A stretch of DNA of 64,000 nt. Source: Acinetobacter phage vB_AbaSt_W16. The first letter of the stretch is position 1. Each line of letters opens with the position of its first letter. The translations under genes were made by a program, and so were the position numbers. A model generated the notes under the pieces. The model did not search any database. It saw only the letters and a list, made by a program, of their open reading frames with translations, and was not told where the DNA came from. Of this stretch, positions 1 through 64,000 are shown in pieces. Location: sequence record PP174317.1; one strand, 5' to 3'.

Positions 1-426
1 AATATTAGTTAAAGATGACCCAACACCATTCATGCCTGAAGTTTTACGTTCAGAATCATCACCAAAATTACCACCGGCTTTTGTGCGTGTCCATGCTGCT
101 ACAGCACCAGGAATTTCTGTACCTTCGGGCGTTGTAATCATTGCTTGTGGAATACCACGTCCATTATCTGTTACAGTTACCCAATTATCTTTAATTGTGA
201 CTGCGATTTTATTTGCGTATTGGAAATTAGTACGAACCGCTTCATCAATTGAGTTATCACGAATTTCTTCAATTAATTTTACAATTGCCGGAACATATTT
301 TAATTTTGTAAATTTACCAAATAAGAATCGATCATATTCTTCATTTGAGGTAGAACCTACATACATACCAGGTCGTTTTAAGACGTGCTCTTTATCAGAT
401 AACATCTTAATTTCATTCTTGATCAT
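1..426 (-). CDS. 39: DNA topoisomerase II large subunit (gp39), N-terminal part; gene runs out of window at coordinate 1
   Basis: Minus-strand translation MIKNEIKMLSDKEHVLKRPGMYVGSTSNEEYDRF...GGNFGDDSERKTSGMNGVGSSLTNI matches the T4 gp39 N-terminus (GHKL ATPase fold); GGAG RBS before the ATG at 426. The plus-strand ORF 32..457 is antisense and spurious. Confidence 0.9.
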   Translation of the reverse strand, partial: MIKNEIKMLSDKEHVLKRPGMYVGSTSNEEYDRFLFGKFTKLKYVPAIVKLIEEIRDNSIDEAVRTNFQYANKIAVTIKDNWVTVTDNGRGIPQAMITTPEGTEIPGAVAAWTRTKAGGNFGDDSERKTSGMNGVGSSLTNI

Positions 427-510
427 TTTGTCTCCAAGTGTTCATGGGATAAAGTAATATTATCATTAAATTATGAAAAGCAAATTGGGATCCTACGGAT
501 CCCAATATAA

Positions 511-1083
511 TTATTTTGTTTCAAATACTTTGCGTTCTGCCTTACGTCTGTTGGCAAGACCTGGAATAACTTGTAACACACCTTTAACTCGGCCTTTATT
601 CCATACTTCAAATTGTTCTGCTGCGCCTTTATAATCGCCAGCATTCAATTTTCTCAATAAAGTTGAATTCGCAAATGCCGTTTCGCCAATATTGTACATT
701 AATGAAACTAAAGCATCAAATTGATTTTGATTTAATGGTACAGTAACTAACTTATTAACAGCAGATACAAATACTTTTAAATCATTTTTCATATACATTT
801 TAGCCTGGGCTTCGGTGCATACATCGCCTTTGGTAACACGTTTACCACTTGGATATTTAATTGTCCCGTATCCAATAGTCCAAACATTAACACTATCGAG
901 ATATGCACTTGTACGTAAGCCTTCAAAACCTCGAATTAAATCAACACCATAGTCAGATATATTTTTTTCTTCGGTATCAGGTGTAAGACGATCCACAACT
1001 TTGTTTAAATCATCTACTTGTGCTTGTGTTAATTTGCCGCCCGCGATTTCACGAGCAGCATCAAAGAATGGTTTAACGTCCAT
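511..1083 (-). CDS. e: Endolysin, T4 lysozyme (e)-like glycoside hydrolase family 24
   Basis: Motif GFEGLRTSAYLDSVNVWTIGYGT with catalytic E/D/T spacing of T4 lysozyme; 190 aa. Confidence 0.9.
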   Translation of the reverse strand: MDVKPFFDAAREIAGGKLTQAQVDDLNKVVDRLTPDTEEKNISDYGVDLIRGFEGLRTSAYLDSVNVWTIGYGTIKYPSGKRVTKGDVCTEAQAKMYMKNDLKVFVSAVNKLVTVPLNQNQFDALVSLMYNIGETAFANSTLLRKLNAGDYKGAAEQFEVWNKGRVKGVLQVIPGLANRRKAERKVFETK

Positions 1084-1116
1084 AATACTTTCTCTATAAA
1101 GAAAGTATTTATCAAC

Positions 1117-1632
1117 TTATGCCGCTCGAGCCGCGACCGCTTCTAATGACCAATCTTGACCAGGATAATGCTTTCTAAAAGCTTCTATTGGTGTAGGTAA
1201 TCGACGTTCAACCCCTTCAGTTGTTCCATATGTCATTTGCGGTGGATGATAAACAGGCGTTGAAACTACCATTACTCGATTCTTACGTGGAAACTGAATA
1301 ATGTTGTCATGAATTTCCTCAAATGGATTTGGGTTCGGGGGAATAGCTTCAATGCACATTGGTTCCGGTTCAATCGGAGCAAAAAATTTATGAGCATGTT
1401 TACTAATGATTTTTTCAATAGGTACACCTGTTCCAAGTCGTACTTGAATCGCATCGCCGCCATGCGAAACACGTAGGACTTCAACAGTCCCGCCCGCACT
1501 AATAATTTCTTTTGCATTAACCGGATATATATCACGATTACTAAATGATAAAGCATGTCTATTAAGAAATTCCTGATAACCTTTTACATCAATTAAACGA
1601 TAACTTAATTTGAAAAAACGATTAAAAGCCAT
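1117..1632 (-). CDS. Hypothetical protein (172 aa, start at MAFNRFF)
   Basis: ORF with AAGAGG RBS before an internal ATG; the longer TTG-extended ORF in the track is unlikely. No recognisable motif. Confidence 0.55.
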   Translation of the reverse strand: MAFNRFFKLSYRLIDVKGYQEFLNRHALSFSNRDIYPVNAKEIISAGGTVEVLRVSHGGDAIQVRLGTGVPIEKIISKHAHKFFAPIEPEPMCIEAIPPNPNPFEEIHDNIIQFPRKNRVMVVSTPVYHPPQMTYGTTEGVERRLPTPIEAFRKHYPGQDWSLEAVAARAA

Positions 1633-1849
1633 TTGGATATACCTCTTTCGTACAAAGATTTGATTTAATAGGATTTGCATATGATACTTTAGTATAAATT
1701 GCAACGATATTATCATTTTCATCAAACTCTGAAATGATTTCAACAAAATCATTACAATCATTGTGTGATTTTACAATAACATTTGGTAACGTACGAGCAT
1801 GTTCAAATAGTTCATCATCGATAACAACCGTAACAGTTTCAATATTCAT
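1622..1849 (-). CDS. Hypothetical small protein (about 76 aa, MNIETVTVVIDDE...)
   Basis: AGGA RBS directly before the ATG at 1849; the N-terminal extension in the 6-frame track overlaps the terminator hairpin. Confidence 0.45.
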   Translation of the reverse strand: MNIETVTVVIDDELFEHARTLPNVIVKSHNDCNDFVEIISEFDENDNIVAIYTKVSYANPIKSNLCTKEVYPNGF

Positions 1850-1886
1850 TTTAAAATCCTCATATAAGTTAATCTTATTATAAATT

Positions 1887-1918
1887 AAAAAAGGCCGTAT
1901 GTAAACGGCCTTTTTATT
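1887..1918. terminator. Intrinsic terminator hairpin (GGCCGT-ATGTAA-ACGGCC) flanked by A/T runs
   Basis: aaaaaaGGCCGTatgtaaACGGCCtttttatt sits between dexA and the downstream gene. Confidence 0.6.
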
Positions 1919-2591
1919 AAAATTTGCTTTTCTTAATTGAACTTGGGTCTGTATCATCAGGGTCAGGAACTTCTTCTAAACCTGCGGCGTAACGCTGGGC
2001 AGTTTTAAGCATGATAACATCTTTTGCACAATCGTGGATTGAGTCATGGGCAACAAATCCATCTAAGCGACCTTTACGTAAAGGTGTCATCGTCATACCA
2101 CGAGTCATTGAATACGCTTCAATTGCAGTACGAATATCACGTTGATTCCAAAATGCAACAGGTTCAAGCTTATTGGTTTCAAATACTTTATACGCTTCAC
2201 CAATCATATGCACAAAAATTGGAAAGTCAAATGATTGCCCACGACAATAACCAAATGACTTAAATGGTTTTACACCTTGGTCTTTTAAGTACTGAAGAAT
2301 TTCAGGAATAGCCTGTTCAATTGTCATATCTTCTGCTGAAGGGGCCAAGTTTTTACGGGCTTCTGCAGATTGGTCTTTCCACCATTGAACTGTAGACGGT
2401 GATACGGTACGAGTACCCTTTTGACTTGCAATACTTAATTTCCAGCGACGACCTGCTTTGATAAGTTCATCAATGCTTTCAACAGGCTGGGTATAATCTG
2501 AGTCAAATACTAAAACTGAAATATCTACAACAACCGAATCTGAACGACTACCCAATGTTTCCATATCAATAATAAAATCTTTATAACTCAT
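1917..2591 (-). CDS. dexA: Exonuclease A (DexA), DEDD 3'-5' exonuclease
   Basis: N-terminus FIIDMETLGS...DISVLVFD resembles T4 DexA (FIIDFETMG...DLAVIAFD); 224 aa. Confidence 0.85.
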   Translation of the reverse strand: MSYKDFIIDMETLGSRSDSVVVDISVLVFDSDYTQPVESIDELIKAGRRWKLSIASQKGTRTVSPSTVQWWKDQSAEARKNLAPSAEDMTIEQAIPEILQYLKDQGVKPFKSFGYCRGQSFDFPIFVHMIGEAYKVFETNKLEPVAFWNQRDIRTAIEAYSMTRGMTMTPLRKGRLDGFVAHDSIHDCAKDVIMLKTAQRYAAGLEEVPDPDDTDPSSIKKSKF

Positions 2592-2866
2592 ACATCACCT
2601 TCATTTGCTTTGCCCGATAATAGCTCTTTAATCATAGTAATATTTGAAATTGTGCCTTCTGTTAAAGGATATGTAATTTCGCTATTAGTAATTTCAGAGA
2701 GCGCTTTCATTTGCACTTGGATTGATTTTAATTTTGCAATAACCCATTTAGCTGAGTTATGCGTATTAACCCGAGGGTTAATATTTAATACAACATTGGG
2801 ATTTTCCAAAGCATTCTCTGCAAAATCAATAATATCTTGTACTGCTTTTTGATTTACATAAATCAT
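2588..2866 (-). CDS. Hypothetical protein (92 aa)
   Basis: ORF translationally coupled to dexA (4-nt overlap). Confidence 0.5.
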   Translation of the reverse strand: MIYVNQKAVQDIIDFAENALENPNVVLNINPRVNTHNSAKWVIAKLKSIQVQMKALSEITNSEITYPLTEGTISNITMIKELLSGKANEGDV

Positions 2867-3150
2867 TTGTCATATACCTCATACTGTTGAAAAATAGAAT
2901 TAATTGTATGAAGTGCATTTTCTTCAGAAAGAAGAACTTTCATTTCATTTGTGCCGATTACTTTATTAAGGCGATTTGCTTTATCAATTTTACGCTCAAT
3001 ATATTCAATCATACGAGGAATAATTTTCTTTCCATATCCAACAGGATCGATCCAACGTTTGTCAAGTCGACCGCTTTCATTGATTTCAGTCAGCCTGACT
3101 ACAATAAGTTCAGCCGATTTTACAGATATACTTTGAAACATAATAATCAC
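2863..3150 (-). CDS. Hypothetical protein (95 aa)
   Basis: Coupled ORF; no motif. Confidence 0.5.
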   Translation of the reverse strand: MIIMFQSISVKSAELIVVRLTEINESGRLDKRWIDPVGYGKKIIPRMIEYIERKIDKANRLNKVIGTNEMKVLLSEENALHTINSIFQQYEVYDK

Positions 3151-3162
3151 CTCAAACTTTCA

Positions 3163-3411
3163 TCAATTTTGTTGGGTATGTGCGTGTTTTAAAACAATAG
3201 AGTTAATATCCATAGCCAAATCAAAAGGAATTATCACTGTTGCACCAGGACCGGCCGCCAAAAGAGTATTTCGCAAATTATAGAATGGCTTAAATGCATA
3301 CCATGTATTTCTGGCAAAATCATTCTCATGATTGCCAGACGTCCATGCATTATGAATTAATTGCATCAATTGAATTAAATTTTCATATGTTAAATTCATT
3401 TTAAGACTCAA
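3163..3411 (-). CDS. Hypothetical protein (82 aa)
   Basis: ORF overlapping the dda stop by 4 nt. Confidence 0.5.
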   Translation of the reverse strand: MSLKMNLTYENLIQLMQLIHNAWTSGNHENDFARNTWYAFKPFYNLRNTLLAAGPGATVIIPFDLAMDINSIVLKHAHTQQN

Positions 3412-4736
3412 ATAAAATACACATTTGTTCTTGCTCTTGTGCAGCCAACATATAACAACTGTTGTGCTAAGGCGGCGTCTGCTTTATGCATGCAAGAAGT
3501 ATACAAAAATACAGAATCAACTGTTGAACCTTGTGATTTATGAACAGTTCCCACCGGTAACGCTTTAACTTTCAAGAAACTATTACGTAATTTCCACCAA
3601 TCTTTCCAATTTGGTTTTGGGCCGTGTCCTTTCATTGCTTTAAATTCTGATGCCGCACGGGATAAGTAGAACTGAAATTTATTTTGTTCTTGCTCATCTG
3701 AAATTACTTGGATTGTTGCGACCATATCAGAATCGACGCCTCTAACATCTAGGGCCCAAGCTTTAATTGGTAATTTTTCTGCAAAAGTTTTGATTTCCAG
3801 ATTAACTGTAATTTCTTTACAGTCATGAATGCGCGCTAATTCACCATTATTAAAAATAGTTTCTGTAAACTTTTTACCTTCAAATGAGTGTGTCTTAATT
3901 AAAGGTTCTTGCATTACTAAAACTTCATGTTTAATAAATGGCAATTCAGTTTGATATAAACGCTTACGAATAATAGCATTTAAAGAATCAACTGATTTAT
4001 TTGTATATGCTAACATACGATTATCAAAAAGCGCATCTGCGTCTGGAACAATTTCAAAATACTTTTGCATAAAGTTTGCAACAGATTTTCCAGGGGCATT
4101 TAAATTATGCACTCCGGCACCATCAACAAGATTTTCACGAATCCATGAACCATTACGAATTTCGGTCGCAACTTTAATAATTGGAGCATTTGAACGCATA
4201 ACTTCTGTTAAGTTTGCTTGAACAAAATGTTCATTAAAAAAGAATGCAGACAATTCAGGAATGGATGAACCTGGGGCAACCGGGCGGATTTGTGCAATAT
4301 CACCAAGTCCAATAATTGTACACCAACGTGGCACGGATGTCATTAAAATACGGAATAATTCACGATCATACATTGACACTTCATCACAAATTAATACACG
4401 ACATTCACTAAGATCAGGCGCATCAGATTGTTCAAATGATGTTTGATCTTCATAATTTGTCGGACTAATTTTAAGTAATGAATGGATTGTATGAGCATCC
4501 ATTCCGGCAAGCTTTGAAAGAATTTTCTTGGCCTGGTGTGTAGGTGCAGCAAGCATAACACCCTTTTCACCCGAATCAATTAAATGATTAATTAAAAATT
4601 TTGTTAAAGTTGTTTTACCTGTACCAGCTGGACCATTAATAGTAATATGCTTACCTTGCGTTTGCATTACTTCTAAAGCAGCATTAAATGCTTGTTTTTG
4701 TCCTTCATTCAAGTCATCAAATGTTAAATCGTTCAT
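3408..4736 (-). CDS. dda: Dda DNA helicase (SF1B)
   Basis: Collinear with T4 Dda: TINGPAGTGKTTLTKF (Walker A), CDEVSMYD (Walker B), C-terminal LYVGCTRAR; 442 aa. Confidence 0.92.
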   Translation of the reverse strand: MNDLTFDDLNEGQKQAFNAALEVMQTQGKHITINGPAGTGKTTLTKFLINHLIDSGEKGVMLAAPTHQAKKILSKLAGMDAHTIHSLLKISPTNYEDQTSFEQSDAPDLSECRVLICDEVSMYDRELFRILMTSVPRWCTIIGLGDIAQIRPVAPGSSIPELSAFFFNEHFVQANLTEVMRSNAPIIKVATEIRNGSWIRENLVDGAGVHNLNAPGKSVANFMQKYFEIVPDADALFDNRMLAYTNKSVDSLNAIIRKRLYQTELPFIKHEVLVMQEPLIKTHSFEGKKFTETIFNNGELARIHDCKEITVNLEIKTFAEKLPIKAWALDVRGVDSDMVATIQVISDEQEQNKFQFYLSRAASEFKAMKGHGPKPNWKDWWKLRNSFLKVKALPVGTVHKSQGSTVDSVFLYTSCMHKADAALAQQLLYVGCTRARTNVYFI

Positions 4737-4791
4737 AATAATACCAAATTAAACTTTAAAATTATTTTACAATATTAATTAGGAAAGCGTC

Positions 4792-5094
4792 TTAAATGAC
4801 GCTAACCTTTCTAACATGTAAAGTTTTTAATTGTTGGTTCAACTGCTTTCGTTGGTAATCGGGTAAAGGAAGAGGTTTAACTTCTTCAACAACTTTTTTA
4901 AAGAACCCTTTGCGCATTGTTTTATAAACAATTTTTGGATGAAGTATTGCGTCTATACTTTCTTTAAGTTCTTCCAAGCGTTCTTTTGCTTTACCTTCAT
5001 TTGGGTAAATGGTAAATTCACCATATTCAGTTAAAGGCAATTCATACCCATCTGTATCTTTATAATAAACAGTATATCCAATATGCTGTGACAT
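4792..5094 (-). CDS. Hypothetical protein (100 aa)
   Basis: ORF; no motif. Confidence 0.5.
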   Translation of the reverse strand: MSQHIGYTVYYKDTDGYELPLTEYGEFTIYPNEGKAKERLEELKESIDAILHPKIVYKTMRKGFFKKVVEEVKPLPLPDYQRKQLNQQLKTLHVRKVSVI

Positions 5095-5095
5095 A

Positions 5096-5461
5096 TTATT
5101 TCTCCTGGAACTGTGGAATATTATTTAAAGTAATTACAAAGTTTTCACGAATAATTTTTTCAACTTGACGTTGGCATTCTTCGTGCACCATGTCTTCGAT
5201 ACGGGTTTTATTAGAAGCCCAATGACCACGATCTTTATTAATTAAATCATTAAGATGTGATTTAATAGTTTGATTAACAATTCTATCAATTGTCTGATGA
5301 ATATTGTTAGCTTTAAACAATTGTTCTACACGTTTCTTAACTTGCTCGCGAGTAATTTCCTGGTACATTTCCATCATTTCACCGCGAGTAATATTATGAC
5401 CCGCCATAAGATTTTGAATGTGTCGTTTTACAATTGCAATTGTATCAATAGGATTAGTCAT
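5096..5461 (-). CDS. Hypothetical protein (121 aa)
   Basis: ORF; no motif. Confidence 0.5.
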   Translation of the reverse strand: MTNPIDTIAIVKRHIQNLMAGHNITRGEMMEMYQEITREQVKKRVEQLFKANNIHQTIDRIVNQTIKSHLNDLINKDRGHWASNKTRIEDMVHEECQRQVEKIIRENFVITLNNIPQFQEK

Positions 5462-5463
5462 GG

Positions 5464-5889
5464 TTATTTCTCCATCATTTCATTAATTTTGCGCCATAAT
5501 TCTGTTGTTTTGCCACCATTTTTATCTGGATGCATAACAAAACGAATTCGCTTAAGTTCATCATATGAAAACTCATTTTTACCAACAGGTTTAAATGAGT
5601 TTTCTGTTTTAATATACTCATCTTTAATGCCTTTATGAGATAACACTGCTTTATATTTTATAAGAAGCTTATTATAATCCTCTACATTTGCATTATGTTT
5701 TTTAACAATACGATTATTTTCTCGTAGAGACGCATTGTATAATTCCTTCAAAGCCTTACGATTACGCACAACATTATTGTATTCTTCAATTCGATACGCA
5801 TGCCGTTTACATTCATTCATATATAAAACATAAAATCCAGCAGCAATACCCAATCCAAGTACAAACATTAAACTACCAAAAACATCCAT
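5464..5889 (-). CDS. Membrane-anchored J-domain (DnaJ-like) protein
   Basis: N-terminal hydrophobic helix (FGSLMFVLGLGIAAGFYVLYM) and a C-terminal J-domain signature RFVMHPDKNGG...LWRKINEMMEK with the HPD tripeptide. Confidence 0.6.
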   Translation of the reverse strand: MDVFGSLMFVLGLGIAAGFYVLYMNECKRHAYRIEEYNNVVRNRKALKELYNASLRENNRIVKKHNANVEDYNKLLIKYKAVLSHKGIKDEYIKTENSFKPVGKNEFSYDELKRIRFVMHPDKNGGKTTELWRKINEMMEK

Positions 5890-5899
5890 ATCGATTTCC

Positions 5900-6880
5900 T
5901 CAGATGTGGTTATTGAGTAAATTATAACCTGTTTTATGTTTAAGCAACTTAACTATTGATGTAGATAATGGTAATCCATATGCAATCTTTTCATAGTCTG
6001 TTGCAGAAAGATTTTCAAACCGAATTAGCGCAGGCTTAATCAATTTTAAATCTTCAATAATCTCTCGTTGACGCTGAATGTCTGCATATAATTTATCAGA
6101 TTTGTCTTTATATGCATCAAGTTGTTTAGTTATAGTTTCAACTTCACTCATAGCAACGTCTTTATATGCAGCTGAGGTTGTCACACGTAACCCTTTAACA
6201 AACTTAGCTAAGAATGTTTTTTGTGCATTAATAATAACTTCTTGACTTTTCAACTTGAGTTCAATTCTACCATTGGCTTTAGTTAAGTGCTGCTTTTCAG
6301 CTTTAGATGTTTTAGGATGAAGAATTTTCATCGTATTCTTATCAATAAGGGCTTGACGTTCACCTAATTTTAGTTGGGCCGCAACTAAATTATTAATGGC
6401 ACGACGATATTTGTCACACTTATGTGCAGGAATAATATATTTTTTAATTAAAACTTGCTCTTTTTTACAAACATGTTTACTTTCATCTAATGAATTAAGA
6501 CGAATATTTGTATCATAAATTGTACGTTCAAGTTCCATTAGAGCATGTTCAATTGATGTAATTTTATCAATACGATATTGAATTTCATTATCAATAGTTT
6601 CACTTGTTAAATTATTACGCAATGAATTATATTTCTTCATCACAGGTACAACGTTACCATTAATATAGCCTTTATCATTATCGATACGTTCCATCGTCAT
6701 CTTTTCTTCTTCGATGGTATCAGAAAAAGGTAAACCTGTATAAGCACAATGAGTTTGCAATTTCATATTAATAAATGCTTGTAAAGATAAAGTAAACTCG
6801 AGTTTACGTCGAGTTGCATCTTTTTTCTTTGCAATATAGCATTCAGCGAATTTAATATTCTGTTCTACAGTAGTAAACAT
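5900..6880 (-). CDS. Hypothetical protein with a degenerate HNH-like N-terminal motif and a long coiled-coil
   Basis: CAYTGLPFSD...ERIDNDKGYINGNVVPV resembles the HNH core but the second Cys and the His are replaced; the rest is heptad-rich. Start assigned at MFTTVEQ. Confidence 0.5.
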   Translation of the reverse strand: MFTTVEQNIKFAECYIAKKKDATRRKLEFTLSLQAFINMKLQTHCAYTGLPFSDTIEEEKMTMERIDNDKGYINGNVVPVMKKYNSLRNNLTSETIDNEIQYRIDKITSIEHALMELERTIYDTNIRLNSLDESKHVCKKEQVLIKKYIIPAHKCDKYRRAINNLVAAQLKLGERQALIDKNTMKILHPKTSKAEKQHLTKANGRIELKLKSQEVIINAQKTFLAKFVKGLRVTTSAAYKDVAMSEVETITKQLDAYKDKSDKLYADIQRQREIIEDLKLIKPALIRFENLSATDYEKIAYGLPLSTSIVKLLKHKTGYNLLNNHI

Positions 6881-6904
6881 GGCAATATACTCATTTGTTG
6901 ATAA

Positions 6905-6940
6905 AGCAATAATACACAAAAGATAAGATTATGTAAACCT
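6905..6940 (-). promoter_or_regulatory. T4 early-type sigma70 promoter (GTTTAC-N18-TATTAT) for the gene starting at 6880
   Basis: Minus strand reads aGGTTTACataatcttatcttttgtgTATTATtgc. Confidence 0.45.
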
Positions 6941-6995
6941 TTAATAATTCGTTTGAATATTTTTTAACCAATCAATAAATGCAAAACTCGCTTTT

Positions 6996-7125
6996 CATAA
7001 AAAGTGTGTTATATTAGATATAATGCCCGGGCGGCCAGCCCAGGGGGAGATTATATATGTCAGGAATGAATATAAGAGGCGTAGCCTCCGTCCGTAGGAC
7101 GTAATTTAATGATTTAAATGTAATA
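6996..7125 (+). ncRNA. Candidate small structured RNA / GC-rich repeat element, copy A
   Basis: Plus strand has an extended -10 (gTGtTATATTa) at about 7005-7016, then GC-rich hairpins (GGGCggccaGCCC, GAGGC-gta-GCCTC, CGTCC-gta-GGACG) in otherwise AT-rich DNA, ending at the hairpin at 7131-7146. A diverged copy occurs at 49784-49875 in the opposite orientation. Confidence 0.35.
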
Positions 7126-7126
7126 A

Positions 7127-7156
7127 AAAAGGACGCTCATGCGTCCTTAATTTTTA
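7127..7156. terminator. Bidirectional intrinsic terminator (GGACGC-tcat-GCGTCC)
   Basis: A-run upstream and T-run downstream on both strands; follows the macro-domain gene stop. Confidence 0.65.
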
Positions 7157-7597
7157 TAAGTATAAAACAACAATACCAACATCAGGTGTAACATCCTGGA
7201 TAATCTCCGCGATTTCTTCCCAGTTGCCACCTGCAATGCCAGCACCAATTTTTGGAATACCCAATACTTTCCCTTTATAATCAACGTTCAGCTTCGTGAA
7301 TAATTCACGAATGTTTGCATATAGCTGGTCACGTGGGCATTTGCCAGGTCGATATTGTGTATATCCATTAATAATGTCGCCATAAACTGTAGTGGCTACA
7401 GAGTAATCACCTAATTTACCCCAATCACTGTATTCAGTTCGTTTATCAGCCTCAACTGCAACTGGGAATCGTCTTGCTATTTCTCCTGCTATTCCGGCTC
7501 CCATTGTATGGAAACAATTACAACCGTGGACAATTGCATCAAAATCGGAATGTTCAAAAGAATCTAACAAATTATGTTGTACATAATACTTAATCAT
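7154..7597 (-). CDS. Macro-domain protein (ADP-ribose binding / hydrolase family)
   Basis: AIVHGCNCFHTMGAGIAGEIARRFP and LGIPKIGAGIAGGNWEEI match the macro-domain glycine-rich phosphate-binding loops. Confidence 0.8.
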   Translation of the reverse strand: MIKYYVQHNLLDSFEHSDFDAIVHGCNCFHTMGAGIAGEIARRFPVAVEADKRTEYSDWGKLGDYSVATTVYGDIINGYTQYRPGKCPRDQLYANIRELFTKLNVDYKGKVLGIPKIGAGIAGGNWEEIAEIIQDVTPDVGIVVLYL

Positions 7598-7603
7598 TGT
7601 TTA

Positions 7604-7792
7604 TTATCCACCTAGGGCCAATAAACCTAATGCTTGTTTAATTAAATTAATCGCAACATCAGGTTCAATAGTGCCTGTTAATACACCAATAACAGCAGCT
7701 AAACCTGCAACACCAATTGCACCAAGGCTTAATGTTGCACGTGGGTTCTTGCTAAAGTTATCTTTTACTTTTTTAATAGCTTCTTTAGCCAT
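7604..7792 (-). CDS. Small hydrophobic protein (62 aa)
   Basis: GAGGAA RBS before the ATG (MAKEAIKK...); predicted TM segment LSLGAIGVAGLAAVIGVL. Confidence 0.5.
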   Translation of the reverse strand: MAKEAIKKVKDNFSKNPRATLSLGAIGVAGLAAVIGVLTGTIEPDVAINLIKQALGLLALGG

Positions 7793-7976
7793 TATATTCT
7801 TCCTCGTAAGCTTCACGCGCATCGGAAACTTCTTGACCTTGTAGTACATTCAAGCATACACCTAAGTTAGCATATTCCTCTGAGTCATATGCATGTACTG
7901 CATCTAAAAGTGAACGCGCATGTTCAATTGTGACATGAAGAAATTCTAATTGTTCTTCGTTTAAATGAATAGACAT
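7785..7976 (-). CDS. Hypothetical acidic protein (63 aa)
   Basis: ORF coupled to the downstream gene. Confidence 0.5.
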   Translation of the reverse strand: MSIHLNEEQLEFLHVTIEHARSLLDAVHAYDSEEYANLGVCLNVLQGQEVSDAREAYEEEYNG

Positions 7977-7990
7977 AAGGTCTCTCCTAA

Positions 7991-8182
7991 TTATTTAACA
8001 CGTGAAAAATATTTGCCCAAAACTGCTTGGTTATTTGAATTAACAGGAACCCAAATTTGTGAACCAATTGGATGTACAATGGACCCTTTATAAATTAGTG
8101 GGGTGTGACATTCCCAACATTCTACAGTAATTGTTGAAAGACGAGTTATAGCCGCTCGCCATTCATCTTCAAGACTGCTCAT
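7991..8182 (-). CDS. Hypothetical small Cys-containing protein (63 aa)
   Basis: ECWECH...C motif; ORF. Confidence 0.45.
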   Translation of the reverse strand: MSSLEDEWRAAITRLSTITVECWECHTPLIYKGSIVHPIGSQIWVPVNSNNQAVLGKYFSRVK

Positions 8183-8228
8183 AATTTAACCTTTTAAATA
8201 TAATAAATATTTTAAAAAAACTTAAAAT

Positions 8229-8636
8229 TTACCCATACCACCGATGTTTAATCGGAAGCTCTCCTGCCGATTGCGCAAGATATTTATTTAAAATATCGGA
8301 TACTTTCATTGTTGATCTTTCATGATAACACTCACGAAGTCGGCAAATACTTGCGCCTAATGCATCTCGCTCTCGAGTTTGTCTGTACAAAGTTTCAAAA
8401 GATTGTTGATGTTCATGCATAATCTTTTTCAATTGACTTTCAATATAAACACTATTACCTCGACGTAAACGGTAACGGTTTAATTCTGTAATCTTTTTGG
8501 CCAATCGAGCTATACGCACTTCTGTTTTATGAATTTCTTCCTTTACATTTTTAAGTTTAAATGTAAATCCATCAATCATTTCGCGGACCAAGAATTTTTT
8601 AGTGTCAATTTGAATCACATGAGCTTTATCAAACAT
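8229..8636 (-). CDS. Hypothetical protein (135 aa); paralog of 16716-17171
   Basis: Shares a C-terminal ...IESQLKKI...LPIKHRWYG pattern with ...RIESLEKI...LRHGEHPYGW. Confidence 0.55.
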   Translation of the reverse strand: MFDKAHVIQIDTKKFLVREMIDGFTFKLKNVKEEIHKTEVRIARLAKKITELNRYRLRRGNSVYIESQLKKIMHEHQQSFETLYRQTRERDALGASICRLRECYHERSTMKVSDILNKYLAQSAGELPIKHRWYG

Positions 8637-9175
8637 TATAATTTCTCCAAATATTGCGTAAGAGTTTTAATTAGAAATTCTACATATTCCCAACGTTTAG
8701 GATTAATCCACAATGTTCCCGTTGCAGCATCAGCATCATAACAAGTTTCACCTTCAACAGGATATGATCGATTATATTCGATATTTTGTTCTACGGACCA
8801 ATCTTTTGCAATTTTGGCCCGCATATCATATGAAAGCTCAATTAAAGAGGCATAAAAACAAATACCTTCCATTAAGTCAAGTTCAGTTCCATCACTTAAT
8901 GCAAAATAGCCTGATTGATATCTTTCCCAATTTTTATGATTGAGTTCAATGTAATGAATGATATTTTGCTTATTTTCTAAAAGCATATTAAGGCGTTTAA
9001 TACACTCTTCTAATTGACTTTTTAAAGTAATATTCAAGGCAACAACAAGCTCTAAACCTTTAAACTCGCCTGTTAAAGGTACAACAACTGTATCACTAAC
9101 CCACTTGACTTCTTCAACATCCAAGTGAACATATACTTTTTCAGTTAAACCTAGTTTAGCTTTTGCTTTGTTCAT
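8636..9175 (-). CDS. Hypothetical protein, member 1 of the YPxGG...WLNxxRW paralog family
   Basis: C-terminus YPVEGETCYDADAATGTLWINPKRWEYVEF. Confidence 0.6.
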   Translation of the reverse strand: MNKAKAKLGLTEKVYVHLDVEEVKWVSDTVVVPLTGEFKGLELVVALNITLKSQLEECIKRLNMLLENKQNIIHYIELNHKNWERYQSGYFALSDGTELDLMEGICFYASLIELSYDMRAKIAKDWSVEQNIEYNRSYPVEGETCYDADAATGTLWINPKRWEYVEFLIKTLTQYLEKL

Positions 9176-9176
9176 T

Positions 9177-9776
9177 TTAATCTTCCAATTTTTTAAGTAA
9201 GTTGGTGACGTATTCTAAACAGAATTCCACGTATAGCCAACGGTCTTGATTTAACCATAAAGTGCGAGTTTCACATTCTATTTCAAATTGCCATTGGCCA
9301 CCTGGAATTGGGTAAGACTCTTCAAATTCAATAGTTGTTTTCCGTTCAAATTCAAGATTTGAAACAAAATCTGCCGCCATTTTACTACGTAAATTTTTAC
9401 GTACACCATATAAGTCTACATTATCACAAAGACCTTCATCAAGACTAAATCGATACCATGCGTACGCATCAGGCTTTTCGTGAGGGCCTGCAGGCATTTG
9501 GATATCGGTCCATTGCGCAAGTTCTTCATCGGATGATTCATATGCATCTAATCCACTATCACGCCATGCAATAGCTTTTTCTTCAATTAAAGCCCGATTT
9601 TCTAAGACCCACTTTAGTTTGAAAATGATATTTTCAAGGTTTTCTTTATACGTAATATGACCATACGGAAGATAATCAATTTCGTCACTTGTAAACGATG
9701 TTGTGTCTTTAGGGTCACTTAAATATACGTCAATAATTTTAGTTTTGTAATAAACTTTGAAAGTTTTCTGTTTCAT
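9177..9776 (-). CDS. Hypothetical protein, member 2 of the YPxGG...WLNxxRW paralog family
   Basis: C-terminus YPIPGGQWQFEIECETRTLWLNQDRWLYVEF. Confidence 0.6.
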   Translation of the reverse strand: MKQKTFKVYYKTKIIDVYLSDPKDTTSFTSDEIDYLPYGHITYKENLENIIFKLKWVLENRALIEEKAIAWRDSGLDAYESSDEELAQWTDIQMPAGPHEKPDAYAWYRFSLDEGLCDNVDLYGVRKNLRSKMAADFVSNLEFERKTTIEFEESYPIPGGQWQFEIECETRTLWLNQDRWLYVEFCLEYVTNLLKKLED

Positions 9777-9818
9777 AACAATTCACTCACTATGGCTGAT
9801 GCTTATTATAATACGAAA

Positions 9819-9851
9819 AAAGGGAACCCATGTAAATAGGTTCCCTAAAAA
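9819..9851. terminator. Hairpin GGGAACCC-atgtaaatag-GGTTCCC
   Basis: Intergenic hairpin with an ATGTAAA-type loop, flanked by A/T runs. Confidence 0.5.
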
Positions 9852-9855
9852 TATT

Positions 9856-10378
9856 TTAATAAAATGGTGAATATTCGCCCGTATTTAAAAATAAACGAAG
9901 TTTCTTTAATACTTCAACTTCGCCTAATCGTGATCCCAGGTTGAAAATTGGAATATCATAATCAAATGCGATTCTTAAAGCCATTGCTGTACCACCGGTT
10001 AACTTTCCATCTGGTGTCCAACATACTACAAAATCTACTGGTGTTTTTAGATCATCGCCTAAAACAATTTGAGCATTCCGACCATGCATTTTACGAGCAG
10101 AGAAACTACATGCTTTCCAATTAGGATGATATTTTGCAGCAAAATCAATATGTCTTTGATACAATTCTGGTGTATCTGAATAAAATCCGTTATATCCTTG
10201 CCATGGTAACCATAAAACAGTAGATGACGGTGCACCGTCAAAGAAAGCTTTATCTGCGCCAATTGCACCGCCTGTATGACAAATGTGCCCCGCGGAATCA
10301 AGTTCTTTTGAAATTTGTCGCATGATTGCAAGAATATTCATTGGTGTTCGGCGACTGCCGATGCCAGCATAATTCATA
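9856..10378 (-). CDS. DprA/Smf-like SLOG-fold Rossmann protein
   Basis: YAGIGSRRTP, GGAIGADKAF and TGGTAMALRIA match DprA/LOG-type SLOG motifs. Start set at MNYAG (GGAG RBS); the longer ORF overlaps the upstream gene. Confidence 0.6.
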
Positions 10379-10622
10379 CGATCTCCACATAAGTACACTT
10401 GTATTTTCGAGACCATAATCGCATCATTTGTGAAAGGTCTCTTGCACTCCATTTTCTCCAACTTGATGGCGAATTTAGTACAAAGTACATTTGGCCATTT
10501 TTATAATTTGAATATGAAGGATCACTTTTATGTAATTGAATTAATAAAACAGCAGAACCATCTGCATTAAGTTTAATACATTTACGATTCTTTTTACTTA
10601 ACATTGATGTAACACATTTCAT
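10374..10622 (-). CDS. Hypothetical protein (82 aa)
   Basis: GGAGAAG RBS before the ATG at 10622; the 6-frame track start is a TTG extension. Confidence 0.5.
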   Translation of the reverse strand: MKCVTSMLSKKNRKCIKLNADGSAVLLIQLHKSDPSYSNYKNGQMYFVLNSPSSWRKWSARDLSQMMRLWSRKYKCTYVEIV

Positions 10623-10640
10623 AAACTTCTCCAAAAATTA

Positions 10641-10664
10641 AAGGGACCAATTAGGTCCCTTTTC
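10641..10664. terminator. Hairpin GGGACC-aatta-GGTCCC
   Basis: Stem-loop immediately after the stop of 10665-11171, followed by a T-rich stretch on the minus strand. Confidence 0.6.
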
Positions 10665-11171
10665 TTATAATACATCAGAAAGATATTGATATGGACCTAA
10701 AACAATTTTATCGCATTGTGTATCAAACTCACATGTATCAATAAAGTCGTCCCATTTTTCATCCATTAATTTAATAAAACCTTCTGGACTTCCGCGTCGT
10801 TTATAACGCTCAATGTATTCGCCTTTTAAAGATCGATCTGGATAAACAAGAACATATGGAATACCGACTTTTTGCATTTCCTCTCGGACTTCTGCATGGC
10901 TGGATACCATCACCAAATAATTATCGCCCGCGTGTCGATGAATAATTTCTCGCATGTGTTGGATATAATTGCCTGGAAATTCTGCTTTGTCAAAAGTTGA
11001 ACTATCCGAGTCATATACAAATGCATCGCCTGGGCCTGGGACCATACGGAAAATTGCTGTCCCATTTGCACGAACTGGATATAATCCATTCTTTGGTGCA
11101 TTACCATAAATTGATGATTTACCTGTACCTGGAAAGGCGCTAATAAATCCAATAGTTTCAATACGTTTCAT
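10665..11171 (-). CDS. P-loop NTPase / small kinase-like protein
   Basis: Walker A FISAFPGTGKSS near the N-terminus; about 168 aa; GGGGA RBS before MKRIETIG. Confidence 0.6.
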   Translation of the reverse strand: MKRIETIGFISAFPGTGKSSIYGNAPKNGLYPVRANGTAIFRMVPGPGDAFVYDSDSSTFDKAEFPGNYIQHMREIIHRHAGDNYLVMVSSHAEVREEMQKVGIPYVLVYPDRSLKGEYIERYKRRGSPEGFIKLMDEKWDDFIDTCEFDTQCDKIVLGPYQYLSDVL

Positions 11172-11172
11172 A

Positions 11173-11280
11173 TTATCCCCAAATCCAATAGCCGATACCA
11201 AGTCCAATTAAACCGAATGTCGAACATCCTGCAATAAATACCGCCAAACAAGCTGACGCAACACCGTCAATATTAAACAT
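11173..11280 (-). CDS. Possible micro-ORF encoding a 35-aa hydrophobic peptide (MFNIDGVASACLAVFIAGCSTFGLIGLGIGYWIWG)
   Basis: Start overlaps the upstream stop (TAATG) and its stop overlaps the downstream start (TAATATG), typical T4 translational coupling. Below the ORF-track length cutoff. Confidence 0.35.
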   Translation of the reverse strand: MFNIDGVASACLAVFIAGCSTFGLIGLGIGYWIWG

Positions 11281-11468
11281 TATGATGATCCTTTACGATT
11301 AATACCATATGATCGCAAAACTTTACTCGGGGTGACTTTCCATTCACGGGTTATACGCCACCCAAGACAAATATAAAGTTTCATAAATTTTCGAAGGACT
11401 AATGTTTTAACAATTAAATCACCTTCGGTTTTTGCCATTTCAACATATTCATTATCTTGCATAAGCAC
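11280..11468 (-). CDS. Hypothetical protein (62 aa)
   Basis: ORF. Confidence 0.45.
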   Translation of the reverse strand: MLMQDNEYVEMAKTEGDLIVKTLVLRKFMKLYICLGWRITREWKVTPSKVLRSYGINRKGSS

Positions 11469-11492
11469 CTCAAAAAGGGCCCGAAGGCCCTT
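11469..11492. terminator. Hairpin GGGCCC-gaag-GGCCC
   Basis: aaaaGGGCCCgaagGGCCCtta; GAAG-loop hairpins of this type recur at 13917, 29764 and 40018. Confidence 0.6.
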
Positions 11493-11602
11493 ATATCATT
11501 TTCCAAGTAAGCGCTTAGTGCGAGCAAAGCCTAATTCAAGAGACAACTTCATGGTTGCTTTTGGATCACGAATTTTACCGCGTTTAGAAGTATTAAATTC
11601 AG

Positions 11603-11866
11603 TTACTTGTACAGTTTCTTTCTTAGCCATGATTTCATGTCCTTTAAAATAGATTTAAGAGTAATTTCTCGAGATTCTAATATTTTATCAGAATAACGAA
11701 TAAAGATTTGTGTTAAAGATTCATTATCTTTAACGTCTAGGGAGAAACCCGCCTCCCAACCTGCGGGATAACTTACATCAAAAATATCATAAGAATTTTG
11801 AAGTAAATCATCAATTGCGTCATCAGTCAATGTTATTGTCTGATTTGAATTTTTCGAGTTCCGCAT
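11603..11866 (-). CDS. Hypothetical protein (87 aa, start at MRNSKNS)
   Basis: AAGGAAAAAG RBS before the ATG at 11866; the TTG-extended start in the track is unlikely. Confidence 0.5.
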   Translation of the reverse strand: MRNSKNSNQTITLTDDAIDDLLQNSYDIFDVSYPAGWEAGFSLDVKDNESLTQIFIRYSDKILESREITLKSILKDMKSWLRKKLYK

Positions 11867-11974
11867 CTGCTTTTTCCTTAGCTCGCTGACTGTGCTCTTC
11901 AGCAAGTAGGATGCCTAACGCAATCGGTAATCCTATTATGCCACAAAGAAATCCAAAAGCGAGAATAGTGCCTA

Positions 11975-12283
11975 TCACAATTCAATTCCAAAAAGACCGC
12001 CACAACGATTATCGGAATTGAATTCTTCCAATTCGAAATACATATTTTCCCATGTAGGAATTTCCATTTGTAAATCGGCGACTTCAACCCATTCGCCTAC
12101 TGTATCCCATGCATCTCCATTTGGAAATACTGCATCACCTTTTGATGCAAATGCATGAATTTTACCATCTTTGTCAATTGCAACAGCAACTGTTTCTTCA
12201 GGCACATACAGCGTTTCAACCTCAAAAGGTTTAATGTAATGCATGTTTAACAAAATATGCGCAGGTTGAAAAGTTTTTAACAT
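11975..12283 (-). CDS. Hypothetical protein (102 aa); paralog of 32420-32746
   Basis: Shares AIDKDG[KS]I..FAS/FSS and a W..W..E.Y pattern with 32420-32746. Confidence 0.55.
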   Translation of the reverse strand: MLKTFQPAHILLNMHYIKPFEVETLYVPEETVAVAIDKDGKIHAFASKGDAVFPNGDAWDTVGEWVEVADLQMEIPTWENMYFELEEFNSDNRCGGLFGIEL

Positions 12284-12300
12284 GATAATTTACTCACATT

Positions 12301-12371
12301 ATGTTGATTTGATAAGATCATTTATACACTTTGTGTTAATTATATAATCATTAACACAAAGTGTAAATTAT
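12301..12371. promoter_or_regulatory. Upstream regulatory block: TTGATTTGATAAGATCATTTATAC motif plus a perfect 16-bp inverted repeat (TACACTTTGTGTTAAT-N11-ATTAACACAAAGTGTA)
   Basis: The motif is duplicated at 12757-12777 upstream of the neighbouring gene; its minus-strand reading contains TATAAATG, close to the T4 late consensus TATAAATA. Confidence 0.4.
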
Positions 12372-12384
12372 TTTAAAGACTTTT

Positions 12385-12741
12385 CTAAATGTCTTTCGAT
12401 TGCAACGTATCTGTCCAATCTAATGTATCAAAGTCCACGTTTACAAAAGTGAAAACACTATTTGACAGATCTAAATACTTGTCCACATCAGAGTCTGACC
12501 AAATACCTTCCGACAATATTGCCGAAGGCTCATTTTCATAGGCTCGCCATCCTCCCAATTGATCCATCGCTACAAAGTGATAATTTTCTGGAATTTTAGT
12601 CCAGTCAATCAAAATTTTAGAATTGTCCAATTTACATATAAAATTATTGACAATAAGTTCAACTTCTTTACCGTGAAAATTATTAAACTCACTTAATGTT
12701 TCTTCAAGTGATACTTTGATTTGTGCGATTGAAAATTTCAT
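12385..12741 (-). CDS. Hypothetical protein (118 aa)
   Basis: ORF with AAAAGG RBS; preceded by the duplicated motif. Confidence 0.55.
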   Translation of the reverse strand: MKFSIAQIKVSLEETLSEFNNFHGKEVELIVNNFICKLDNSKILIDWTKIPENYHFVAMDQLGGWRAYENEPSAILSEGIWSDSDVDKYLDLSNSVFTFVNVDFDTLDWTDTLQSKDI

Positions 12742-12811
12742 AACCTTTTACTCATCGTTGATTTGATAAGATCATTATATAATAGTTAAATTATAAAGTA
12801 CACACTTATTT

Positions 12812-13156
12812 TTAACTATTTTCCATTGCAATAATGGCGTTTACCCATTTTTTACACATTAAAGAATGACTTAATTTAGATAATTTTGTTTCTCTCCATC
12901 CGTCTCGTATATGTTTACGAGCATCACTTTTACGTACAACTCGTTCCATATAATTAAAACCTAAACCTTTACAAAGCTCAACATATTCATGTTTAGGTTC
13001 CCAATGTTTAGGTAAAAGAGTTGGATACACTTCAATATTATCCAAATACATCTTAACAAAGGCAGTATGATCCGCATCTTTAACTTCATCTACGGACAAA
13101 ATCATTTTATTAATGTCTTCACCAAGTAATTCTGCGAGTGATTTAATCTTGCTCAT
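12812..13156 (-). CDS. Hypothetical protein (114 aa); paralog of 13582-13857
   Basis: Shares EYVELC and HI[RE][DA]GWR.T.LSK[LV]S.SL with 13582-13857. Confidence 0.55.
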   Translation of the reverse strand: MSKIKSLAELLGEDINKMILSVDEVKDADHTAFVKMYLDNIEVYPTLLPKHWEPKHEYVELCKGLGFNYMERVVRKSDARKHIRDGWRETKLSKLSHSLMCKKWVNAIIAMENS

Positions 13157-13580
13157 CTTTAACCCTTAGTATATCAAAATCAACTTGAACCTCGTATACA
13201 CCATTAGAATATTCATTGAGATATATGCAGTGATCTGCAGCATCTTGAATATTATCAAATGTTTTAACATGATTATATTCGCCATAATCAAATTCAACAA
13301 CATTATATTTAAAATTATGTGCGATTTTATGAACAATTTCTTCTTCTTTGTATTCAACAAATAATTTAATGTCATCGCATGTTAATTTTAAATGTGAATT
13401 TAAATGTGCAACTTCACGTTGACGCCAAATAGGCTCATTTGTTAATGAATACACAAATCCATCATCACTAATTCTTACAAAGGAAGTTTGGCATAAAGGA
13501 TGCGTTGCATGTAAAGGTTTTGTCGAATTACCCAATACTTTGCCTAAAATGTTACCTTTAATAACTTTATAAACTTTCAT
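13143..13580 (-). CDS. Hypothetical protein (145 aa)
   Basis: ORF. Confidence 0.55.
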   Translation of the reverse strand: MKVYKVIKGNILGKVLGNSTKPLHATHPLCQTSFVRISDDGFVYSLTNEPIWRQREVAHLNSHLKLTCDDIKLFVEYKEEEIVHKIAHNFKYNVVEFDYGEYNHVKTFDNIQDAADHCIYLNEYSNGVYEVQVDFDILRVKDEQD

Positions 13581-13581
13581 A

Positions 13582-13857
13582 TTATTGTTGCTCCATCATA
13601 TCAATTTCTGTGCGCCATTTCTTAATAACTAAAGATGGACTAACTTTTGAAAGGCTAGTAATGCGCCAGCCAGCTTCTATATGTTGTTTAACTTCAGACT
13701 TTAACACAATCTTTTCAATATAAGTATGATTTTCGCCACAATAAAGTTCAACATATTCCTTTTTAGGGCGGTTCTCAAGACTTTTAAGAAGACGCTTTGC
13801 AAAAGCACTTTCAGGTTTAGCTTTAAGTTCATTAACAAGATATGCAACTTTACTCAT
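13582..13857 (-). CDS. Hypothetical protein (91 aa); paralog of 12812-13156
   Basis: See 12812-13156. Confidence 0.55.
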   Translation of the reverse strand: MSKVAYLVNELKAKPESAFAKRLLKSLENRPKKEYVELYCGENHTYIEKIVLKSEVKQHIEAGWRITSLSKVSPSLVIKKWRTEIDMMEQQ

Positions 13858-13916
13858 AACAATATACTCATCAGATTATGCAAGTATTATATAATGAATT
13901 TTTTTAAATGTACACT

Positions 13917-13941
13917 AAAAAAGGCCCGAAGGCCTTAATTT
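13917..13941. terminator. Hairpin GGCCC-gaag-GGCC
   Basis: aaaaaGGCCCgaagGGCCttaattt. Confidence 0.55.
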
Positions 13942-14263
13942 ATTTCAAAAATGTATTGAATCGTTTGATGTGATCTTCTGCCTCATCAATTGTATCAAAT
14001 GGTTCATAATTAAGAGTATGATCATCAAAACGAATTCCATCGCTAGTTGTAGTACATCCGACAATCATATAATACCAATCATCAAGATGTGATACTGAAT
14101 AAATCACATAGCTGTTAATTACAGGTTTACCGTCACGAGCGTCTGCCGTAATTTTAGTAATATGATTTTCAGCAATATGACGAAGGGCAATAAGAGGGAA
14201 ATGTTGTTTTAAAGCAGTAAGCAATTCTTGGTTTGTTGGAACATTGATAGTTAATGATTTCAT
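13940..14263 (-). CDS. Hypothetical protein (107 aa, start MKSLTINV)
   Basis: GAGGAAAA RBS before the internal ATG; the longer track ORF begins inside the promoter region. Confidence 0.5.
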   Translation of the reverse strand: MKSLTINVPTNQELLTALKQHFPLIALRHIAENHITKITADARDGKPVINSYVIYSVSHLDDWYYMIVGCTTTSDGIRFDDHTLNYEPFDTIDEAEDHIKRFNTFLK

Positions 14264-14297
14264 AATATTTTCCTCAAGTGTATCAGTGTATCTGATG

Positions 14298-14335
14298 TAA
14301 TCATTATAAACCAGGTTAAAAATAAAGTAAACTGT
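14298..14335 (-). promoter_or_regulatory. T4 early-type promoter GTTTAC-N18-TATAAT
   Basis: Minus strand reads cagTTTACtttatttttaacctggtTTATAATgatt, between the gene-56 terminator and the next gene. Confidence 0.5.
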
Positions 14336-14338
14336 TAA

Positions 14339-14366
14339 ATGAAAAAAGGCGCTCATTGAGCGCCTT
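14339..14366. terminator. Hairpin GGCGCTCA-ttga-GCGCC followed by a T-run
   Basis: aaaaaGGCGCTCattGAGCGCCtttattttt. Confidence 0.6.
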
Positions 14367-14371
14367 TATTT

Positions 14372-14896
14372 TTAGTAACCCCGGTCTTGACGAGCAAAGT
14401 TTTCAGCATTTTTAATGAAGTAGCCTTCAAAAATATCTTCAGAAGTAAGACCTAACGCAATGTTCATGTTCAAGAAGAAATGCCATAAGTCTATAATTTC
14501 AAAGAAGATTTCACGACGATCATCAGCAGAAAGATCTTCAAGTTTTGTATTACGCATATCTAAGTTTTTGGCACGCCATGCTTTCCATACAGAAGTCGCT
14601 GCGGATTCGCCATTAGACATACCACCAAACGATGTAAGCAATTCACGGAATTCGTCACTCATTGAGTCCCATTGTGTACGCATCCAATCAACGGCTTGAC
14701 CTGCAGTTTCGATTTCATTTGGATTTAAGTTCATTTCAGGTTTTTCTTTTGCAAGTTTAACTTGTAATGAACGTTGCATTTGCATCATAATATCAAGATA
14801 TTGTTCGCCATTAGAACGGATGCCTTCAGCTGCATTACGCGCTTGTTGAGTTGCTTCGTCTGTAACTAATTGTGCGCAAGCGTTAAATTGTGCCAT
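14372..14896 (-). CDS. 56: dCTP pyrophosphatase (dCTPase/dUTPase-like, gp56)
   Basis: Collinear with T4 gp56: MAQFNACAQL..., ETAGQAVDWMRTQWDSMSDEFRELLTS, C-terminal KNAENFARQDRGY is identical to T4. Confidence 0.9.
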   Translation of the reverse strand: MAQFNACAQLVTDEATQQARNAAEGIRSNGEQYLDIMMQMQRSLQVKLAKEKPEMNLNPNEIETAGQAVDWMRTQWDSMSDEFRELLTSFGGMSNGESAATSVWKAWRAKNLDMRNTKLEDLSADDRREIFFEIIDLWHFFLNMNIALGLTSEDIFEGYFIKNAENFARQDRGY

Positions 14897-14949
14897 GTGT
14901 ATTTCTCCAAGATAATTTGGGTTGTTTATTTGATAAAGTTATAATAACA

Positions 14950-15264
14950 TTAAATTTTGAAAAGCGGTTTAAATACAATATTTCTATTTTTTAAACCATC
15001 TTCAGACACTGATTGTATTTCGAGGGGATCGCCATTTAAAATACGGCTAAGAATTTTAGTTTCTTCCGACCAGGACTCCGATTGAACTGGTAAAAATTCT
15101 AAGGCCCAATCAATCCAATTTCGCACATGTTTGGCATCAATGGACCATTCTAATATAGCATTATGGACAGTATTGCAAACTTGACGTTTTGATTCCGTCG
15201 AGTTATACATTAAATGTTTGCTATATTCAATTTCACTGGCTATAATTTGAATACGAATTGTCAT
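14950..15264 (-). CDS. Hypothetical protein (104 aa)
   Basis: ORF. Confidence 0.5.
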   Translation of the reverse strand: MTIRIQIIASEIEYSKHLMYNSTESKRQVCNTVHNAILEWSIDAKHVRNWIDWALEFLPVQSESWSEETKILSRILNGDPLEIQSVSEDGLKNRNIVFKPLFKI

Positions 15265-15470
15265 TTGTTGGCCTCAAACGGTATAAGTTCTATGCCTTCT
15301 CTTTTATACATCCGTAATGCATGGCGTAACCCTCTTGCATTACAAAGACCTGGATATATTGTGAATCCAAATATAGGAGATTGCTTATCCATCCGCATTT
15401 TCACATCTACTGTACCGTCTTCATTAAGTCTGACTAACTTTGCATCTTTTCTTGAAAGCATTGAAATCAT
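15261..15470 (-). CDS. Hypothetical protein (69 aa)
   Basis: ORF, coupled. Confidence 0.45.
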   Translation of the reverse strand: MISMLSRKDAKLVRLNEDGTVDVKMRMDKQSPIFGFTIYPGLCNARGLRHALRMYKREGIELIPFEANK

Positions 15471-15478
15471 TTTATTAC

Positions 15479-15808
15479 CTATTTTAATGGATGCATTGTA
15501 ACAGTAGCATGAGTTTCTGACGCATTGGTAAACACATATTTGGCTTCAGCTTCTAAGAATACATATGTATTCTTATCCGTTTCTACTGTTAATTTAGAAA
15601 TATTTTCATAGTCTAATGATATTAATTTATCTTGATGATCGGGCAAGTTAAGAAGATTTACAGTAAATTTCATCTCATCAAATCCATGAAATTCACCATA
15701 ATCACTCACATTAGTTGTGATATTTTTAATTGAGATTTCAGCTGGTTCAAATTTAACTGAGCCTTCATCACCCATATATCCAAATTCAATTTCAATTTGC
15801 ATCTTCAT
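15479..15808 (-). CDS. Hypothetical protein (109 aa)
   Basis: ORF. Confidence 0.5.
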   Translation of the reverse strand: MKMQIEIEFGYMGDEGSVKFEPAEISIKNITTNVSDYGEFHGFDEMKFTVNLLNLPDHQDKLISLDYENISKLTVETDKNTYVFLEAEAKYVFTNASETHATVTMHPLK

Positions 15809-16415
15809 TTACCATTTCATCAACAATTTCTGCAACGTGTTCACTCCACCAACGAGCAGTTTGTGGACGCTCTAATTTATCTGCAAATCGACGTAACTCA
15901 TCTGGTGTATATTCAATAAGAGGAATCCACTTATTATGCAAATGCTGACGTTTTTCTCTTTCAATCGTCTCTTTGTTTTTATTAACAAAAAGCGCTTTCA
16001 TTTGACCTTCGTCTTGATTAACAAATAAATCAAAAGGGATATTATTAAAACTGAAACGTTCAGTTTCATCACCTGAATAATCATCTTCATCTGGATCTTC
16101 AGTGCAGACGATATTTACCATAGGTTCACGTTTTTCAATCCAATTGAATCCTGTTGATTTCGCAATATTTTCAGGTGTATGTGGGGCCGAAGGGTCATAA
16201 TCTGGATTTGGTGGATATGTAACAACTTCATGATAATATGCTTCAATACTATATCCAGGATATCGAGACGTCATCCAAGACGGTAAAAGGGCTGTACAAA
16301 ATTTACCGTCTGTGTGCAACTGTAATAAATTAACAGCTTTAGCTACAAAGTGTTCAGCCGTTGAGCGAATATTTTGCTCTGCTTCATCTCTTAGTTTAAA
16401 GATATTTTTGTTCAT
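15792..16415 (-). CDS. Hypothetical protein (207 aa)
   Basis: ORF. Confidence 0.55.
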   Translation of the reverse strand: MNKNIFKLRDEAEQNIRSTAEHFVAKAVNLLQLHTDGKFCTALLPSWMTSRYPGYSIEAYYHEVVTYPPNPDYDPSAPHTPENIAKSTGFNWIEKREPMVNIVCTEDPDEDDYSGDETERFSFNNIPFDLFVNQDEGQMKALFVNKNKETIEREKRQHLHNKWIPLIEYTPDELRRFADKLERPQTARWWSEHVAEIVDEMVNEDAN

Positions 16416-16728
16416 ATTTCACCGCCCAATGAATTAATAAGATAAACAAATGCTTGAGATATTAAAGATAATGCAATTGCGGCAAATATACTATAATCTT
16501 TAAAAATTGCAACAGACGTAATTGTACAAATCGCTGTACATGTTATCCATACTAATGGTTTAACTTTATCCCAATGATTCATCCAAGACCATGTAGAAAT
16601 ACCCAAAATTACATAATATAAAATAAGCTCAAATACATTTGTATCAATTGCAAGGGATGTAAAAAAGAATGCGGACATTAAAGCCGAAAGTCCGCATACT
16701 TTATATAAAACTGTATTACCAACCATAT
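16412..16728 (-). CDS. Integral membrane protein (about 105 aa, 3 predicted TM helices)
   Basis: Hydrophobic throughout. Start set at ATGGTTGG overlapping the upstream TAA stop. Confidence 0.5.
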
Positions 16729-17171
16729 GGATGCTCACCATGACGTAAGTTATAATAAGGGACATGTAAAATATTTTCAATAAAATCTTCTTTAATTAGT
16801 CGAAGTTTTATATCAGTAATACTTTTACCTAATGCATGCGCCCGATCATTTAAAGAAATTGCTTGTTGAATTGCTTTACCAACTGCGCGTTGTTTTTGCG
16901 CTAAGTTATAATCAATTTTTTCCAAAGATTCAATGCGAATTTGTGCTCTATCGACAATGTGACTTTGTGTACGCGCAAGATGCGTATAATTTTCTTCCAA
17001 AGCCCGTGTAATTTTATATTCAGCGTCTGTAATAAGCACATATTGCGCTCGAATATGTGCTTTTATACGTTCGCGGTCAAGTCGAATAGATTTACCTTGT
17101 TCACGAAGTTTTCGGATAAATTTAAAAATACCTAAACGCATATTATTTTCCTCTGTGATCACTATTTTCAT
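16716..17171 (-). CDS. Hypothetical protein (about 151 aa); paralog of 8229-8636
   Basis: See 8229-8636. Confidence 0.5.
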   Translation of the reverse strand: MKIVITEENNMRLGIFKFIRKLREQGKSIRLDRERIKAHIRAQYVLITDAEYKITRALEENYTHLARTQSHIVDRAQIRIESLEKIDYNLAQKQRAVGKAIQQAISLNDRAHALGKSITDIKLRLIKEDFIENILHVPYYNLRHGEHPYGW

Positions 17172-17172
17172 A

Positions 17173-17469
17173 TCATTCACATTCAATAATCAATTCATGT
17201 ATATAACCATTATCATCTTCGAATTTAAAAATCGTTTGATGATTACACATACTCCACACTGAGCTGACAATAGGTTTCATAAATTCGTCGCTGATTCTAC
17301 CTCCAACGAATTTATGGCCCATAACATTATGCAACGGGTGACGCAACGCAAACCCAAGCATTTCTAAACTTGGAACACAAACAGTAAACTTACTTTGCGT
17401 CACACGTTTTAATTTGCCAAACCAACGCTTTTTATATGTGTATTCTTGGATTCTAAATTTACGGCTCAT
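17173..17469 (-). CDS. Hypothetical protein (98 aa)
   Basis: ORF. Confidence 0.5.
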   Translation of the reverse strand: MSRKFRIQEYTYKKRWFGKLKRVTQSKFTVCVPSLEMLGFALRHPLHNVMGHKFVGGRISDEFMKPIVSSVWSMCNHQTIFKFEDDNGYIHELIIECE

Positions 17470-17494
17470 AATTATTTCCTCAAAAGAATATAAT

Positions 17495-17992
17495 TTATTC
17501 TATCGAGATTTCAAAGTCTTGTACACTGTTTTTAGAAATTTTATCTGTAATAAAATCTGCACAAATTTTAGCTATTTCTAAATCAGATTTCCCACGCACA
17601 GCTAATGCTTCATATGATTCCGTAATTGCCTGAATTAGCATAAAGTCGCTAGATGAAAATTCCTTTAAAAACTTTTTAGCTTTTGCAAAATTAGCTTGTT
17701 TAATAATTTGCAAGCACTTATCAAACCATTGCTGTTTAATATATTCTTCATCAATAGCAAGAGTTAAGTGCCGAGCTATATCAAATGAAACTCGAGGATT
17801 AACATCTTCAAAGTTCATAAGATTAAGAGTTACTTTATGCTCATCTTCTTTGCTCGGTTCAATTTCAAGTCGTTTAATATCCGATAATCGAATAATACCA
17901 AATGGGTCATTTGCTTCAAGAATCGCATAAACATTACGAGCTATTTGTTGAATTTGATCTTTTGATTCAACATACTGATTTAAAACGTCCAT
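17495..17992 (-). CDS. Hypothetical protein (165 aa)
   Basis: ORF. Confidence 0.55.
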   Translation of the reverse strand: MDVLNQYVESKDQIQQIARNVYAILEANDPFGIIRLSDIKRLEIEPSKEDEHKVTLNLMNFEDVNPRVSFDIARHLTLAIDEEYIKQQWFDKCLQIIKQANFAKAKKFLKEFSSSDFMLIQAITESYEALAVRGKSDLEIAKICADFITDKISKNSVQDFEISIE

Positions 17993-18351
17993 TAGATTAT
18001 ACCTGTTGTCATCATTGTAAACAATTGATCATTTGTGTAATGTTTCCACATTGGCCCAAGAGCTTCTTGAGTTTCATCATATAATTCATTAAATTCAGAA
18101 TTATATGTTTTACATAAAATTTCAAGTTGACTGTATTCAATACGCTCAATATCACCAGACTGCTGGCTCCAATTAAGATGAGCTTTATCAAATTCACTTC
18201 TATTAACATCTAATGCTTTACGCAAAAGAGCAGCAGATCGAGCTTTCCATGGATTATCATTAGATAATCCCGACTGATACTCTGCTTTTAATTTCAATAC
18301 GTCTGTATTGATTTTTTTAATAACTTCAAGATATTCAAAAATAGTATACAT
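17992..18351 (-). CDS. Hypothetical protein (119 aa)
   Basis: ORF. Confidence 0.5.
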   Translation of the reverse strand: MYTIFEYLEVIKKINTDVLKLKAEYQSGLSNDNPWKARSAALLRKALDVNRSEFDKAHLNWSQQSGDIERIEYSQLEILCKTYNSEFNELYDETQEALGPMWKHYTNDQLFTMMTTGII

Positions 18352-18352
18352 A

Positions 18353-19393
18353 TTAAATTTTCCTATATTTCATCATACGAACTTTAGCCATTAACCCTGA
18401 TGCATAGTTATTAAGAATATAATCTTCAATCTGTTCAGGTGTCGCACCATCTTTAACAATCATATCATTAATATCTTTAGATGGCCACGGCGCAGAATCC
18501 CAAAAACAAACGTTTTCTCCTGCATCAATAAGAGATTGCATACGTTTAAGAGTGTCTTCATGTCGGCATTCATTATCCATAACCCATATGCGATTGCCTT
18601 CATATGGGACCTGGTCCAGACTTAATTTACCACCTGTAATCGCACATGCATTTGATAAAAATAAACTGTCGAGTGGACCTTCTAACATTAATACTGGTTT
18701 CGATTCATCGACTGTATCTTGGCCATAAATTTTTGTCGATTCTTCATCGACTTTAATAGTTATATATTTTACGCGTGATTCTTTAAGTGCTCTTCCTTGA
18801 AAAGATTCGATTTGACCATCTTTATTAAAAATCGGAATGACTAATCGATACTCAGGCATTACTTTTGCAAATGTACCGGGTTTAACTTTATTACAAAGCT
18901 CTTGCCATTGCGATGTAAACCATAATCGATTATACTTTTCAGTGGGAATCTTTCGAGCTTCAACATACTTAATAATTGGATGGGATTTTGGTAAAGTATC
19001 CAATCGTTGACAATAATCCAATTTTTCAATATGTTTTACTACGTCAGCCTTTTTAGGCTGAACATATAATTCTTTACCTGGTTGTGTGTATCGATTATTA
19101 GTTTTATGTGCACCCTCTTTAAACTGCGCCATTTGGTAATTTTTAAATGCATCTTCATCATATTCACGTAAAAACATACCAAAGCTATTTGAATAATCAC
19201 AGTTATAGCAGTGAACGAATTTTGTACCCTTATGTTCATAATACCAAAATCGAGCCATAAAAGCATCTTTTGCTGAGTCCCCACACACAGGACAACTACA
19301 ATTTAATTTAAGGGGCATTGCTCCTACTTGTTTAAAGTTTCTCTGTAAAGAGAAATATTGCAATGCGTATTCATCATCAATAAAACTACTCAT
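18353..19393 (-). CDS. 61: DNA primase (gp61)
   Basis: Zinc-ribbon CPVCGDS...HCYNC, TOPRIM VLEGPLDSLF and C-terminal MIVKDGATPEQIEDY...GLMAKVRMMKYRKI align along the length of T4 gp61. Confidence 0.92.
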   Translation of the reverse strand: MSSFIDDEYALQYFSLQRNFKQVGAMPLKLNCSCPVCGDSAKDAFMARFWYYEHKGTKFVHCYNCDYSNSFGMFLREYDEDAFKNYQMAQFKEGAHKTNNRYTQPGKELYVQPKKADVVKHIEKLDYCQRLDTLPKSHPIIKYVEARKIPTEKYNRLWFTSQWQELCNKVKPGTFAKVMPEYRLVIPIFNKDGQIESFQGRALKESRVKYITIKVDEESTKIYGQDTVDESKPVLMLEGPLDSLFLSNACAITGGKLSLDQVPYEGNRIWVMDNECRHEDTLKRMQSLIDAGENVCFWDSAPWPSKDINDMIVKDGATPEQIEDYILNNYASGLMAKVRMMKYRKI

Positions 19394-19410
19394 CTCAACC
19401 TCAAATAAAA

Positions 19411-19437
19411 AGGGACCCTATTAGGTCCCATTATATA
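19411..19437. terminator. Hairpin GGGACC-ctatta-GGTCCC
   Basis: aaaaGGGACCctattaGGTCCCatta. Confidence 0.55.
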
Positions 19438-19445
19438 ATATAAAA

Positions 19446-19946
19446 TTAAAAAGCGTCCTCGTTATCCTCTTCAATTTCTGAAATAACGTCTTTTAATTTA
19501 GTACGTTTTTTACCAACTGTTTGTGGACCTGCTGAAGTCACTGCACCCGTAGTTGTACCTGACGCAATTTTTTCTGCATTTCCGCCTGCATCACCGGCCG
19601 TCATTTCTTCTGTAAGTATTTGAATACCTTCAGTCAATTCAGCAAGTTCAGACTCTGTAAGACCAAAGCGTGTGCCGATTGCCGATATAGAACTAGAAAT
19701 TGTAGCCCATGTGCTAGCGCCGGGAACAGTTGAAACCATTTTCTTAAGAGTACGCACAGCACCATGAAATGGAGTGTATGCACTTTTTTCTTCGTCTGTT
19801 TTTGGACGTTTAATAACATTTCCACGTTCATCAATTATACCAACCTGGAACGCTTTCCACTCGCTAAAATCTTTTTGCATTAAGCGGATAAATCTATACG
19901 CAAAGGCCGAATCTAATGCGGTTTTAGCCGCGCCTGCAATACTCAT
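19446..19946 (-). CDS. Hypothetical protein (166 aa), Ala/Thr/Gly-rich acidic C-terminus
   Basis: ORF at the position of the T4 61.x genes. Confidence 0.55.
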   Translation of the reverse strand: MSIAGAAKTALDSAFAYRFIRLMQKDFSEWKAFQVGIIDERGNVIKRPKTDEEKSAYTPFHGAVRTLKKMVSTVPGASTWATISSSISAIGTRFGLTESELAELTEGIQILTEEMTAGDAGGNAEKIASGTTTGAVTSAGPQTVGKKRTKLKDVISEIEEDNEDAF

Positions 19947-19977
19947 AACCTTCTCCTAAAGAAAGTATTTACCTTAA

Positions 19978-20328
19978 TTATATACGCCACCGTTTTGTGT
20001 ATGTTTCGGCAATTTGAAGTTCTTCTGGACCAAATCCAACTAATTTTAAATCATCTTTTTCCAGGCCAAAGAATTTCAAAAGATACTTCGATTCAAAAAT
20101 GGCACGATCGATACACTCTTCAATCGTTAAATCATGTTTTGTTTGATGACATGCATATTCTAAAATATTATCCGTATTAAAAATTGCCAGTTCTTTTAAG
20201 TCAGTGCGTACCGCACGTAAAAAGAACTGAGCGTTACCCGAACTTTCATATGCGCGTACAATCTGTACTGCTACTTCATTAATGCGCGGGTTCTTGTCTA
20301 CCATTTGAATTTCCTCAATTCTTTTCAT
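19978..20328 (-). CDS. Hypothetical protein (116 aa)
   Basis: ORF. Confidence 0.5.
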   Translation of the reverse strand: MKRIEEIQMVDKNPRINEVAVQIVRAYESSGNAQFFLRAVRTDLKELAIFNTDNILEYACHQTKHDLTIEECIDRAIFESKYLLKFFGLEKDDLKLVGFGPEELQIAETYTKRWRI

Positions 20329-21343
20329 ATTTGTTAATGCTACGTAAATAGTTTTCTACTTCATAATCTGTATAAGGTAGACCAGTATCTTTAATCAATT
20401 TAATTTCTTTCATGAAAGCAACATATGACGCATAACATTTAATTGGCGCTGCTGGTAAATGGCCATATTTGTGTGCTGCAACATTAAATTTTATGTGCAG
20501 ATCCATTACCTTTTCCATATGCTTAATTAAATTTTTATGACGCTTGGCGCGTTCGATCGATTTTGTCGCAAGCATCTCATTTACCCAATAAGATTCAAGA
20601 GAATCGATCTTTGTCCATTCGCTTAATTTTGGCGCACCACCTTCAATCGCACGTAAGAAGTCTTCGGCCAATTTAAACATTGATTCGTTTGATTCAAAAT
20701 AGTAAGGAATTCCATCATAAGAACGTCCTACATCATCACCATTAAAAGCTTTGCCTACGACCATTTCATTATATGTTTCGTCTTTGTATAAGCGATACAC
20801 ATTTATTTGTTCAAAATTAATTGAGGATTCCGATTCAATTTCAATTGCAATATTCTTGCTAACATAAATGCCTGGTTTTATGAATTCGGGATACGTACTA
20901 AACTCTATAACTTTACCAAATGGAGTCGGTTCGACTTTAATAACACCCGCTTTTATTTCTAATTCGATAGTATTAAGTACAGATTTAATTAAATCCGGCG
21001 AATCATTCCCATCGATAAGCATTGTATTGCTAGGCAAAAGCATAATAGTATGTTTAAAAGTTGGGCAAGAAATTGTAATTTTTTTCGCAGCATTTTTACG
21101 AGTAAAAATTTCAGGTGCAATGCCGGCATCTATTTCATACATCGCTGAGTTAAAAGTATACTCGGTTTTATTTGTAAATCGATGGAAAAAGTATTCAAAC
21201 TTTTCAACCATTTTTAATAGTTCTGACGGAGAAGGGCTTTTTACATTAAAGTCTGTGTCACGAGAGGCATCAATTGGAGTTGTAGATGAAACTACTTGTG
21301 CTTCGTCTGGTTTAAACCCAAATAAATTAGACCAAAATCCCAT
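20315..21343 (-). CDS. Hypothetical protein (about 342 aa, start MGFWSNLFGF)
   Basis: Long ORF. Start set at the ATG preceded by GAGGA, just after the stop of the upstream zinc-ribbon micro-ORF. Confidence 0.55.
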   Translation of the reverse strand: MGFWSNLFGFKPDEAQVVSSTTPIDASRDTDFNVKSPSPSELLKMVEKFEYFFHRFTNKTEYTFNSAMYEIDAGIAPEIFTRKNAAKKITISCPTFKHTIMLLPSNTMLIDGNDSPDLIKSVLNTIELEIKAGVIKVEPTPFGKVIEFSTYPEFIKPGIYVSKNIAIEIESESSINFEQINVYRLYKDETYNEMVVGKAFNGDDVGRSYDGIPYYFESNESMFKLAEDFLRAIEGGAPKLSEWTKIDSLESYWVNEMLATKSIERAKRHKNLIKHMEKVMDLHIKFNVAAHKYGHLPAAPIKCYASYVAFMKEIKLIKDTGLPYTDYEVENYLRSINKYEKN

Positions 21344-21356
21344 TTTAATATCCTCA

Positions 21357-21529
21357 AAAATTGCTGTAATTGCATGTTTTGCAGATACGATGATCTGCAT
21401 GGCCAGGTTTATTGTGATCACCGCACTTGTCTAATGACGATTGACATTTAGGACATTTTCTTAAAGGCGATGAAAACTTTTTAGAACTATTACGTTTAGC
21501 TCCTTTACCATCACGATTACTCATAACCA
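21357..21529 (-). CDS. Possible small zinc-ribbon protein (57 aa; CPKC...C...H...CKTC)
   Basis: MVMSNRDGKGAKRNSSKKFSSPLRKCPKCQSSLDKCGDHNKPGHADHRICKTCNYSNF. Below the ORF-track cutoff; fills the gap between 21343 and 21534. Confidence 0.4.
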
Positions 21530-21533
21530 TCTC

Positions 21534-22310
21534 TTATATAATTTTCCAATCAGACCATTCTGATTTATTTGAATGTAATCTATTATACATTACTTTTCGG
21601 GTAATGTGTAACTTTTCTCTTGCTTCTTTTTGCGTTGCGTATATAACGCCATCAATTGAGACTTTAGTGGCTTTTGGGTTACGTTCGGTAAATAACTTAC
21701 GAGCTGATTCTTTTTGCTTGTCGGTTGTAGTCCCGCCTTTATTCCAGTGGTTTTCTCCTGATAATGCTTTACTAATTTTTTCTTTGTGTTCTTCAGAACA
21801 CGGTACTCCTTTGCGCGGGTTGTTTTTAAGTTGCCATTGTCGATTCTTTTCAATAGATTCTTTAGAAATTACTTTACCTAAATTAGAAATTCTAATTTTT
21901 TCTTTATGTTCTTCTGACAACGGAATTCCTCTAGTAGGATGATTTTGTAATAATTTCAAACTGAGCTTTTCTTTTGTTTCTTTTGTATGACGTCTACCTT
22001 TAAACCCACCTCCAGCGGCTAAAGATATATTATACCCATTTTTATAATTTCGAGAATCATAAAAAGACACCCATTTATTTTCATGTTTAAAATATTCTGA
22101 TCTATTGTATTCGCCTAAACTTTCTAATATAACAAAATTGAATGATTTTTCACCATATTTAATGTAAGCTCTTTGCAAATGAACATTTATGTGTTTATTC
22201 ATTTGCAAATCTTTTAAATGACGTTTATAACGTTCTACAAAATTTTTAGCTGATCCAATATAAACTTTGTTATTAATAGTGTTCACTATTTTATAAATCC
22301 CGCCTGACAT
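21534..22310 (-). CDS. GIY-YIG homing endonuclease (Seg-like) with two NUMOD3 DNA-binding repeats
   Basis: GIYKIVNTINNKVYIGSAKNFVERYKRH (GIY-YIG) plus GIPLSEEHKEKI / GVPCSEEHKEKISKA (NUMOD3). The two repeats are also visible as a direct DNA repeat at about 21770-21960. Confidence 0.85.
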   Translation of the reverse strand: MSGGIYKIVNTINNKVYIGSAKNFVERYKRHLKDLQMNKHINVHLQRAYIKYGEKSFNFVILESLGEYNRSEYFKHENKWVSFYDSRNYKNGYNISLAAGGGFKGRRHTKETKEKLSLKLLQNHPTRGIPLSEEHKEKIRISNLGKVISKESIEKNRQWQLKNNPRKGVPCSEEHKEKISKALSGENHWNKGGTTTDKQKESARKLFTERNPKATKVSIDGVIYATQKEAREKLHITRKVMYNRLHSNKSEWSDWKII

Positions 22311-22341
22311 ATATGTATACCTTTTAATTTATTATACATAT

Positions 22342-22656
22342 TTATATTGGATAGCAGAATGCCCATGACGCGTGATAAACAGAAGCGCCTTTAGTATCAT
22401 TCATACAAACCATATCAACAGGACATACTACGCGATAAATCTTTGGTTCACCGCCAAATTGATTACATGCACGTCCGGCATAAACTTTAGCCAAACCAAG
22501 ATCAGCAGTAAAAAATACTCGATCGAGATTTTTATTACGGCCTTTTTCTGATAAAGTATCAGACACAATAGGGGGTAACAACATGTTCTCAATCCCACAT
22601 GCACTTGAAGAGCCGTGATAAAACACTTTAACTTCAGCAGGAAATAAATTGACCAT
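22342..22656 (-). CDS. Hypothetical protein (104 aa) with a YHGSS motif
   Basis: ORF; a possible late promoter TATAAATA lies on the minus strand at 22343-22350. Confidence 0.5.
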   Translation of the reverse strand: MVNLFPAEVKVFYHGSSSACGIENMLLPPIVSDTLSEKGRNKNLDRVFFTADLGLAKVYAGRACNQFGGEPKIYRVVCPVDMVCMNDTKGASVYHASWAFCYPI

Positions 22657-22706
22657 GATTGTTACCTTAATTAGTTGATGAGTTTATTATACACCAGCTT
22701 GGTTAA

Positions 22707-22904
22707 TTAAGTACACCACTTTTTGCACCCTTTTGCATGATAAACAGGTTCTTGAGGTACTCCATCTTTAATTATAAATCCCATTGCAGTGATTGGCGTA
22801 CCATTAACATCATTTAAGAATGCACTATGCACTTGAACTTCACCTTTACCATGAATAGTAATTGATTGATCACATTCTGACGATACGTATTTTTTAATTT
22901 GCAT
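22707..22904 (-). CDS. Hypothetical small protein (65 aa)
   Basis: ORF. Confidence 0.45.
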   Translation of the reverse strand: MQIKKYVSSECDQSITIHGKGEVQVHSAFLNDVNGTPITAMGFIIKDGVPQEPVYHAKGCKKWCT

Positions 22905-23223
22905 TTTTCAATTCTCCGCATTTATATAAAAATTGTTCAATATTTGCATAATAACTTTCTTGGCCTGTAACATCAACACCACCATTCATAGTGAATGCTA
23001 ATGAGCGACATGTTTTTGCAAGTTCATTTGTATCGTTATATGTAACATCTCGATTTGAATTACCTTTCATACACATTTTAAAGTCTTCACGAATTTGAGC
23101 CCGATTGACAATGTTGTTTTTAACTAATACGCGATTTGAATCACCAATTTCGCATAAAGGCGTTTCAACCTGTTTTAAACACCCTGTGAATAAGATAGGT
23201 AATAAAAGAAGTACGTATTTCAT
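22894..23223 (-). CDS. Lipoprotein (signal peptide with LFTGC lipobox)
   Basis: MKYVLLLLPILFTGC; 109 aa, 5 Cys. Confidence 0.6.
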   Translation of the reverse strand: MKYVLLLLPILFTGCLKQVETPLCEIGDSNRVLVKNNIVNRAQIREDFKMCMKGNSNRDVTYNDTNELAKTCRSLAFTMNGGVDVTGQESYYANIEQFLYKCGELKNAN

Positions 23224-23225
23224 TT

Positions 23226-23483
23226 TTATTCATCCGCGATTAATTGAATTGTTGTTCCAGCAGGACAGATATCCCAACCCTGAACAGACGGCCAGGTTTT
23301 AGAATGATACCCAATTTGAAAAGAGGGTTCAAATGTCTTAGCATCAGCTTGTACAACTGTGCCCTCTTGGGCTGATGTAAACAAAACTGTAATACAATGA
23401 CTAGAATTAGGGTGCATACGACGTCTAGCCAATAATGGGAATTTGAGTTTTGTTGGACCGTTTAATTTAAGAATACATTTCAT
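23226..23483 (-). CDS. Hypothetical protein (85 aa)
   Basis: ORF. Confidence 0.45.
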   Translation of the reverse strand: MKCILKLNGPTKLKFPLLARRRMHPNSSHCITVLFTSAQEGTVVQADAKTFEPSFQIGYHSKTWPSVQGWDICPAGTTIQLIADE

Positions 23484-23489
23484 TTTTAA

Positions 23490-23765
23490 TCACCCAAAGC
23501 TAAGATTTGAACCGGTTAAAACTGCACATAAATCAGATACCGCTCCTTCAATATTGTTATTCCAATATTCATTTTCCCATGTAATAAATGTTACATCGCC
23601 TGTGCGTGTTTGAACAAGTAAAGTAATATCTTTATACTTGATTTTAACAACATACTTGTCATCGGTATGTTCCAATGTAATTTGACGCATTGAACCGCCA
23701 TTAATTACCCATAGTGAACCTGGATATTGTTGTGTAACAATCGGTGAAATTTTGTGCTTAATCAT
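23490..23765 (-). CDS. Hypothetical protein (91 aa)
   Basis: ORF. Confidence 0.5.
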   Translation of the reverse strand: MIKHKISPIVTQQYPGSLWVINGGSMRQITLEHTDDKYVVKIKYKDITLLVQTRTGDVTFITWENEYWNNNIEGAVSDLCAVLTGSNLSFG

Positions 23766-23820
23766 TTTAATTTCCTCATTTAAAATGCTTTATTGCATTT
23801 GATGTAGCCATTATAGTAAA

Positions 23821-23850
23821 AAAGGTTATGCTTGTACATAACCTTTTGAA
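23821..23850. terminator. Hairpin AAGGTTAT-gcttgtaca-TAACCTT
   Basis: Loop contains TGTACAT. Confidence 0.5.
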
Positions 23851-23860
23851 TAATTTTTAA

Positions 23861-24334
23861 TCATTTAAACCATTTTGGTGGATTACGTTTAGACCACTTT
23901 GCAAGATGTGCTTTTTCATTTGAATACAAGCTACGATAATGTTTAACTGCATTTTGATAATGAATTTTGCCTGGCATAACTGCTACAAATTCAGTTAATT
24001 TATTTTTACCCCCGGGAATACGTTCGATTGAATCAATAAGTTCAGGAATTAAACGAGAACTCGCATGTACTTTTCCATAACGATGCGTGTATTCGGCAAA
24101 TAATTCAATAACCAAATTTAATAAGTATTCAAAATTTTGGCGAGATTCCATAACCCAAAGTACGCTTGGATGATTTTTATGTGTTGCTTTATATAAAGTT
24201 TCACTTTCAATTCCATTTAAACGACATACAGTAGAAAGAATTTGGCAATATTCGACACACATTTTAACAACGTGTTTATCACAATGTGCTTGTGCATTGA
24301 AAGATGGATTCACATCAAAAAGAAAAATATTCAT
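23861..24334 (-). CDS. Hypothetical protein (157 aa; FDVNP...HCDKHVVKM N-terminus)
   Basis: ORF. Confidence 0.55.
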   Translation of the reverse strand: MNIFLFDVNPSFNAQAHCDKHVVKMCVEYCQILSTVCRLNGIESETLYKATHKNHPSVLWVMESRQNFEYLLNLVIELFAEYTHRYGKVHASSRLIPELIDSIERIPGGKNKLTEFVAVMPGKIHYQNAVKHYRSLYSNEKAHLAKWSKRNPPKWFK

Positions 24335-24344
24335 ATTAAATTAC

Positions 24345-24887
24345 TCACTTAAATTTTGTAAATGTAATCAAACGGATTACACGGTCACATTCCGAGATTA
24401 GAAAATCAACTGCGTTCCAACGAGCGTTATTAAGCCATATTGTACCACGTCTTGATTCATGATCAAACTCTCTTTTACCTCCAATTGGATATGCAAGTTG
24501 GCCATAATGACAATTCCAACCGTCAAAAGCATCGCGAGTTTGTTTGGCTAAAGCTAATCGGTGCAAAGGAACTGCACCGCAAATACCGCGAGATAACGAT
24601 ACGGTATTTTCTAAGCTTTTAATATAAACGCGATATGATTTTTTATCATGTCTTACAGAGCATTCCTGTAAAATATCTTTAGCTTGAACTAAAGATACTA
24701 ATTGTGTTTTAAGAGCTTCCATTTCGGCAACTGTTATACAATCAATACCATATAACTTAATTTCCGTATTTCGCATTGTTTTTGCACGATATCGTGTATA
24801 TGAACCATCATATTTTTCAATGGATTGTAAAATATAAACTTCTCCACGGTACAAAACTTTTGTACCTAATGGTATTTTGTCATACAT
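24345..24887 (-). CDS. Hypothetical protein, member 3 of the YPxGG...WLNxxRW paralog family
   Basis: C-terminus YPIGGKREFDHESRRGTIWLNNARWNAVDF. Confidence 0.6.
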   Translation of the reverse strand: MYDKIPLGTKVLYRGEVYILQSIEKYDGSYTRYRAKTMRNTEIKLYGIDCITVAEMEALKTQLVSLVQAKDILQECSVRHDKKSYRVYIKSLENTVSLSRGICGAVPLHRLALAKQTRDAFDGWNCHYGQLAYPIGGKREFDHESRRGTIWLNNARWNAVDFLISECDRVIRLITFTKFK

Positions 24888-24928
24888 TTCAATTTACTCA
24901 TTATTAATTGATATAATCTATAATACTA

Positions 24929-24958
24929 AAAAACCAGGGTTATGTACATAACCCTGGT
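24929..24958. terminator. Hairpin CCAGGGTTA-tgtaca-TAACCCTGG
   Basis: aaaaaCCAGGGTTAtgtacaTAACCCTGGtcc; a near-identical hairpin lies at 32789-32818. Confidence 0.6.
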
Positions 24959-24963
24959 CCTTA

Positions 24964-25124
24964 TTTTTAACCTAAAATATTGTATTTGGTTAACAATTGA
25001 TCAATAATCAAATACCATCCTATAGGAGGAAATAAAACTGCACCTAATGTCCACCAAAATCCTTTGGCGATAACAATACCTGCAATATAAACAATAAATG
25101 CAAAAAGTCTAACTAATGCGCTCA
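24964..25124 (-). CDS. Possible micro-ORF, 52-aa membrane peptide (MSALVRLFAFIVYIAGIVIAKGFWWTLGAVLFPPIGWYLI...)
   Basis: ATG overlaps the upstream stop (ATATGA). Below the ORF-track cutoff. Confidence 0.35.
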
Positions 25125-25592
25125 TATTTTATCCCTTTTACGTAAAGTGTCGATTGTGCTTAAAACATTTTCCATTGACGCTTTCATATAACGTGCCAGG
25201 CTAATGCGACGAGGGTTTAACCATAAGTTTAGTTCATCTTGCGGTCGTGTACCATATTCATTTTGCCCGCCCACTGGATAAACCGGACTATATTCTGGAT
25301 TATATTCAGGCCATTCTGATATTAATTTATATTTTAATGTACCAAATGTAATATCGGCCGCATAACATAACCCATCTTCTTTGGGTTTAATTACTAAACG
25401 ACTTTCACCCAATACTACAACATGATGATTGGTATTTTGCAATTCATCTAAATTATCTAAGATGACATTAATTTTACGGATTGCAATTGGTAAATATTTA
25501 ACAAAATAATCCAAACGAGCTGGATCGTGATGCTGAAGATATTCAATGTATTCTGTTGAAGTCATTTTTTGTATATATTCAGGCATAGTCAT
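25122..25592 (-). CDS. Hypothetical protein, member 4 of the YPxGG...WLNxxRW paralog family
   Basis: C-terminus YPVGGQNEYGTRPQDELNLWLNPRRISLARY. Confidence 0.6.
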   Translation of the reverse strand: MTMPEYIQKMTSTEYIEYLQHHDPARLDYFVKYLPIAIRKINVILDNLDELQNTNHHVVVLGESRLVIKPKEDGLCYAADITFGTLKYKLISEWPEYNPEYSPVYPVGGQNEYGTRPQDELNLWLNPRRISLARYMKASMENVLSTIDTLRKRDKI

Positions 25593-26548
25593 AACTGATC
25601 GTCCATATGCATAATAAGTTTATCTGAATCACGAGCAAGAATAAATTTATCAACATAAATCCCATCATACATTCGTGATACCAGGTCATAATTTTCCCAA
25701 GCAAACTGTCTAAACCAACCGCTTGTTATTGAAGTACAAACTTTTTCTAGAGCCATATCAAAAGCTTGACGCGGGTTAACTTTAAAGTCGCTTGGAATAA
25801 GCACACGTTCCAATGCAAGCACGTACGTTTCTTCTAACACACCAAGCAATTGAATCTCACGAGGTTGTGCAAAAAACTTTTCACGTGAACTTTTGACTTC
25901 TTGATTATATTCCATATAATGCGTATAAGCAGGTTTAGCTAAAACTTTAACTGCATCATGAAGTGAATCGTGATCATACACATACGCAAAATTTGAGGTA
26001 AAGAAATCTGCTTTACTTACATTCAGCTTAGGATGTGAATAATCATAAGTTTCTTTTTCGCGCAACTTTAACCAGGCTTCATCATAAACCTTTGCGCCAA
26101 TTTTTTGTAGATTGCGAATAGTCACCATCGTCTTTCTAAAGTGAGGTGAATTCTTAAGATATCGATGGGACCATTTCAACATGAACAACACATCTAATGG
26201 GGCAACTTTACAAATCACACCATTAATAGTTGTGTATTCTTTCCAATAAGATGAAATCAACAATAAATCTGATGTGCTTGTGTCATCGTTATGATCAAGA
26301 GGATACGTAATCTCAAAAATCTTGCCATCACATTTAAATGCTTTTGTATGTGTATTGAATTTTTTAGAGGTTATATTAACCAATGGTGTAATTTCAATCG
26401 CATTTTCTTGAATTACGCTACTGATACCTTTTGCATCATATTCATCTTGTACAATAAGATCATAATCTTTAGGCACAATATTATGCACAATTTCCATTTT
26501 ATCAAGATGGTATGCGAGTGCTGCAGAACCAATTAAAAGAGGTCTCAT
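25589..26548 (-). CDS. Hypothetical protein (319 aa), possible nucleotidyltransferase-like N-terminus
   Basis: LIGSAALAYHL...DYDLIV loosely fits the GS...DxD NTase fold signature but with atypical spacing. Confidence 0.5.
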   Translation of the reverse strand: MRPLLIGSAALAYHLDKMEIVHNIVPKDYDLIVQDEYDAKGISSVIQENAIEITPLVNITSKKFNTHTKAFKCDGKIFEITYPLDHNDDTSTSDLLLISSYWKEYTTINGVICKVAPLDVLFMLKWSHRYLKNSPHFRKTMVTIRNLQKIGAKVYDEAWLKLREKETYDYSHPKLNVSKADFFTSNFAYVYDHDSLHDAVKVLAKPAYTHYMEYNQEVKSSREKFFAQPREIQLLGVLEETYVLALERVLIPSDFKVNPRQAFDMALEKVCTSITSGWFRQFAWENYDLVSRMYDGIYVDKFILARDSDKLIMHMDDQL

Positions 26549-26733
26549 TTTTTACGTCCTGTATTAATATTAAGAAGACGTTTAATGTCTTTTTGAATAC
26601 GGTTCAATTCATCATAATCGGACCGGTCAGTAATACATACCGTTGCAATACTTGGCCCAGGCCGCATGGTTTTCATTACACTTTTAATATTAGTGCGAGC
26701 CGCAATAATAAGTTGTGTTTGTAAATTATTCAT
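26545..26733 (-). CDS. Hypothetical small protein (62 aa)
   Basis: ORF coupled to the downstream gene. Confidence 0.45.
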   Translation of the reverse strand: MNNLQTQLIIAARTNIKSVMKTMRPGPSIATVCITDRSDYDELNRIQKDIKRLLNINTGRKK

Positions 26734-26792
26734 GATATTTTCCTCTAAGACGTGTCAAATTATTTTAAACCAAAATACCTCTTATGTACATA

Positions 26793-27332
26793 TTATCCTG
26801 CTGCTTTGTTAATCATTTCTTCAATAATTGACACAACTTTAGGATTTTTTAACATTGTTGATGCAGTACCTTGTATTGTCATGTTAGTACCATCTTTAAT
26901 GTTTAACTGTTTAGGATCACCAGCCGCTTTATCCGCAGCAATTTCTAAATCATCTTCAGAAATAAAATATGCTTTTTTCCGATCATTTGGAGAAATTGCT
27001 ACATGCGCCCCATGCAAAATTTTGTTAACAATTGCAGGATTTACTCTATGGTATCCGGTACTAAATTTGTCAAGTGTGGCATACCACCCTTTAATTTCAA
27101 AGTTTACCGCATCTTTAAGAGTTTTACCATAGCCAAATTGATTTTTTGCTGGGGCAATAACAAGGGTAAGAGTAAAATGTTCACCTACTGCATAACCGGG
27201 ACGATCTGCATAAGAGTTGATATGTACTGCAATCTCATCGCCTGATTTTTCTGTATGCATATAATCCCGGTCTTTTTTAATTACAGTTAATTGAGGTTTA
27301 GACGCTTCATATAATTTACTAAATTTTGACAT
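26793..27332 (-). CDS. Hypothetical protein (179 aa)
   Basis: ORF. Confidence 0.55.
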   Translation of the reverse strand: MSKFSKLYEASKPQLTVIKKDRDYMHTEKSGDEIAVHINSYADRPGYAVGEHFTLTLVIAPAKNQFGYGKTLKDAVNFEIKGWYATLDKFSTGYHRVNPAIVNKILHGAHVAISPNDRKKAYFISEDDLEIAADKAAGDPKQLNIKDGTNMTIQGTASTMLKNPKVVSIIEEMINKAAG

Positions 27333-27397
27333 ATAATGCCTTCCAATAAAAGTGTTATTAACTATTTATGAAAATATTATAACAAATATTTTAATCG

Positions 27398-27721
27398 TTA
27401 GGTATAGAATTTTTTACAATTATCAAAAAGAATTTGTTTCCATTTAGTTTCAGTCATTTGATCTTCATCATCCCACATCATACTATCAAATCCGTATTTT
27501 AAATAATCGGCGTATGCAAATAATGGAATTTCATCATGAATAATTTCATAAATGTTGCGTACATACTCTTCAAAATACATACGTAATATACGAAGTTCAG
27601 TTTGAAATGATACACTAGTTAGTGCACCATTATATTTTTGATAAAGTAATTTGCATGCGATGTTTGCAAAAATTGCTCGGTCATCACGGACCTGTTCGGG
27701 TTCACAAAAAGTTCTAGTCAT
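27398..27721 (-). CDS. Hypothetical protein (about 107 aa)
   Basis: Start placed at the ATG overlapping the upstream TAG stop. Confidence 0.45.
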   Translation of the reverse strand: MTRTFCEPEQVRDDRAIFANIACKLLYQKYNGALTSVSFQTELRILRMYFEEYVRNIYEIIHDEIPLFAYADYLKYGFDSMMWDDEDQMTETKWKQILFDNCKKFYT

Positions 27722-27980
27722 TGCTTGCATACCATGTAATAGTTTTACGACCGTATTCATCGGTAACTTCAAAATCTAATTCTGCCAAGTCACCATTATG
27801 TGTACGAAGATGATCATCTTCATAAATCATATCTTCGATTAGTTGTGCCTGTTCTTGGATATGAGCAAGAATTTCTTTAATCAATACAACTTTACGCCGA
27901 CTTGATTTAATCTTTATTTCTTCAAGCTGATTTTGTAAATCACGCTCGAGAATAGATGCACCTGCATGTTTTTTAGGCAT
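27714..27980 (-). CDS. Hypothetical acidic protein (88 aa)
   Basis: ORF. Confidence 0.5.
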   Translation of the reverse strand: MPKKHAGASILERDLQNQLEEIKIKSSRRKVVLIKEILAHIQEQAQLIEDMIYEDDHLRTHNGDLAELDFEVTDEYGRKTITWYASND

Positions 27981-28168
27981 TAACTATTCTCCGAAGATGC
28001 GGACCATTCACCAGTTTCATGGTCATATGTGCCACCCATGCCATATGCAGGACCCGAAATATAAAAAGTAAGCTTATGTTTATCTGCAAAAACTTCGGCT
28101 TCTAAAACGGCTGAATTAATTGCATCTTTTAAGCGTTTAAGTTCTTTTTGCTGTTCATCATATGTCAT
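27980..28168 (-). CDS. Hypothetical protein (62 aa)
   Basis: ORF. Confidence 0.45.
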   Translation of the reverse strand: MTYDEQQKELKRLKDAINSAVLEAEVFADKHKLTFYISGPAYGMGGTYDHETGEWSASSENS

Positions 28169-28225
28169 GTCATGTTCCTCAATTGGCTATTACTCATTCT
28201 AACATAAGTAATAGCCAAAGCAAAT

Positions 28226-29710
28226 TTAAAAGGTTAAAGATTCTGCCAATGCATCCAATTCACTTCGTGAAGCTGCTGCGACACGGTGCACTTTATCCAT
28301 TTCGACAGATTTGTGTAATTCAATAGATTCTTGTGTAACAGGCACTTGTTCTGCTGCACCAATACAAGCTTGAATAATTTCTTCTTCACTTGGAATAATT
28401 GGAGCACTTGGACCATCTTCTTCATGCCAACGCTGATTACCTTTCTTAACACACAAGTTAAACTTATTATTAATCATCTTATCACCATAACGCGATTTGA
28501 TTTGTTTCATAAGTTGAATACCTTGTGCTGCTAAATCTTCGGTTTCGATAACAGCTAAAATAAAATCGGCCGTGTGACTCAAGCCCGCAGATTCTGCAAT
28601 ATCTCCCATTGTAATATCAGAGTTATCCCACCCACCACGTGTTGTTTGTGCCGCGGTCCAAATTGGCACTTCCTCTTCAACTGCTAAAGCCCGAAGCTCT
28701 TCTGCAATTGCTTTTACTAAAGTATATGAGTTTTCACTAAACACTTTAATGCGAGAAGATGCACAAATACCTAAGTAATCGACAACAATAATATCAGGTT
28801 TAAACCCCTTCTTTAACTTCAATTCATTTAATAATGCCTTAAATGTTAAAGCGTGCGCACCACCGATTGGATATTGCTTAATATAAAGTTGGCCAAGTAC
28901 ATTGGATTTTCTCCAACGTTCCATTTTACCTTTATATTCTGCATAAGATACATGACCTTCATCCAGGTCATCCATTGTAACATCTAGTAAGTTGGCATCA
29001 ATACGTTTTGCTACAACTTCTTCAGCCATTTCCATGGAAATGTATAAAACATTTTTACCCATTTGTAAATAATCGGCTGCAAGAGAACACAGACCCAATG
29101 ATTTACCAACGTTTACACCCGCAAGTAAAATATTCAAAGTACCGGTTTCAACACCACCTTTTGTAATAACATTTAACTTATTAAGTTTAAATGGTACTTT
29201 ACGGGTTTTATTTTGATATGAAAGCCATCGGGCTTCGTAATCATCCATCCAAGAATGACCGATTGATGAGTCAAAACAAATAGATAAGGCTTCTTTCATA
29301 ATGTCTGGAATTGCACCAACATCAGGTAAATACTTATCTCGTTTTTCTTTTGGCTTTTCCGCATTTAATTGAATTTGGACAATGCGAGTGGTTGCATTAT
29401 ACATTGCAACATTTTTAACATATTGCTCTGTTTCAGGTACTAGCCAATCATTAGATTCTTTTTCAAGTTTCAAACGATTTAATAATTCCATTGCACCCTT
29501 ATATTCAGTTTCGGGCAGTTGAGAATTACCTATTGCAATATCAAGAGCTACTTTGCTTGGAACCCCATTATAAGCATCAACATGTTTTTTAATAGAATTA
29601 AAAATAGTACGAGCGGGACCTTTTTCAAAGTACTCGTCTTTCATATATGGCCATACCCGACCAAAATATTCCTGGTTGGATATCAGTTGGCCCAAAATTA
29701 CATCAATCAT
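28226..29710 (-). CDS. 41: Replicative DNA helicase (gp41, DnaB family)
   Basis: Collinear with T4 gp41: VWPYM..EYFE.GPA, GTLNILLAGVNVGKSLGLCSLAADYLQMGKNVLYISMEMAEEV, IKSRYGDK. Confidence 0.95.
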   Translation of the reverse strand: MIDVILGQLISNQEYFGRVWPYMKDEYFEKGPARTIFNSIKKHVDAYNGVPSKVALDIAIGNSQLPETEYKGAMELLNRLKLEKESNDWLVPETEQYVKNVAMYNATTRIVQIQLNAEKPKEKRDKYLPDVGAIPDIMKEALSICFDSSIGHSWMDDYEARWLSYQNKTRKVPFKLNKLNVITKGGVETGTLNILLAGVNVGKSLGLCSLAADYLQMGKNVLYISMEMAEEVVAKRIDANLLDVTMDDLDEGHVSYAEYKGKMERWRKSNVLGQLYIKQYPIGGAHALTFKALLNELKLKKGFKPDIIVVDYLGICASSRIKVFSENSYTLVKAIAEELRALAVEEEVPIWTAAQTTRGGWDNSDITMGDIAESAGLSHTADFILAVIETEDLAAQGIQLMKQIKSRYGDKMINNKFNLCVKKGNQRWHEEDGPSAPIIPSEEEIIQACIGAAEQVPVTQESIELHKSVEMDKVHRVAAASRSELDALAESLTF

Positions 29711-29763
29711 AATGGCACCTCAATTAATATAAAAATTATATCATACCCTTATAAAAAGCAAAA

Positions 29764-29786
29764 AGACCCGAAGGTCTTTTTAAAAG
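29764..29786. terminator. Hairpin AGACCC-gaag-GGTCT
   Basis: aaaAGACCCgaagGGTCTtttt. Confidence 0.55.
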
Positions 29787-30106
29787 AAGAATGATTTTTT
29801 AACGCGCCGTGGATTTGGTGCAGGCTCATTTAAGGCCAACTGAGTTAAAGCAGCTTCAACATGTTTTCCTAATTCATCTTTGCGATCCGTAGAAGGCGTA
29901 CTAAAGTCTAAAGAAATACGACCTGAGACATCAACATCGCACCCATGAATATAAACGATATGATGTGTATCGTCTTCAAGGGTGATAACCATTTCATGCT
30001 TAACATCTTTCATGGCATCTTTGATGATATCAAATGATTGATTGAATAAGTTATCACCCGGAGTATATGTATGCGTTTCTGTTACAATTTCTGAATCTGT
30101 GCTCAT
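29780..30106 (-). CDS. Hypothetical protein (108 aa)
   Basis: ORF in the position where T4 has gene 40. Confidence 0.45.
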   Translation of the reverse strand: MSTDSEIVTETHTYTPGDNLFNQSFDIIKDAMKDVKHEMVITLEDDTHHIVYIHGCDVDVSGRISLDFSTPSTDRKDELGKHVEAALTQLALNEPAPNPRRVKKSFFF

Positions 30107-30423
30107 TTATTTGTCCTTTTAATTGAAAACTGAATATAAGCTTTTTCATATACCACTGGGTGATCAAATTCATCATGAAAAATTACATCCAGTTGTGTTT
30201 TATTTAACTTAACAAAATGTTTTTTAATTAAGTTATACATTTCTTTTACTTCAGATTTAGGTCGGTATTTCTCCGGCCAATTTACACCCCAATATGATAG
30301 CTCAGGGTGCAACTGAATTAAATTCAATACTTGGTGTTCGGCATTATTTAAAACTTTTTCAGCACTTTCAATAGTTATAGATTTGTCTGGCAAACCCTTT
30401 AAAACATTTTTAAAATCAATCAT
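30103..30423 (-). CDS. Hypothetical protein (106 aa)
   Basis: ORF. Confidence 0.5.
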   Translation of the reverse strand: MIDFKNVLKGLPDKSITIESAEKVLNNAEHQVLNLIQLHPELSYWGVNWPEKYRPKSEVKEMYNLIKKHFVKLNKTQLDVIFHDEFDHPVVYEKAYIQFSIKRTNK

Positions 30424-30755
30424 ATTAAACGGTCCTTTCGTTCAATATAAAATTTAATGCTTGGTTCCCGGCTACGTGCAAATTGTTGGTCCGTATTAAC
30501 AAACTCAATTTGCATTTGGGTTTTTCCTGTTTTTACATAGTTGTCTCGAATATATGTAAAAGCGCGGCGAAGTAAATCCGGTGGTAATTCTATAGACGGA
30601 GCCTCAATTGAAACCCATTGATTTCGTGAAATATCTGCAGTAATTTTATCTTGTAAAATCTTTTCATTGGATTCAACTAAAGCTGCAGCTATTTTTTGCA
30701 AATTCTCTGTATCGGCAATAGTTAATGCCTGTATATGTGCGTGTAAGTCGATCAT
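30420..30755 (-). CDS. Hypothetical protein (111 aa)
   Basis: ORF. Confidence 0.5.
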   Translation of the reverse strand: MIDLHAHIQALTIADTENLQKIAAALVESNEKILQDKITADISRNQWVSIEAPSIELPPDLLRRAFTYIRDNYVKTGKTQMQIEFVNTDQQFARSREPSIKFYIERKDRLI

Positions 30756-30988
30756 AATAAAATACTCAAAATAATTATAAATTGAATGGATAATGTTATT
30801 GTAACACCTAATGATATATAAGCGGCTTTCTTATACCAAAGCTTACGTTTATACTCTTCACCTATACCCCACATTAAATCTGTAAAAACCTTTTCATTTT
30901 CACGTGTATCTAATGCAGAAAATGAGGCATAAGAAACTAATGATAAAATTATGCCGAGTACGAGTATATATCCGATATTAATTAACAT
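30752..30988 (-). CDS. Small membrane protein (78 aa, 2 TM)
   Basis: Hydrophobic ORF. Confidence 0.45.
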   Translation of the reverse strand: MLINIGYILVLGIILSLVSYASFSALDTRENEKVFTDLMWGIGEEYKRKLWYKKAAYISLGVTITLSIQFIIILSILL

Positions 30989-31299
30989 TTAAGAAGACCC
31001 TTTAAAGTTTCAATACATTTATCGAGACGTTGAAATAAACTTTTCAAATCAACTTCACTTTCAAGAAGCTCATCTGTTGCTTTCCCTGGTACTACCGTTT
31101 CAATATGATCAATAATTATATCTGGTCCAGTGCAAGCAGGTTTCCATCCATTTGAATAAATGCGTAAGTCGGCTTGCTGAATGTGCGGATAGTATTGATA
31201 AAAACAATCAACTCCTTGATGTTGTAATTTAAAACATAAATCCAGGATTTCATGATTTTTATCTTGAATTTGCTTAGTAACAGTCGCTCGGATATCCAT
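30982..31299 (-). CDS. Hypothetical protein (105 aa)
   Basis: ORF. Confidence 0.5.
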   Translation of the reverse strand: MDIRATVTKQIQDKNHEILDLCFKLQHQGVDCFYQYYPHIQQADLRIYSNGWKPACTGPDIIIDHIETVVPGKATDELLESEVDLKSLFQRLDKCIETLKGLLKC

Positions 31300-31781
31300 T
31301 AGTATAAGTTCTCACTATAAAGAGTTCCACCTTTAGATGTGTCACCACCCACACGACATACAATTTGTTTTTGTTCGACGGCAATTTTCCATGCTTCTTG
31401 TCGATCAACAAATCGATGTTTATTTGTCAAAAAGCCTTGTACTTCAGTGCTACGATATAAAATATCTTCACCGCTATTATGACCTACAAATGAACTATGC
31501 ATAACACCACAGGCATGACGAACACCAGCAATAACAATCTTTTTACCATTGTGATCTTCATATTGATTCGCAGCGCAAACAATGCGTTCGGGTGCAATAT
31601 AATCACGGCCATCTGGTAAATTATTGATATTATATGTATCTCGATACCATACTTCACTTTTTGTTACATTAATATTCGGGGCGTGGTTATCAACACTCAT
31701 ATTATAATATCCTACATTTGGAAGACTATCAAGAGTTTCTTTAGTAATTACATCAAGTGGGTTAGTCATAAGAAATTCCAT
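31299..31781 (-). CDS. Hypothetical protein (160 aa)
   Basis: ORF. Confidence 0.55.
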   Translation of the reverse strand: MEFLMTNPLDVITKETLDSLPNVGYYNMSVDNHAPNINVTKSEVWYRDTYNINNLPDGRDYIAPERIVCAANQYEDHNGKKIVIAGVRHACGVMHSSFVGHNSGEDILYRSTEVQGFLTNKHRFVDRQEAWKIAVEQKQIVCRVGGDTSKGGTLYSENLY

Positions 31782-32130
31782 TAGATTTTAAACATGCGCC
31801 ATAAGATGACGTGTAAAAAGATGATTTGATATAACCAAATCGTAATTGTGCTTCTTGAATTGAAATTTGTCTACATGCTTCTGCAATTAATTCACGAGCA
31901 CCGGCTTTCGGTTGGTTTCGAATGATTTTATCAACTTCGCGTTGCTTTTCAACAGCCACATTAATTTGACTTTGCATCCACTTGCGATGACTTGCGATAT
32001 CGTCATCAAGAGCTTGTTGACGTTGATATTCTTTTTCAATGCATTTTGTATCCCAATTATAACAACCAGGCACAGCAGCATTTACTGAAGTTAATGTGCA
32101 TACACTCAAAATTAAAATAAGATTTTTCAT
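31762..32130 (-). CDS. Secreted protein (Sec signal peptide, 122 aa)
   Basis: MKNLILILSVCTLTSVNAAV. Confidence 0.55.
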   Translation of the reverse strand: MKNLILILSVCTLTSVNAAVPGCYNWDTKCIEKEYQRQQALDDDIASHRKWMQSQINVAVEKQREVDKIIRNQPKAGARELIAEACRQISIQEAQLRFGYIKSSFYTSSYGACLKSNGISYD

Positions 32131-32423
32131 TAGATTACTCCAATCATACTTGCAATTACAGCAAGTTCACCGGCACCAATGATGAAAACTAAAAACATTA
32201 AAAATATAGCAAATGCGATTGATTTTAATGTATTAGCAAGACCAATTGAAATTGCAGAAACAATAAAGGCAATAATTGTGGTAAAACCCATTGTAACAAA
32301 TCCAAGTAAATTTAAAATAAGACTTGTTAAAATTATGCCTGTTGACCGCTTATAGTACACTGCCATAACAGTTGGAAAAAATGATAAAAATAACCCAACT
32401 AATGCCGCTAAAATAAGACTCAT
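32130..32423 (-). CDS. Polytopic membrane protein (97 aa)
   Basis: Almost entirely hydrophobic. Confidence 0.5.
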   Translation of the reverse strand: MSLILAALVGLFLSFFPTVMAVYYKRSTGIILTSLILNLLGFVTMGFTTIIAFIVSAISIGLANTLKSIAFAIFLMFLVFIIGAGELAVIASMIGVI

Positions 32424-32746
32424 AATTTTTTCTCCCGAGCATCTACATGGATGATACGGATATTATTTGCGTCAGGATATACTTCCCAACGATAGTTTTC
32501 CCAATTTTCAAGAAGTACATTATCAATTTTTGCAACGTCCACATACCCTTGATACGCATCCCAACAAGTTTTATCTTTAATTGGTTCATCGGAACTAAAC
32601 ACTGCGATTGAACCATCCTTGTCGATTGCAAGCCATTTTGCATTCTTTGGTATATAAATTGTATGATCAATGCCTTCAGGCGACCATTCAGTTTTTAATC
32701 GAAGAATAACTTGAGGCGGAGTATATAGATTTTTAAAAATTGCCAT
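32420..32746 (-). CDS. Hypothetical protein (108 aa); paralog of 11975-12283
   Basis: See 11975-12283. Confidence 0.55.
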   Translation of the reverse strand: MAIFKNLYTPPQVILRLKTEWSPEGIDHTIYIPKNAKWLAIDKDGSIAVFSSDEPIKDKTCWDAYQGYVDVAKIDNVLLENWENYRWEVYPDANNIRIIHVDAREKKL

Positions 32747-32788
32747 AATAAAATTCTCAAATTTGTATCTTGAATATAATATTACTAA

Positions 32789-32818
32789 AAATCCAGGGCT
32801 ATGTACATAGCCCTGGAT
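32789..32818. terminator. Hairpin CCAGGGCTA-tgtaca-TAGCCCTGG
   Basis: Near-identical to the hairpin at 24929. Confidence 0.6.
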
Positions 32819-32826
32819 AATTTATT

Positions 32827-33138
32827 TCAACTTTTTTCTATGAATCGTATTTTATACTCTTCACAAATTTTATCCGCCGTATTAAAAGCTTGCGTTGGAG
32901 TAGAACCATCTTTTAATCTACTTAATACGGATGTTAACCATATCGGGCCTAAATCGGGAGGTTCTCGTTTAGGCTTGTTAATAGAATCAAACTCTTTTGC
33001 TCGACGCTTTGCATCATAAACCTGAGCATCCGATACAATCATAGTAGTTCTACATTTTCGACAACGGACTTGCGGAGGATTACTCAACAAGACCGAATTG
33101 TAGTTAAAATCATGAACACATGTTTCTTGATTTGCCAT
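32827..33138 (-). CDS. Hypothetical protein (103 aa) with CxxC...CxxC pairs
   Basis: CVHDF...CRKC; ORF. Confidence 0.5.
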   Translation of the reverse strand: MANQETCVHDFNYNSVLLSNPPQVRCRKCRTTMIVSDAQVYDAKRRAKEFDSINKPKREPPDLGPIWLTSVLSRLKDGSTPTQAFNTADKICEEYKIRFIEKS

Positions 33139-33140
33139 AA

Positions 33141-34325
33141 TTAGAATCCAAAAATATCTTCAAGCGATGCCCGCTTTTCAAATTTAAGCCCTGCTGCGTC
33201 ACTCATTGCCTCTAGAGGTTTTTTGAATGATTTCGCAAACATTTCTGCCGTATCAATATGACGTAAAACATCATCTCGAATTTCTTTTGGTAAATCATTA
33301 CCAGACGGCCAAGCCATAACTTTTTCACCAAATGGATTACCCTGTTTGAGTGGGATAACCATAACTTTTTCGCCTTCCATAATATCAGGAAGACCTTGGA
33401 ATTTTTTAATTGCTCGTTTATATGCAAGTACACCACGAATATGACCAGGACATTTTAATCCAGGGAATCCTTTATCGTCATATTTTGCAATATTGTTTGC
33501 TGCTGATACTTTAGCAACCACCTTATAATCCAATTTACGGAATTCTGCATCAAATTCCTTATAATATTCTTGTAAAGATGATTCACCTTCTTGTAACATA
33601 CGACGAACAGCTTCATATAATGCATCTTTAACCGCTTTTGGTGTAGATGATTTTTGTGTTTCCAGTCCCATGATTTTTAAATATGGTTCTTTAAAACGCA
33701 CGCCTTCCATGTCGTATACATTTAATGCATAACGTTTCTTCGCGGTCCAGAATGCACCAATACCGTCAGAACCTAATGGTGGGCATGCAATTGCTTCGCG
33801 GTCCATAAACATTAATTGTTCATAATTGTTTAAGTATTCGCACATTTCAGCAAAGCCTGCATTAATAACAGGTTCGATCTTTTTAGATGCAACAGCATCC
33901 AAGAAATCTACAAGTTGTTCAGTTGTTGTAAATCGGTCCAACCCAACCTTTTCAATCAATGGTGATAGTTCAAGATATAATGAATCAGTATCGCCATAAA
34001 TGACATATGCATGATTTGTAGTACCACACATCTCATTCAAATATGTGTTAATCTTTCGTTCGGTCCATTGTAATACAAGTTGACCAAAAATAGTAATAGC
34101 TTCTGCATTTCGAAGATCATAAAAACGGAACCAAATATTACCTAACGCACCATAAAGTGAGTTAATCAATAATTTACGGTTAATCTGATTCGTGTCACAT
34201 AATGTAATATAGTCTTCGCATTGGTCTTCTAACGCAATAAGTTCTTCTTGCGAAAGTGTCTGCAAATATGCAATTTCTTCTTCTGTAAAGTCCCGGCTAA
34301 AGTCAAGAACCATATCATACTCCAA
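33141..34325 (-). CDS. 43: DNA polymerase gp43, C-terminal piece (43B: palm/thumb with motifs B and C)
   Basis: Own ATG and stop. NQINRKLLINSLYGALGN (motif B) and VIYGDTDSLY (motif C) are collinear with T4 gp43 residues from about 690 to the end. Confidence 0.9.
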   Translation of the reverse strand: MEYDMVLDFSRDFTEEEIAYLQTLSQEELIALEDQCEDYITLCDTNQINRKLLINSLYGALGNIWFRFYDLRNAEAITIFGQLVLQWTERKINTYLNEMCGTTNHAYVIYGDTDSLYLELSPLIEKVGLDRFTTTEQLVDFLDAVASKKIEPVINAGFAEMCEYLNNYEQLMFMDREAIACPPLGSDGIGAFWTAKKRYALNVYDMEGVRFKEPYLKIMGLETQKSSTPKAVKDALYEAVRRMLQEGESSLQEYYKEFDAEFRKLDYKVVAKVSAANNIAKYDDKGFPGLKCPGHIRGVLAYKRAIKKFQGLPDIMEGEKVMVIPLKQGNPFGEKVMAWPSGNDLPKEIRDDVLRHIDTAEMFAKSFKKPLEAMSDAAGLKFEKRASLEDIFGF

Positions 34326-34370
34326 TATAAGGGTTTAAATTATTATACAATTAATATAAAAATAAGCGCC

Positions 34371-34610
34371 TTAATCATAATCTCGTGGGTTAATGGTATA
34401 AGTTAAACCAATGTAGCCTACAACTTCATCAGGTAAATCAATGAATAAAATCTTTGCAACTTCAATTAGTTCATTGATTTTTAGTTTAGCAATATTCATG
34501 TCATCAGAATAATCACCACTTGAATAAGTATTAGAATAATCGGCATATGTATAATCATACACGTGCTTTTCTAAACGCTTAATAAAATTATCATGTTGAG
34601 ATTTAGTCAT
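34371..34610 (-). CDS. Hypothetical protein (79 aa) inside the gene-43 insert
   Basis: ORF. Confidence 0.45.
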   Translation of the reverse strand: MTKSQHDNFIKRLEKHVYDYTYADYSNTYSSGDYSDDMNIAKLKINELIEVAKILFIDLPDEVVGYIGLTYTINPRDYD

Positions 34611-34652
34611 AAGTACCTCAAAAATAAAAAGAAGGCTTAGAGCCTTCTTTAA

Positions 34653-35033
34653 TTAAATTGATAACATCCTATTATTCAGAACAATGCGAATTACCTTATC
34701 GACGGTTATACTGTTTCTTAGTGATGCATTGGCTGAAATTTTACTTAGGCCTTCATGTGCCAAATAAAATAAAAGTTTATTTGGGTCTGCATCATAATGA
34801 ACAACATGATCTAATTTGGGTTCCCATTTTTCTTTTTTAACAAGATGTACTGTAAAATCCGCTGAAAATGGATTTTTACGTATTTGGTCCATTAAATTAT
34901 TAATAACATCATTTAGAATTGCTTCAAATGTCTTCTCATATTGAGAGATTTGTTTACGAGCTTCGTCGCATATAAATTGATCTAAAGTTGTCATTAAATA
35001 TTCCATATAAAAAGTGGCCAGTAATTTGACCAC
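34653..35033 (-). CDS. Hypothetical protein (126 aa) inside the gene-43 insert
   Basis: ORF. Confidence 0.5.
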   Translation of the reverse strand: MVKLLATFYMEYLMTTLDQFICDEARKQISQYEKTFEAILNDVINNLMDQIRKNPFSADFTVHLVKKEKWEPKLDHVVHYDADPNKLLFYLAHEGLSKISANASLRNSITVDKVIRIVLNNRMLSI

Positions 35034-35041
35034 TTATATAT

Positions 35042-35242
35042 TTAGAACATTGCGTTTACAGTTTGAGACCCTGCTTCAAATGGGTTTTTAAACATTACGC
35101 AACCACATAAAAATCCGGCCAGATATAATAATGGGATACAAAACAATAATCCAAATAAAACACGCCAAGCCAGAGGTGCTTTTTCGCTAAATCCTTCAGC
35201 ATCTTCCCATGCATTTTTAATTTGAAATAAAATATCAGACAT
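35042..35242 (-). CDS. Small membrane protein (66 aa) inside the gene-43 insert
   Basis: ORF with a TM segment. Confidence 0.45.
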   Translation of the reverse strand: MSDILFQIKNAWEDAEGFSEKAPLAWRVLFGLLFCIPLLYLAGFLCGCVMFKNPFEAGSQTVNAMF

Positions 35243-35553
35243 TATATTACTCCTACCAAATAATTTAATATATGTAGTGTCGGTGTAATTCGTAAATCAG
35301 ATTGATATGATTGCATTGCCATAGTATGAACATGTTCAACTGTTGAATTATGTGTACAACGAGCGTTTAATGTTGTTTCAATATTTTTACGAACTTGATC
35401 CACAGTATTAAAATATGTTTTCGGCCTTGGCAAATTTAAGGCTTTTAAAATTGCGGGTTGCCAATTAACAGAGAAGCCTTGTGGCTTCTCTTGAATAATA
35501 AACAAATGTGTTTCTAAACGCTCAAACACTTCATTTGTTTGACTAGATTTCAT
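35242..35553 (-). CDS. Hypothetical protein (about 103 aa) inside the gene-43 insert
   Basis: ORF. Confidence 0.45.
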   Translation of the reverse strand: MKSSQTNEVFERLETHLFIIQEKPQGFSVNWQPAILKALNLPRPKTYFNTVDQVRKNIETTLNARCTHNSTVEHVHTMAMQSYQSDLRITPTLHILNYLVGVI

Positions 35554-35866
35554 AACGTTTAACCACCATATCGTAACGAGGATGTTTTGCACGTAATTCT
35601 GATTGAATTTTTACAAAACCATCAAAAATTTCATGTAACAAAGGTACTGTAATTGCTTTATGACTTAATGTTTTAGCCAATTCTAAAATTGCATCGCGAA
35701 TATCTTTACGAACATCATCAGCAAACTGGTTTATAAACATATCATCACAATCTAATAATGCATTACCGTCACGAATTATGCATAAGTATGGATATACATT
35801 AACACTTTGAACTTGTGAGTTATGTGAAATTACGCCAGCATCAAATTCAATAAAATTGGTTTTCAT
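35543..35866 (-). CDS. Hypothetical protein (107 aa) inside the gene-43 insert
   Basis: ORF. Confidence 0.5.
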   Translation of the reverse strand: MKTNFIEFDAGVISHNSQVQSVNVYPYLCIIRDGNALLDCDDMFINQFADDVRKDIRDAILELAKTLSHKAITVPLLHEIFDGFVKIQSELRAKHPRYDMVVKRYEI

Positions 35867-35893
35867 AACATTTTCCTCAAATACTTTAAAAGA

Positions 35894-36166
35894 TTAAGCA
35901 ATAACTAATTTAGTTGCGATTGGCTCAAGTTCATCTGCTAAGGCCGCTAAGTTTAATGTTGTTACATCAACACCAATGTAATTATGGATAATACGTTCCA
36001 TTTGTTGGATTTCATTTAAATTTGATTCGCGAATATATTCGGGTACAACAAATTTAACTGAATCATTTGCAAATAAAACAGATACTTCACCCAAAGTAAT
36101 TTTACCGTCAAGCGAACGTGTTGCGCGAGCATCTACAACTGCTTTACATTGATTTAATACTTTCAT
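35894..36166 (-). CDS. Hypothetical protein (90 aa) inside the gene-43 insert
   Basis: ORF. Confidence 0.5.
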   Translation of the reverse strand: MKVLNQCKAVVDARATRSLDGKITLGEVSVLFANDSVKFVVPEYIRESNLNEIQQMERIIHNYIGVDVTTLNLAALADELEPIATKLVIA

Positions 36167-36227
36167 TTCATTTACCTTGTTTGCTTGATGTGATCATTAT
36201 ATCACATCCTTGTGATAATGGAACCCT

Positions 36228-37736
36228 TTATTTAATTAATTTTTTAATTATTTCTGCATTACGTTCTGCAGTCTTCATTTTCTTCTTCCATTCTTTACGT
36301 TGGAAGAAAACTTTAGCTGTTTCACGTGGAATCACACCTTGTTTGGTCTTATCATACATCATGCCACTCGGTGAACATGAATAACGATCAGAAGGTTTCT
36401 TAGCAATTCGTCCAATATAGTCTGCTAAAGGTGCCGGTGCAAATTGGCCAGCAATTGTTTCTGGGCTAATATTAACTTGTCGAATAATCGATGGGTAAAG
36501 TGATGTTACGTCAAATGATACAACATACTTATATGCCCCAGGTTTTGGTTCTTTAACAAATGCACCTGCATATGGTTGTCGTACATTAGATTTGGTTTCC
36601 GGTAACACCAAATGATCAGGTTTCAATGAGTTAAAAATAATCGCATCCCAGGTTTTTACTGGACTCATTACACCTTGAATATTCATTTTAGCATAATAAC
36701 CCATCGAAATAGATAGATTAATAAATCCACGCTTCATATCAATAGCTTGTACACAGTATACGTCTACAATGTTATATGAAATATAACGCTGATGATTTGT
36801 ACTTCGTAATTTATTAATTGGACCATCATATGCCAATTTATTGATTTTTGCTTCATACTCTGCAATATAATCAAGTTTATATGTAGGCTGAGTAGTAAAT
36901 GAGAACTTTTTATAAAGATCAATATAATCTAAAATTTGAACACCTGAAATACTAAAAATTTCAGCGTCACCATACATATTTGTAATTGTCTTAGATGTAA
37001 TACGACCAAATGGACTCATTTTTTTCATATAAGAAACGCCGAGTACGTTCTTAATACGATTTAATAAGTACGGGATATCAAACCCTTCAATATTCCATCC
37101 TGTGAAAATAACGGGAGGTTTTTCTTCCCAAAGACGAACATATTCTTGCAGCATTTCATGTTCAGTATCAAATGCGAAGTATACAACTTTATCTAAAATA
37201 TGTTGTGGGACTTCATCACCACCTTCAGACTCAGGCAAAGCTGCTTTAATACGATCCCAGGGTTCAACACGCCCATCGCTAGAATTTAATAAATCAAATA
37301 CATAATACTTATCATCTATCGAATCATAATGCGTAATAGCATCAATTTCGTATTTTGCAAATGCAGGCTCAGGGAACTCAGGTGCTGTTACCTCAATGTC
37401 ACAATTGGCAACACGAATCGCTTTGCGGTCATATGTGATATCTGAATTATATGTGTCAGAAATATAGGCTAGTTTAAAATCGTCCATGCCTAAAATTTCA
37501 ACAATACCACGAGTCTTTTGGGCCCATTCTTTTGCTGCACGAATAGATGTAAATTCTTTTGGTAAACACGGTTTACCATAAATGTCTTTATGCTTAGTTA
37601 CAGTACCTTCTTTTGCATGAATAAACAATGTTGGTTCATATGCAACTTCACGACGTTTTTCAATACCATCTTCAATATAACGTTCCTGAATTAAATCACC
37701 GGATTGTTCTACTACTAGATAAAAAGTATTACTCAT
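36228..37736 (-). CDS. 43: DNA polymerase gp43, N-terminal piece (43A: N-terminal and 3'-5' exonuclease domains)
   Basis: Collinear with T4 gp43 residues 1 to about 500 (FKLAYISDTY, RVANCDIEVT, YNIVDV, FDVTSLYPSIIRQVNISPETI). Ends with its own stop after ...AEIIKKLIK. Confidence 0.9.
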   Translation of the reverse strand: MSNTFYLVVEQSGDLIQERYIEDGIEKRREVAYEPTLFIHAKEGTVTKHKDIYGKPCLPKEFTSIRAAKEWAQKTRGIVEILGMDDFKLAYISDTYNSDITYDRKAIRVANCDIEVTAPEFPEPAFAKYEIDAITHYDSIDDKYYVFDLLNSSDGRVEPWDRIKAALPESEGGDEVPQHILDKVVYFAFDTEHEMLQEYVRLWEEKPPVIFTGWNIEGFDIPYLLNRIKNVLGVSYMKKMSPFGRITSKTITNMYGDAEIFSISGVQILDYIDLYKKFSFTTQPTYKLDYIAEYEAKINKLAYDGPINKLRSTNHQRYISYNIVDVYCVQAIDMKRGFINLSISMGYYAKMNIQGVMSPVKTWDAIIFNSLKPDHLVLPETKSNVRQPYAGAFVKEPKPGAYKYVVSFDVTSLYPSIIRQVNISPETIAGQFAPAPLADYIGRIAKKPSDRYSCSPSGMMYDKTKQGVIPRETAKVFFQRKEWKKKMKTAERNAEIIKKLIK

Positions 37737-37773
37737 ATTTTAATCCTCATCAAGATATACTAATTATAAAATA

Positions 37774-37803
37774 AAAAAGGGGAAAGCAACTTTCCCCTTT
37801 TAT
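37774..37803. terminator. Hairpin GGGGAAAG-caa-CTTTCCCC
   Basis: aaaaaaGGGGAAAGcaaCTTTCCCCttttatta. Confidence 0.6.
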
Positions 37804-38036
37804 TACTTGTCGCCTTGGACAACAGCTGTTTTTGTCATTTCTTCTTGAGGTACAAATCCATTATCTGTTTTTACAAAACACCCGCTAATTAATGAATATT
37901 TTGTGGTACGGCCTGTAATAGATTCATAACTGTTACATTTAATATAGCCACTCACTGTATTGTATGTTAAGCCTACTGCAACAATAACACAGACGATAAT
38001 AACAGAGAATACGAGTTCAATTAAATTATTGCTCAT
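37803..38036 (-). CDS. Small membrane protein (77 aa)
   Basis: ORF with a TM helix. Confidence 0.45.
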   Translation of the reverse strand: MSNNLIELVFSVIIVCVIVAVGLTYNTVSGYIKCNSYESITGRTTKYSLISGCFVKTDNGFVPQEEMTKTAVVQGDK

Positions 38037-38420
38037 TTATGCACCTACAACATATTTTGATTTAAGAGACCACTCGGCTTTCTGTGCGGCTTTAATAACA
38101 CGGAAATTATTAGTAACTTCAATCTCAGGCGGCGCAAATTCAACCTCAACAAGACCCCATGTTTCAAGTGTCTTAGCAATAGAAACAGTACGTTGAATAT
38201 CTTCATCGCTAATATTAACTACTTTACCATCCAAGCGCATCATATCTTTAAAGTGAACAATATAAAATTTAGGTTCACCTGTCGCAGGGTCTTGTTTTTT
38301 CAAGATATGACATGATTGATATAAAACTTTATCACGTTGATTTGCAATACCCATACGGGTTAAGGTTTCTTTTACTTTCAAAAAGTTTTCAGATTGTACA
38401 AGTTTAATAGGGATCATCAT
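38037..38420 (-). CDS. regA: Translational repressor RegA
   Basis: FLKVKETLTRMGIANQRDKVLYQSCHIL...YIVHFK...TNNFRVI is near-identical in blocks to T4 RegA. Confidence 0.92.
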   Translation of the reverse strand: MMIPIKLVQSENFLKVKETLTRMGIANQRDKVLYQSCHILKKQDPATGEPKFYIVHFKDMMRLDGKVVNISDEDIQRTVSIAKTLETWGLVEVEFAPPEIEVTNNFRVIKAAQKAEWSLKSKYVVGA

Positions 38421-39004
38421 AGTAGTTTCAACTCTTTAAGTTCTTTGGGATTTTTGGTAATTGACTTTAAAAAGTCTTCTGTTGCTAATGCTTTAGCATC
38501 ACGTAATACTTCAGTTAACTTACCTTTATGCTCAAGTAATTTTCGATAGTCATAAGCCGTATTTGCATTAACTTTATAATATTTCATTAAAAGCTGAATA
38601 ATATATTTGTCTTTAAAACTCTCATCCAGCTTTACAGTTTTGCTAAATCTACGACCTTTTGGAATCAACATTGTCAAATAATTATGATGATGTTGATCAC
38701 TAAGACCTTGTAATACCATATTGGACATATACACAGCAGGCATACATTCAATGTGTCGACTTAACATGTTGTCAATCATAAACTTTGAATAGTCCATATG
38801 CATTACAGACATTTCACGTTTATTTTGATTGATATTATTTAAGATTTTAAACAAATCGGCTTCTGGCTTTTCTTTAAATTCGTCAGCAAGTTTTTTAACT
38901 GCATCCCAATCTTTATTCATCCAAGCAACTTCATGAGGATTAAGTTGAACTTCATCCTCATCAAATAAACAAATCATACTCATTTTATCACTCCAATTAT
39001 ACAC
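38417..39004 (-). CDS. 62: Clamp-loader small subunit gp62
   Basis: QLNPHEVAWMNKDWDAVKKLADEFKEK...ECMPAVYM matches T4 gp62. Confidence 0.88.
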   Translation of the reverse strand: MYNWSDKMSMICLFDEDEVQLNPHEVAWMNKDWDAVKKLADEFKEKPEADLFKILNNINQNKREMSVMHMDYSKFMIDNMLSRHIECMPAVYMSNMVLQGLSDQHHHNYLTMLIPKGRRFSKTVKLDESFKDKYIIQLLMKYYKVNANTAYDYRKLLEHKGKLTEVLRDAKALATEDFLKSITKNPKELKELKLL

Positions 39005-39036
39005 CGGTCATTATAACATATATGACCGGCAAAGCA

Positions 39037-39996
39037 TTAGTTAAATTGCATTTCTTTAAGTAATTGGATAAACATATACACCAGGTGAATTTCCAAATTT
39101 GCACAAAGCCCTTTCATTTGATTATTTTCACCAATGATTTCATACATTCGTAAAATTGAAACTTTGTTGACACGAGTATATAATTCGTTTGCCAATTTTT
39201 CAATAAAATTTGAATAATCCGGTGCATATTTTGCAGCCAATGCTCTAAGTTGTGCAAAGTCTTTGTTTTGAATTGCTGTAAGAACATCATCAATAGACCC
39301 ACGAGTTTCCATAACAATAGACAGGATACCCGCATCAATTTTGCCATTGGTTGAGTAATGATCTAATGCAACAATTGTTGACCGGAAGTCAGGGAAGTTC
39401 TTTTTAACTAATGCAGCTAATACTTTAGGCTCTTCAACAACAATACCTTCGTTTTTACAAATTTCCATTGAACGTTGAATCATTTCACGCATCATTTGAA
39501 CCGAATCTTCTGCAGTCGGTTGACCAAATTTAATAACGCGCGAACGTGAACGAATAGCTTCAAGAATACCATCAAGATTATTTGCTGTAATAATCAATGA
39601 ACATGATTTGCCATATGATTCCATAAATGAACGCAAGTAACGTTGTGCCTCGCCAAGTTGTGCACGGTCAAACTCATCAAGAATAATAACTTTTTGTTTA
39701 CCTTCTAATGATTTTGATGTTGCAAAACGAGTTAATTCATTTTTAATGAAATCAATACCAACACCAGATCCGTTCACAAACATATATTCAGCATCGACAT
39801 CATTACATAATGCATTTGCAACTGTAGTTTTACCGGTACCGGGAGAATTTGATTGTAATACTAAATGAGGTAAACGTTTTTTCTTAACTAGACCACGAAA
39901 AATTTCTTTATCCGCGGCTGGTAAAATACACTCTTCAATTGAACCTGGACGATATTTAAGTTCAAACATGTGCTCGCGTTCATTAACTGTTAACAT
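39037..39996 (-). CDS. 44: Clamp-loader large subunit gp44 (AAA+)
   Basis: Walker A SPGTGKTT; overall collinear with T4 gp44; 319 aa. Confidence 0.92.
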   Translation of the reverse strand: MLTVNEREHMFELKYRPGSIEECILPAADKEIFRGLVKKKRLPHLVLQSNSPGTGKTTVANALCNDVDAEYMFVNGSGVGIDFIKNELTRFATSKSLEGKQKVIILDEFDRAQLGEAQRYLRSFMESYGKSCSLIITANNLDGILEAIRSRSRVIKFGQPTAEDSVQMMREMIQRSMEICKNEGIVVEEPKVLAALVKKNFPDFRSTIVALDHYSTNGKIDAGILSIVMETRGSIDDVLTAIQNKDFAQLRALAAKYAPDYSNFIEKLANELYTRVNKVSILRMYEIIGENNQMKGLCANLEIHLVYMFIQLLKEMQFN

Positions 39997-40017
39997 ACTA
40001 TTTTACTCCGATCAGGT

Positions 40018-40038
40018 GAGGCCCGAAGGCCTCAATTA
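40018..40038. terminator. Hairpin GAGGCCC-gaag-GGCCTC
   Basis: Sits between genes 45 and 44. Confidence 0.5.
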
Positions 40039-40728
40039 TTAAAAGTTGTGTGATGATTCATCTTCAACTGCGATTACATAATTTGCAGCAGTACCTTCAA
40101 AACGGGCTGCAAATAAATGATCTTTTGCCCATAATTGAACTTTATAAGTATCAGACTGTAATTTTAAATTTGTTAAATTAATCACAAAATTAAAATCACA
40201 TGAACCATCATAGTCCGAAACTTCAAAAGTTGAAAGTGGTTTTTCAAGATTTGGATCAATTGTTTTGTTGAATGCATTAATAACGACCAATCCAGACTTA
40301 TTTGTAATCGCTACTGTATCAGCACCAAGACCACGTGCAATTTTCATAACCTGATTATATTCTTCGGCAGGTAACTCAAATTCAACTTCAGCTGGCGGGA
40401 ATTGAATTGGTTTTTTAGGATACACAATTGCCGATGGGTCACACGATGGCCAAATAATTTCAGAACGTTTACCTTTAATAATAATATCTGCACCTTTAAC
40501 AGACACTTCCGAATCTTCACCAGATAAAGATAAAATACTTAAAAATGCATTTAAATCATAAATAGCAACATCAAAATCAATAGTGTCTTCAGGCTGAAGA
40601 TTTACTTCACCGTATGTTGCACCATTTGCGGCACGAGTCATAATAAATGTGCCAGCTGTTAAGTTAATGCCAGTATTAATAGTTGCAAAGTTTTTAAGAG
40701 TTGCGATTAGACCTTTAGAAAATTTCAT
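40039..40728 (-). CDS. 45: Sliding clamp gp45
   Basis: LKNFATIN.GI, FIMTRA.NG, DFDVAIYDLN, LWAKD/G align with T4 gp45. Confidence 0.92.
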   Translation of the reverse strand: MKFSKGLIATLKNFATINTGINLTAGTFIMTRAANGATYGEVNLQPEDTIDFDVAIYDLNAFLSILSLSGEDSEVSVKGADIIIKGKRSEIIWPSCDPSAIVYPKKPIQFPPAEVEFELPAEEYNQVMKIARGLGADTVAITNKSGLVVINAFNKTIDPNLEKPLSTFEVSDYDGSCDFNFVINLTNLKLQSDTYKVQLWAKDHLFAARFEGTAANYVIAVEDESSHNF

Positions 40729-40759
40729 TCATTACACCTTTCAAATCAATTAAGTTAAA

Positions 40760-41146
40760 TTATTTTACATCACGTTGCGCGAAACGCGTAATAAACATTT
40801 GGGCAGCTTGAATTAATAATTCATCTGGATTTTTACAGAATTCATCTGATAAACGTTTAAAACCGCCGACACGAATTTCTTTAGCACCAGCCGCTTCAGC
40901 TTCTTTATTTGCATTTGCTAAAAGTTCAACCCAAATTTCATTAGTCTCCTGGTCAAATGATTTATATAATTGTCGTTTTACATCACCAGGAAAATGTGCA
41001 AATTTGGCTTTTACTTCATCCGGCATTTGCAATGACCATGCTTTTCGAATACGATTATCAGCAGATTGACCTACGGCGTCATTCGTTGTATTTGCTGCGG
41101 TACGTTTAGGTTGCAAGTCATTTACCGTAATTTCTTTAAAGATCAT
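40760..41146 (-). CDS. rpbA: RNA polymerase-binding protein RpbA (positional assignment)
   Basis: 128-aa ORF immediately after gene 45, as in T4; AAGGTAA RBS before MIFKEIT. Confidence 0.5.
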   Translation of the reverse strand: MIFKEITVNDLQPKRTAANTTNDAVGQSADNRIRKAWSLQMPDEVKAKFAHFPGDVKRQLYKSFDQETNEIWVELLANANKEAEAAGAKEIRVGGFKRLSDEFCKNPDELLIQAAQMFITRFAQRDVK

Positions 41147-41177
41147 AATAAGATTACCTTGTTTCGTTACATCTATT

Positions 41178-41402
41178 TTAATATAAAATTTGTGAAGCAT
41201 TTGAAGTTGTTTGGTCGTTAAAATTTTCAATCAACGACCATGCTTTACTACGACCCGATTTAATTTTCATTAATTCAGATTCATCCGTAAAAGCTTGTTC
41301 AAGCATTGCGTCCGTAACTAAACGCTCTTCACCTGTGAATAAGTTAATTAGTGTCCATGTTTTAAATTCAGGATATGTTTCTAAATCACTGAATACACTC
41401 AT
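41178..41402 (-). CDS. Hypothetical protein (74 aa), positional equivalent of T4 45.2
   Basis: ORF. Confidence 0.45.
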   Translation of the reverse strand: MSVFSDLETYPEFKTWTLINLFTGEERLVTDAMLEQAFTDESELMKIKSGRSKAWSLIENFNDQTTSNASQILY

Positions 41403-41414
41403 TATACACCTCTC

Positions 41415-41627
41415 TTACATTAAGCGAATTAAATTTAAGTCCCGAATATATTCATATGGAGATTGATCATCAGGATGACATTCTATAAAAAGTTCCCAGT
41501 GCTGACGAACTTTATGCATCCACTTATCGTAATCACCTAAATTACGATCATTAAAATCTGCAATTGCCCCATCTAGACAGTATAACAGATCATCTAAGAC
41601 TTCTTTACATTCTGGTGTTAAACTCAT
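41415..41627 (-). CDS. Hypothetical protein (70 aa)
   Basis: ORF. Confidence 0.45.
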   Translation of the reverse strand: MSLTPECKEVLDDLLYCLDGAIADFNDRNLGDYDKWMHKVRQHWELFIECHPDDQSPYEYIRDLNLIRLM

Positions 41628-41628
41628 T

Positions 41629-43326
41629 TTATGACTCCATTACAGTAAATCGACCAACTTTTTTCATTTGCAAATGTTGGCCATAATCTTGAGGATTGTG
41701 GTCTCGATGTGAAATAATAAAAATATTTGCATCCGGCATATTATTCAATACCGTTGTAATATTTTTTGAACCTTGTGCATCAAGGCATGAATCAAATACT
41801 TCATCCAAGAATAAACATGAAATTTTAATGCCTGAAATCTTTTCGGCAATATCTCTCCATGTAAACATTAAAGCTAAGTCAATACGCCCTTTTTCGCCCT
41901 GTGAGAATGAGGCATACGAAAAGTCTTCTCGACCTCGTGAACGTATAGTTTCACTAAACTCTGAATTTAGCGTAAATGAATAATCGGCTTCTAACAATGA
42001 AAGATAATAGTTGATTTGTTTATTAAACAAAGGTAGATATTTTTCAATAATAGAACCTTTTACGCCGCTATCTTTTAACATTTCAACTATTAAAGATCGA
42101 CGGTGTTTTTCAACCACTAAATTAGACTTAGTTTCAACAAATTGAGTATATTCACCTTTAAGACGATCAATACTATCTTTATTGCTAACAAATTCCTTTT
42201 TAGCTTCATCTAAAGCTGCATTAATTTTTTTAATACGATCAACATGCTGAATGGCCAATTGTCTATTAGTCGCAATTTTATTTTCATATTGACGAATTTC
42301 TTCTTTAGCATTTAAATATGCAACTTTACGATTATGCACTTCAGTATGAACTTTTTTAAGACGTTCAAGTTCCGCATGCAATGACTCTTTAGAGTCTTCA
42401 ATTTTACTAACTAAAGAAGCATCAGAAAGTTGTTGTAAACATGTTGGACAAGCACCACCTTTTTGATAAAGTGATAAAACTCTAACAGTTTGATTAAACT
42501 CACCCTCAATCTGCACCACGGCTCGATGTGAGTTATGACTTTCTTCTGACGGGTCTTCGCCAGCATTTACAGAAAGAATTTTATCATTTAAAGACTGATT
42601 TTCAGCTTTGATCTTTTCAATTTCTGTCATTGCATCAGATTTCATCGTCTCTAGGCGAGTTAAGTTGTCACCAGACAGCTTTTTCTGACGATCATCTGCT
42701 TCCTGAAGAGTTTTAATTTGTGTATTGATATGACCAAGTTGAAGCTCGATTTTTGACAATTCCGCATTGATTACTTTGATAGCATCTTTGTTCATCTTAT
42801 CCATATCTGCTAGAACTGATACTTCCAATAAGTCTTCAACAAGTTTACGGCGTTCTGCAGCTTTTAATCCCATAAATGGTGTATAACCGGCTGTACCTAA
42901 AACTACAACTTGTTTGTATGAGACATAATTCATGCCGATCATTTCTTCAAATTCAGTTTGGAAATCTTTGACCGATGCTGCTGCATCAAGAGGTAGACCA
43001 TCTTTTAACACTTCAAATACAGTCGGTTTTTGACCACGGCGAACAAGATACTCATGGTTATCATATTCCATAATTAATTCTACTAACATATTCTTTTTAT
43101 TAATAGAATTAATTAATTGCCCCTTTTTAACATCTCGGAAAGGTCTCCCAAATAAAGCAAAGGTAATAGCTTCAAGCATAGTCGACTTGCCGCCGCCATT
43201 ACGTCCTGTGATAAGCGTCTTATGGCAAGCATCAAGTTTAATTTCAATTGGGTCGTTTCCAACCGACATAATATTTTGATACTTGATATTTTTCAACTTA
43301 AAAATTTTCATTTCACAATATCCCAA
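41629..43326 (-). CDS. 46: Recombination endonuclease subunit gp46 (Rad50/SbcC-like ATPase)
   Basis: Walker A GRNGGGKST, long coiled-coil with CPTC zinc hook, signature/Walker B CLFLDEVFD at the C-terminus. Confidence 0.92.
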   Translation of the reverse strand: MGYCEMKIFKLKNIKYQNIMSVGNDPIEIKLDACHKTLITGRNGGGKSTMLEAITFALFGRPFRDVKKGQLINSINKKNMLVELIMEYDNHEYLVRRGQKPTVFEVLKDGLPLDAAASVKDFQTEFEEMIGMNYVSYKQVVVLGTAGYTPFMGLKAAERRKLVEDLLEVSVLADMDKMNKDAIKVINAELSKIELQLGHINTQIKTLQEADDRQKKLSGDNLTRLETMKSDAMTEIEKIKAENQSLNDKILSVNAGEDPSEESHNSHRAVVQIEGEFNQTVRVLSLYQKGGACPTCLQQLSDASLVSKIEDSKESLHAELERLKKVHTEVHNRKVAYLNAKEEIRQYENKIATNRQLAIQHVDRIKKINAALDEAKKEFVSNKDSIDRLKGEYTQFVETKSNLVVEKHRRSLIVEMLKDSGVKGSIIEKYLPLFNKQINYYLSLLEADYSFTLNSEFSETIRSRGREDFSYASFSQGEKGRIDLALMFTWRDIAEKISGIKISCLFLDEVFDSCLDAQGSKNITTVLNNMPDANIFIISHRDHNPQDYGQHLQMKKVGRFTVMES

Positions 43327-43862
43327 TCTACATTGTAATAACCGTACTCTTGATAGTGGTACTCTCGCTTTTTCATTATCTCACGAATTTCAAAAAGCGA
43401 AATTGGTTTAAACCCAATATTTTCTAAAGATGTATTAAAGTAATTGCTATCTTTAATATTTTGGTTATGCACATGTCCGTGGATATTAAACTTTCCACGC
43501 AATTCGGCCGGATGCATCGGGGCATGAGAAAGCCAAAACTCTTTATACTTCTTCAAAGCATATACGCTATCAAAAGTTTCGCAAAGTTCTTTCATAGACA
43601 ATCTATCTGTATCATGATTGCCACAAATAAGAATTTTTTGACCAGGCCACTTAGCCACTTGACGGGCACGTTCTAGTGTAAAGACGGCATCTCCGGTAAA
43701 GTAACACGCATCTCGTTTAGTTACGCGTTTATGATATTCAGATTCAACATGTTCAAAATGGTCTTGTTCATCCCGAAATTGAGTGCGATATTTTGCGATA
43801 GCATTATGACCAGCGTGCAGATCGCCTAAAAATAATACATTAGCCAAAGATTTTACCTCCAA
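43308..43862 (-). CDS. Metallophosphoesterase (calcineurin-like), 184 aa
   Basis: GDLHAGHN, GDAVF, GNHD, GHVH motifs; distinct from gp47. Confidence 0.7.
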   Translation of the reverse strand: MEVKSLANVLFLGDLHAGHNAIAKYRTQFRDEQDHFEHVESEYHKRVTKRDACYFTGDAVFTLERARQVAKWPGQKILICGNHDTDRLSMKELCETFDSVYALKKYKEFWLSHAPMHPAELRGKFNIHGHVHNQNIKDSNYFNTSLENIGFKPISLFEIREIMKKREYHYQEYGYYNVDWDIVK

Positions 43863-43942
43863 TAAAAAAGCCCAAAGCTAAACTAGCTAACGGCAATAAA
43901 GCCGTTAGCCAAAAGTCTATAGGTGGAAACTTCTTACCACTC
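43840..43942 (-). CDS. Possible 34-aa single-TM peptide (MSGKKFPPIDFWLTALLPLASLALGFFIGGKIFG)
   Basis: ATG overlaps the upstream stop (ATGAGTGGTAA). Confidence 0.35.
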
Positions 43943-44191
43943 ATGAGGATGAACTTCCACATAATTATTATCTTCCATCGCAGCTTCAATAGAGGCTTCA
44001 ACTTGGTGTGGTTTAAGGTATGCAATTCGGCCAGTGCTTGGGCATGTGATTTTTAAATCACCAACTTTCCCATATTTCATACGAACTGTATATTCAATAA
44101 TAAATCGAGCAGGATATTCATCCGCTAATTTAAACATTACATGTTTAGACTTAGGCTTTTCTTTGATCAAGATAATATTTTTTAAATTCAT
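43934..44191 (-). CDS. Hypothetical protein (85 aa)
   Basis: ORF coupled to gene 47. Confidence 0.5.
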   Translation of the reverse strand: MNLKNIILIKEKPKSKHVMFKLADEYPARFIIEYTVRMKYGKVGDLKITCPSTGRIAYLKPHQVEASIEAAMEDNNYVEVHPHEW

Positions 44192-45207
44192 CGCGTTGCT
44201 TCCAAATATAAGTTGGTGGTCATAGTTTTAACTTCATTAACATCTTCTGGTGTTAAATCGGGCAAGGCATCAATATAATCACCAATAATATCAATTAAAG
44301 GTTTAACTTCTTCTGTCGTACTAGTATCAATATCTAAAACTGCATCGGTATCAATACGTGAAACTAGCTTAACTTCATGTGCAACAGCTTCTAAATCAGT
44401 TTCAAGTTTTGCTAAATTATCATCAACTTTAGTAATGAATACCCGCACAGATAAATTACGATACATTTCAGGGTTAATTGAACATGGATATGTAATCTTA
44501 CGATGCCACATTGTATTATTTGCAATAAAAGTATTTTCATGTGTTTCGGTATCAAAAATCCAAAACCCTCGCACATCATTTTCATCGCCTGCTGTTAAAG
44601 TCCAAGGTGTTCCAATAAATCTAATATTTTTACCTTCAGATTGTGTATGAAAATGACCAGATTCAACAAGTTTATATTTGGCTAAAAAATCAGGTTCAAT
44701 ACCATGCGATTTAAGACCTTTATAAAATAAGAATCCATTAAGTTCATAGTGACCAATATTGTATAAAGACTTTGAATTTGCAATAAACGTCATAATCTCA
44801 TCTTTATTTTCATCACAAATCCAGGGTACCAGATCTATTGCAACACCATCATATTCAACAGTTGTTGCTTTATTATACACTGTAAAGTTTGAAAATTGTG
44901 ATAATAATTCATCACAGGCATTCGGCGTTAATTTGTTCTTAAAGGTTGCATCGTGGTTACCAACAATAACATCAACATGAATTCCAGCATTTCGAATTTC
45001 TTCACAAATTAAGCGGTTAAATTCCATAGTTTTATGAGTAATTGCTTTACGTACGTCAAACCAATCGCCAGCCTGGATCCACTTTTTAATATTAAATTTC
45101 TTTGAAATTTCAATTGCTTGTCGGATACCTTGCAATTGTATATTTTGCACCCAAGGGTCATCTTGTTTTACACCAATGTGTAAATCACCCAATTTCAGAA
45201 TTTTCAT
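44188..45207 (-). CDS. 47: Recombination exonuclease subunit gp47 (Mre11/SbcD-like)
   Basis: MKILKLGDLHIG..., GDWFD, VIVGNHD, GHFH phosphoesterase motifs; 339 aa. Confidence 0.92.
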   Translation of the reverse strand: MKILKLGDLHIGVKQDDPWVQNIQLQGIRQAIEISKKFNIKKWIQAGDWFDVRKAITHKTMEFNRLICEEIRNAGIHVDVIVGNHDATFKNKLTPNACDELLSQFSNFTVYNKATTVEYDGVAIDLVPWICDENKDEIMTFIANSKSLYNIGHYELNGFLFYKGLKSHGIEPDFLAKYKLVESGHFHTQSEGKNIRFIGTPWTLTAGDENDVRGFWIFDTETHENTFIANNTMWHRKITYPCSINPEMYRNLSVRVFITKVDDNLAKLETDLEAVAHEVKLVSRIDTDAVLDIDTSTTEEVKPLIDIIGDYIDALPDLTPEDVNEVKTMTTNLYLEATR

Positions 45208-45267
45208 GTCAAGACCTCGATTAAAGATAATACAATTATATCACTTAAAATAAAAAGGCAAATAAAA

Positions 45268-45293
45268 AGGACCCTTAATGGGTCCTTAAATTT
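45268..45293. terminator. Hairpin GGACCC-ttaat-GGGTCC
   Basis: aaaaGGACCCttaatGGGTCCttaaa. Confidence 0.55.
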
Positions 45294-45294
45294 A

Positions 45295-45669
45295 TCATTG
45301 TTGTTTTTGTGCAATTTTTACAATATTAAACAATGTTTGTCGACTATCATCATACATGACAATTAGTTCAGTTCTGCTTGCTTTTGGACGACGATAAAAT
45401 TCACGCAACTTATTAATTGCATATCCATAACCTTCAAAGTTATCGGTTAATAGACATTTTTGTGCATGATTTTTTAATCGTTCAATTTCGCGCTTATTTT
45501 TACGTAAACTTTTTTCTGCTTGCTGACCCGCTTCACGTTCGATACGTCGTTGAATTTCATCGGTATCAAATTTATTTTCTAATAAGTCATCAATAGATAA
45601 CGTTTCATCTTCATCAGTCTCTCGGCCTTCTGCTTCAATTAATTGTTGCTCAATATTGATGGCTTGCAT
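45295..45669 (-). CDS. Hypothetical protein (124 aa), acidic N-terminus
   Basis: ORF. Confidence 0.5.
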   Translation of the reverse strand: MQAINIEQQLIEAEGRETDEDETLSIDDLLENKFDTDEIQRRIEREAGQQAEKSLRKNKREIERLKNHAQKCLLTDNFEGYGYAINKLREFYRRPKASRTELIVMYDDSRQTLFNIVKIAQKQQ

Positions 45670-45673
45670 AATT

Positions 45674-45829
45674 TATTCCTTAACAGTTAAAGATAATCCT
45701 GAATCATGAACATTAAAAGAGTAGTCCCAGTCAGGATTGAATTCAAAAAGTATATTAATATCATCTTTTGCGCACGAGTCGCAATCTTCATTTAATAAAT
45801 GAGTTATATCAAGTGTCCGTTCTGCCATA
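45674..45829 (-). CDS. Possible small protein (51 aa, MAERTLDITHLLNEDCDSCAKDD...)
   Basis: Fills the gap; its start overlaps the gp55 C-terminus. Below the ORF-track cutoff. Confidence 0.35.
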
Positions 45830-46354
45830 AAGAAATTCTAGAACATTCACATCCTCATCTGCTTCCGTATCTTTAGGTTTTGCTTTTGCGGATGCTTCGT
45901 ATTGTGTCATTTTATCGTAAATGTCCTGGATAAAATTTTCATCTGCAATAGATGTCATTTCAGGATCACGAGAATCATACACGTTATGGATGAAATAACT
46001 ATATTTTACAGCCGTTTGTTTTCGTTCTTTTTTAATACGTTGAACGAAGGCATTAAAACAAACCATTGTAATATATGCATGTGGATTACTAAAACGATTG
46101 GTATCAAAATTAATTAAGCCTTTAATTGCAGCTTCGATGCCGTCACCAATCATTTCCTCCTTCCACGCAGGAGTATATCCGGAAAACTTAAAATACTTTG
46201 ATAAACCGTGTGAAATTAATAGTATAGCCCGACCAATTTCATCACTCTGTTTTACAACTTCACCAGCTTCTTCGCATTTCGCTTTCCACGTACAAATAGC
46301 TTCATAAAGTTTCTTGTTGTCGACATAATCATTGCGACCTTCTGATTTAGACAT
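45809..46354 (-). CDS. 55: Late-transcription sigma factor gp55
   Basis: NPHAYITMVCFNAFVQRIKKERKQ and KYSYFIHNVYDSRD are near-identical to T4 gp55. Confidence 0.93.
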   Translation of the reverse strand: MSKSEGRNDYVDNKKLYEAICTWKAKCEEAGEVVKQSDEIGRAILLISHGLSKYFKFSGYTPAWKEEMIGDGIEAAIKGLINFDTNRFSNPHAYITMVCFNAFVQRIKKERKQTAVKYSYFIHNVYDSRDPEMTSIADENFIQDIYDKMTQYEASAKAKPKDTEADEDVNVLEFLYGRTDT

Positions 46355-46412
46355 AATATCAATCTCCTTAAAGTATATTATACTTTACATTTCAAATGAA
46401 GCATAAAAATAT

Positions 46413-46775
46413 TTATTGGATATAATCTGTTGCACATAAAATATCTCGTAATTGTCTATACGCTTTAAGATAATCTTCTTGGTCAAGAGGACCCCACGAT
46501 GGATCTCCATCCGGCTTAGATGATACTCTCATACTTTCAATATCGATTATATTATTACAAATATCAATGCTAGCTTGAAAAATACATTCACCAGACGGGG
46601 CATGTAACCATAAACAACGATTTCCAGGTTTACCAACTAAAGTAACTGAACCCAATTTGTATTGTTCAGTTACTGTTTTCTTAAAAATCCAAAACCCTTT
46701 TGTGGTCAAACGAGTACCGTATAGACCATATGAGCCATTTGGCTTGTGTGACAATTTATCTGTATAAACTTTCAT
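46413..46775 (-). CDS. Hypothetical protein (120 aa)
   Basis: GGAGAA RBS before MKVYTDK. Confidence 0.5.
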   Translation of the reverse strand: MKVYTDKLSHKPNGSYGLYGTRLTTKGFWIFKKTVTEQYKLGSVTLVGKPGNRCLWLHAPSGECIFQASIDICNNIIDIESMRVSSKPDGDPSWGPLDQEDYLKAYRQLRDILCATDYIQ

Positions 46776-46832
46776 ATCATTCTCCGCATATAATTTCTTA
46801 TTATACCACGAATAAATTTTATGCAAATAAAA

Positions 46833-46855
46833 AGGGCCATATGGCCCTTTAATAA
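46833..46855. terminator. Hairpin GGGCCAT-atg-GCCC
   Basis: aaaaaGGGCCatatGGCCCttta. Confidence 0.5.
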
Positions 46856-47112
46856 TCAATTAAATCTTTAAATTCAGAAAATGTCACATAATTATTATCA
46901 ATAAAAATATATGGCAATTTTAATATTCCAACTTCTATACGTTGTTTTAATTCATGAAGAATATCATCGTCTTTAGCGGGAACTCCATCTTTCATTACAA
47001 TAATTCTATTAAACTTATATTTGTGACCAGCTTCTTCGCACATCTTTTTAACTTGTTCACATCCTGCACATCTATAATTCGGTTCATCAATTCCATATAT
47101 TTCAATTTTCAT
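46849..47112 (-). CDS. Glutaredoxin/thioredoxin-like protein (CxxC)
   Basis: CAGCEQ active-site motif; 87 aa. Confidence 0.7.
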   Translation of the reverse strand: MKIEIYGIDEPNYRCAGCEQVKKMCEEAGHKYKFNRIIVMKDGVPAKDDDILHELKQRIEVGILKLPYIFIDNNYVTFSEFKDLIDY

Positions 47113-47594
47113 TTAACTGTACCTTTAAGATAATTACGTAATGCCTTTTTATATAATGAACATAATTGGGCCTTTGTTGCTTTAGCTGGAATAACCGCAT
47201 TAATTGATTCAAGTTCAGCAATCATTTCCGGCTTATTCAAATACTTAAATGCTTTAGCTTTATCATTAACATATACCGGATGTATATTGGCATTTGATAA
47301 ATCTCTAAATTGATACGATATCCAATTTGTCACCCAGGTATTTAAATCTGCACCTTTAGCTACTAAACCACTTGAATTAAACTTGTGCAATAATTGACCA
47401 TCTAATCCATTACATAAACAGCACAGCAAGCCACGTACTTTACCTGCATTTGGCCCTTCCAGTGAGTGATCATGATCTAAATGATTAGATGTGACATCAG
47501 GATTTAGTTCATTACCACAAATGCAGCAAATACCATTTTGTTCTTTATATAAACGATGTTTCTCTTCAATAAACTTTTTACCCACTAACAACAT
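47109..47594 (-). CDS. 49: Endonuclease VII (gp49), Holliday-junction resolvase
   Basis: CCICGNELNPDV..NHLDHDH...GKVRGLLCCLCN matches the T4 endo VII zinc/His-Me core. Confidence 0.93.
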   Translation of the reverse strand: MLLVGKKFIEEKHRLYKEQNGICCICGNELNPDVTSNHLDHDHSLEGPNAGKVRGLLCCLCNGLDGQLLHKFNSSGLVAKGADLNTWVTNWISYQFRDLSNANIHPVYVNDKAKAFKYLNKPEMIAELESINAVIPAKATKAQLCSLYKKALRNYLKGTVK

Positions 47595-47634
47595 ACAAAA
47601 ATACCCATATCAACTGATATGGGTATTTATTAAT

Positions 47635-47907
47635 TTATTGCTGCGGGATTATACGATATGAATCATCGGCATCTAATAGACACCAATAATCTTTTAACGC
47701 ATCTACTGTTGAAATATCAATAACTTCACCAGTTTCAGTATTTTCTAATTTATCAATACCCCATATATCATCAATTAAAATCGCAATACTTTTAATTGTG
47801 TAAGGTACACCAGGTTTTAATTCAGGAAAATATTGTGAAATTAAAACATTGTGTTCAAAATACTGTTTATTAATGAGAACTATATCACCAATTTTAGGTT
47901 TTGCCAT
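47635..47907 (-). CDS. Hypothetical protein (90 aa)
   Basis: ORF. Confidence 0.5.
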   Translation of the reverse strand: MAKPKIGDIVLINKQYFEHNVLISQYFPELKPGVPYTIKSIAILIDDIWGIDKLENTETGEVIDISTVDALKDYWCLLDADDSYRIIPQQ

Positions 47908-47910
47908 TTA

Positions 47911-48225
47911 TTACTCCTTACGAATAATGAAATTTTCCGGCGTATGTTCAGTAAAGAAGGCCCAGAAATCAGGATCATCTGCTTCAATGCGGATAACCTC
48001 ACCACTTTCAACATGTTTAATTGCAGTGCAACCTAGTGTTTCATCAAGCAGTTCAGTGTGTTCATCTTCAGCTAAACAGTCGCGAATATCTACAACTTCA
48101 AAAAGACCTAAACCAATAATAGGATTTTCTTTTTGAAGTCGACGAATTTCAGATAACCCCAATTCAGTGAATACAAAACGAGTGCCGATTTCGAATTTTA
48201 CATTGTTTAAGTATGAAGTAGTCAT
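47911..48225 (-). CDS. Hypothetical protein (104 aa)
   Basis: ORF. Confidence 0.5.
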   Translation of the reverse strand: MTTSYLNNVKFEIGTRFVFTELGLSEIRRLQKENPIIGLGLFEVVDIRDCLAEDEHTELLDETLGCTAIKHVESGEVIRIEADDPDFWAFFTEHTPENFIIRKE

Positions 48226-48258
48226 GTCATGATCCTAATTTATTCAATTAATTTAAAA

Positions 48259-48537
48259 TTACTTACGAGCAATATGAGCACGAAGTTCATTGAATCCGCC
48301 GATATGTTCACCATCGACAAATACAACAGGAAGACTTAATCCAGCTGGACTAGTACGACCTAATTTTGCTAACATACCATGAAATTGTGCATTAAAAACT
48401 GGACCATGTTCATTTACTGAATCTGCAATTGAAATAAATTCAAATTCTTTTTTCTTTGCTGTGCAAAGACGCTTAGCGCTGTCGCAATTAATACACTTTT
48501 GAATTTCAGGTAGATACCCATAAATTTGATACATCAT
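48259..48537 (-). CDS. nrdC: Thioredoxin/glutaredoxin NrdC
   Basis: YGY...CINCDSAKRL...FEFI...GGF.EL matches T4 NrdC. Confidence 0.85.
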   Translation of the reverse strand: MMYQIYGYLPEIQKCINCDSAKRLCTAKKKEFEFISIADSVNEHGPVFNAQFHGMLAKLGRTSPAGLSLPVVFVDGEHIGGFNELRAHIARK

Positions 48538-48597
48538 TATGTTCCATTGTTAAGTTGATGTAAACTATATTATCATAATTTACATCAAAGCAAATAA

Positions 48598-49758
48598 TTA
48601 TTTACTATTAGGACGTCGTAAAATAGACAAAGCTGATTCAAGTGCTTGAATATCACCCAAAAGAAGTGTTGCCCTTGAATTTGCTTCTTTTGCTTTTTCC
48701 ACATAGTCTTTATGCGATCGCATTAAAGAATCATGTTTTGATTTCATATCTTTAATACGTTCTTCAAGTTGGTCATCCAACGACTTGAGCAAGTCAAGAG
48801 GTGATCGAGCCTCAATTGTACTAGTGGCGATACGACCGGCACTAGGCTGTACTAATGGTTGAACAATATTTGGACTAATTCTATCGTATGGATTTTTAAA
48901 AATATCGATACCTGTACCTAATGGTGGAATAGTTACATTTGATACAATCATATCATTTACCTTGGATGACGATTTAAAAATAACATCTAAATAATTTTCG
49001 CCAACTGCCGTTGCAGATAAATTTGGGCACATATTTAAGAATGTTAACCAACGGCGTTGATATTCTGTTGATCGATGTTGTACAGTACGATAATCATGTG
49101 ATCGAAATGCAGAACGATTTGAATCACATGAATAAACAAAACGCAATCTTACACCGCTAAGTTGTTTTTCAATATAAATTTTCATATCATATGATGCACG
49201 AATACATCGACCCGACGAACTTTTTGAAATATAATGTGCGCCTTCTACATCACGAGAATTTGCTCGAGACCAACGTGCTTCCATTGGTACAAGTCGCGGC
49301 ATATTTTCTAAGAACAAATCATTTAAAACATCAGCTGGATTTGTATCATTAGACCACCAATGTGTATGAGCTAAACCATTTAAAATAATAGATTTTTGCT
49401 TAGCTAAAGGTGTAACATTTTTAGCAAATGCATTTAAACGAGCACGTACTACTTTATCTGCGAACCATCGAGAACGAATAATACGCTTGGCAATAACATT
49501 AACATTGTTTAAGTGAATATCGCGTTCTAAATTAATAACACTTCTAATAAGACGTTCAATTTCTGGAGCAATCGGTGCAGAAGGCTCACCAAATCGAGTT
49601 ATGGCATTAGTCAAATATACAATGTACTGGCTTTTAACAGTATGTGATAACGGAGTATAACTTTTTGCATCTCGTTTGATAGGTCCATTTAATTGAGTGA
49701 TAACATCTTTAATAATAGTTGTAAGTTTGTTCTCAAGCTCTTTACGTATGTGTAGCAT
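48598..49758 (-). CDS. Hypothetical Arg-rich protein (386 aa) with a C-terminal coiled-coil
   Basis: Unusually Arg/Ser-rich for this phage; preceded by the GC-rich structured leader. Confidence 0.6.
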   Translation of the reverse strand: MLHIRKELENKLTTIIKDVITQLNGPIKRDAKSYTPLSHTVKSQYIVYLTNAITRFGEPSAPIAPEIERLIRSVINLERDIHLNNVNVIAKRIIRSRWFADKVVRARLNAFAKNVTPLAKQKSIILNGLAHTHWWSNDTNPADVLNDLFLENMPRLVPMEARWSRANSRDVEGAHYISKSSSGRCIRASYDMKIYIEKQLSGVRLRFVYSCDSNRSAFRSHDYRTVQHRSTEYQRRWLTFLNMCPNLSATAVGENYLDVIFKSSSKVNDMIVSNVTIPPLGTGIDIFKNPYDRISPNIVQPLVQPSAGRIATSTIEARSPLDLLKSLDDQLEERIKDMKSKHDSLMRSHKDYVEKAKEANSRATLLLGDIQALESALSILRRPNSK

Positions 49759-49783
49759 TTTTAAATCCTCAAAACAATTATTT

Positions 49784-49875
49784 CCGTCCTACGGACGAGG
49801 GGCGAAGCCCCTATATCTATCCCGGCCTAAAGAGACAAACCAATGGGCCAACCTTCGGTTTTATTATACACACTT
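49784..49875 (-). promoter_or_regulatory. GC-rich structured element, copy B: extended -10 promoter plus hairpin-bearing 5' leader of gene 48598-49758
   Basis: Minus strand reads aaaaagtgTGtATAATaaaaccgaagg...GGGGCttcGCCCC tCGTCCgtaGGACGg...gaggatttaaaaATG. Shares the 5' aaaaagtgtgt box and the CGTCC-gta-GGACG hairpin with copy A at 6996-7125. Confidence 0.4.
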
Positions 49876-49920
49876 TTTAATGGAAAGCGAGTTAATATCA
49901 ACTTTCCATTAACTGTTTGT

Positions 49921-50634
49921 TTATTTTTCAGTCAAATCTATAAGAATTGACGCGCCGGCATCTAATGCAACATCAATATTAGCAAAACGTGTATCATGCC
50001 ATTCATTTTTTGCAGAATTCCATACTAATAAAATATTTTTAATACGACATTGACGATATTGATAAACTGTACGTTGATGCCATGACCCTCTGGTTGGCCA
50101 CTGCAACACATATTCAACTTTATTATGATTGTCTTTAAATTTTTGCCAATCCCAATATTCTGGTTTTTTGAATAAAACAGTTTTAGATGATTTTGGTCGA
50201 CTTTCAATTGATATAATTGTATGAATACCGAATTCACCGTATGGCACATTATCTGCAATACATTCATAAATCGTATCACGAATTTCTTCTAAGATATCGT
50301 CACCGTATTCTTCATACGCTTCATCACTTTCAAGATCGATGCCATATAAAGCCAAAACCGTCCAACGTACTGTTTTATATGCTTCATCGCGATCATCATA
50401 TTCATCACGACCCCAATTGTGTAATGTATCTACTTTAGGCATTTGCAATGCAACAATAAGAGCGGCCATAAATTCTTCAAAAGTTTTATCTACAACTCCT
50501 GGTACATTAGCAAAAGAATATTCGCTGGCTTTGATAAAAACTTCAGTATCTCCAGGAGTATAATCAATAGTTGTATTGATATAATCCGCGTCGTTTGTAT
50601 CGCCTGTGATTAGATATTCATGTGTATGTTTCAT
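49921..50634 (-). CDS. Hypothetical acidic protein (237 aa)
   Basis: Shares a W.D..FA.IDVAL.A motif with 51425-52306. Confidence 0.55.
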   Translation of the reverse strand: MKHTHEYLITGDTNDADYINTTIDYTPGDTEVFIKASEYSFANVPGVVDKTFEEFMAALIVALQMPKVDTLHNWGRDEYDDRDEAYKTVRWTVLALYGIDLESDEAYEEYGDDILEEIRDTIYECIADNVPYGEFGIHTIISIESRPKSSKTVLFKKPEYWDWQKFKDNHNKVEYVLQWPTRGSWHQRTVYQYRQCRIKNILLVWNSAKNEWHDTRFANIDVALDAGASILIDLTEK

Positions 50635-50921
50635 TTGTAAAAGTCCTGTGCTAATGATAAAATTGCTTTTCGCATACGACGATTTTTCTTAATCATCTTT
50701 TTATGCCATTTCATATAACGCTTGTGTAATGCAAGTAAAGGTTCTGCATCTTCAGGTGCATCAAAAACCTGGAGTATAGTATGCTTCATATATCGTCTTG
50801 GCACTTTAGATGAAGTTTCTACCATCACCATTGCACCTTCATCCGCAATAACTTTAAATGTATGATCGATAATAACTTCAGTGTCATATTTGACAATTAT
50901 ATATTTGCCAACTAAGCTCAT
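50631..50921 (-). CDS. Hypothetical protein (96 aa)
   Basis: ORF. Confidence 0.5.
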   Translation of the reverse strand: MSLVGKYIIVKYDTEVIIDHTFKVIADEGAMVMVETSSKVPRRYMKHTILQVFDAPEDAEPLLALHKRYMKWHKKMIKKNRRMRKAILSLAQDFYK

Positions 50922-51424
50922 TTTGGATCAACTCCATAAAATTTATTACAAAACTCCATTAAATTATCACGAGATTCAAAGGCCTCATCTGTAATAGAAT
51001 CTAACATTTTACTACGAGCTTCTGGGTCCATAGTGCGTAATGGTGATAACAATTCAGACAGTTTGCGAGCTGAACGTCGAGCAATTTGTTGCTTTGCTTC
51101 ATGTTCATACCATTTTTTGATTTCATCTATTTCTGCTTCTTCAACAATAAAATCTGGTACCATTAACCCTACACTCATATGCGAGTCTTGTGTATAACGA
51201 GTTTCTCCTTTCTTTTTATAGCCAAATACGTAACGATATTTGCCATCAAGAATACTAATTGATGCATAATCATCCATTTGGCCATCTAATTTATATCGAA
51301 GTTGAAGATCATTTATGCGACCAAAGGTAAATTCTTTGAATACATCAGTTAAGAATGTTGTACGCTTCTTTAAAAAATTAATGTGTTCTTGAAACTGCTT
51401 GGCAGAATATTGTTGACGACTCAT
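50918..51424 (-). CDS. Hypothetical protein (168 aa)
   Basis: ORF. Confidence 0.55.
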   Translation of the reverse strand: MSRQQYSAKQFQEHINFLKKRTTFLTDVFKEFTFGRINDLQLRYKLDGQMDDYASISILDGKYRYVFGYKKKGETRYTQDSHMSVGLMVPDFIVEEAEIDEIKKWYEHEAKQQIARRSARKLSELLSPLRTMDPEARSKMLDSITDEAFESRDNLMEFCNKFYGVDPK

Positions 51425-52306
51425 TTAAATTTCCTCATACTCAATTAGAGTTTTACCATTAAATTTGCTACGATGTTCCTTGTACTTGTAGCCCACATAT
51501 TTTGCAGCATCTTTACGACTATACAAAATATTATCAATAACTACATAATCATCAAGATTGCCGAATGTGCCGAAGCCTTCTGAAGGAATCCAGTTCTCCA
51601 TCGCTTCAAGGTAATTATTTGCACACGTACGGAAAGTATTACACTTTCTATACTTGACGTTGTTTCGTATTTTACGGCAAATCTTACTAATATGTACACC
51701 GCCTTTTGAATGTTTTCTAATCAAACGAACAACATTATTTTTCGCACGACGGTACCCTTCCCAATTGCAATGACGATGAATAGGATCATACCAAGCTGCA
51801 GCCAATGCAACATCAATATGTGCAAACTCTGGGTCGAACCAACGGTAAACCGTATTACTCTGACTAAGAGTCTTAAGCTTATGATATGAAACATGTTTTG
51901 TATCAATCCAAAGCTCAATACCTGTTTCAGGGTCTAAATCGTCTTCAGGATCATAATCATAATTATAGTCAAAATAGTTCATCATATCGGATGAACATGC
52001 ATCAAATGCAGTATCATCCCAAGATGTTCCAAATGGTGCGTAATCAATAGACCATTTATACTTAACAGCTTCATACGTAAAGTGTGAACCACAACGACTA
52101 ACTTCAGCAATCATAGAACGAGTTAAATTGAGGCTATTCTCTTCTGCGAAATACATAATTTCATCAAAATCAAGAGGATGCATCGCTTTTTCACATTTTG
52201 CATTTAGTGTTTTACACAGAGCAATAGCTTCACTTGCTTCGGGTAAAATACAAACAATATTTTTGTGATGCTCGTAATCCTTTAAAAACACAACAAAATG
52301 ATTCAT
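51425..52306 (-). CDS. Hypothetical protein (293 aa), Cys/His-rich basic C-terminus
   Basis: FAHIDVALAAAWYDPIHRHCNWEGYRR...CRKIRNNVKYRKCNTFRTC. Confidence 0.55.
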   Translation of the reverse strand: MNHFVVFLKDYEHHKNIVCILPEASEAIALCKTLNAKCEKAMHPLDFDEIMYFAEENSLNLTRSMIAEVSRCGSHFTYEAVKYKWSIDYAPFGTSWDDTAFDACSSDMMNYFDYNYDYDPEDDLDPETGIELWIDTKHVSYHKLKTLSQSNTVYRWFDPEFAHIDVALAAAWYDPIHRHCNWEGYRRAKNNVVRLIRKHSKGGVHISKICRKIRNNVKYRKCNTFRTCANNYLEAMENWIPSEGFGTFGNLDDYVVIDNILYSRKDAAKYVGYKYKEHRSKFNGKTLIEYEEI

Positions 52307-52322
52307 TTAACTCTCCAATAGT

Positions 52323-52628
52323 TTAAGTAGAAGATTGTCTTTCTTTATAATATGATGATACAACATTTGGATTAATCTTGCCTTGTGTCAATTTCATCAC
52401 ATAATGAATAAAAAACTTCTCGTCCATTTCCATAATGTCAATTTTATTTTCTGTAAAATATTCATCCAAATGTGGTTTACTAAATGTAAAGTAATCATAT
52501 GTTAATGCATTTTGACGAACATATTCCATTGCATTTGGGCGATGTTTATTTTCAGTGTATACTTTAGCGCTAATCATTCCCCAAGCATACATTTCTTCAA
52601 AGTTTTTAGGTTCAGTGCGTAATGACAT
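52323..52628 (-). CDS. Hypothetical protein (101 aa)
   Basis: ORF. Confidence 0.5.
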   Translation of the reverse strand: MSLRTEPKNFEEMYAWGMISAKVYTENKHRPNAMEYVRQNALTYDYFTFSKPHLDEYFTENKIDIMEMDEKFFIHYVMKLTQGKINPNVVSSYYKERQSST

Positions 52629-52869
52629 TTTGAATAGCCTCGATAATTTTTGGATAATTTGAACGAATATTAACTTTTAAACCCTTTGAGGTAATTTCAA
52701 TTTTAATTCTACAAATCGATTCATAACCTCGTACGAATTCTGTACACATATAATTTTGTGTATAATGAATTTCTACATCATTTGGATACCCAAATTCTGC
52801 CAAAATTGCATTTGTTACTGCTTCTTTAATAGCATATTCGTACGCCAGTACTCGATTTATTAAACTCAT
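52612..52869 (-). CDS. Hypothetical protein (85 aa)
   Basis: ORF. Confidence 0.5.
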   Translation of the reverse strand: MSLINRVLAYEYAIKEAVTNAILAEFGYPNDVEIHYTQNYMCTEFVRGYESICRIKIEITSKGLKVNIRSNYPKIIEAIQNVITH

Positions 52870-52925
52870 ATTGATTTCCTCATTTGGAATTTCATGAAAT
52901 TATATCATGAAATTCCAATAATGTG

Positions 52926-53978
52926 TTAACGTAATTGTGTTACTTCTGCAATTTCTTTCCAATTATGTTCATCAGTTTTAACAAAACTTGCAAGATATAA
53001 TGCTGTACGTAAACTAACATTACGTAAGCGAGAAATATTGGATTTCATCCACTCTAAAATTTCTAAAGTTTCAGATTCAAGTAATCCTGCTTTAAACATC
53101 ATATCAGTATTTAAAATTACGTCTTCAACACGGACCATAATTTCTTCGTTTGTATGAACACCTAAATCAAGATAAACTGAACGTGAAATAAGAGCATCTA
53201 AATGTGGAGCCAACTTGCTTCCACGAGACAATTCACGATCAAAATCAACATTTGAAATAAACACAATTGTACCTTCAAATTCAAATTCAAGTGGAATTCC
53301 TTCATCTTTAAGGTAAGATGAAGCAGTAGACCAACATACTTTACGAGTTTCAGAAGTATCCAACGCTGCTTTAAGAAGATTTAAAGCGTCTTCTGAAGAA
53401 AATACATCAACATCATCAAGAACTAATACAGAATTTGAAGAAGCGCATTCAAATAACTTGCAATATAACCCAATTGGAGACATTTTACCATTTAAAATAG
53501 TATATTCAATTTCACCCGCATCATCAGCAGCTTGTAAATCACGATTTAATGTAAATGTTTTACCAATTCCAGGCGCACCAGAAATAATCAATGAGCGAAT
53601 TGATTTATTAATAATGCCTTTAGTCATCATATCCATAACTGAAAAACGCTTATTAATACGAGCACGCATTTCTTCAGCAGTTTCTGATGGTGCAACAGGA
53701 GTAGGTGCTGCAACTGCTTTGAAAGTATTTGTCATACGAGCAACAGGTTCAGCATTAACTGCTTGATAAATTTTGTTAAACTGAATTTGTTCGCTTAATT
53801 CAAAATTACCTAAATCAACCCAAACACCTTGCACTTTACCATCGATTTCAACAAAAAACTTAACATCGCCTTTTGCGTAATGTGGTTTTGTTTCAGGATA
53901 CCAATTATTAACAACTTCATACGTGCCTGAAACATATTTGCCACGTAAGATGCCGTTTGTAATAGTAACTGTTGCCAT
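52926..53978 (-). CDS. AAA+ ATPase (350 aa)
   Basis: Walker A ISGAPGIGKTF, Walker B VLVLDDVD, sensor-1-like FISNVDFD; about 120-aa N-terminal beta-rich domain. Confidence 0.7.
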   Translation of the reverse strand: MATVTITNGILRGKYVSGTYEVVNNWYPETKPHYAKGDVKFFVEIDGKVQGVWVDLGNFELSEQIQFNKIYQAVNAEPVARMTNTFKAVAAPTPVAPSETAEEMRARINKRFSVMDMMTKGIINKSIRSLIISGAPGIGKTFTLNRDLQAADDAGEIEYTILNGKMSPIGLYCKLFECASSNSVLVLDDVDVFSSEDALNLLKAALDTSETRKVCWSTASSYLKDEGIPLEFEFEGTIVFISNVDFDRELSRGSKLAPHLDALISRSVYLDLGVHTNEEIMVRVEDVILNTDMMFKAGLLESETLEILEWMKSNISRLRNVSLRTALYLASFVKTDEHNWKEIAEVTQLR

Positions 53979-54026
53979 GATAATTTACTCAGTGTTTGTT
54001 CATTTGATGTAGTTATTATACAGAAA

Positions 54027-54052
54027 AGCCCAGGCAATGTAAACTGCCTGGG
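54027..54052. terminator. Hairpin CCCAGGCA-atgtaaact-GCCTGGG
   Basis: Loop of the ATGTAAA type. Confidence 0.55.
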
Positions 54053-54088
54053 CGATAAAAAGTTAAATATTTACGTATATTTTTACCA

Positions 54089-54382
54089 TTACATTGTCCC
54101 TAATCCAACAATAATTAATAATGCAGCAACTAAACCTAACCAATTTATCATTGAACTTAATTTAGTAATTGCAGTGTATTTTGGTGGTGCATAATTTGGA
54201 TATGTACGTGGCAATTGAAAATATAAATCTGTTTTCAATCGAGTACAAGGGGCTTCGCCCTGGTGTTTACCCAAATCAATCCAAAGTGTTTGAACCGATC
54301 CATTATAACGAATCGATTTGATTTTACCGAATCGACATTTGCGCCATACAAATACAGTTTGATTTTCTTTAAATTTACTCAT
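54089..54382 (-). CDS. Hypothetical protein (97 aa) with a C-terminal TM anchor
   Basis: Ends NWLGLVAALLIIVGLGTM; coupled (ATGA) to the upstream NTase gene. Confidence 0.5.
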   Translation of the reverse strand: MSKFKENQTVFVWRKCRFGKIKSIRYNGSVQTLWIDLGKHQGEAPCTRLKTDLYFQLPRTYPNYAPPKYTAITKLSSMINWLGLVAALLIIVGLGTM

Positions 54383-55377
54383 TTCAATTTGTACTCCAAT
54401 TTAATTTGTTCAAGGTATACATCTTCAATAAATTTATCCCAAAATTTGGTGTCAACTTCTGCAGGCATACCATTTTTAGATGCTTCAATTGCTAAACGAT
54501 CAACATCTGAAATTGTATCTTCTAAAATTTCAGATACTTCTTTGAAACTCAATTTACCGAGTTTAATGTCTAAAAGTAATTTTGCATCTTTTAATGGATA
54601 TTGTAAATCGCCAGTTTTGTATATTTCTTGCAACTGGAATCCACCTCGAATCGCATGATGCATAGATTTCCAATCAACACCTTGATTTAATTCAGCTTGA
54701 CGCGCACGTGCGCCATATTTTTCCCATTGTTTTTTAATTGCGGATACAAATGACGCTAAGGATACAGTTAGTTGATGCTTTGCACCTAATACTTCATAAA
54801 ATACTTGACCTGTATCTTCATTTGTTACTGTAAAGCAATATTCATTTTGTGGAAGTTTATCAATTACACGATCTAATGTAAAAGACTTCCAACCATACGG
54901 CGAAGGTCGATCATATCCAACTTCTTCTTTTGATACAATTTCCCATACTTCTCGCAGCGCTGCCATACGAGTGCCTTTAATACCATATTTTGATGCTTGC
55001 TTTTTAACATAGCCCAAATACGCTTTCATATCAGTAGTATAGAAACGATGACGATTATTATAAATGAAATCCCATGGTTCCATATAGTCATAATCAATAA
55101 TATGTTGTGTATTAGAATGCAACATATCTAATGCAATTGTTTCACCTTTAACCGCCATTGCAATAAACTGTTTTAAAGAATACATTTCTTCGTCAACATC
55201 ATTTGCAGTATTTTTAACATTATCGCCTGCGGTATTATTTAAATAATGTTCAACAGGATTACCTAAGATCAAGTCTCGAGCACCTGGAATAAAAATACCT
55301 TTGATATCTGTATCACTTTCAGGTGTTTGTGTCCCATATAAAGCAGAACCAAACACAGTCTTCATAATTAAACGCAT
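54379..55377 (-). CDS. Nucleotidyltransferase-fold protein (minimal NTase / pol-beta superfamily), 332 aa
   Basis: Canonical signature FGSALYGTQTPESDTDIKGIF (hG[GS]...D.D), followed by a helical C-terminal domain. Confidence 0.7.
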   Translation of the reverse strand: MRLIMKTVFGSALYGTQTPESDTDIKGIFIPGARDLILGNPVEHYLNNTAGDNVKNTANDVDEEMYSLKQFIAMAVKGETIALDMLHSNTQHIIDYDYMEPWDFIYNNRHRFYTTDMKAYLGYVKKQASKYGIKGTRMAALREVWEIVSKEEVGYDRPSPYGWKSFTLDRVIDKLPQNEYCFTVTNEDTGQVFYEVLGAKHQLTVSLASFVSAIKKQWEKYGARARQAELNQGVDWKSMHHAIRGGFQLQEIYKTGDLQYPLKDAKLLLDIKLGKLSFKEVSEILEDTISDVDRLAIEASKNGMPAEVDTKFWDKFIEDVYLEQIKLEYKLK

Positions 55378-55478
55378 ATTATCTTACTCATTAAAAACAC
55401 AAAAACATGATACTGTAAATTATATTAAATGTACACCCTATAAATGAAAAAAGAGGAAAATAAATTTCCTCTTTTTAA

Positions 55479-55736
55479 TTAAATTGAAATACGAATATTA
55501 GCTCGCCAAACACCTGAAGAGTATTCAACACGGAATGGCAATTCATCACTAAACACTAATTCACCCGTAAATGGTCTAGATTTAACAGTTTTAATTGTTT
55601 TATCCGGCCAAATAAATTTCGCAACAGGTACTTTAAAAAATGAGTCCATTTCAACTTCAGCACGAAATTGTACTCGCTCACCTTCTACCCAATAATAATT
55701 GGTGTGTTTTAGATCAATTATTGGTAATTCAGACAT
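55479..55736 (-). CDS. Hypothetical protein (about 85 aa)
   Basis: AAGGA RBS before MSELPIIDL. Confidence 0.45.
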   Translation of the reverse strand: MSELPIIDLKHTNYYWVEGERVQFRAEVEMDSFFKVPVAKFIWPDKTIKTVKSRPFTGELVFSDELPFRVEYSSGVWRANIRISI

Positions 55737-55737
55737 T

Positions 55738-56217
55738 TTAATCCTTAAATGTAATTTTTGGACAAATTTTAGAGTGCTTTGCATGCAAATATTTAATTAC
55801 AATATTATCAGATTGTTTAATTGTATCTGTAATAGAAGCACTACCTTTATTTAGCCACCATTTATGAATAATATGTAATACTAAAAACATACCACATACA
55901 ATTCCAAAAGCTGCAGCACAAGCAAATGCAATGCCTAAGGCGCCCAAAATTGCTAAAACCGGATACCAACCCCAATGATTAAGATGTTGAGATTGATCAA
56001 AAAATAAATTTAATGCATATTTTTGTTCAAGCCCTGCAGCCATACCTAAACCTACTGCTGAACATATAAACACACCAAATACAACTAATGCTATAATAAC
56101 TAGCAATCGCCATGTTAATGCACGAATATATGGACATAAATTTTCCGGAACTGGTTTAAATGAAGGCAAAAACGTTTTAATAAGTGAATAATGCCATGAT
56201 GTTTTACTAATATTCAT
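55738..56217 (-). CDS. Polytopic membrane protein (159 aa)
   Basis: 4 predicted TM helices. Confidence 0.55.
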   Translation of the reverse strand: MNISKTSWHYSLIKTFLPSFKPVPENLCPYIRALTWRLLVIIALVVFGVFICSAVGLGMAAGLEQKYALNLFFDQSQHLNHWGWYPVLAILGALGIAFACAAAFGIVCGMFLVLHIIHKWWLNKGSASITDTIKQSDNIVIKYLHAKHSKICPKITFKD

Positions 56218-56222
56218 AATAA

Positions 56223-56489
56223 TTACCTCAATTGCGAATCTTTACATCCGCGTCTATTAACATATGATAACACTTGTTTATCATAAACGGCTTGACAATT
56301 TATACAATATTGTACACCTTTTACGGCGAGTCGTCTACCCAATGGAATCACCGCGTCACAATCTTCGCATAATTCATTTGATTCTCTTTTCGATGCCAAC
56401 TCTAGTTCAAGACGTGCCCAATCTACTGCATCATCAATAGTGGCTTGATTAGTTTCAAAAACACCATCATTTGGGCCCCAGCCGTTCAT
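56223..56489 (-). CDS. DksA/TraR-family C4 zinc-finger protein
   Basis: CEDCDAVIP...YCINCQ pattern; 88 aa. Confidence 0.75.
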   Translation of the reverse strand: MNGWGPNDGVFETNQATIDDAVDWARLELELASKRESNELCEDCDAVIPLGRRLAVKGVQYCINCQAVYDKQVLSYVNRRGCKDSQLR

Positions 56490-56521
56490 AATAAATTACT
56501 CATCACTATAAAGTAAGAATA

Positions 56522-56824
56522 TTATAATGAAGTTTTAATTATTTGTACACTCTTTTTAGGTTTAATTTCAACATTTTTCTCCTTTACGTATTGTTTACCT
56601 GTATTATACCCAGCCACCGAACAATTTTGGGTACATTCGTTAGAAGACCATTTTGCTTGCAAAAAAGAATAGAAACGTTCTGATTCTGCTTTGCTAGGTT
56701 TTTTAAATTGCGAATAAACTTCTAGGGCACCTTCGACAAAGTTATTAAACTCTTTGTCATTTGCTTGTGCCGCAGAAGACATTAGACATAGTATAAATGC
56801 ACACAATAATAAAATAGATTTCAT
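56522..56824 (-). CDS. Secreted protein (signal peptide, 100 aa)
   Basis: MKSILLLCAFILCLMSSAAQA. Confidence 0.55.
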   Translation of the reverse strand: MKSILLLCAFILCLMSSAAQANDKEFNNFVEGALEVYSQFKKPSKAESERFYSFLQAKWSSNECTQNCSVAGYNTGKQYVKEKNVEIKPKKSVQIIKTSL

Positions 56825-57120
56825 TGATACTCTCCTCTATGAGGGTTCAACTGCAAGCATGTACTCATAAATCTTTGATCAAAATTATTATAAATCCATG
56901 CTAATTTTACAACATTATTGCGGTCAACAGTAGATTCATAATCCGATCTAATGCCCCGTAAAATTTTACGATTTGGGCAAAGCTGTGAGTTGTATACCCT
57001 ATAAGAAAACGCTAAAGAGTCCACTTCGCGTTCATATGTTTTTGTTTTTATTGTAGGAATGTTATAAATCCCAATTCCAATTGCTGTTATTACAACAAGT
57101 GATAATGTAATTTTTTTCAT
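56821..57120 (-). CDS. Secreted or membrane-anchored protein (99 aa)
   Basis: N-terminal hydrophobic segment; coupled. Confidence 0.5.
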   Translation of the reverse strand: MKKITLSLVVITAIGIGIYNIPTIKTKTYEREVDSLAFSYRVYNSQLCPNRKILRGIRSDYESTVDRNNVVKLAWIYNNFDQRFMSTCLQLNPHRGEYQ

Positions 57121-57551
57121 TATTTTTGCTCTGGCAATGGCCCTGCATTTTCAAATTTATATGTAACATGCTCATTTGCAGTGTCCCAAACTCGAAAAAA
57201 CATTGGACGTTTACAATCTATGAATAGATTGTCCATCTGATCCCTAGATGGGATGTCTATAAGTGAAGTACCTGAAATAGCCCCGGTGGTATTAATACCA
57301 CATGTACGCATATTAAAAATACCGTAACGTACTACTTGTCTAACTCCCTTTGAATTGATAAATGATATACCAAAGTTATCACTATCTCTATCATATACAA
57401 TTTCAGCAAAGGGCATTAATACGGCTGTTGGCTTAGACTGATCTATTTTTGTGCCATATATTGCATATAATGATGGGGTTAATTGTTCCCAGGCAAAAAC
57501 GCCTGGGCTTACTAAGAAAAGTAGGCTAAGTAAAACAGCCTTTATTTTCAT
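57120..57551 (-). CDS. Secreted protein (143 aa)
   Basis: Signal peptide MKIKAVLLSLLFLVSPGVFA. Confidence 0.55.
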   Translation of the reverse strand: MKIKAVLLSLLFLVSPGVFAWEQLTPSLYAIYGTKIDQSKPTAVLMPFAEIVYDRDSDNFGISFINSKGVRQVVRYGIFNMRTCGINTTGAISGTSLIDIPSRDQMDNLFIDCKRPMFFRVWDTANEHVTYKFENAGPLPEQK

Positions 57552-57877
57552 CTGTCTAAAAGTCCTGTAATGTATTTTAACATTAATTGGTTTCTATAAG
57601 TATCACAAATTTTTCTGTCTTCTGCATGTTCACAGAAAGTTTGTAATGTTTTAGCTTTCCGATTAATTAATGTTCCGATTGAAGCCGGGTCTCTTTCATT
57701 TAAACCGAGATAATACATCCCATCTAATTGAATTGAGACCAGATCTGAACATTCTTTATCAATCGAACAAACCATACTTGCAGCTTTTGATGTTTGTTTA
57801 TCCGATGCCGTATTTTGAGCATACACAGGCATTGAAATAATCATGCAGAACACTGCAATTATGTTGATAAGTTTCAT
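57548..57877 (-). CDS. Secreted protein (109 aa, 4 Cys)
   Basis: Signal peptide MKLINIIAVFCMIISMPVYA. Confidence 0.55.
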   Translation of the reverse strand: MKLINIIAVFCMIISMPVYAQNTASDKQTSKAASMVCSIDKECSDLVSIQLDGMYYLGLNERDPASIGTLINRKAKTLQTFCEHAEDRKICDTYRNQLMLKYITGLLDR

Positions 57878-58401
57878 TATTCAACCTTTAAAATGTTGTT
57901 GTCTTTAAGATAATTTGCTTTCTTGATTACACTACGGGAATAACCTGCACCTTTGTGCGTAGCCCAGCCTGCATTATAAGACGCTAAAGCCTTTTCTAAA
58001 TTGCCATTGTGTGTTTTTAACCAATACTGCATTTCTACTCTTGCCCAATGGGCCGAGGTATTATGATTTTGGAGTTCTTTCGTGATTTGAGCACGAGATT
58101 TATTTACTCCATCTTTAGCCATTCTAGACTTTACTGTCGTGACCAAGTTTTGATATTGACCGGCAGCATGTTTGCCTGTTCCGCAGTTGATTCCCGCGCT
58201 GGTCTCTTGCCACATAACTGCGGCCATGATGTACCCAAAATCAACTCGTGAACCGTTAAATTTTAATGGTTTTGAATGACCATAATGATATGCCTTTTGC
58301 ATATTTTTAATTTGTTGTGGGCTAAAATCTGGTTTAGCCGCATGCAACATGGGCGAAATTGCTAATGCTAACATTAGTAAAAAATACTTAAAATACTTCA
58401 T
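57877..58401 (-). CDS. Secreted soluble lytic transglycosylase (SLT domain) protein
   Basis: Signal peptide; MWQETSAGIN (catalytic E-S) and ASYNAGW SLT motifs. Confidence 0.7.
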   Translation of the reverse strand: MKYFKYFLLMLALAISPMLHAAKPDFSPQQIKNMQKAYHYGHSKPLKFNGSRVDFGYIMAAVMWQETSAGINCGTGKHAAGQYQNLVTTVKSRMAKDGVNKSRAQITKELQNHNTSAHWARVEMQYWLKTHNGNLEKALASYNAGWATHKGAGYSRSVIKKANYLKDNNILKVE

Positions 58402-58516
58402 AGGAATCTCCTGCTCGTTTGAGCTTGTTTCATTTACGCTATGCGCATCCTTCTTAATGATAGGTTAAATGTATTTAATACAATATAGGGTTAAATATTG
58501 TATCACACCATAATAA

Positions 58517-58547
58517 AAAAGGGAACTAATTTGTTCCCTTTTTTTCT
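58517..58547. terminator. Hairpin GGGAAC-taattt-GTTCCC followed by a T-run
   Basis: Overlaps the last codons of the GIY-YIG gene. Confidence 0.55.
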
Positions 58548-58966
58548 TTTGCCTTTCGGCGTCCTTCCAACATACGAGTGTGCCAAAATTTATAAAATTC
58601 TGGGTCTTGCAATTTCTCTTGGAGGACTTGTGACGCTTTAATATTGCGTTCACGAATTAATTCAGTTGAATTGGTGGCATTTACATAATCGAACCCACCA
58701 AGGCCACCTAATTTAATGTTATATGAGTTCGGATTTGAGACCAAATCGGCATCGACTAGCTCCTTTTCGTGTTCATACATTGCATCTTGGGTATCGTGAT
58801 ATTTTAGAATTTCTTTTGTGAAATTATGAATACCATATTTTTTAATTGCCCGTTTAATAATTGTACCTGAGCCCATATAACCATCATCTAAATTGGATGT
58901 TTTATGAGCCCCGATATAAAAATGACCATTAACGTTGTTAGTGATCTTGTATGTGTAATAAAACAT
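58526..58966 (-). CDS. GIY-YIG homing endonuclease (Seg-like), 146 aa
   Basis: YYTYKITNNVNGHFYIGAHKT...R...E...N GIY-YIG core; sits beside the tRNA region like T4 segB. Confidence 0.75.
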   Translation of the reverse strand: MFYYTYKITNNVNGHFYIGAHKTSNLDDGYMGSGTIIKRAIKKYGIHNFTKEILKYHDTQDAMYEHEKELVDADLVSNPNSYNIKLGGLGGFDYVNATNSTELIRERNIKASQVLQEKLQDPEFYKFWHTRMLEGRRKAKEKKGTN

Positions 58967-59016
58967 CTTTCCACTTTACAAAACCTTAATAATAGTATTT
59001 ATAAAGTGGAATGGTC

Positions 59017-59364
59017 TTATTTCATACGAGCGTATCCGTTTTTCTTAATATAGCGTAAAACTTCAGTTCGATATTTAGATTTAACCTGATCTGTAACGTC
59101 TTTGCCATTACTATTAATAATGCGCCACATTTCATTTTGTTTAACATACGCAAACCCAAAACGATTATGCAAGGCTTCTCGAGAAATAGCCAAAAATAAG
59201 CCTACCATATCAAATTCATATCGAATTGAACTTTGAGGCGAATCCTCTTGGATTTTAAGCCAATACTGGGCAAGTCGAGTTGTACTTCGATTTGAGTCAA
59301 AATATGACCAAGCGCAAAGACATAATAAAAGTACAAAAGCTGAAATTAAAATACATGCTACCAT
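59017..59364 (-). CDS. Hypothetical protein with an N-terminal TM segment (115 aa)
   Basis: ORF. Confidence 0.5.
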   Translation of the reverse strand: MVACILISAFVLLLCLCAWSYFDSNRSTTRLAQYWLKIQEDSPQSSIRYEFDMVGLFLAISREALHNRFGFAYVKQNEMWRIINSNGKDVTDQVKSKYRTEVLRYIKKNGYARMK

Positions 59365-59365
59365 A

Positions 59366-59626
59366 TCATTCTCCCAATGATGCCAACCATTCTTGATGGT
59401 TTATTTCTGATTGAATTGCGATTGCTTCAGATAAAAGTTCTTTTATTTCATCTACATCCGCATTATCTTCCCCTGTTACCCAAAAAGTACTCACGCAACC
59501 AAGTTCTGTGCCAAGTTCTTTTATTACATTAATGACAGTGCTTACGTTATTATCAAAATATGGAATGAGATAGTTGTAATGATCTGTTGATTCGGTAACT
59601 AAATGTATTGCTACAAATAATTTCAT
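59366..59626 (-). CDS. Hypothetical protein (86 aa)
   Basis: ORF. Confidence 0.5.
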   Translation of the reverse strand: MKLFVAIHLVTESTDHYNYLIPYFDNNVSTVINVIKELGTELGCVSTFWVTGEDNADVDEIKELLSEAIAIQSEINHQEWLASLGE

Positions 59627-60087
59627 TAGGTTATCTCCATTAATGACAGCATACGATAATCGCGCTGAATGTCAAATAAGAACATACCACTCAATGAACT
59701 AATAGTACCATGATGTTCTAAAATACCTACAGATACTTTTAGATCACGCAAATTTATATATTTTACCAAATATCGACCATATGCAATTGATTTCATTGAT
59801 TCTTTATCAAAGCTCTTAGGCATATTGAAAATAGTCTGTTCACCCAATTCAATGTTAAATTGACAGTTGTATTCAGCAATAACTTCTTTAATATACCATC
59901 TATAGATTTTGAACCCATCTACAACAAATTCAATATCAGTATTTTTAACTGTAACTTGGGCAGAAACAATTTCATTCGCTTGTTCGTGAGTATCATCAAA
60001 TACAATTTTAAAAGATACTCCAGGCACTTTTAAAAGATTTGAAATTTTCCACCAATCACTTGGCGATATTGATGTTTTAATAACCAT
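59626..60087 (-). CDS. Hypothetical protein (153 aa)
   Basis: ORF. Confidence 0.55.
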   Translation of the reverse strand: MVIKTSISPSDWWKISNLLKVPGVSFKIVFDDTHEQANEIVSAQVTVKNTDIEFVVDGFKIYRWYIKEVIAEYNCQFNIELGEQTIFNMPKSFDKESMKSIAYGRYLVKYINLRDLKVSVGILEHHGTISSLSGMFLFDIQRDYRMLSLMEIT

Positions 60088-60274
60088 TCCATAATCCCGA
60101 TAAACTTAAACATAAACACGTACAACCTATAATAAATGGTATCGGTTTAAATTTATATGTCGACTGTGTACAAAAAATATACAAACCGTCAATTATTAAA
60201 GATAGGCCTACAAAACAACCTATAATATAACCTAATACATTTACATCCATAATTACATCGCCTTTAATGCGCAA
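60077..60274 (-). CDS. Small membrane protein (65 aa, 2 TM)
   Basis: ORF. Confidence 0.45.
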   Translation of the reverse strand: MRIKGDVIMDVNVLGYIIGCFVGLSLIIDGLYIFCTQSTYKFKPIPFIIGCTCLCLSLSGLWNGY

Positions 60275-60876
60275 AAGTCTACAGCTTCAACAAACTCTTT
60301 GTCATTTTTAATTTCAATATTTGCTGCAGCACATGCTGGTAACGCTTTTTGAAATGCAGGATCATCTCTATATGATTTATCTTCGCCGGCAATAGCAGGT
60401 AATTCGTTTTCAAAATCATCGACATCATTAAACCCTGCAATCTCAGACTCATTTAATTCGAGACCTACATTTTCACGTGGCAATTGAACTCGATCTTTTT
60501 CAGGAATAATCGGATAAGGTTTTAATGTTTCATCAACACATTTTTCAACTTTAACTTGATACTCTTGTAATACAGTTGCGCCGTAATCACTAGACATATC
60601 AATATTTTTCAGTAAGTTTTCAAATTTAGAATTACATACGGCAATAGCTTTAAATGCAATTGAACCATATAATTCTGCGGCTTTATATTCGGCTTCAGTT
60701 TCAAGAGAAAAATTTGTATTAACAGTTGTATGCTCTTGAAGATTTTTTACACCATATTGCATTTCGTTAACAGTAGGAGCTGCTGTAGCTTCTTTATGTG
60801 TACTACATCCAACTAAGCTTAAAGATGCGATTGAAATAGCTAAAAGTAATTTGTTCATGATTATCTCACAATACAT
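60253..60876 (-). CDS. Lipoprotein (about 200 aa; lipobox LVGC)
   Basis: MNKLLLAISIASLSLVGCSTHKE. Confidence 0.6.
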   Translation of the reverse strand: MYCEIIMNKLLLAISIASLSLVGCSTHKEATAAPTVNEMQYGVKNLQEHTTVNTNFSLETEAEYKAAELYGSIAFKAIAVCNSKFENLLKNIDMSSDYGATVLQEYQVKVEKCVDETLKPYPIIPEKDRVQLPRENVGLELNESEIAGFNDVDDFENELPAIAGEDKSYRDDPAFQKALPACAAANIEIKNDKEFVEAVDFCALKAM

Positions 60877-60987
60877 TTATTCATTCATTGGTGCTATTAT
60901 ATAAGCAAAAAATTAAAAGCGTACATATATCAAATGTAAACTTTTGTAACCGAAAAATAATTCAATTATTTTTCAATAAAGGGTTTA

Positions 60988-61017
60988 CAAGTCGGTTGAA
61001 CTGAGCCATAATACACT
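60988..61017 (+). promoter_or_regulatory. T4 early-type promoter GTTTAC-N18-CATAAT for the plus-strand gene
   Basis: gGGTTTACaagtcggttgaactgagcCATAATac, 30 nt upstream of the ATG at 61046. Confidence 0.5.
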
Positions 61018-61045
61018 CATACCAACACAACATGAGTAAATTGAA

Positions 61046-61465
61046 ATGAAAAACTTATTTTTAGTAATGACTGCAAACTTCGAAGTTTCTTATGTATCTA
61101 CTGCACCGGTTGCAGATAATGGAGCTGAAATTGTTGTACGTCAAGATATTCTTAAACATCTTAGTGTTACACAATTGGTTCAAATCGCTAAAAGCATGAA
61201 CCCTGAATTAAAAGTTAATAATAAACAAGCGCGTGAAATCATTCTTGCCGCTATTGATGAAGAAATTGTTAAAATCCCAGTTAAATCGACTGAAACTAAA
61301 ACAGTATCTTCTAAATCAATTTGTTATGCGGCATTTGATTTAATCGATATGGATAATAAAGAAGTTGCACGTTCTACTGTTGAAGCTTTGATTACAGAGC
61401 ACAATATTCCAAAACGTGTTGTTCAATCTTATGCATCAAACTATCGTAAAGCTAAACGCGCATAA
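61046..61465 (+). CDS. Hypothetical protein (139 aa); the only plus-strand gene in the window
   Basis: ORF with GAGTAAA-type RBS; followed by a terminator. Confidence 0.6.
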   Translation: MKNLFLVMTANFEVSYVSTAPVADNGAEIVVRQDILKHLSVTQLVQIAKSMNPELKVNNKQAREIILAAIDEEIVKIPVKSTETKTVSSKSICYAAFDLIDMDNKEVARSTVEALITEHNIPKRVVQSYASNYRKAKRA

Positions 61466-61480
61466 AATTTAAGTATGAAA

Positions 61481-61508
61481 AAACCCGCAAATTGCGGGTT
61501 TTCTTTTA
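61481..61508. terminator. Bidirectional terminator CCCGCAA-tt-TTGCGGG with flanking A and T runs
   Basis: aaaaaaCCCGCaaattGCGGGttttctttt sits between convergent genes. Confidence 0.7.
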
Positions 61509-61600
61509 TTTGGCGGAAAGCAGTGTAGTCGAAACACAACCGATTTAACGGTCCACTCGGTTAGCAGTCGGTGCCAATGACCTCATTGATTTACTTTCCA

Positions 61601-61831
61601 TTATTGAATTACTGCAGTAGGTGTATAAAAATTAGATAATACACTTAAAATCTTATCTAATTCAACTAATGCATGATATCGATTTTTATAAACTGATCTA
61701 TGTTCGGTACATTCAACTTTGATACCAGTTGAAATATGAGTAACTCGAACACCTCTATCGGGCGTATTAACCCAATTACTATGTTTGCCTACTCTAAATG
61801 TATCAATTCTAATATCAGAAGGTAGTAGCAT
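61601..61831 (-). CDS. Release-factor-like (RF-1/ArfB-type domain) mini-protein with GGQ replaced by GKH
   Basis: RVGKHSNWVNTPDRGVRVTHISTGIKVECTEHRSVYKNRYHALVEL aligns to the class-I RF / ArfB catalytic domain (SG.GGQHVNKT.SAVRITH.PTGIVV.CQ.ERSQ.KN...A...L). The Q of GGQ is absent. Confidence 0.55.
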   Translation of the reverse strand: MLLPSDIRIDTFRVGKHSNWVNTPDRGVRVTHISTGIKVECTEHRSVYKNRYHALVELDKILSVLSNFYTPTAVIQ

Positions 61832-61859
61832 TTTAATTTCCTCATTTAAAAATACGAGC

Positions 61860-61957
61860 GGGAATCGAACCCGCTAGCGCCGTATGGTCTTACGCGAACC
61901 ATTCTTTCAATGGAATCGAACCATCTGCAGCCTCCGCCGGCACCTTCCACCAAGGTA
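61860..61957 (-). ncRNA. tRNA-like fragments: two tandem T-arm motifs (GATGG-TTCGATT-CCATT and GCGGG-TTCGATT-CCCGC) without a canonical acceptor stem
   Basis: Perfect T-stem-loops on the minus strand, but no complementary 5'/3' acceptor strands could be found; candidate pseudo-tRNA or small stable RNA. Confidence 0.25.
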
Positions 61958-62407
61958 TCAGGTAATAATATAAATTGGTTTTTGTGGTAATATCGTCTCT
62001 AAATTATCAATAGTTCGACGAATTTTTGCCATCAAGTTTTTATCAACAATTGCGTCAGGTCCAACATTAATAAAAACACGTTCGATTGTTTTAAGGGCAT
62101 CAAATCCACGTAAGGAATTTGCATTTCTATAACCAGTAGAAAAAATAAAACAATCTTGGCCCAAATCAGATTTAAAATTCCGTGCTGCAGGTAAAGACTG
62201 TGCAACATAAAGATCAGTATCTTTATTAAAAATTTCTAAAATATTTTTAGTACAATTAATAGGTGTGCACACATAAATCATACGATTGTAAATGGCATCT
62301 ATAGGTTTATACGTTATTGGAGTTGTGGTTGCAGCTTTCTCTTTTACCTTATGGCATGTAAGATCTAAAAATCGTTGTAACTCATTCATAACATTCCATC
62401 CAAACAT
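61958..62407 (-). CDS. Hypothetical protein (149 aa)
   Basis: ORF. Confidence 0.5.
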   Translation of the reverse strand: MFGWNVMNELQRFLDLTCHKVKEKAATTTPITYKPIDAIYNRMIYVCTPINCTKNILEIFNKDTDLYVAQSLPAARNFKSDLGQDCFIFSTGYRNANSLRGFDALKTIERVFINVGPDAIVDKNLMAKIRRTIDNLETILPQKPIYIIT

Positions 62408-62475
62408 AATAAAAAATTGCCCAGGTTGGTAAGTTCAACCTGGGTCTTACAAGTCCCTTTAGGGAACTATTTGGC

Positions 62476-62547
62476 GGCGTCGCCAAGGACTCGAACCCTG
62501 GATTGCGGATTTGGAATCCACCGTGTTTCCAACTACACTAACGACCC
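62476..62547 (-). tRNA. tRNA-Trp (anticodon CCA), candidate
   Basis: Hand-folded: acceptor GGGTCGT/GCGACGC (one G-G mismatch at 2:71), D-arm GTGT-AGTTGGAA-ACAC, anticodon arm GTGGA-TTCCAAA-TCCGC, T-arm CAGGG-TTCGAGT-CCTTG. Confidence 0.5.
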
Positions 62548-62787
62548 TTAAACTGCAAATGTGCCAGCATGAAATAATCTCAAACACAATATAAAACCTG
62601 TTGTCAACGCAGGAAAGCTTAATGGCATGTCACGATATAAATTGACAAGTGCATGCAAGCTGTTCTTTTTTAATTATATAGTAAGCACCAACAAATTGTG
62701 AAACGGTGGAATGAGTGAGGCAATTTGCTTTACTCAAGTACCTATACTTACTATAGTGTATATTCGTCTTACGAGAAATATACAAAT

Positions 62788-62864
62788 TGGTCTCCGTAGA
62801 ATGATTTGAACATTCGACACCTGCGTCCCAAACGCAGTGCTCTACCAGACTGAGCTATACGGAG
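62788..62864 (-). tRNA. tRNA-Pro (anticodon UGG)
   Basis: Clean cloverleaf: acceptor CTCCGTA/TACGGAG, D-arm GCTC-AGTCTGGTA-GAGC, anticodon arm CTGCG-TTTGGGA-CGCAG, T-arm GAATG-TTCAAAT-CATTC, discriminator A, encoded CCA. Confidence 0.85.
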
Positions 62865-62985
62865 TTAAATTGCCGTGAAATGTCCTTTTATACTTTCGAG
62901 CATTTCACCACTCAATAAGTAAATCTTGAAGCTTTATTTGTTTTACAAGAGGAAACTTCGTCCTGCTTATCAGGCAATTTAAAAA

Positions 62986-63080
62986 TGGCGGAAGGTGAGG
63001 GGGTCGAACCCTCAAGGCGTGTCACCACGCTCGACTGATTTCAAGTCAGCTGCCGTCGCCAGCTTTCGGCTTGACCTTCC
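62986..63080 (-). tRNA. tRNA-Ser (anticodon UGA), long variable arm
   Basis: Acceptor GGAAGGT/ACCTTCC perfect; anticodon loop CTTGAAA; variable arm GCGTG-GTGA-CACGC; T-arm GAGGG-TTCGACC-CCCTC; discriminator G; encoded CCA. Confidence 0.8.
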
Positions 63081-63147
63081 AATAAAATATTGACGACCTA
63101 AGAACCTTTACACCAATAATGGAGACTTAGGACCCTTTACATCAATT

Positions 63148-63226
63148 TGGCTCCCACCGTGAGATTCGAACTCACCTAACCTCGGATTAACAGTCCGGTC
63201 CATGCACCTAGCTCGGATTCGTGGGA
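63148..63226 (-). tRNA. tRNA, probably Asn (anticodon GUU), imperfect fold
   Basis: 76 nt plus CCA; T-arm GTGAG-TTCGAAT-CTCAC; acceptor TCCCACG/GGTGGGA pairs 6 of 7; anticodon arm CCGGA-CTGTTAA-TCCGA has one C-A mismatch; the D-stem is weak. Identity is tentative. Confidence 0.45.
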
Positions 63227-63233
63227 ATAATTC

Positions 63234-63309
63234 TGGTGCCGACACGAGGATTTGAACCCCGGACCCTCTGATTACAAAACAGACGCTCTACCAACTGAGC
63301 TATGACGGC
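63234..63309 (-). tRNA. tRNA-Thr (anticodon UGU)
   Basis: Exactly 76 nt with standard numbering: D-arm GCTC-AGTTGGTA-GAGC, anticodon loop TTTGTAA, T-arm CGGGG-TTCAAAT-CCTCG, encoded CCA; U5-U68 and U31-U39 mismatches. Confidence 0.75.
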
Positions 63310-63504
63310 AAATCATTAATCAAATGAACCCAGGATACAATTCGAATTTTGCGAGGATAAGTCGCTCATCTACCGGTATCGCCAAGATCATTTGATTAAT
63401 GATCTTATACATTTATTTATACAACCCAAAAGGGCACCAGTATGACCACTTGCCGAGAACACAGTGAGTTAAAACTCTTTATGACAAGATTAATAAAATT
63501 TGAT

Positions 63505-63570
63505 CGTTAAAACTTTGAACTTTACGAAATAAAAACTTTAATCTTTGAGATTTAAACTTTAAGCTTTCGC
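63505..63570. repeat. Iteron-like array of about six A(A/T/G)CTTT(A/G) repeats
   Basis: aaAACTTTGaACTTTAcgaaataaaAACTTTAatCTTTGagatttaAACTTTAagCTTTCg, inside a 400-bp ORF-free region upstream of the tRNA cluster. A TATAAATA late-promoter consensus lies on the minus strand at 63411-63418. Confidence 0.45.
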
Positions 63571-63711
63571 AATTTTGGGATAATGTACAGTCTTCGCGCA
63601 TGGGAATCTGTATCACCATCAAAGTTCTATAACCTTAGAAGTTAGCCGATTTTAGGATGCATCGGCTAGAACCCTCTACAGTTTTTGATCATACTGATTT
63701 TATTTAAAACA

Positions 63712-63954
63712 TTAATCTAAAACAATTAATGGATTATTTTCTGTTAAAATTGCGTCGAATTCAAGCTCGAAGAAATCTATTGTCTTTTTAATTTCATCGA
63801 GTTCTTCTTGTATGTCCAGAATTGTAGGTTTTTCTCGTTTTTCCAACAATGTCTTGAACTCGGCGTCATCTGATGGAGTTTTGAGCATCTTGGCATCAAA
63901 CTCACGTTCAACTTGAACAAACAGTGAACGATTTGCAGCTAAATCTTTTTGCAT
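63712..63954 (-). CDS. Hypothetical acidic protein (80 aa)
   Basis: ORF; a further minus-strand ORF appears to end at about 63969 and continue beyond the window. Confidence 0.5.
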   Translation of the reverse strand: MQKDLAANRSLFVQVEREFDAKMLKTPSDDAEFKTLLEKREKPTILDIQEELDEIKKTIDFFELEFDAILTENNPLIVLD

Positions 63955-64000
63955 TTTAGCATATAAGGCTTTAAGCTGAGGTAAAACATGAGTACGATAC

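Follow-up and report, generated by a model that had tools for sequence, protein, structure and literature searches.

Between two genes of an Acinetobacter phage, a short intergenic segment stands out by its base composition (GC 0.47 across positions 7000-7099 vs 0.34 overall) and by two abutting GC-rich hairpins, and a diverged second copy of it is found in the opposite orientation. The question raised by this locus is what such a compact element is for when it is read against both of its neighbours. The DNA analysed is a stretch of 64,000 nucleotides of phage vB_AbaSt_W16 (record PP174317.1), called the window below; the phage is a ZZ1/Henu6-type T4-like phage of the genus Zedzedvirus, and it encodes the MotA and AsiA genes. 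The two elements, here named copy A and copy B, represent an apparently undescribed module, in which a middle-stage promoter is joined to a structured leader RNA. Searched at the Rfam gathering threshold, the whole window gives tRNAs alone, and permissive scans of copies A and B give chance-level matches only, mostly to the terminator. The only tRNA or tmRNA genes detected by ARAGORN are four tRNAs at 62.4-63.3 kb, none of them at the elements, and a literature search found no RNA-seq data or reports on the transcripts of these phages.

Anatomy of the two copies

The features of both copies are collected in Table 1. The boxes, both hairpin pairs and the terminator that the initial annotation had described were all found in their places, and the antisense position that it had given to copy A is confirmed, since srd and the macro-domain/tk.4 gene are both on the minus strand.

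Table 1. Features of copies A and B and of the genes around copy A (positions in the window).
Feature	Position	Strand	Basis or remark
srd	5900-6880	-	flank of copy A
srd early promoter, sigma-70-type, TTTACA-17-TATTAT, divergent from copy A	6909..6937	-	promoter scan, 10/12 consensus matches
Copy A, whole unit	6986-7155	+	
Copy A MotA-box-like element aaCTCGCTTTTCA, core GCTTTTC at 6990-6996	6986..6997	+	box and 13-14-nt spacing as in copies B-E and ordinary Henu6 middle promoters
Copy A aaaaagtgTGtTATATTa	6999-7016	+	
Copy A -10 region: TGtTATATT (7007-7015) at MotA spacing, then perfect TATAAT (7019-7024)	7007..7024	+	sequence reading
Copy A cccgggcggccagcccaggggg	7027-7047	+	
Copy A 5' GC hairpin CCCGGGC-ggcca-GCCC(a)GGG	7027..7046	+	in MFE and centroid folds
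Copy A AU arm and purine-rich box M2, UUAUAUAUGUCAGGAAUGAAUAUAAGAGG	7051..7079	+	aligns with M2 of other copies
15-codon ORF MSGMNIRGVASVRRT behind GGGGGAG	7057..7104	+	sequence reading
Copy A hairpin H1, GAGGC-gua-GCCUC	7076..7088	+	sequence reading
Copy A hairpin H2, CGUCC-gua-GGACG, abuts H1	7089..7101	+	sequence reading
Copy A AU-rich spacer UAAUUUAAUGAUUUAAAUGUAAUAAAA, ~10% GC	7102..7128	+	
Bidirectional intrinsic terminator AAGGACGC-ucau-GCGUCCUU and U-tail	7129..7155	both	stem 7129-7148 terminator-like on both strands (scan)
Macro-domain/tk.4 gene	7154-7597	-	other flank of copy A
Copy B, whole element	49893-49759	-	
Copy B MotA-box-like element GCTTTCC (49888-49882) and -10 TATAAT (49868-49863)	49863..49893	-	
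Copy B 5'-terminal mini-hairpin AACC-gaa-GGUU, at putative start	49850..49860	-	sequence reading
Copy B purine box M2, GGGAUAGAUAUAGGGG	49808..49823	-	
Copy B twin hairpins GGGGC-uuc-GCCCC (49811-49799), single U, CGUCC-gua-GGACG (49797-49785)	49785..49811	-	
Copy B rest of leader: SD GAGG (49770-49767), ATG (49758-49756) of 386-aa ORFan	49756..49784	-	

Transcription of copy A would start at about 7022 or 7031, and the tandem arrangement of its two -10 sequences is present also in element E of the Henu6 genome. The 5' GC hairpin is restricted to the Zedzedvirus copy A. The AU-rich spacer is able to pair with the AU arm upstream of M2 in MFE folds, a pairing that is inconsistent across genera. 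The terminator is predicted to end both the copy A unit on the plus strand and the transcript of the macro-domain gene on the minus strand; its stem is kept in ZZ1, where the loop changes from TCAT to GAAA. The 15-codon ORF, confined to copy A of the ZZ1 type, is probably not a gene. Folded as a whole unit, copy A is more stable than its shuffles (z = -3.6), while the 98-nt leader of copy B is not unusually stable (z = -1.45). The M2 box of copy B is identical to that of the Henu6 copy B, and Henu6 element C differs from it at one position. The 386-aa protein encoded after copy B has no Pfam domain and no relatives were found outside ZZ1-type phages, so its gene offers no comparative power for judging conservation of this copy.

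The two copies have in common a 26-nt upstream box, the purine-rich box and two abutting 5-bp GC triloop hairpins, and they align poorly between promoter and hairpins. That they are related rather than chance GC islands, as first proposed, is borne out by counts. An identical 13-mer, CGTCCGTAGGACG, is present in both (in copy B at 49797-49785), and with up to two mismatches it occurs exactly twice in the window vs 0.09 expected. Abutting perfect GC triloop hairpins are found in the window only at A and B and in none of 30 Markov shuffles, and across the 167-kb Henu6 genome they occupy three sites vs 0.10 expected.

A predicted middle-type promoter

The initial annotation had described the upstream sequence of copy A as extended -10-like, and this has to be revised. 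A sigma-70 scan found no -35 element in copy A or copy B, and a GCTTTnC box lies 13-14 nt upstream of the -10. All members of the family follow the pattern nGCTTTnC, 13-14 nt, TAnnnT, an arrangement that matches the ordinary middle promoters of the Henu6 genome, so that by its sequence the box is a MotA-type middle promoter and not a plain sigma-70 one. The claim that both copies have the same 5' box holds (26 nt, 92% identical, copy B at 49893-49868), with the corrections that the box begins further upstream, at 6986, and is not specific to the element: the same type is present at other loci, such as Henu6 136479, and is therefore a generic middle-promoter type. Downstream of the box, the five Henu6 family members alone have an extended GC-rich leader (GC 0.43-0.52 over its first 60 nt), and the other listed Henu6 middle-promoter candidates, including those directly upstream of genes, mostly have a GC content of 0.20-0.40 over the same length.

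Conservation of copy A in other genera

Orthologues of copy A are found in Lazarusvirus (for example Kimel, AB-Navy97, Tonic and fHyAci03) and in Hadassahvirus (for example AB-Navy71, Porter, PhT2 and AbTZA1), always between srd and the macro/tk.4 gene and antisense to both. This synteny is confirmed by tblastx of the flanks, whose proteins are only ~60-80% identical across the three genera. In eight orthologues the layout of promoter, leader, twin hairpins, AU-rich stretch and bidirectional terminator is repeated over 138-175 nt, and every one retains on the plus strand the MotA box and the -10 with their spacing. The counterpart of the AU-rich spacer is AAAUUAGAUG...GAUAUAUCU, and the analogous terminator is AAAGGAGCC-nnnn-GGCUCCUUU, with the stem kept and the loop changed. 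The whole unit of Kimel is likewise more stable than shuffles (z = -3.3). The Lazarusvirus and Hadassahvirus orthologues have no conserved ORF, and no ATG, GTG or TTG opens an equivalent of the 15-codon frame.

The hairpins change in sequence and keep their pairing. The stem of H1 is GAGGC/GCCUC in A, GGGGC/GCCCC in B, GUGGC/GCCAC in E and GCUGC/GCAGC in Lazarusvirus and Hadassahvirus, and that of H2 is CGUCC/GGACG in A, GCACC/GGUGC in E and CGGCGC/GCGCCG in the two other genera, with loops of TGT, ACA or TTC in these equivalents; the versions (n = 5 for H1 and n = 4 for H2) are all fully Watson-Crick, the second pair of H1 is A-U, G-C, U-A or C-G depending on the copy, and the loops vary freely (GTA, TTC, TGC, TGT, ACA). 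This compensatory pattern comes from few comparisons, between paralogues and between genera, and could be due to independent replacement of whole hairpins rather than to selection for pairing. Within Lazarusvirus and Hadassahvirus the stems are invariant, for which reason formal pair counting on their alignment gives no covariation. None of the hairpin stems contains a G-U pair, so they would fold just as readily in DNA or on the complementary strand.

A covariance search had been suggested as a check. With a model built solely from the Lazarusvirus and Hadassahvirus copies and 128 kb searched, the best hit in the window was copy B (24.2 bits, E ~1e-3), followed by copy A (12.4 bits, E ~0.5, not significant alone). 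The RNAalifold consensus, computed on a MAFFT alignment of the A orthologues in which the hairpins were shifted by one column, was uninformative. Global folds of the unit differ between genera. A long-range helix between the 5' UUCUACCGG and UCGGU..AGAA of M2 is predicted in Lazarusvirus, and a closing helix of UCUAAUU with AAUUAGA is predicted there, with a similar closure in the window copy; neither is predicted in Hadassahvirus or ZZ1, and they are therefore not claimed.

A family of promoter-leader modules

The initial description of a repeat family joining promoter and stem-loops was right in kind and too narrow in number, as there are more than two members and some of them lie beyond the window. 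The Henu6 genome has five copies of the module (A-E), the Lazarusvirus and Hadassahvirus genomes have 5-7 each, and at a query coverage of 80% or more there are 52 phage records, each genome with 5-7 places. Orthology between genera holds for four of the positions, namely those between srd and the macro gene, gene 34 and rnh, gp3 and gp2, and gene 25 and uvsY.-2, and members A, C, D and E are at such conserved positions. Members A and D are gene-less and antisense to their neighbours, and in B, C, E and F the module is placed in the sense direction between promoter and start codon. An ORFan or inserted gene block follows each of copies B and F, the latter of which lies inside a split DNA polymerase gene.

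In Kimel, the first ~50 transcribed nucleotides are nearly identical in the five copies, irrespective of the strand of the neighbouring genes. The hairpins are located 50-130 nt downstream of the -10 in A, B, E, F and the Lazarusvirus and Hadassahvirus copies, and an AT-rich stretch follows them in every copy. In 292 kb scanned, nearly all twin hairpins are downstream of a module promoter; the twin hairpin next to the promoter is missing from D of the ZZ1 type and from C and E of Kimel. Counterparts of M2 are GGGAUAGAUAUAGGGG in B and C, GGGAGAGAUAUAGGAG in D, and GGUCGGAGAAGAUAG and ACAGAAUAG in Lazarusvirus and Hadassahvirus. Of two sequence variants, GTGTGT is found in both window copies and GCGTGT in both ZZ1 copies, and Henu6 is mixed.

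A candidate middle-mode non-coding RNA

Taken together, copy A looks like a small non-coding RNA gene with its own promoter and terminator, kept at the same spot in three genera. On balance we think it probable that copy A is a stand-alone, middle-mode non-coding member of a multi-copy promoter and structured-leader module, and that in copy B this module serves as a 5' leader. The sequences show the anatomy, the membership of a family, the kept position and orientation and the lack of a conserved ORF; from these we infer transcription of copy A, its dependence on MotA, the ends of its RNA and any function of that RNA. After infection, host RNA polymerase modified by MotA and AsiA would initiate at GCTTTnC-N13-TATATT and produce a non-coding RNA of ~125-135 nt, built in this order of the 5' GC hairpin, the purine box, the abutting pair of GC triloop hairpins and the AU-rich stretch; transcription would halt at the bidirectional terminator that is shared with the convergent macro-domain gene. 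The GC hairpins would most likely provide a compact, nuclease-resistant core, and together with the UAAUUUAAU that comes after them they may form a weak first stop, delimiting a stable leader RNA. In copy B, the module would serve as the 98-nt 5' leader of the ORFan gene.

The stand-alone small transcript first proposed for copy A agrees with this plus-strand unit of ~125-135 nt, whose place and orientation are kept in ~50 genomes of two other genera, 'sRNA' being an interpretation of that anatomy. Bacterial and phage sRNAs with Rho-independent terminators resemble copy A in having their own promoter, a length of ~125-170 nt and no conserved ORF, and in the succession of a structured 5' domain, an AU-rich stretch and a GC hairpin with a U-tail. 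Such RNAs, including those derived from 5'-UTRs, are conserved in relatives and, as with the module, paralogous copies can double as mRNA leaders. Unlike the usual sRNAs, the module has no Rfam match and is driven by a phage middle promoter, and its RNA is putative. When both copies were compared by short-word BLAST with the complete Henu6 genome in search of an intra-phage antisense target, complementarity did not exceed 14 nt, and the stretches found are AT-rich or promoter sequence. Should the product be a regulatory RNA, this would be one of the rare sRNA families that phages express in middle mode.

Alternative readings

Copy A could instead be an R-loop-type replication origin or primer transcript. 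In T4, oriF is made up of a MotA middle promoter followed by an unwinding element, and the uvsY transcript is the primer RNA (Kreuzer and Brister 2010, PMC3016281; T4 rep_origin annotation). If the module were the Acinetobacter-phage counterpart of oriF (ori-uvsY), a MotA-dependent transcript would stay hybridised to its template and prime leading-strand synthesis, with the GC-rich leader nucleating the hybrid, the AU-rich stretch acting as unwinding element and A firing opposite to the early genes. Element E lies exactly at the oriF position, directly downstream of gene 25 and in the same reading direction, the 5-7 copies per genome come close in number to the T4 origins (at least 5), and an AT-rich stretch trails the hairpins in each copy. 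Furthermore, the T4 oriF promoter and its first ~20 transcribed nucleotides (GGTATAATGAATCTAAGTCCwTCCA) are repeated once, antisense, in the gap between srd and modA, which is equivalent to copy A in position and orientation; exactly two places of this repeat are found in 11 of the 12 Tequatrovirus records sampled, with 515 records matching. This repeat in T4 itself makes an origin-like role possible. Nevertheless, only E matches an origin exactly: oriA (16,763, inside gene 56) and oriG (152,947, 2.1 kb inside gene 34) are off the equivalents of A and C, A by ~5 kb of gene order from oriA and C by ~2 kb from oriG. The unwinding element of T4 is A+T-rich directly after the promoter, whereas in the module the GC content of the region is highest in the first 60-80 nt; T4 origins have no common sequence motif (PMC3016281), and a strong terminator 30-80 nt past the hairpins is not known for origins. 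We hold the origin reading of copy A to be improbable. The wider proposal is unlikely as well, namely that T4-like phages keep a few MotA promoter-leader units, related in sequence, whose products are R-loop or primer RNAs, T4 oriF, its so far unnoticed antisense twin and copy A among them; the sites in Acinetobacter phages would be those between gene 25 and uvsY.-2, antisense upstream of srd (A), between gene 34 and rnh and between gp3 and gp2, and the hairpins of A would take part in hybrid formation or primer processing.

Read on the minus strand, the same segment may be seen as a cluster of terminators, a PeSL-like insulator in which three stem-loops with U-rich tracts stop read-through before the srd promoter and the plus-strand promoter is incidental or weak. 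Stretches 7148-7129, 7089-7075 and 7044-7026 are terminator-like on that strand upstream of the srd promoter (6937-6909), the order of stem-loop, promoter, SD and ATG is the one that defines PeSL, and the purely Watson-Crick stems would form on either strand. On the minus strand M2 becomes a U-rich tail for H1, so that the twin hairpin could be a back-to-back terminator pair. However, in the sense copies B, F, E and C the termination of an upstream gene would also stop the module's own transcript; moreover, the promoter is conserved on the plus strand in all orthologues of copy A, and the near-identity of the Kimel leaders holds whatever the strand of the neighbours. There is little chance that copy A is explained in this way.

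It is quite unlikely that copy A is the relic of a mobile cassette, a promoter-leader inserted or inverted upstream of srd whose gene was lost and which is kept similar by gene conversion without any function. The association of B and F with ORFan or inserted blocks would fit this origin, the within-genome sharing of GTGTGT and GCGTGT fits exchange between copies, and the inverted loops (TGT/ACA, AAAT/ATTT) suggest that the palindromes underwent DNA-level events, but a gene-less, terminated unit has kept its place and orientation in three genera despite the divergence of its flanks, T4 carries an antisense promoter-leader copy at the equivalent site, and an intact promoter, hairpins and terminator in ~50 genomes are not expected of a dead remnant.

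That the 15-aa peptide MSGMNIRGVASVRRT is translated from the GGGGGAG SD is very improbable, for although this SD is good and lies 7 nt upstream of the ATG, and both substitutions between the window and ZZ1 in the ORF are synonymous third-position changes (two changes, not significant, ~p = 0.06 by rough estimate), the corresponding frame of copy B has a stop and no start codon, the Lazarusvirus and Hadassahvirus orthologues have no equivalent ORF start, and the two hairpins contain most of the ORF.

Comparison with known systems

The preferred reading, a non-coding RNA unit from a promoter-leader family, has its nearest parallel in the PeSL and PmSL cassettes, which are short, multi-copy, intergenic units of promoter and GC stem-loop in T4-like genomes (Arbiol et al. 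2010, PMC2839356; Comeau et al. 2014, PMC4122927). PmSL is the known MotA-box variant, and the module likewise has a Mot box and a -10; two of its copies (B, F) precede ORFan or inserted blocks, and recombination would be favoured between copies that are near-identical within one genome. Recombination or the excision of mini-circles between copies is a trait of the cassettes, of which the sharing of GTGTGT or GCGTGT by A and B within a genome may be a hint in the module. In the published definition, the stem-loop is located just upstream of its own promoter and is the terminator of the preceding gene, and SD and ATG end the cassette (PMC4122927). The likeness to promoter-stem-loop repeats noted at first does not extend that far: the hairpins of the module are inside a transcribed leader, 60-100 nt long, and not upstream of the promoter; SD and start codon end copy B (GAGG, ATG 49758), whereas copy A ends in a terminator; A and D are gene-less and antisense to their neighbours; and four module positions are conserved between genera, whereas PeSL and PmSL are found preferentially at variable ORFs of hyperplastic regions, where they mark indels among near relatives. 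The idea of a portable promoter and stem-loop cassette would be extended to a type with a transcribed structured part.

With T4 oriF the module shares a MotA-type promoter and a transcript that may itself be the functional product, and it differs from oriF in the GC-rich structured DNA directly downstream and in the terminator at short distance. The second copy of the oriF promoter-leader in T4 offers a testable handle on two questions that a review of T4 replication names as open (PMC3016281), the identity of the other origins with R-loops and the control of R-loop formation. In addition, a conserved non-coding element in several copies per genome would be recognised in T4-like phages under development against Acinetobacter baumannii, in whose current annotations the two gene-less antisense units (A, D) are missed or labelled 'hypothetical protein'.

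The put-type antiterminator RNAs of HK022 also consist of two adjacent stem-loops shortly downstream of a phage promoter, with longer stems that have internal bulges. Antitermination of this kind was rejected for copy A, which runs straight into a terminator with no genes beyond. Mimicry of CRISPR repeats and a CsrA sponge were considered and set aside: Cas6f-type repeat hairpins have 5-nt loops and those of the module have 3 nt, and only 1-3 GGA motifs are present.

Searches in IMG/VR

Exact-pattern scans of IMG/VR returned 18 matches for the H2 hairpin and 36 for the M2 box, all in unrelated contexts and estimated to be at chance level. One unrelated IMG/VR phage group carries CCGTCCGTAGGACGTAA downstream of 'gataag'. 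The covariance model, applied to the regions downstream of 75 IMG/VR homologues of the macro-domain gene, matched nothing beyond the Kimel and AbTZA1 loci already known; a third phage contig (L092) has a possible diverged promoter-leader without twin hairpins.

A predicted promoter-plus-hairpin module in two window copies

The two GC-rich elements of the window, copies A and B, carry all the features listed for them in the initial annotation, at the positions given there, and the finding proved real and wider in extent than first noted. The shared hairpin CGTCCGTAGGACG occurs exactly twice, where 0.09 matches with up to two mismatches would be expected, and the 5' boxes have 92% identity across 26 nt. 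Apart from A and B, the window has no abutting pair of perfect GC triloop hairpins (H1 and H2), and 30 Markov shuffles produced none, so the copies are not chance GC islands; the whole Henu6 genome has three such sites versus 0.10 expected. The only matches to the two segments are in the Acinetobacter phages Henu6 and ZZ1 (Straboviridae, Twarogvirinae, Zedzedvirus), with identities of 96-99.7%, and Henu6 69,027-133,527 aligns with the window at about 98.5%. Copy A lies between srd and the macro-domain 'tk.4' gene, antisense to both, and the hairpin that follows it is terminator-like on both strands, as had been described, while copy B is directly followed by a 386-aa ORFan.

The minus strand of this phage carries early and middle genes, and MotA and AsiA are encoded. 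The claimed promoter-like box upstream of copy A is present, but it is of MotA type: the promoter scan finds no sigma-70 -35 element in either copy, and both contain GCTTTnC, 13-14 nt and TAnnnT, a layout that the T4 MotA-box promoter has (PMC4122927, PMC3016281) and that recurs in the genome's many ordinary middle-promoter candidates. The 5' box is thus a predicted middle promoter. The leaders of ordinary middle promoters, for example those directly 5' of genes, are short and AT-rich (GC 0.20-0.40 for most candidates listed), and a promoter combined with a long GC-rich leader was found at five loci only (GC over the first 60 nt, 0.43-0.52). The promoter spacer is GTGTGT in the two window copies and GCGTGT in the two of ZZ1, with a mixture in Henu6, possibly a trace of sequence exchange between A and B.

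Positions of module copies and associated features
Feature	Sequence	Position	Strand	Remark
srd	window	5900-6880	-	one flank of copy A
srd early promoter	window	6937-6909
Copy A	window	6986-7155	+
Promoter spacers	window	7005; 49873
15-codon ORF	window	7057-7104
Hairpin CGTCCGTAGGACG	window	7089-7101; 49797-49785	+; -
Terminator hairpin	window	7129-7148
Macro-domain 'tk.4' gene	window	7154-7597	-	other flank of copy A
Copy B	window	49893-49759	-
Single hairpin GGGGCTTCGCCC	window	54248-54260
tRNA cluster	window	62476-63309	-	Trp, Pro, Ser, Thr
C	Henu6	gene 34/rnh gap		reads toward rnh; second, ordinary promoter-like box follows
D	Henu6	gp3/gp2 gap	antisense
E	Henu6	just downstream of gene 25		reads into uvsY.-2
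Gap containing E	Henu6, L005	9381-10036		655 nt, annotated 'intergenic'
UvsY.-2	ZZ1, L063	3297-3520
F	Kimel, AbTZA1	L073 4986-5430; L069 1-430		heads small-ORF block
Convergent promoter	L092	~2240-2352	-	downstream of macro-domain gene
oriF/uvsY repeat	T4 NC_000866, L087	1545-1610	-
oriF/uvsY repeat	T4 NC_000866, L088	2866-2912	+	~record 11,865-11,911

Further members of the family

When the complete Henu6 genome was searched by short-word BLAST and by motif, three more members, C, D and E, came up outside the window range. The purine-rich box 5' of the twin hairpins (M2) is GGGAUAGAUAUAGGGG in B, differs at one position in C and takes variant forms in A, D and E; A, B and E have the twin hairpins, and C a looser version; CCCCUA repeats are common to C and D, and AUCUAAUnUAUCUAAUAUAU to D and E. 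The gap containing E also holds at least one unannotated ORF (MEQRICAVCKAPIDD...), which is UvsY.-2 in the ZZ1 annotation, where no uvsY gene is listed from gene 25 to uvsW.

The promoter part of C has multiple matches in each of several places across 74 Acinetobacter phage records, and Lazarusvirus and Hadassahvirus genomes carry 5-7 unit copies each. These start with TATAAT-GGUUCUACCGGUUCACCGCUCUAA, followed by an M2-like box, GGUCGGAGAAGAUAG or ACAGAAUAG, and in some copies by the twin hairpins GCUGC-ugc-GCAGC and CGGCGC-nnn-GCGCCG and then AAAUUAGAUG. Flank tblastx against Henu6 placed five copies of Kimel (Lazarusvirus) at srd/macro (A), 34/rnh (C), gp3/gp2, antisense (D), 25/uvsY.-2 (E) and within the split DNA polymerase gene (F); Zedzedvirus and Lazarusvirus therefore share the first four as orthologous positions. 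In Lazarusvirus and Hadassahvirus, copy F stands at the head of a group of small ORFs that separates the two polymerase halves, and no clear counterpart was found in the equivalent window part (~33.7-38.3 kb). On IMG/VR contig 650627004_000001 (164,093 bp; L092), the convergent MotA-type promoter has the leader TATAATAGTTCTGA...GGGGAAGAAGATTGAATTTGATG, which may be a diverged copy lacking twin hairpins. The exact hairpin CCGTCCGTAGGACGTAA stands 3' of 'gataag' in unrelated IMG/VR phages of ~34% GC (L009-L025), so the family cannot be recognised by a single hairpin. The window hairpin GGGGCTTCGCCC shares 13 nt with H1 of copy B, and neither a promoter box nor a second hairpin is nearby.

Conservation and structure

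A 251-nt Kimel query has full-length matches in 52 records, all adjoining the macro/'phosphatase' gene. Nine A-site units were aligned (two Zedzedvirus, four Lazarusvirus, three Hadassahvirus), and AbTZA1, added by unit extraction, brings the orthologues outside Zedzedvirus to eight. All A-site units (138-175 nt) have the same order of MotA-type promoter, leader, M2, twin hairpins, AU-rich stretch and bidirectional terminator, and are antisense with srd on one side and the macro gene on the other. No conserved ORF opened by ATG, GTG or TTG was found among them; the 15-codon ORF of copy A is confined to the ZZ1 type, with two differences between window and ZZ1, both synonymous. Copy A is a credible candidate for a conserved, unannotated ncRNA unit.

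H1 occurs as GAGGC/GCCUC, GGGGC/GCCCC, GGGC/GCCC, GUGGC/GCCAC and GCUGC/GCAGC, and H2 as CGUCC/GGACG, GCACA/UGUGC, GCACC/GGUGC and CGGCGC/GCGCCG; every version is fully paired, without G-U pairs, around varying loops (GUA, UUC, UGC, UGU, ACA, AUC). Some loops are inverted, TGT/ACA in H2 (Tonic L082 versus L078/L086) and AAAT/ATTT in the terminator (L078, L082, L083, L084), which looks like whole-hairpin flips at palindromes in close relatives, and the terminator loop is TCAT in the window and GAAA in ZZ1. The stems therefore seem to be under constraint, and the loops free to vary. Formal covariation is nil in the Lazarusvirus/Hadassahvirus alignment because the stems are invariant there, and global folds are unlike between genera. 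Whole units fold more stably than shuffles for copy A (z = -3.6) and Kimel (z = -3.3), but the copy B leader is not unusually stable. When both window strands were searched, filters off, with a covariance model built from Lazarusvirus and Hadassahvirus copies only, the top hit was copy B (24.2 bits, E ~1e-3), followed by copy A (12.4 bits, E ~0.5). Rfam has no family for either; its tRNA model passes three of the four clustered ARAGORN tRNA genes, tRNA-Ser failing.

Relation to T4 oriF

In the T4 record, oriF is annotated right after gene 25, the exact position of element E, with the uvsY transcript as primer RNA. T4 has one more, near-exact occurrence of the uvsY promoter with its initial ~20 transcribed nt (GGTATAATGAATCTAAGTCCATCCA), on the opposite strand in the srd/modA gap and pointing antisense into modA; no mention of it was found in the reviews consulted. 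Exactly two places each were seen in 11 of 12 rows sampled from 515 matching Tequatrovirus records; pairing of a gene-25-proximal copy with an antisense srd-upstream copy therefore predates the Tevenvirinae/Twarogvirinae split. This shared pairing leaves room for an origin- or primer-type role of the module, which we nevertheless consider improbable, as T4 oriA and oriG are not at the remaining module positions and the leader is GC-rich, unlike the A+T-rich unwinding element of T4 origins (PMC3016281).

Proposed role

The best-supported reading of these sequences is a MotA-dependent middle promoter that would produce a structured RNA from each copy, as a stand-alone non-coding transcript at A (and D) and as an mRNA leader at B, C, E and F. 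The twin hairpins would probably provide nuclease resistance and might double as a weak first stop. The suggested likeness to promoter-stem-loop repeats holds in that, of the classes described, PeSL/PmSL cassettes come closest; these are defined by a stem-loop 5' of the promoter and an SD and ATG at the end (PMC4122927), and copy A has neither. The module is a new variant on this cassette theme; it goes unmentioned in the ZZ1 genome paper, and no literature on related elements was found.

On the minus strand, U-rich tracts follow the copy A hairpins, which might then serve as additional terminators before the srd early promoter is reached; this has a small chance of being right, since it explains neither the sense-oriented copies nor the conserved plus-strand promoter. 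That copy A is a dead cassette relic is unlikely because the unit is conserved in three genera.

What the first reader, a model, noticed from the sequence alone, without database searches (positions are those of the whole stretch)
61601..61831. Release-factor-like mini-protein with GGQ replaced by GKH beside the tRNA cluster
The 76-aa ORF aligns to the catalytic domain of class-I release factors / ArfB (…RITH.PTG..VECQ.ERSQ.KN… becomes RVTHISTGIKVECTEHRSVYKN). Where GGQ should be it reads GKH (RVGKHSNWVNT). A GGQ-less RF domain could still bind the ribosomal A-site or peptidyl-transferase centre without hydrolysing peptidyl-tRNA. It is a candidate translation modulator, for example of stop-codon readthrough or ribosome rescue, and sits next to phage tRNA genes.
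Basis: partly seen in the sequence, partly recalled or inferred. Interest (0 to 1): 0.6.

Follow-up and report, generated by a model that had tools for sequence, protein, structure and literature searches.

The report
Phage mini release-factor domain without GGQ
A T4-like Acinetobacter phage carries a tiny, conserved copy of the catalytic domain of bacterial translation release factors that has lost the catalytic GGQ loop; it belongs to a large, uncharacterised phage family and is most likely a non-enzymatic binder of the translation machinery rather than a release factor.

Summary
Window 61601-61831 (-) encodes a 76-aa protein, ZZ1p0148 of Acinetobacter phage ZZ1. It passes Pfam RF-1 (PF00472: E 3e-10, 40.5 bits, cut-off 35). 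It is modelled as the beta-beta-beta-alpha fold of RF1/RF2 domain 3 (pLDDT 84; TM 0.72-0.79).

GGQ is absent.

This is not a one-off decay.
- All 11 phage homologues I translated lack GGQ.
- 53 GGQ-less sequences were aligned; 51 share the shortened loop and 45 have W/F in place of the His after GGQ.
- The motifs VR(V/I)TH-PTG and RS-H-N(K/R) are kept.
- The loop varies even between sister genera.
- Close orthologue pairs give dN/dS of 0.09-0.15.

The family resembles RF1/RF2 domain 3 (E 5e-24), not ArfB (E 2e-3, partial). It lacks codon-recognition domains and an ArfB-type tail.

The gene lies inside the tRNA array in all eight Twarogvirinae checked, but not in other phages.

The function is untested. 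My best inference is a catalytically dead RF domain that binds the large-subunit A site/PTC or a partner of it. An isolated ArfB GGQ domain does not bind ribosomes, so an anchor or another target is possible. I found no paper describing this family.

The parts
61601..61831 (-). 76-aa ORF (ZZ1p0148): stand-alone RF-1 / bRF-PH domain without GGQ
   Evidence: ORF list. It is 100% identical to the ZZ1 and Henu6 proteins. PF00472 E 3e-10. PHROG 20323 E 1e-37 over its full length. AF2 pLDDT 84. Foldseek to RF1/RF2 domain 3.
61754..61795 (-). Residues 13-26 (RVGKHSNWVNTPDR): the loop equivalent to the RF catalytic loop RxSGxGGQHVNxTxSA. It is one residue shorter and has no GGQ.
   Evidence: Alignments. 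pLDDT here is lower (block mean 73) than in the core. The loop sequence varies among Twarogvirinae orthologues.
61772..61783 (-). H17-S18-N19-W20, which lies over G-G-Q-H of RF1. The Trp is the family hallmark.
   Evidence: phmmer alignment. W or F occupies this column in 45 of 53 GGQ-less sequences, preceded by S-[G/N/A].
61724..61750 (-). V28-G36 (VRVTHISTG): the retained RF-domain motif VR(I/V)THxPTG (strand 2 and the turn)
   Evidence: R29, T31, H32 and G36 are invariant across GGQ-less and canonical sequences. H, P, T and G are kept in at least 90% of GGQ-less sequences. ZZ1 has Ser in place of the usual Pro.
61682..61699 (-). R45-N50 (RSVYKN): the retained motif RS(Q)HxN at the start of the long helix (alpha-7 of RFs)
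   Evidence: R, S and N are kept in at least 94% of GGQ-less sequences. The Gln that is invariant in canonical RFs drops to 45%. The helix spans residues 47-68 in the model.
61604..61630 (-). C-terminal tail F68-Q76 (FYTPTAVIQ): a motif F[YF]xx[TS]xxxx specific to the T4-like Acinetobacter-phage subgroup. It is not basic and is modelled with low confidence.
   Evidence: Alignments. pLDDT block mean 53.
61839..61843 (-). Shine-Dalgarno GAGGA, 7 nt before the ATG
   Evidence: Read directly from the minus strand.
61849..61945 (-). Degenerate tRNA-like remnant immediately upstream of the ORF. It includes a T-arm hairpin plus U-run at 61857-61875.
   Evidence: Found by relaxed ARAGORN only. Terminator-like hit. 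In sister phages an intact tRNA gene ends about 20 nt before the orthologous start codon.
61511..61599 (-). tRNA-like element (type-II, Ser(CGA)-like, with an encoded 3' GCCA) that starts 2 nt after the ORF stop codon
   Evidence: Relaxed ARAGORN call. Cloverleaf-like MFE fold, but z-score is only -1.5. Not called at default thresholds or by Rfam.
61480..61502 (.). Palindromic intrinsic terminator that closes the minus-strand tRNA/ORF unit and the convergent plus-strand ORF 61046-61465
   Evidence: Terminator scan and the sequence itself.
62476..63309 (-). Upstream tRNA genes Trp(CCA), Pro(UGG), Ser(UGA) and Thr(UGU) on the same strand
   Evidence: ARAGORN, Rfam and the ZZ1 annotation.

Best explanation
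The ORF is a real, expressed-looking gene under purifying selection. It encodes only the core of the peptidyl-hydrolase domain (domain 3) of bacterial class-I release factors: three strands and the long helix.

It belongs to a large, fast-evolving, largely phage-borne clade (the PHROG 20323 type). In this clade the catalytic GGQ loop has been shortened by one residue and replaced by a variable stretch that usually ends in S-x-W. The scaffold motifs VR(I/V)THxPTG and RSxHxN(K/R) are kept.

Shown:
- homology and fold;
- loss of GGQ;
- family-wide relaxation of the loop;
- conservation of the rest of the domain;
- absence of codon-recognition domains and of an ArfB-type tail.

Inferred:
- It cannot catalyse peptidyl-tRNA hydrolysis and is not a release or rescue factor.
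- It acts by binding. Most likely it docks the retained RF-domain surface on the large-subunit A site/PTC region, alone or held there by a partner. The mitochondrial mini-RF C12orf65 works this way; that it needs a partner is from my own knowledge.
- Binding there would block access of host RF1/RF2, ArfB or other A-site ligands, modulating termination or rescue in the infected cell without releasing the peptide.

In Twarogvirinae the gene is co-transcribed with the phage tRNA array. That array includes an amber-suppressor tRNA in 5 of the 6 loci checked. The arrangement is compatible with favouring suppressor tRNA over RF1, but it does not show it.
For: Homology and fold:
- PF00472 scores above its gathering cut-off.
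- RF1 E 4e-11 for the single sequence; RF1/RF2 E 5e-24 for the family profile.
- AF2 pLDDT 84 with secondary structure E-loop-E-E-H.
- Foldseek TMq 0.72-0.79 to ribosome-bound RF1/RF2 domain 3.

A functional gene:
- SD plus ATG.
- An intact ORF of 76-79 aa in 9 Twarogvirinae loci.
- dN/dS of 0.09-0.15 for the three unsaturated pairs.

Family-wide loss of GGQ:
- 11 of 11 translated phage homologues lack GGQ.
- 48 of the 150 best cluster representatives lack GGQ.
- Of 53 aligned GGQ-less sequences, the loop is shortened in 51 and W/F is present in 45.
- All 10 multi-domain GGQ-less proteins score best on PHROG 20323.

Selective retention: H32, P34, T35, G36, R45, S46, N50 and L58 are kept in at least 90%. 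The whole catalytic segment, and the Gln after RS, are relaxed.

Phages carry this form rather than active mini-RFs. E. coli ArfB finds only 15 records in the phage collection. The annotated ones are bacterial or mixed assemblies carrying host-type RF or ArfB genes; most of the rest are unannotated short contigs. The GGQ-less type finds 118-131 records, including 64-66 Acinetobacter, 12-15 Pseudomonas, Xanthomonas and Vibrio phages.

Precedents for catalytically dead RF homologues that act by binding the ribosome:
- Balon, a GGQ-less aeRF1 homologue that occupies the A site (PMC10901736).
- Dom34 and MRPS35 (PMC6514570).

Precedent for small phage proteins binding host ribosomes: PMC10914614.
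Against: - No experiment exists.
- The isolated GGQ domain of E. coli ArfB (deletion of residues 101-140) shows no ribosome binding (PMC3950681). The ZZ1 protein has no basic tail or extra domain. Its C-terminal FYTPTAVIQ tail is neutral.
- The retained polar residues could be needed only for folding.
- tRNA adjacency is confined to one phage subfamily. Twelve of 13 other loci have no tRNA within 2.5-4 kb. Homologues elsewhere sit after a primase or between gp32 and frd.
- TAG is a rare stop in this window (4 of 106), so there is little to read through.
- Monophyly of the GGQ-less clade is suggested by the shared indel and Trp but not proven. By core identity, only 22 of 53 have a GGQ-less nearest neighbour.
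Confidence: 0.4

Rival explanations
1. Decoy for a host (or defence) protein that recognises the release-factor GGQ domain. The mini-domain would titrate a partner of RF domain 3 instead of binding the ribosome. Candidate partners are the RF glutamine methyltransferase PrmC, the domain 2/4 body of RF1/RF2 (against which domain 3 packs in the closed form), or an immune sensor or toxin aimed at RFs.
For: - The protein is an almost exact structural copy of RF1/RF2 domain 3: 42-45% identity to E. coli RF1 over 64-66 aligned columns. This includes the RF1 chain of the PrmC complex, 2b3t_B.
- A bare GGQ domain does not bind ribosomes.
- The gene sits among small early-type genes in hyperplastic regions. 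It lies next to a PinA-like protease inhibitor in one T4-like contig and near Acb1 in Twarogvirinae. This is typical of host-takeover and anti-defence genes.
- Evolution is fast: 35-46% identity between sister genera.
Against: - PrmC engages the GGQ loop itself (my own knowledge of the 2B3T complex, not tested here). The loop is the least conserved part of these proteins.
- No PADLOC defence model resembles the protein or its neighbours.
- No partner is indicated by conserved gene neighbourhood.
Confidence: 0.2
2. tRNA- or RNA-associated protein of tRNA arrays. The domain normally faces the CCA end of P-site tRNA. Here it would bind tRNA, peptidyl-tRNA or tRNA precursors off the ribosome and serve expression, processing or protection of the phage tRNAs.
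For: - The gene is embedded in the tRNA array in all eight Twarogvirinae checked, usually about 20 nt after a tRNA gene.
- In ZZ1, tRNA-like remnants abut both ends of the ORF.
- A conserved aromatic residue (W/F) replaces the catalytic Gln-His and could stack on a base (inference).
Against: - Most family members outside Twarogvirinae are not near tRNAs. Several host phages, for example Pseudomonas phage 73, show no tRNA near the gene.
- I did not check whether the mycobacterial array proteins lack GGQ.
- No RNA-binding activity of an isolated RF domain 3 is known to me.
Confidence: 0.15
3. Still an enzyme: a peptidyl-tRNA hydrolase or release factor that uses an alternative loop (S-N-W), with Asn19 standing in for the catalytic Gln.
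For: - In the phmmer register, Asn19 aligns with Gln235 of RF1.
- S-N-W recurs in several Acinetobacter-phage orthologues.
- Several database records annotate orthologues as 'putative peptidyl-tRNA hydrolase'.
Against: - Both glycines are missing and the loop is shorter.
- The position before W is G, N, A, S, P, R or Q across the family.
- Within the same phage subfamily the loop is ARRW, TTW or deleted (TKPT--C). Some members have almost no loop, for example the tandem-domain protein P0024.
- There is no ribosome anchor.
Confidence: 0.05
4. Decaying fragment of a captured host prfA/prfB gene with no function.
For: - It is short and has lost the catalytic motif.
- It lies next to decayed tRNA genes.
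Against: - It is conserved as an intact ORF of the same length across at least five genera, with a good SD.
- dN/dS is 0.09-0.15.
- The fold is confidently predicted.
- The same architecture recurs in unrelated phages.
Confidence: 0.03

Closest known systems
Domain 3 (GGQ / peptidyl-hydrolase domain) of bacterial RF1 and RF2
   Same: Same fold and clear sequence homology. There is about 45% identity to E. coli RF1 218-274. The motifs DxRIDTFR, VRxTHxPTG and RSxHxN are shared. The family profile gives E 5e-24.
   Different: - Only 76 aa.
- No domain 1, no codon-recognition domains 2/4 (no PF03462) and no switch loop.
- No GGQ, and the loop is one residue shorter and variable.
- NCBIfam prfA and prfB score 49 and 43 bits against cut-offs of 423 and 370.
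ArfB (YaeJ) / ICT1 (mL62) / C12orf65 (mtRF-R): small codon-independent GGQ-domain rescue factors
   Same: They are stand-alone RF-PH domain proteins without codon-recognition domains. C12orf65 shows that a mini-RF can work on the large subunit with a partner (my own knowledge).
   Different: - Those proteins keep GGQ and have a basic C-terminal extension that is essential for ribosome binding (PMC3950681). The phage protein has neither.
- Sequence similarity to ArfB is marginal (E 2e-3, helix only). Similarity to ICT1 is not significant. C12orf65 gives 40 bits.
- ArfB-type genes were not found in any named, annotated phage genome in the collection searched.
Balon, Dom34/Pelota and most baeRF-1 families: catalytically dead aeRF1-type homologues
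   Same: The logic is the same: a release-factor homologue that has lost the catalytic Gln and shows relaxed constraint on the catalytic loop. These proteins act, or are proposed to act, by occupying the A site without releasing the peptide (PMC10901736; PMC6514570).
   Different: - The fold is unrelated (RNase H-like aeRF1 middle domain).
- They are three-domain proteins with decoding-centre and EF-Tu/GTPase-binding domains that provide the anchor.
- They are cellular, not viral.
MRPS35 (mS35) and the tick 'extra ICT1 without GGQ'
   Same: They are bRF-PH domains of the bacterial type that lost the catalytic Gln and were kept for a non-catalytic role (PMC6514570; PMC3472500).
   Different: - They are eukaryotic and organellar.
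- They derive from ICT1 and have the alpha-i insertion and flanking domains.
- MRPS35 is a structural ribosomal protein.
Full-length RF1/RF2 genes of stop-codon-recoded phages
   Same: They are phage-encoded release-factor homologues associated with suppressor tRNAs (my own knowledge of the recoded crAss-like and Lak phages). A full-length phage RF1 turned up in viral contig L013, and the viral fold search lists a 356-aa 'Peptide chain release factor 1' of Pseudomonas phage Iggy.
   Different: Those are complete, GGQ-containing, codon-specific factors. ZZ1 shows no sign of recoding: ORFs are long and TAG is simply rare.

Membership tests
Pfam RF-1 domain (PF00472) / bacterial RF peptidyl-hydrolase (bRF-PH) fold | Sequence match to the family HMM above the curated gathering score | tested here: met
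   40.5 bits against a cut-off of 35, E 3e-10, residues 4-62.
Pfam RF-1 domain (PF00472) / bacterial RF peptidyl-hydrolase (bRF-PH) fold | Three-stranded sheet plus a long helix, superposable on RF domain 3 | tested here: met
   AF2 gives E7-12, E27-32, E38-41 and H47-68 with pLDDT 84. Foldseek gives TMq 0.72-0.79 and rmsd 2.2-2.6 Å to RF1/RF2.
Pfam RF-1 domain (PF00472) / bacterial RF peptidyl-hydrolase (bRF-PH) fold | Catalytic uxGxGGQ loop | tested here: not met
   The loop reads RVGKHSNWVN and is one residue shorter.
Class-I release factors RF1/RF2 | Codon-recognition superdomain (PCRF, PF03462; PxT or SPF motif) and N-terminal domain 1 | tested here: not met
   The protein is 76 aa and PF00472 is the only Pfam hit. 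prfA and prfB equivalog scores of 49 and 43 bits fall far below the cut-offs of 423 and 370.
Class-I release factors RF1/RF2 | Stop-codon-dependent peptidyl-tRNA hydrolysis | not testable with these tools
   This needs an in vitro release assay. It is predicted to be absent because GGQ and the decoding domains are missing.
ArfB / YaeJ / ICT1 | GGQ motif | tested here: not met
ArfB / YaeJ / ICT1 | Linker plus basic C-terminal helix that enters the empty mRNA channel and is required for ribosome binding | tested here: not met
   The sequence ends 8 residues after the domain helix, with the neutral FYTPTAVIQ. The requirement for the tail comes from PMC3950681.
ArfB / YaeJ / ICT1 | Specific sequence similarity to ArfB rather than to RF1/RF2 | tested here: not met
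   The profile gives ArfB 21 bits, partial, E 2e-3, and ICT1 is not significant. RF1/RF2 score 87 bits. ArfB is not hit by the single sequence at E 0.01.
PrfH (RtcB-associated release factor H) | TIGR03072 equivalog score, GGQ, and an rtcB neighbour | tested here: not met
   35.7 bits against a cut-off of 166.65. There is no GGQ, and no rtcB appears in the ZZ1 annotation of the region.
PHROG 20323 ('RF-1 domain peptide chain release factor' of phages) | Full-length match to the family profile | tested here: met
   E 1.1e-37, 128.8 bits, residues 1-72 on profile positions 1-73 of 73.
GGQ-less phage RF-domain clade (defined here) | Catalytic loop at least 1 residue shorter than in RFs, no GGQ, and an aromatic residue (W/F) in the column of the His after GGQ | tested here: met
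   ZZ1 has a 15-residue loop against 16, and W20. The clade shows a shorter loop in 51 of 53 and W/F in 45 of 53.
Catalytically dead A-site binders (Balon / Dom34 type): 'works like', not membership | Demonstrated occupancy of the ribosomal A site | not testable with these tools
   This needs sedimentation or cryo-EM. The fold differs from the aeRF1 type, so the protein is not a family member.

The most novel reading that the evidence does not exclude
Phages of many lineages carry a dedicated, catalytically dead mimic of the release-factor hydrolase domain. It docks at the peptidyl-transferase centre/A site of host ribosomes, or on a factor that services it, and holds peptidyl-tRNA unhydrolysed. 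That would block host RF1/RF2 or rescue factors. In the Acinetobacter T4-like phages it would tip the balance toward the co-encoded amber-suppressor tRNA. This would be a viral 'anti-release factor', a class of translation inhibitor not described so far.
Probability: 0.25. Interest if true: 0.8.

Novelty: new variant of a known kind. Interest (0 to 1): 0.55.

Why it matters
Release-factor domains without the catalytic Gln are known from cells (Dom34, Balon, MRPS35). There they turned out to be ribosome rescue, hibernation or structural factors.

This work shows a bacterial-type RF domain stripped to about 70 residues and lacking GGQ. It is maintained by selection in at least 80 sequenced phages and in dozens of metagenomic clusters, while none of the named, annotated phage genomes I found carries the active ArfB type.

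If the protein binds the ribosome, it would be a minimal, naturally evolved probe or inhibitor of the A site/PTC and a new route of phage control over host translation. If it binds something else, it would point to an unknown partner of the RF catalytic domain.

Either way the current database labels ('peptide chain release factor', 'peptidyl-tRNA hydrolase') are functionally misleading. The question can be tested directly with standard release assays, gradients and cryo-EM.

Tried and rejected
- **Word-indexed homologue search with the single protein.** It returned only the protein's own cluster.
- **Same search with the family alignment.** The output was swamped by canonical RF fragments, and only 8 GGQ-less proteins came back.
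- **The search for related loci with the broad alignment.** It failed for lack of a conserved stretch. A narrower alignment gave 10 viral loci of mixed types.
- **Fused domains as functional clues.** Ten multi-domain GGQ-less proteins have no Pfam domain other than RF-1. Their extra regions match only PHROGs of unknown function.
- **Neighbouring genes.** Neighbours in ZZ1 and Berthold have no informative Pfam hits. There are no PADLOC hits.
- **Cluster look-up.** It gave no useful names.
- **Literature.** Six searches for phage GGQ-less or RF-1-domain proteins found no description of the family. The main survey of RF evolution does not mention phages.
- **Promoter scan.** Hits do not exceed the shuffle expectation, so no dedicated promoter is claimed.
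- **dN/dS between genera.** These comparisons are saturated (dS above 1). Only three close pairs are informative, and their counts are small.
- **Monophyly by nearest-neighbour identity.** Inconclusive.
- **Stop-codon recoding in ZZ1.** Rejected: ORFs are continuous and TAG is merely rare.
- **Pseudogene reading.** Rejected on conservation.
- **Residue contacts.** I could not map the retained residues onto rRNA contacts, because no coordinates were available in the sandbox.
Full report
**Where the window comes from.** Window 60800-63400 is 99.6% identical to Acinetobacter phage ZZ1 (NC_018087, 71361-74053). ZZ1 is a T4-like phage of Straboviridae, Twarogvirinae, Zedzedvirus. The ORF of the finding is ZZ1p0148. 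RefSeq already labels it 'RF-1 domain peptide chain release factor'; the GenBank record calls it hypothetical.

**The observation.**
- A GAGGA Shine-Dalgarno lies 7 nt before the ATG, and the stop codon is TAA.
Neither applies.
- PF00472 scores 40.5 bits (gathering cut-off 35, E 3e-10) over residues 4-62.
- phmmer against PDB sequences aligns residues 3-58 to E. coli RF1 218-274 with one gap, E about 4e-11.
- An AlphaFold2 model built on a 40-sequence alignment has mean pLDDT 84. Its elements are strand 7-12, loop, strand 27-32, strand 38-41 and helix 47-68.
- Foldseek places the model on domain 3 of ribosome-bound RF1 and RF2 (TMq 0.72-0.79, rmsd 2.2-2.6 Å, 42-45% identity to RF1).

**The GGQ position.**
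- RF1 reads ...[22 protein letters not shown]... and ZZ1 reads ...FRV-GKHSNWVNTPDRGVRVTH....
- GGQ-H therefore lies over H17-S18-N19-W20. With the gap placed as MAFFT does, it lies over S18-N19-gap-W20.
- All 102 GGQ-containing sequences in my comparison have a 16-residue segment here. ZZ1 has 15.

**This is a family trait.** I translated the homologues from ten other phage genomes:
- Henu6;
- Berthold (RTGGARRWVN);
- Acj9 (CSKQTTWGPL);
- Minot, AbTZA1 and Maestro (AKGASNWIN);
- AB1I1M-1 (TKPT--CMN);
- Pseudomonas phage 73 and Xanthomonas NR08 (KPGASAWVA);
- Vibrio phage 193E37-1 (NLGGWSL).

None has GGQ.

An exhaustive phmmer search of 1.8 billion cluster representatives found 1186 proteins at E up to 1e-3. 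Of the best 150, 48 have no GGQ anywhere. Many of these are 64-130 aa long, or carry the domain at one end of a longer protein.

In an alignment of 53 GGQ-less and 102 GGQ-containing domains:
- The GGQ-less set has a shortened loop in 51 of 53.
- It has W or F in the column of the His that follows GGQ in 45 of 53. This residue is usually preceded by S-[G/N/A].
- It keeps H32, P34, T35, G36, R45, S46, N50 and L58 (ZZ1 numbering) in at least 90%.
- The entire RxSGxGGQHVNxTxSA segment is relaxed. So are the Gln after RS and the Cys-Gln of strand 3, which are invariant in real RFs.

All ten multi-domain GGQ-less proteins I scanned match the ZZ1-type profile PHROG 20323 best, at 49-83 bits. They score lower on the full-length RF and ArfB-like PHROGs.

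The shared deletion and the shared Trp point to one clade. I could not prove monophyly. On core identity, only 22 of 53 have a GGQ-less nearest neighbour. This is expected if a fast-evolving clade is compared with slowly evolving RFs that stay near the ancestral consensus.

**A maintained gene with a dispensable loop.**
- Nine Twarogvirinae loci carry an intact ORF of 76-79 aa.
- The three pairs that are not saturated give dN/dS of 0.13, 0.15 and 0.09. These are Minot/AbTZA1, Minot/Maestro and AbTZA1/Maestro, and the counts are small.
- Between genera the protein is only 35-46% identical, so it evolves fast.
- The loop is the most variable part. It is two residues shorter still in AB1I1M-1. 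It is nearly absent in some metagenomic members, including P0024, a 129-aa protein made of two tandem GGQ-less domains.
- The Acinetobacter T4-like subgroup shares an extra C-terminal motif F[YF]xx[TS]xxxx. It is modelled with low confidence.

**Which RF relative.**
- The family profile hits RF2 and RF1 at E about 5e-24 (87 bits), PrfH at 55 bits and C12orf65 at 40 bits.
- ArfB scores only 21 bits, over the helix alone. ICT1 is not significant.
- NCBIfam ranks prfA, prfB and prfH in that order, all far below their cut-offs.
- The domain is therefore of the RF1/RF2 type, without the alpha-i insertion of ArfB and ICT1. The 'ArfB-like' label is not supported.
The annotated ones are bacterial or mixed assemblies carrying host-type RF or ArfB genes; most of the rest are unannotated short contigs.
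- The GGQ-less queries find 118 and 131 records. These include 64-66 Acinetobacter phages, 12-15 Pseudomonas phages, and Xanthomonas and Vibrio phages.
- The viral structure library shows the fold in further phages: Acinetobacter 133, Aeromonas, Cellulophaga, Mycobacterium Phabba and Rhodococcus.
- As far as this collection shows, named phages carry the dead version, not the active small one.

**Genomic context.**
- In ZZ1 the ORF lies on the same strand as tRNA-Thr, Ser, Pro and Trp (63309-62476) and a 149-aa ORF of unknown function, and downstream of them.
- With relaxed thresholds, ARAGORN finds a degenerate tRNA-like remnant at 61849-61945, ending just before the SD.
- It also finds a type-II tRNA-like element with an encoded GCCA end at 61511-61599, starting 2 nt after the stop codon.
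- A palindromic terminator follows at 61480-61502.
- In Berthold, Acj9, Minot, AB1I1M-1, AbTZA1, Maestro and Henu6 the orthologue is likewise inside the tRNA array. It often starts about 20 nt after a tRNA gene.
- In 5 of 6 Twarogvirinae loci scanned, the same array holds a tRNA with anticodon CUA, an amber suppressor annotated 'tRNA-Pyl'. In ZZ1 this tRNA lies just outside the window.

The tRNA link is not general.
- Twelve of 13 other phage or viral loci have no tRNA within 2.5-4 kb.
- In Pseudomonas phage 73, Xanthomonas NR08 and a related contig, the gene follows the primase.
- In another T4-like contig it lies between gp32 and frd, next to a PinA-like gene.
- TAG is the stop codon of only 4 of 106 long ORFs in the window, and nothing suggests recoding.

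**Mechanism.** What is shown is a conserved RF-domain scaffold with a discarded catalytic loop. The loss of hydrolase activity is an inference, but a strong one. My own knowledge of RF enzymology is that both glycines are needed for the loop backbone geometry. Here the loop is also not conserved within the family.

The remaining question is what the scaffold binds. I favour the large-subunit A site/PTC region at a confidence of 0.4, for three reasons:
- It is the only known ligand of this domain surface.
- The polar residues retained (RS-H-N) lie at the start of the helix. From the fold topology, this is the tip that carries the catalytic loop.
- Dead RF homologues of the other fold do exactly this (Balon: PMC10901736; Dom34 and baeRF-1: PMC6514570).

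The main counter-evidence is experimental. ArfB lacking residues 101-140 does not bind ribosomes at all (PMC3950681), and the ZZ1 protein has no tail. A partner-assisted mode is therefore as likely as direct binding. So is a different target, such as a protein that recognises RF domain 3, or tRNA. I list these as rivals. Residual enzymatic activity and pseudogene status are unlikely.

**Literature and novelty.** Full-text searches found no description of phage RF-domain proteins lacking GGQ. The reference survey of RF evolution lists RF1, RF2, ArfB, PrfH, ICT1, C12orf65 and the GGQ-less MRPS35, but does not mention phages.

The domain assignment itself is already in RefSeq and PHROGs. What is new is that the phage family is systematically GGQ-less and forms a coherent variant. 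I rate it a new variant of a known kind, with interest 0.55. The finding is real, testable and mildly surprising, but the function is unresolved.

Noticed in passing
window 61511-61599 (-): An unannotated tRNA-like element starts 2 nt after the mini-RF stop codon. It has a 7-bp acceptor stem (GGAAAGU/GCUUUCC), a T-arm, a long variable arm and an encoded 3' GCCA. Only relaxed ARAGORN calls it, as Ser(CGA)-like. Default ARAGORN and Rfam do not call it, and the fold z-score is only -1.5. It could be a decayed tRNA or a counterpart of the small stable RNAs at the end of the T4 tRNA cluster (the T4 comparison is from my own knowledge).
   Followed up: partly
window 61849-61945 (-), hairpin 61857-61875: A degenerate tRNA remnant with two GGTTCGATTCC T-loop motifs lies directly upstream of the mini-RF SD. 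The second T-arm plus U-run also scores as a terminator-like site. Sister phages have an intact tRNA (Met or Trp) at this position.
   Followed up: partly
L001 8836-8909 (ZZ1 record 76199-76269, just outside the window); L002 2222-2296; L022 1849-1923; L023 1547-1618; L017 3169-3241: A tRNA with anticodon CUA (amber suppressor, annotated tRNA-Pyl) is present in the same tRNA array as the mini-RF gene in 5 of 6 Twarogvirinae loci. It is not in the Acj9 stretch fetched. TAG ends only 4 of 106 long ORFs in the window, at 12385, 15479, 35543 and 58526 (-).
   Followed up: partly
window 61480-61502: A perfect palindromic terminator (AAAACCCGCAAATTGCGGGTTTT) is shared by the minus-strand tRNA/mini-RF unit and the convergent plus-strand ORF 61046-61465. 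That ORF is one of only 3 plus-strand ORFs among 106 long ORFs in the window.
   Followed up: no
protein P0024 (129 aa, metagenomic); also P0028: These proteins are made of two tandem GGQ-less RF domains with almost no catalytic loop (…SNGHRSFYVRLTHFPTG… and …RNGFRRCSLVRITHLPTG…). The loop is therefore dispensable for whatever the family does.
   Followed up: no
L012 (IMG/VR contig 3300010373_000002), ORF 3911-4396: A viral-contig RF-like protein of about 140 aa reads GPGGRHRN, that is GGR instead of GGQ. It keeps the C-terminal part of a canonical RF, so it is a different kind of catalytic-site change.
   Followed up: no
L018 4658-5199 and L019 2697-3238: In an uncultured T4-like phage, the mini-RF homologue (P0040, 91 aa) overlaps the stop of a PinA-like Lon-protease-inhibitor gene (PF10465). 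It lies between gene 32 and frd, not near tRNAs.
   Followed up: no
L006 3379-3651 (Vibrio phage 193E37-1): A phage-encoded HigA-family antitoxin gene lies about 650 bp downstream of that phage's GGQ-less RF-domain gene. This is a single instance and may be coincidental. It is of interest because HigB toxins act in the ribosomal A site (my own knowledge).
   Followed up: no
window 62420-62444 (-): A terminator-like hairpin (9 bp, 6 GC, followed by a T run) lies between tRNA-Trp and the 149-aa ORF upstream of the mini-RF. The two ORFs may therefore depend on read-through or on a separate promoter.
   Followed up: no
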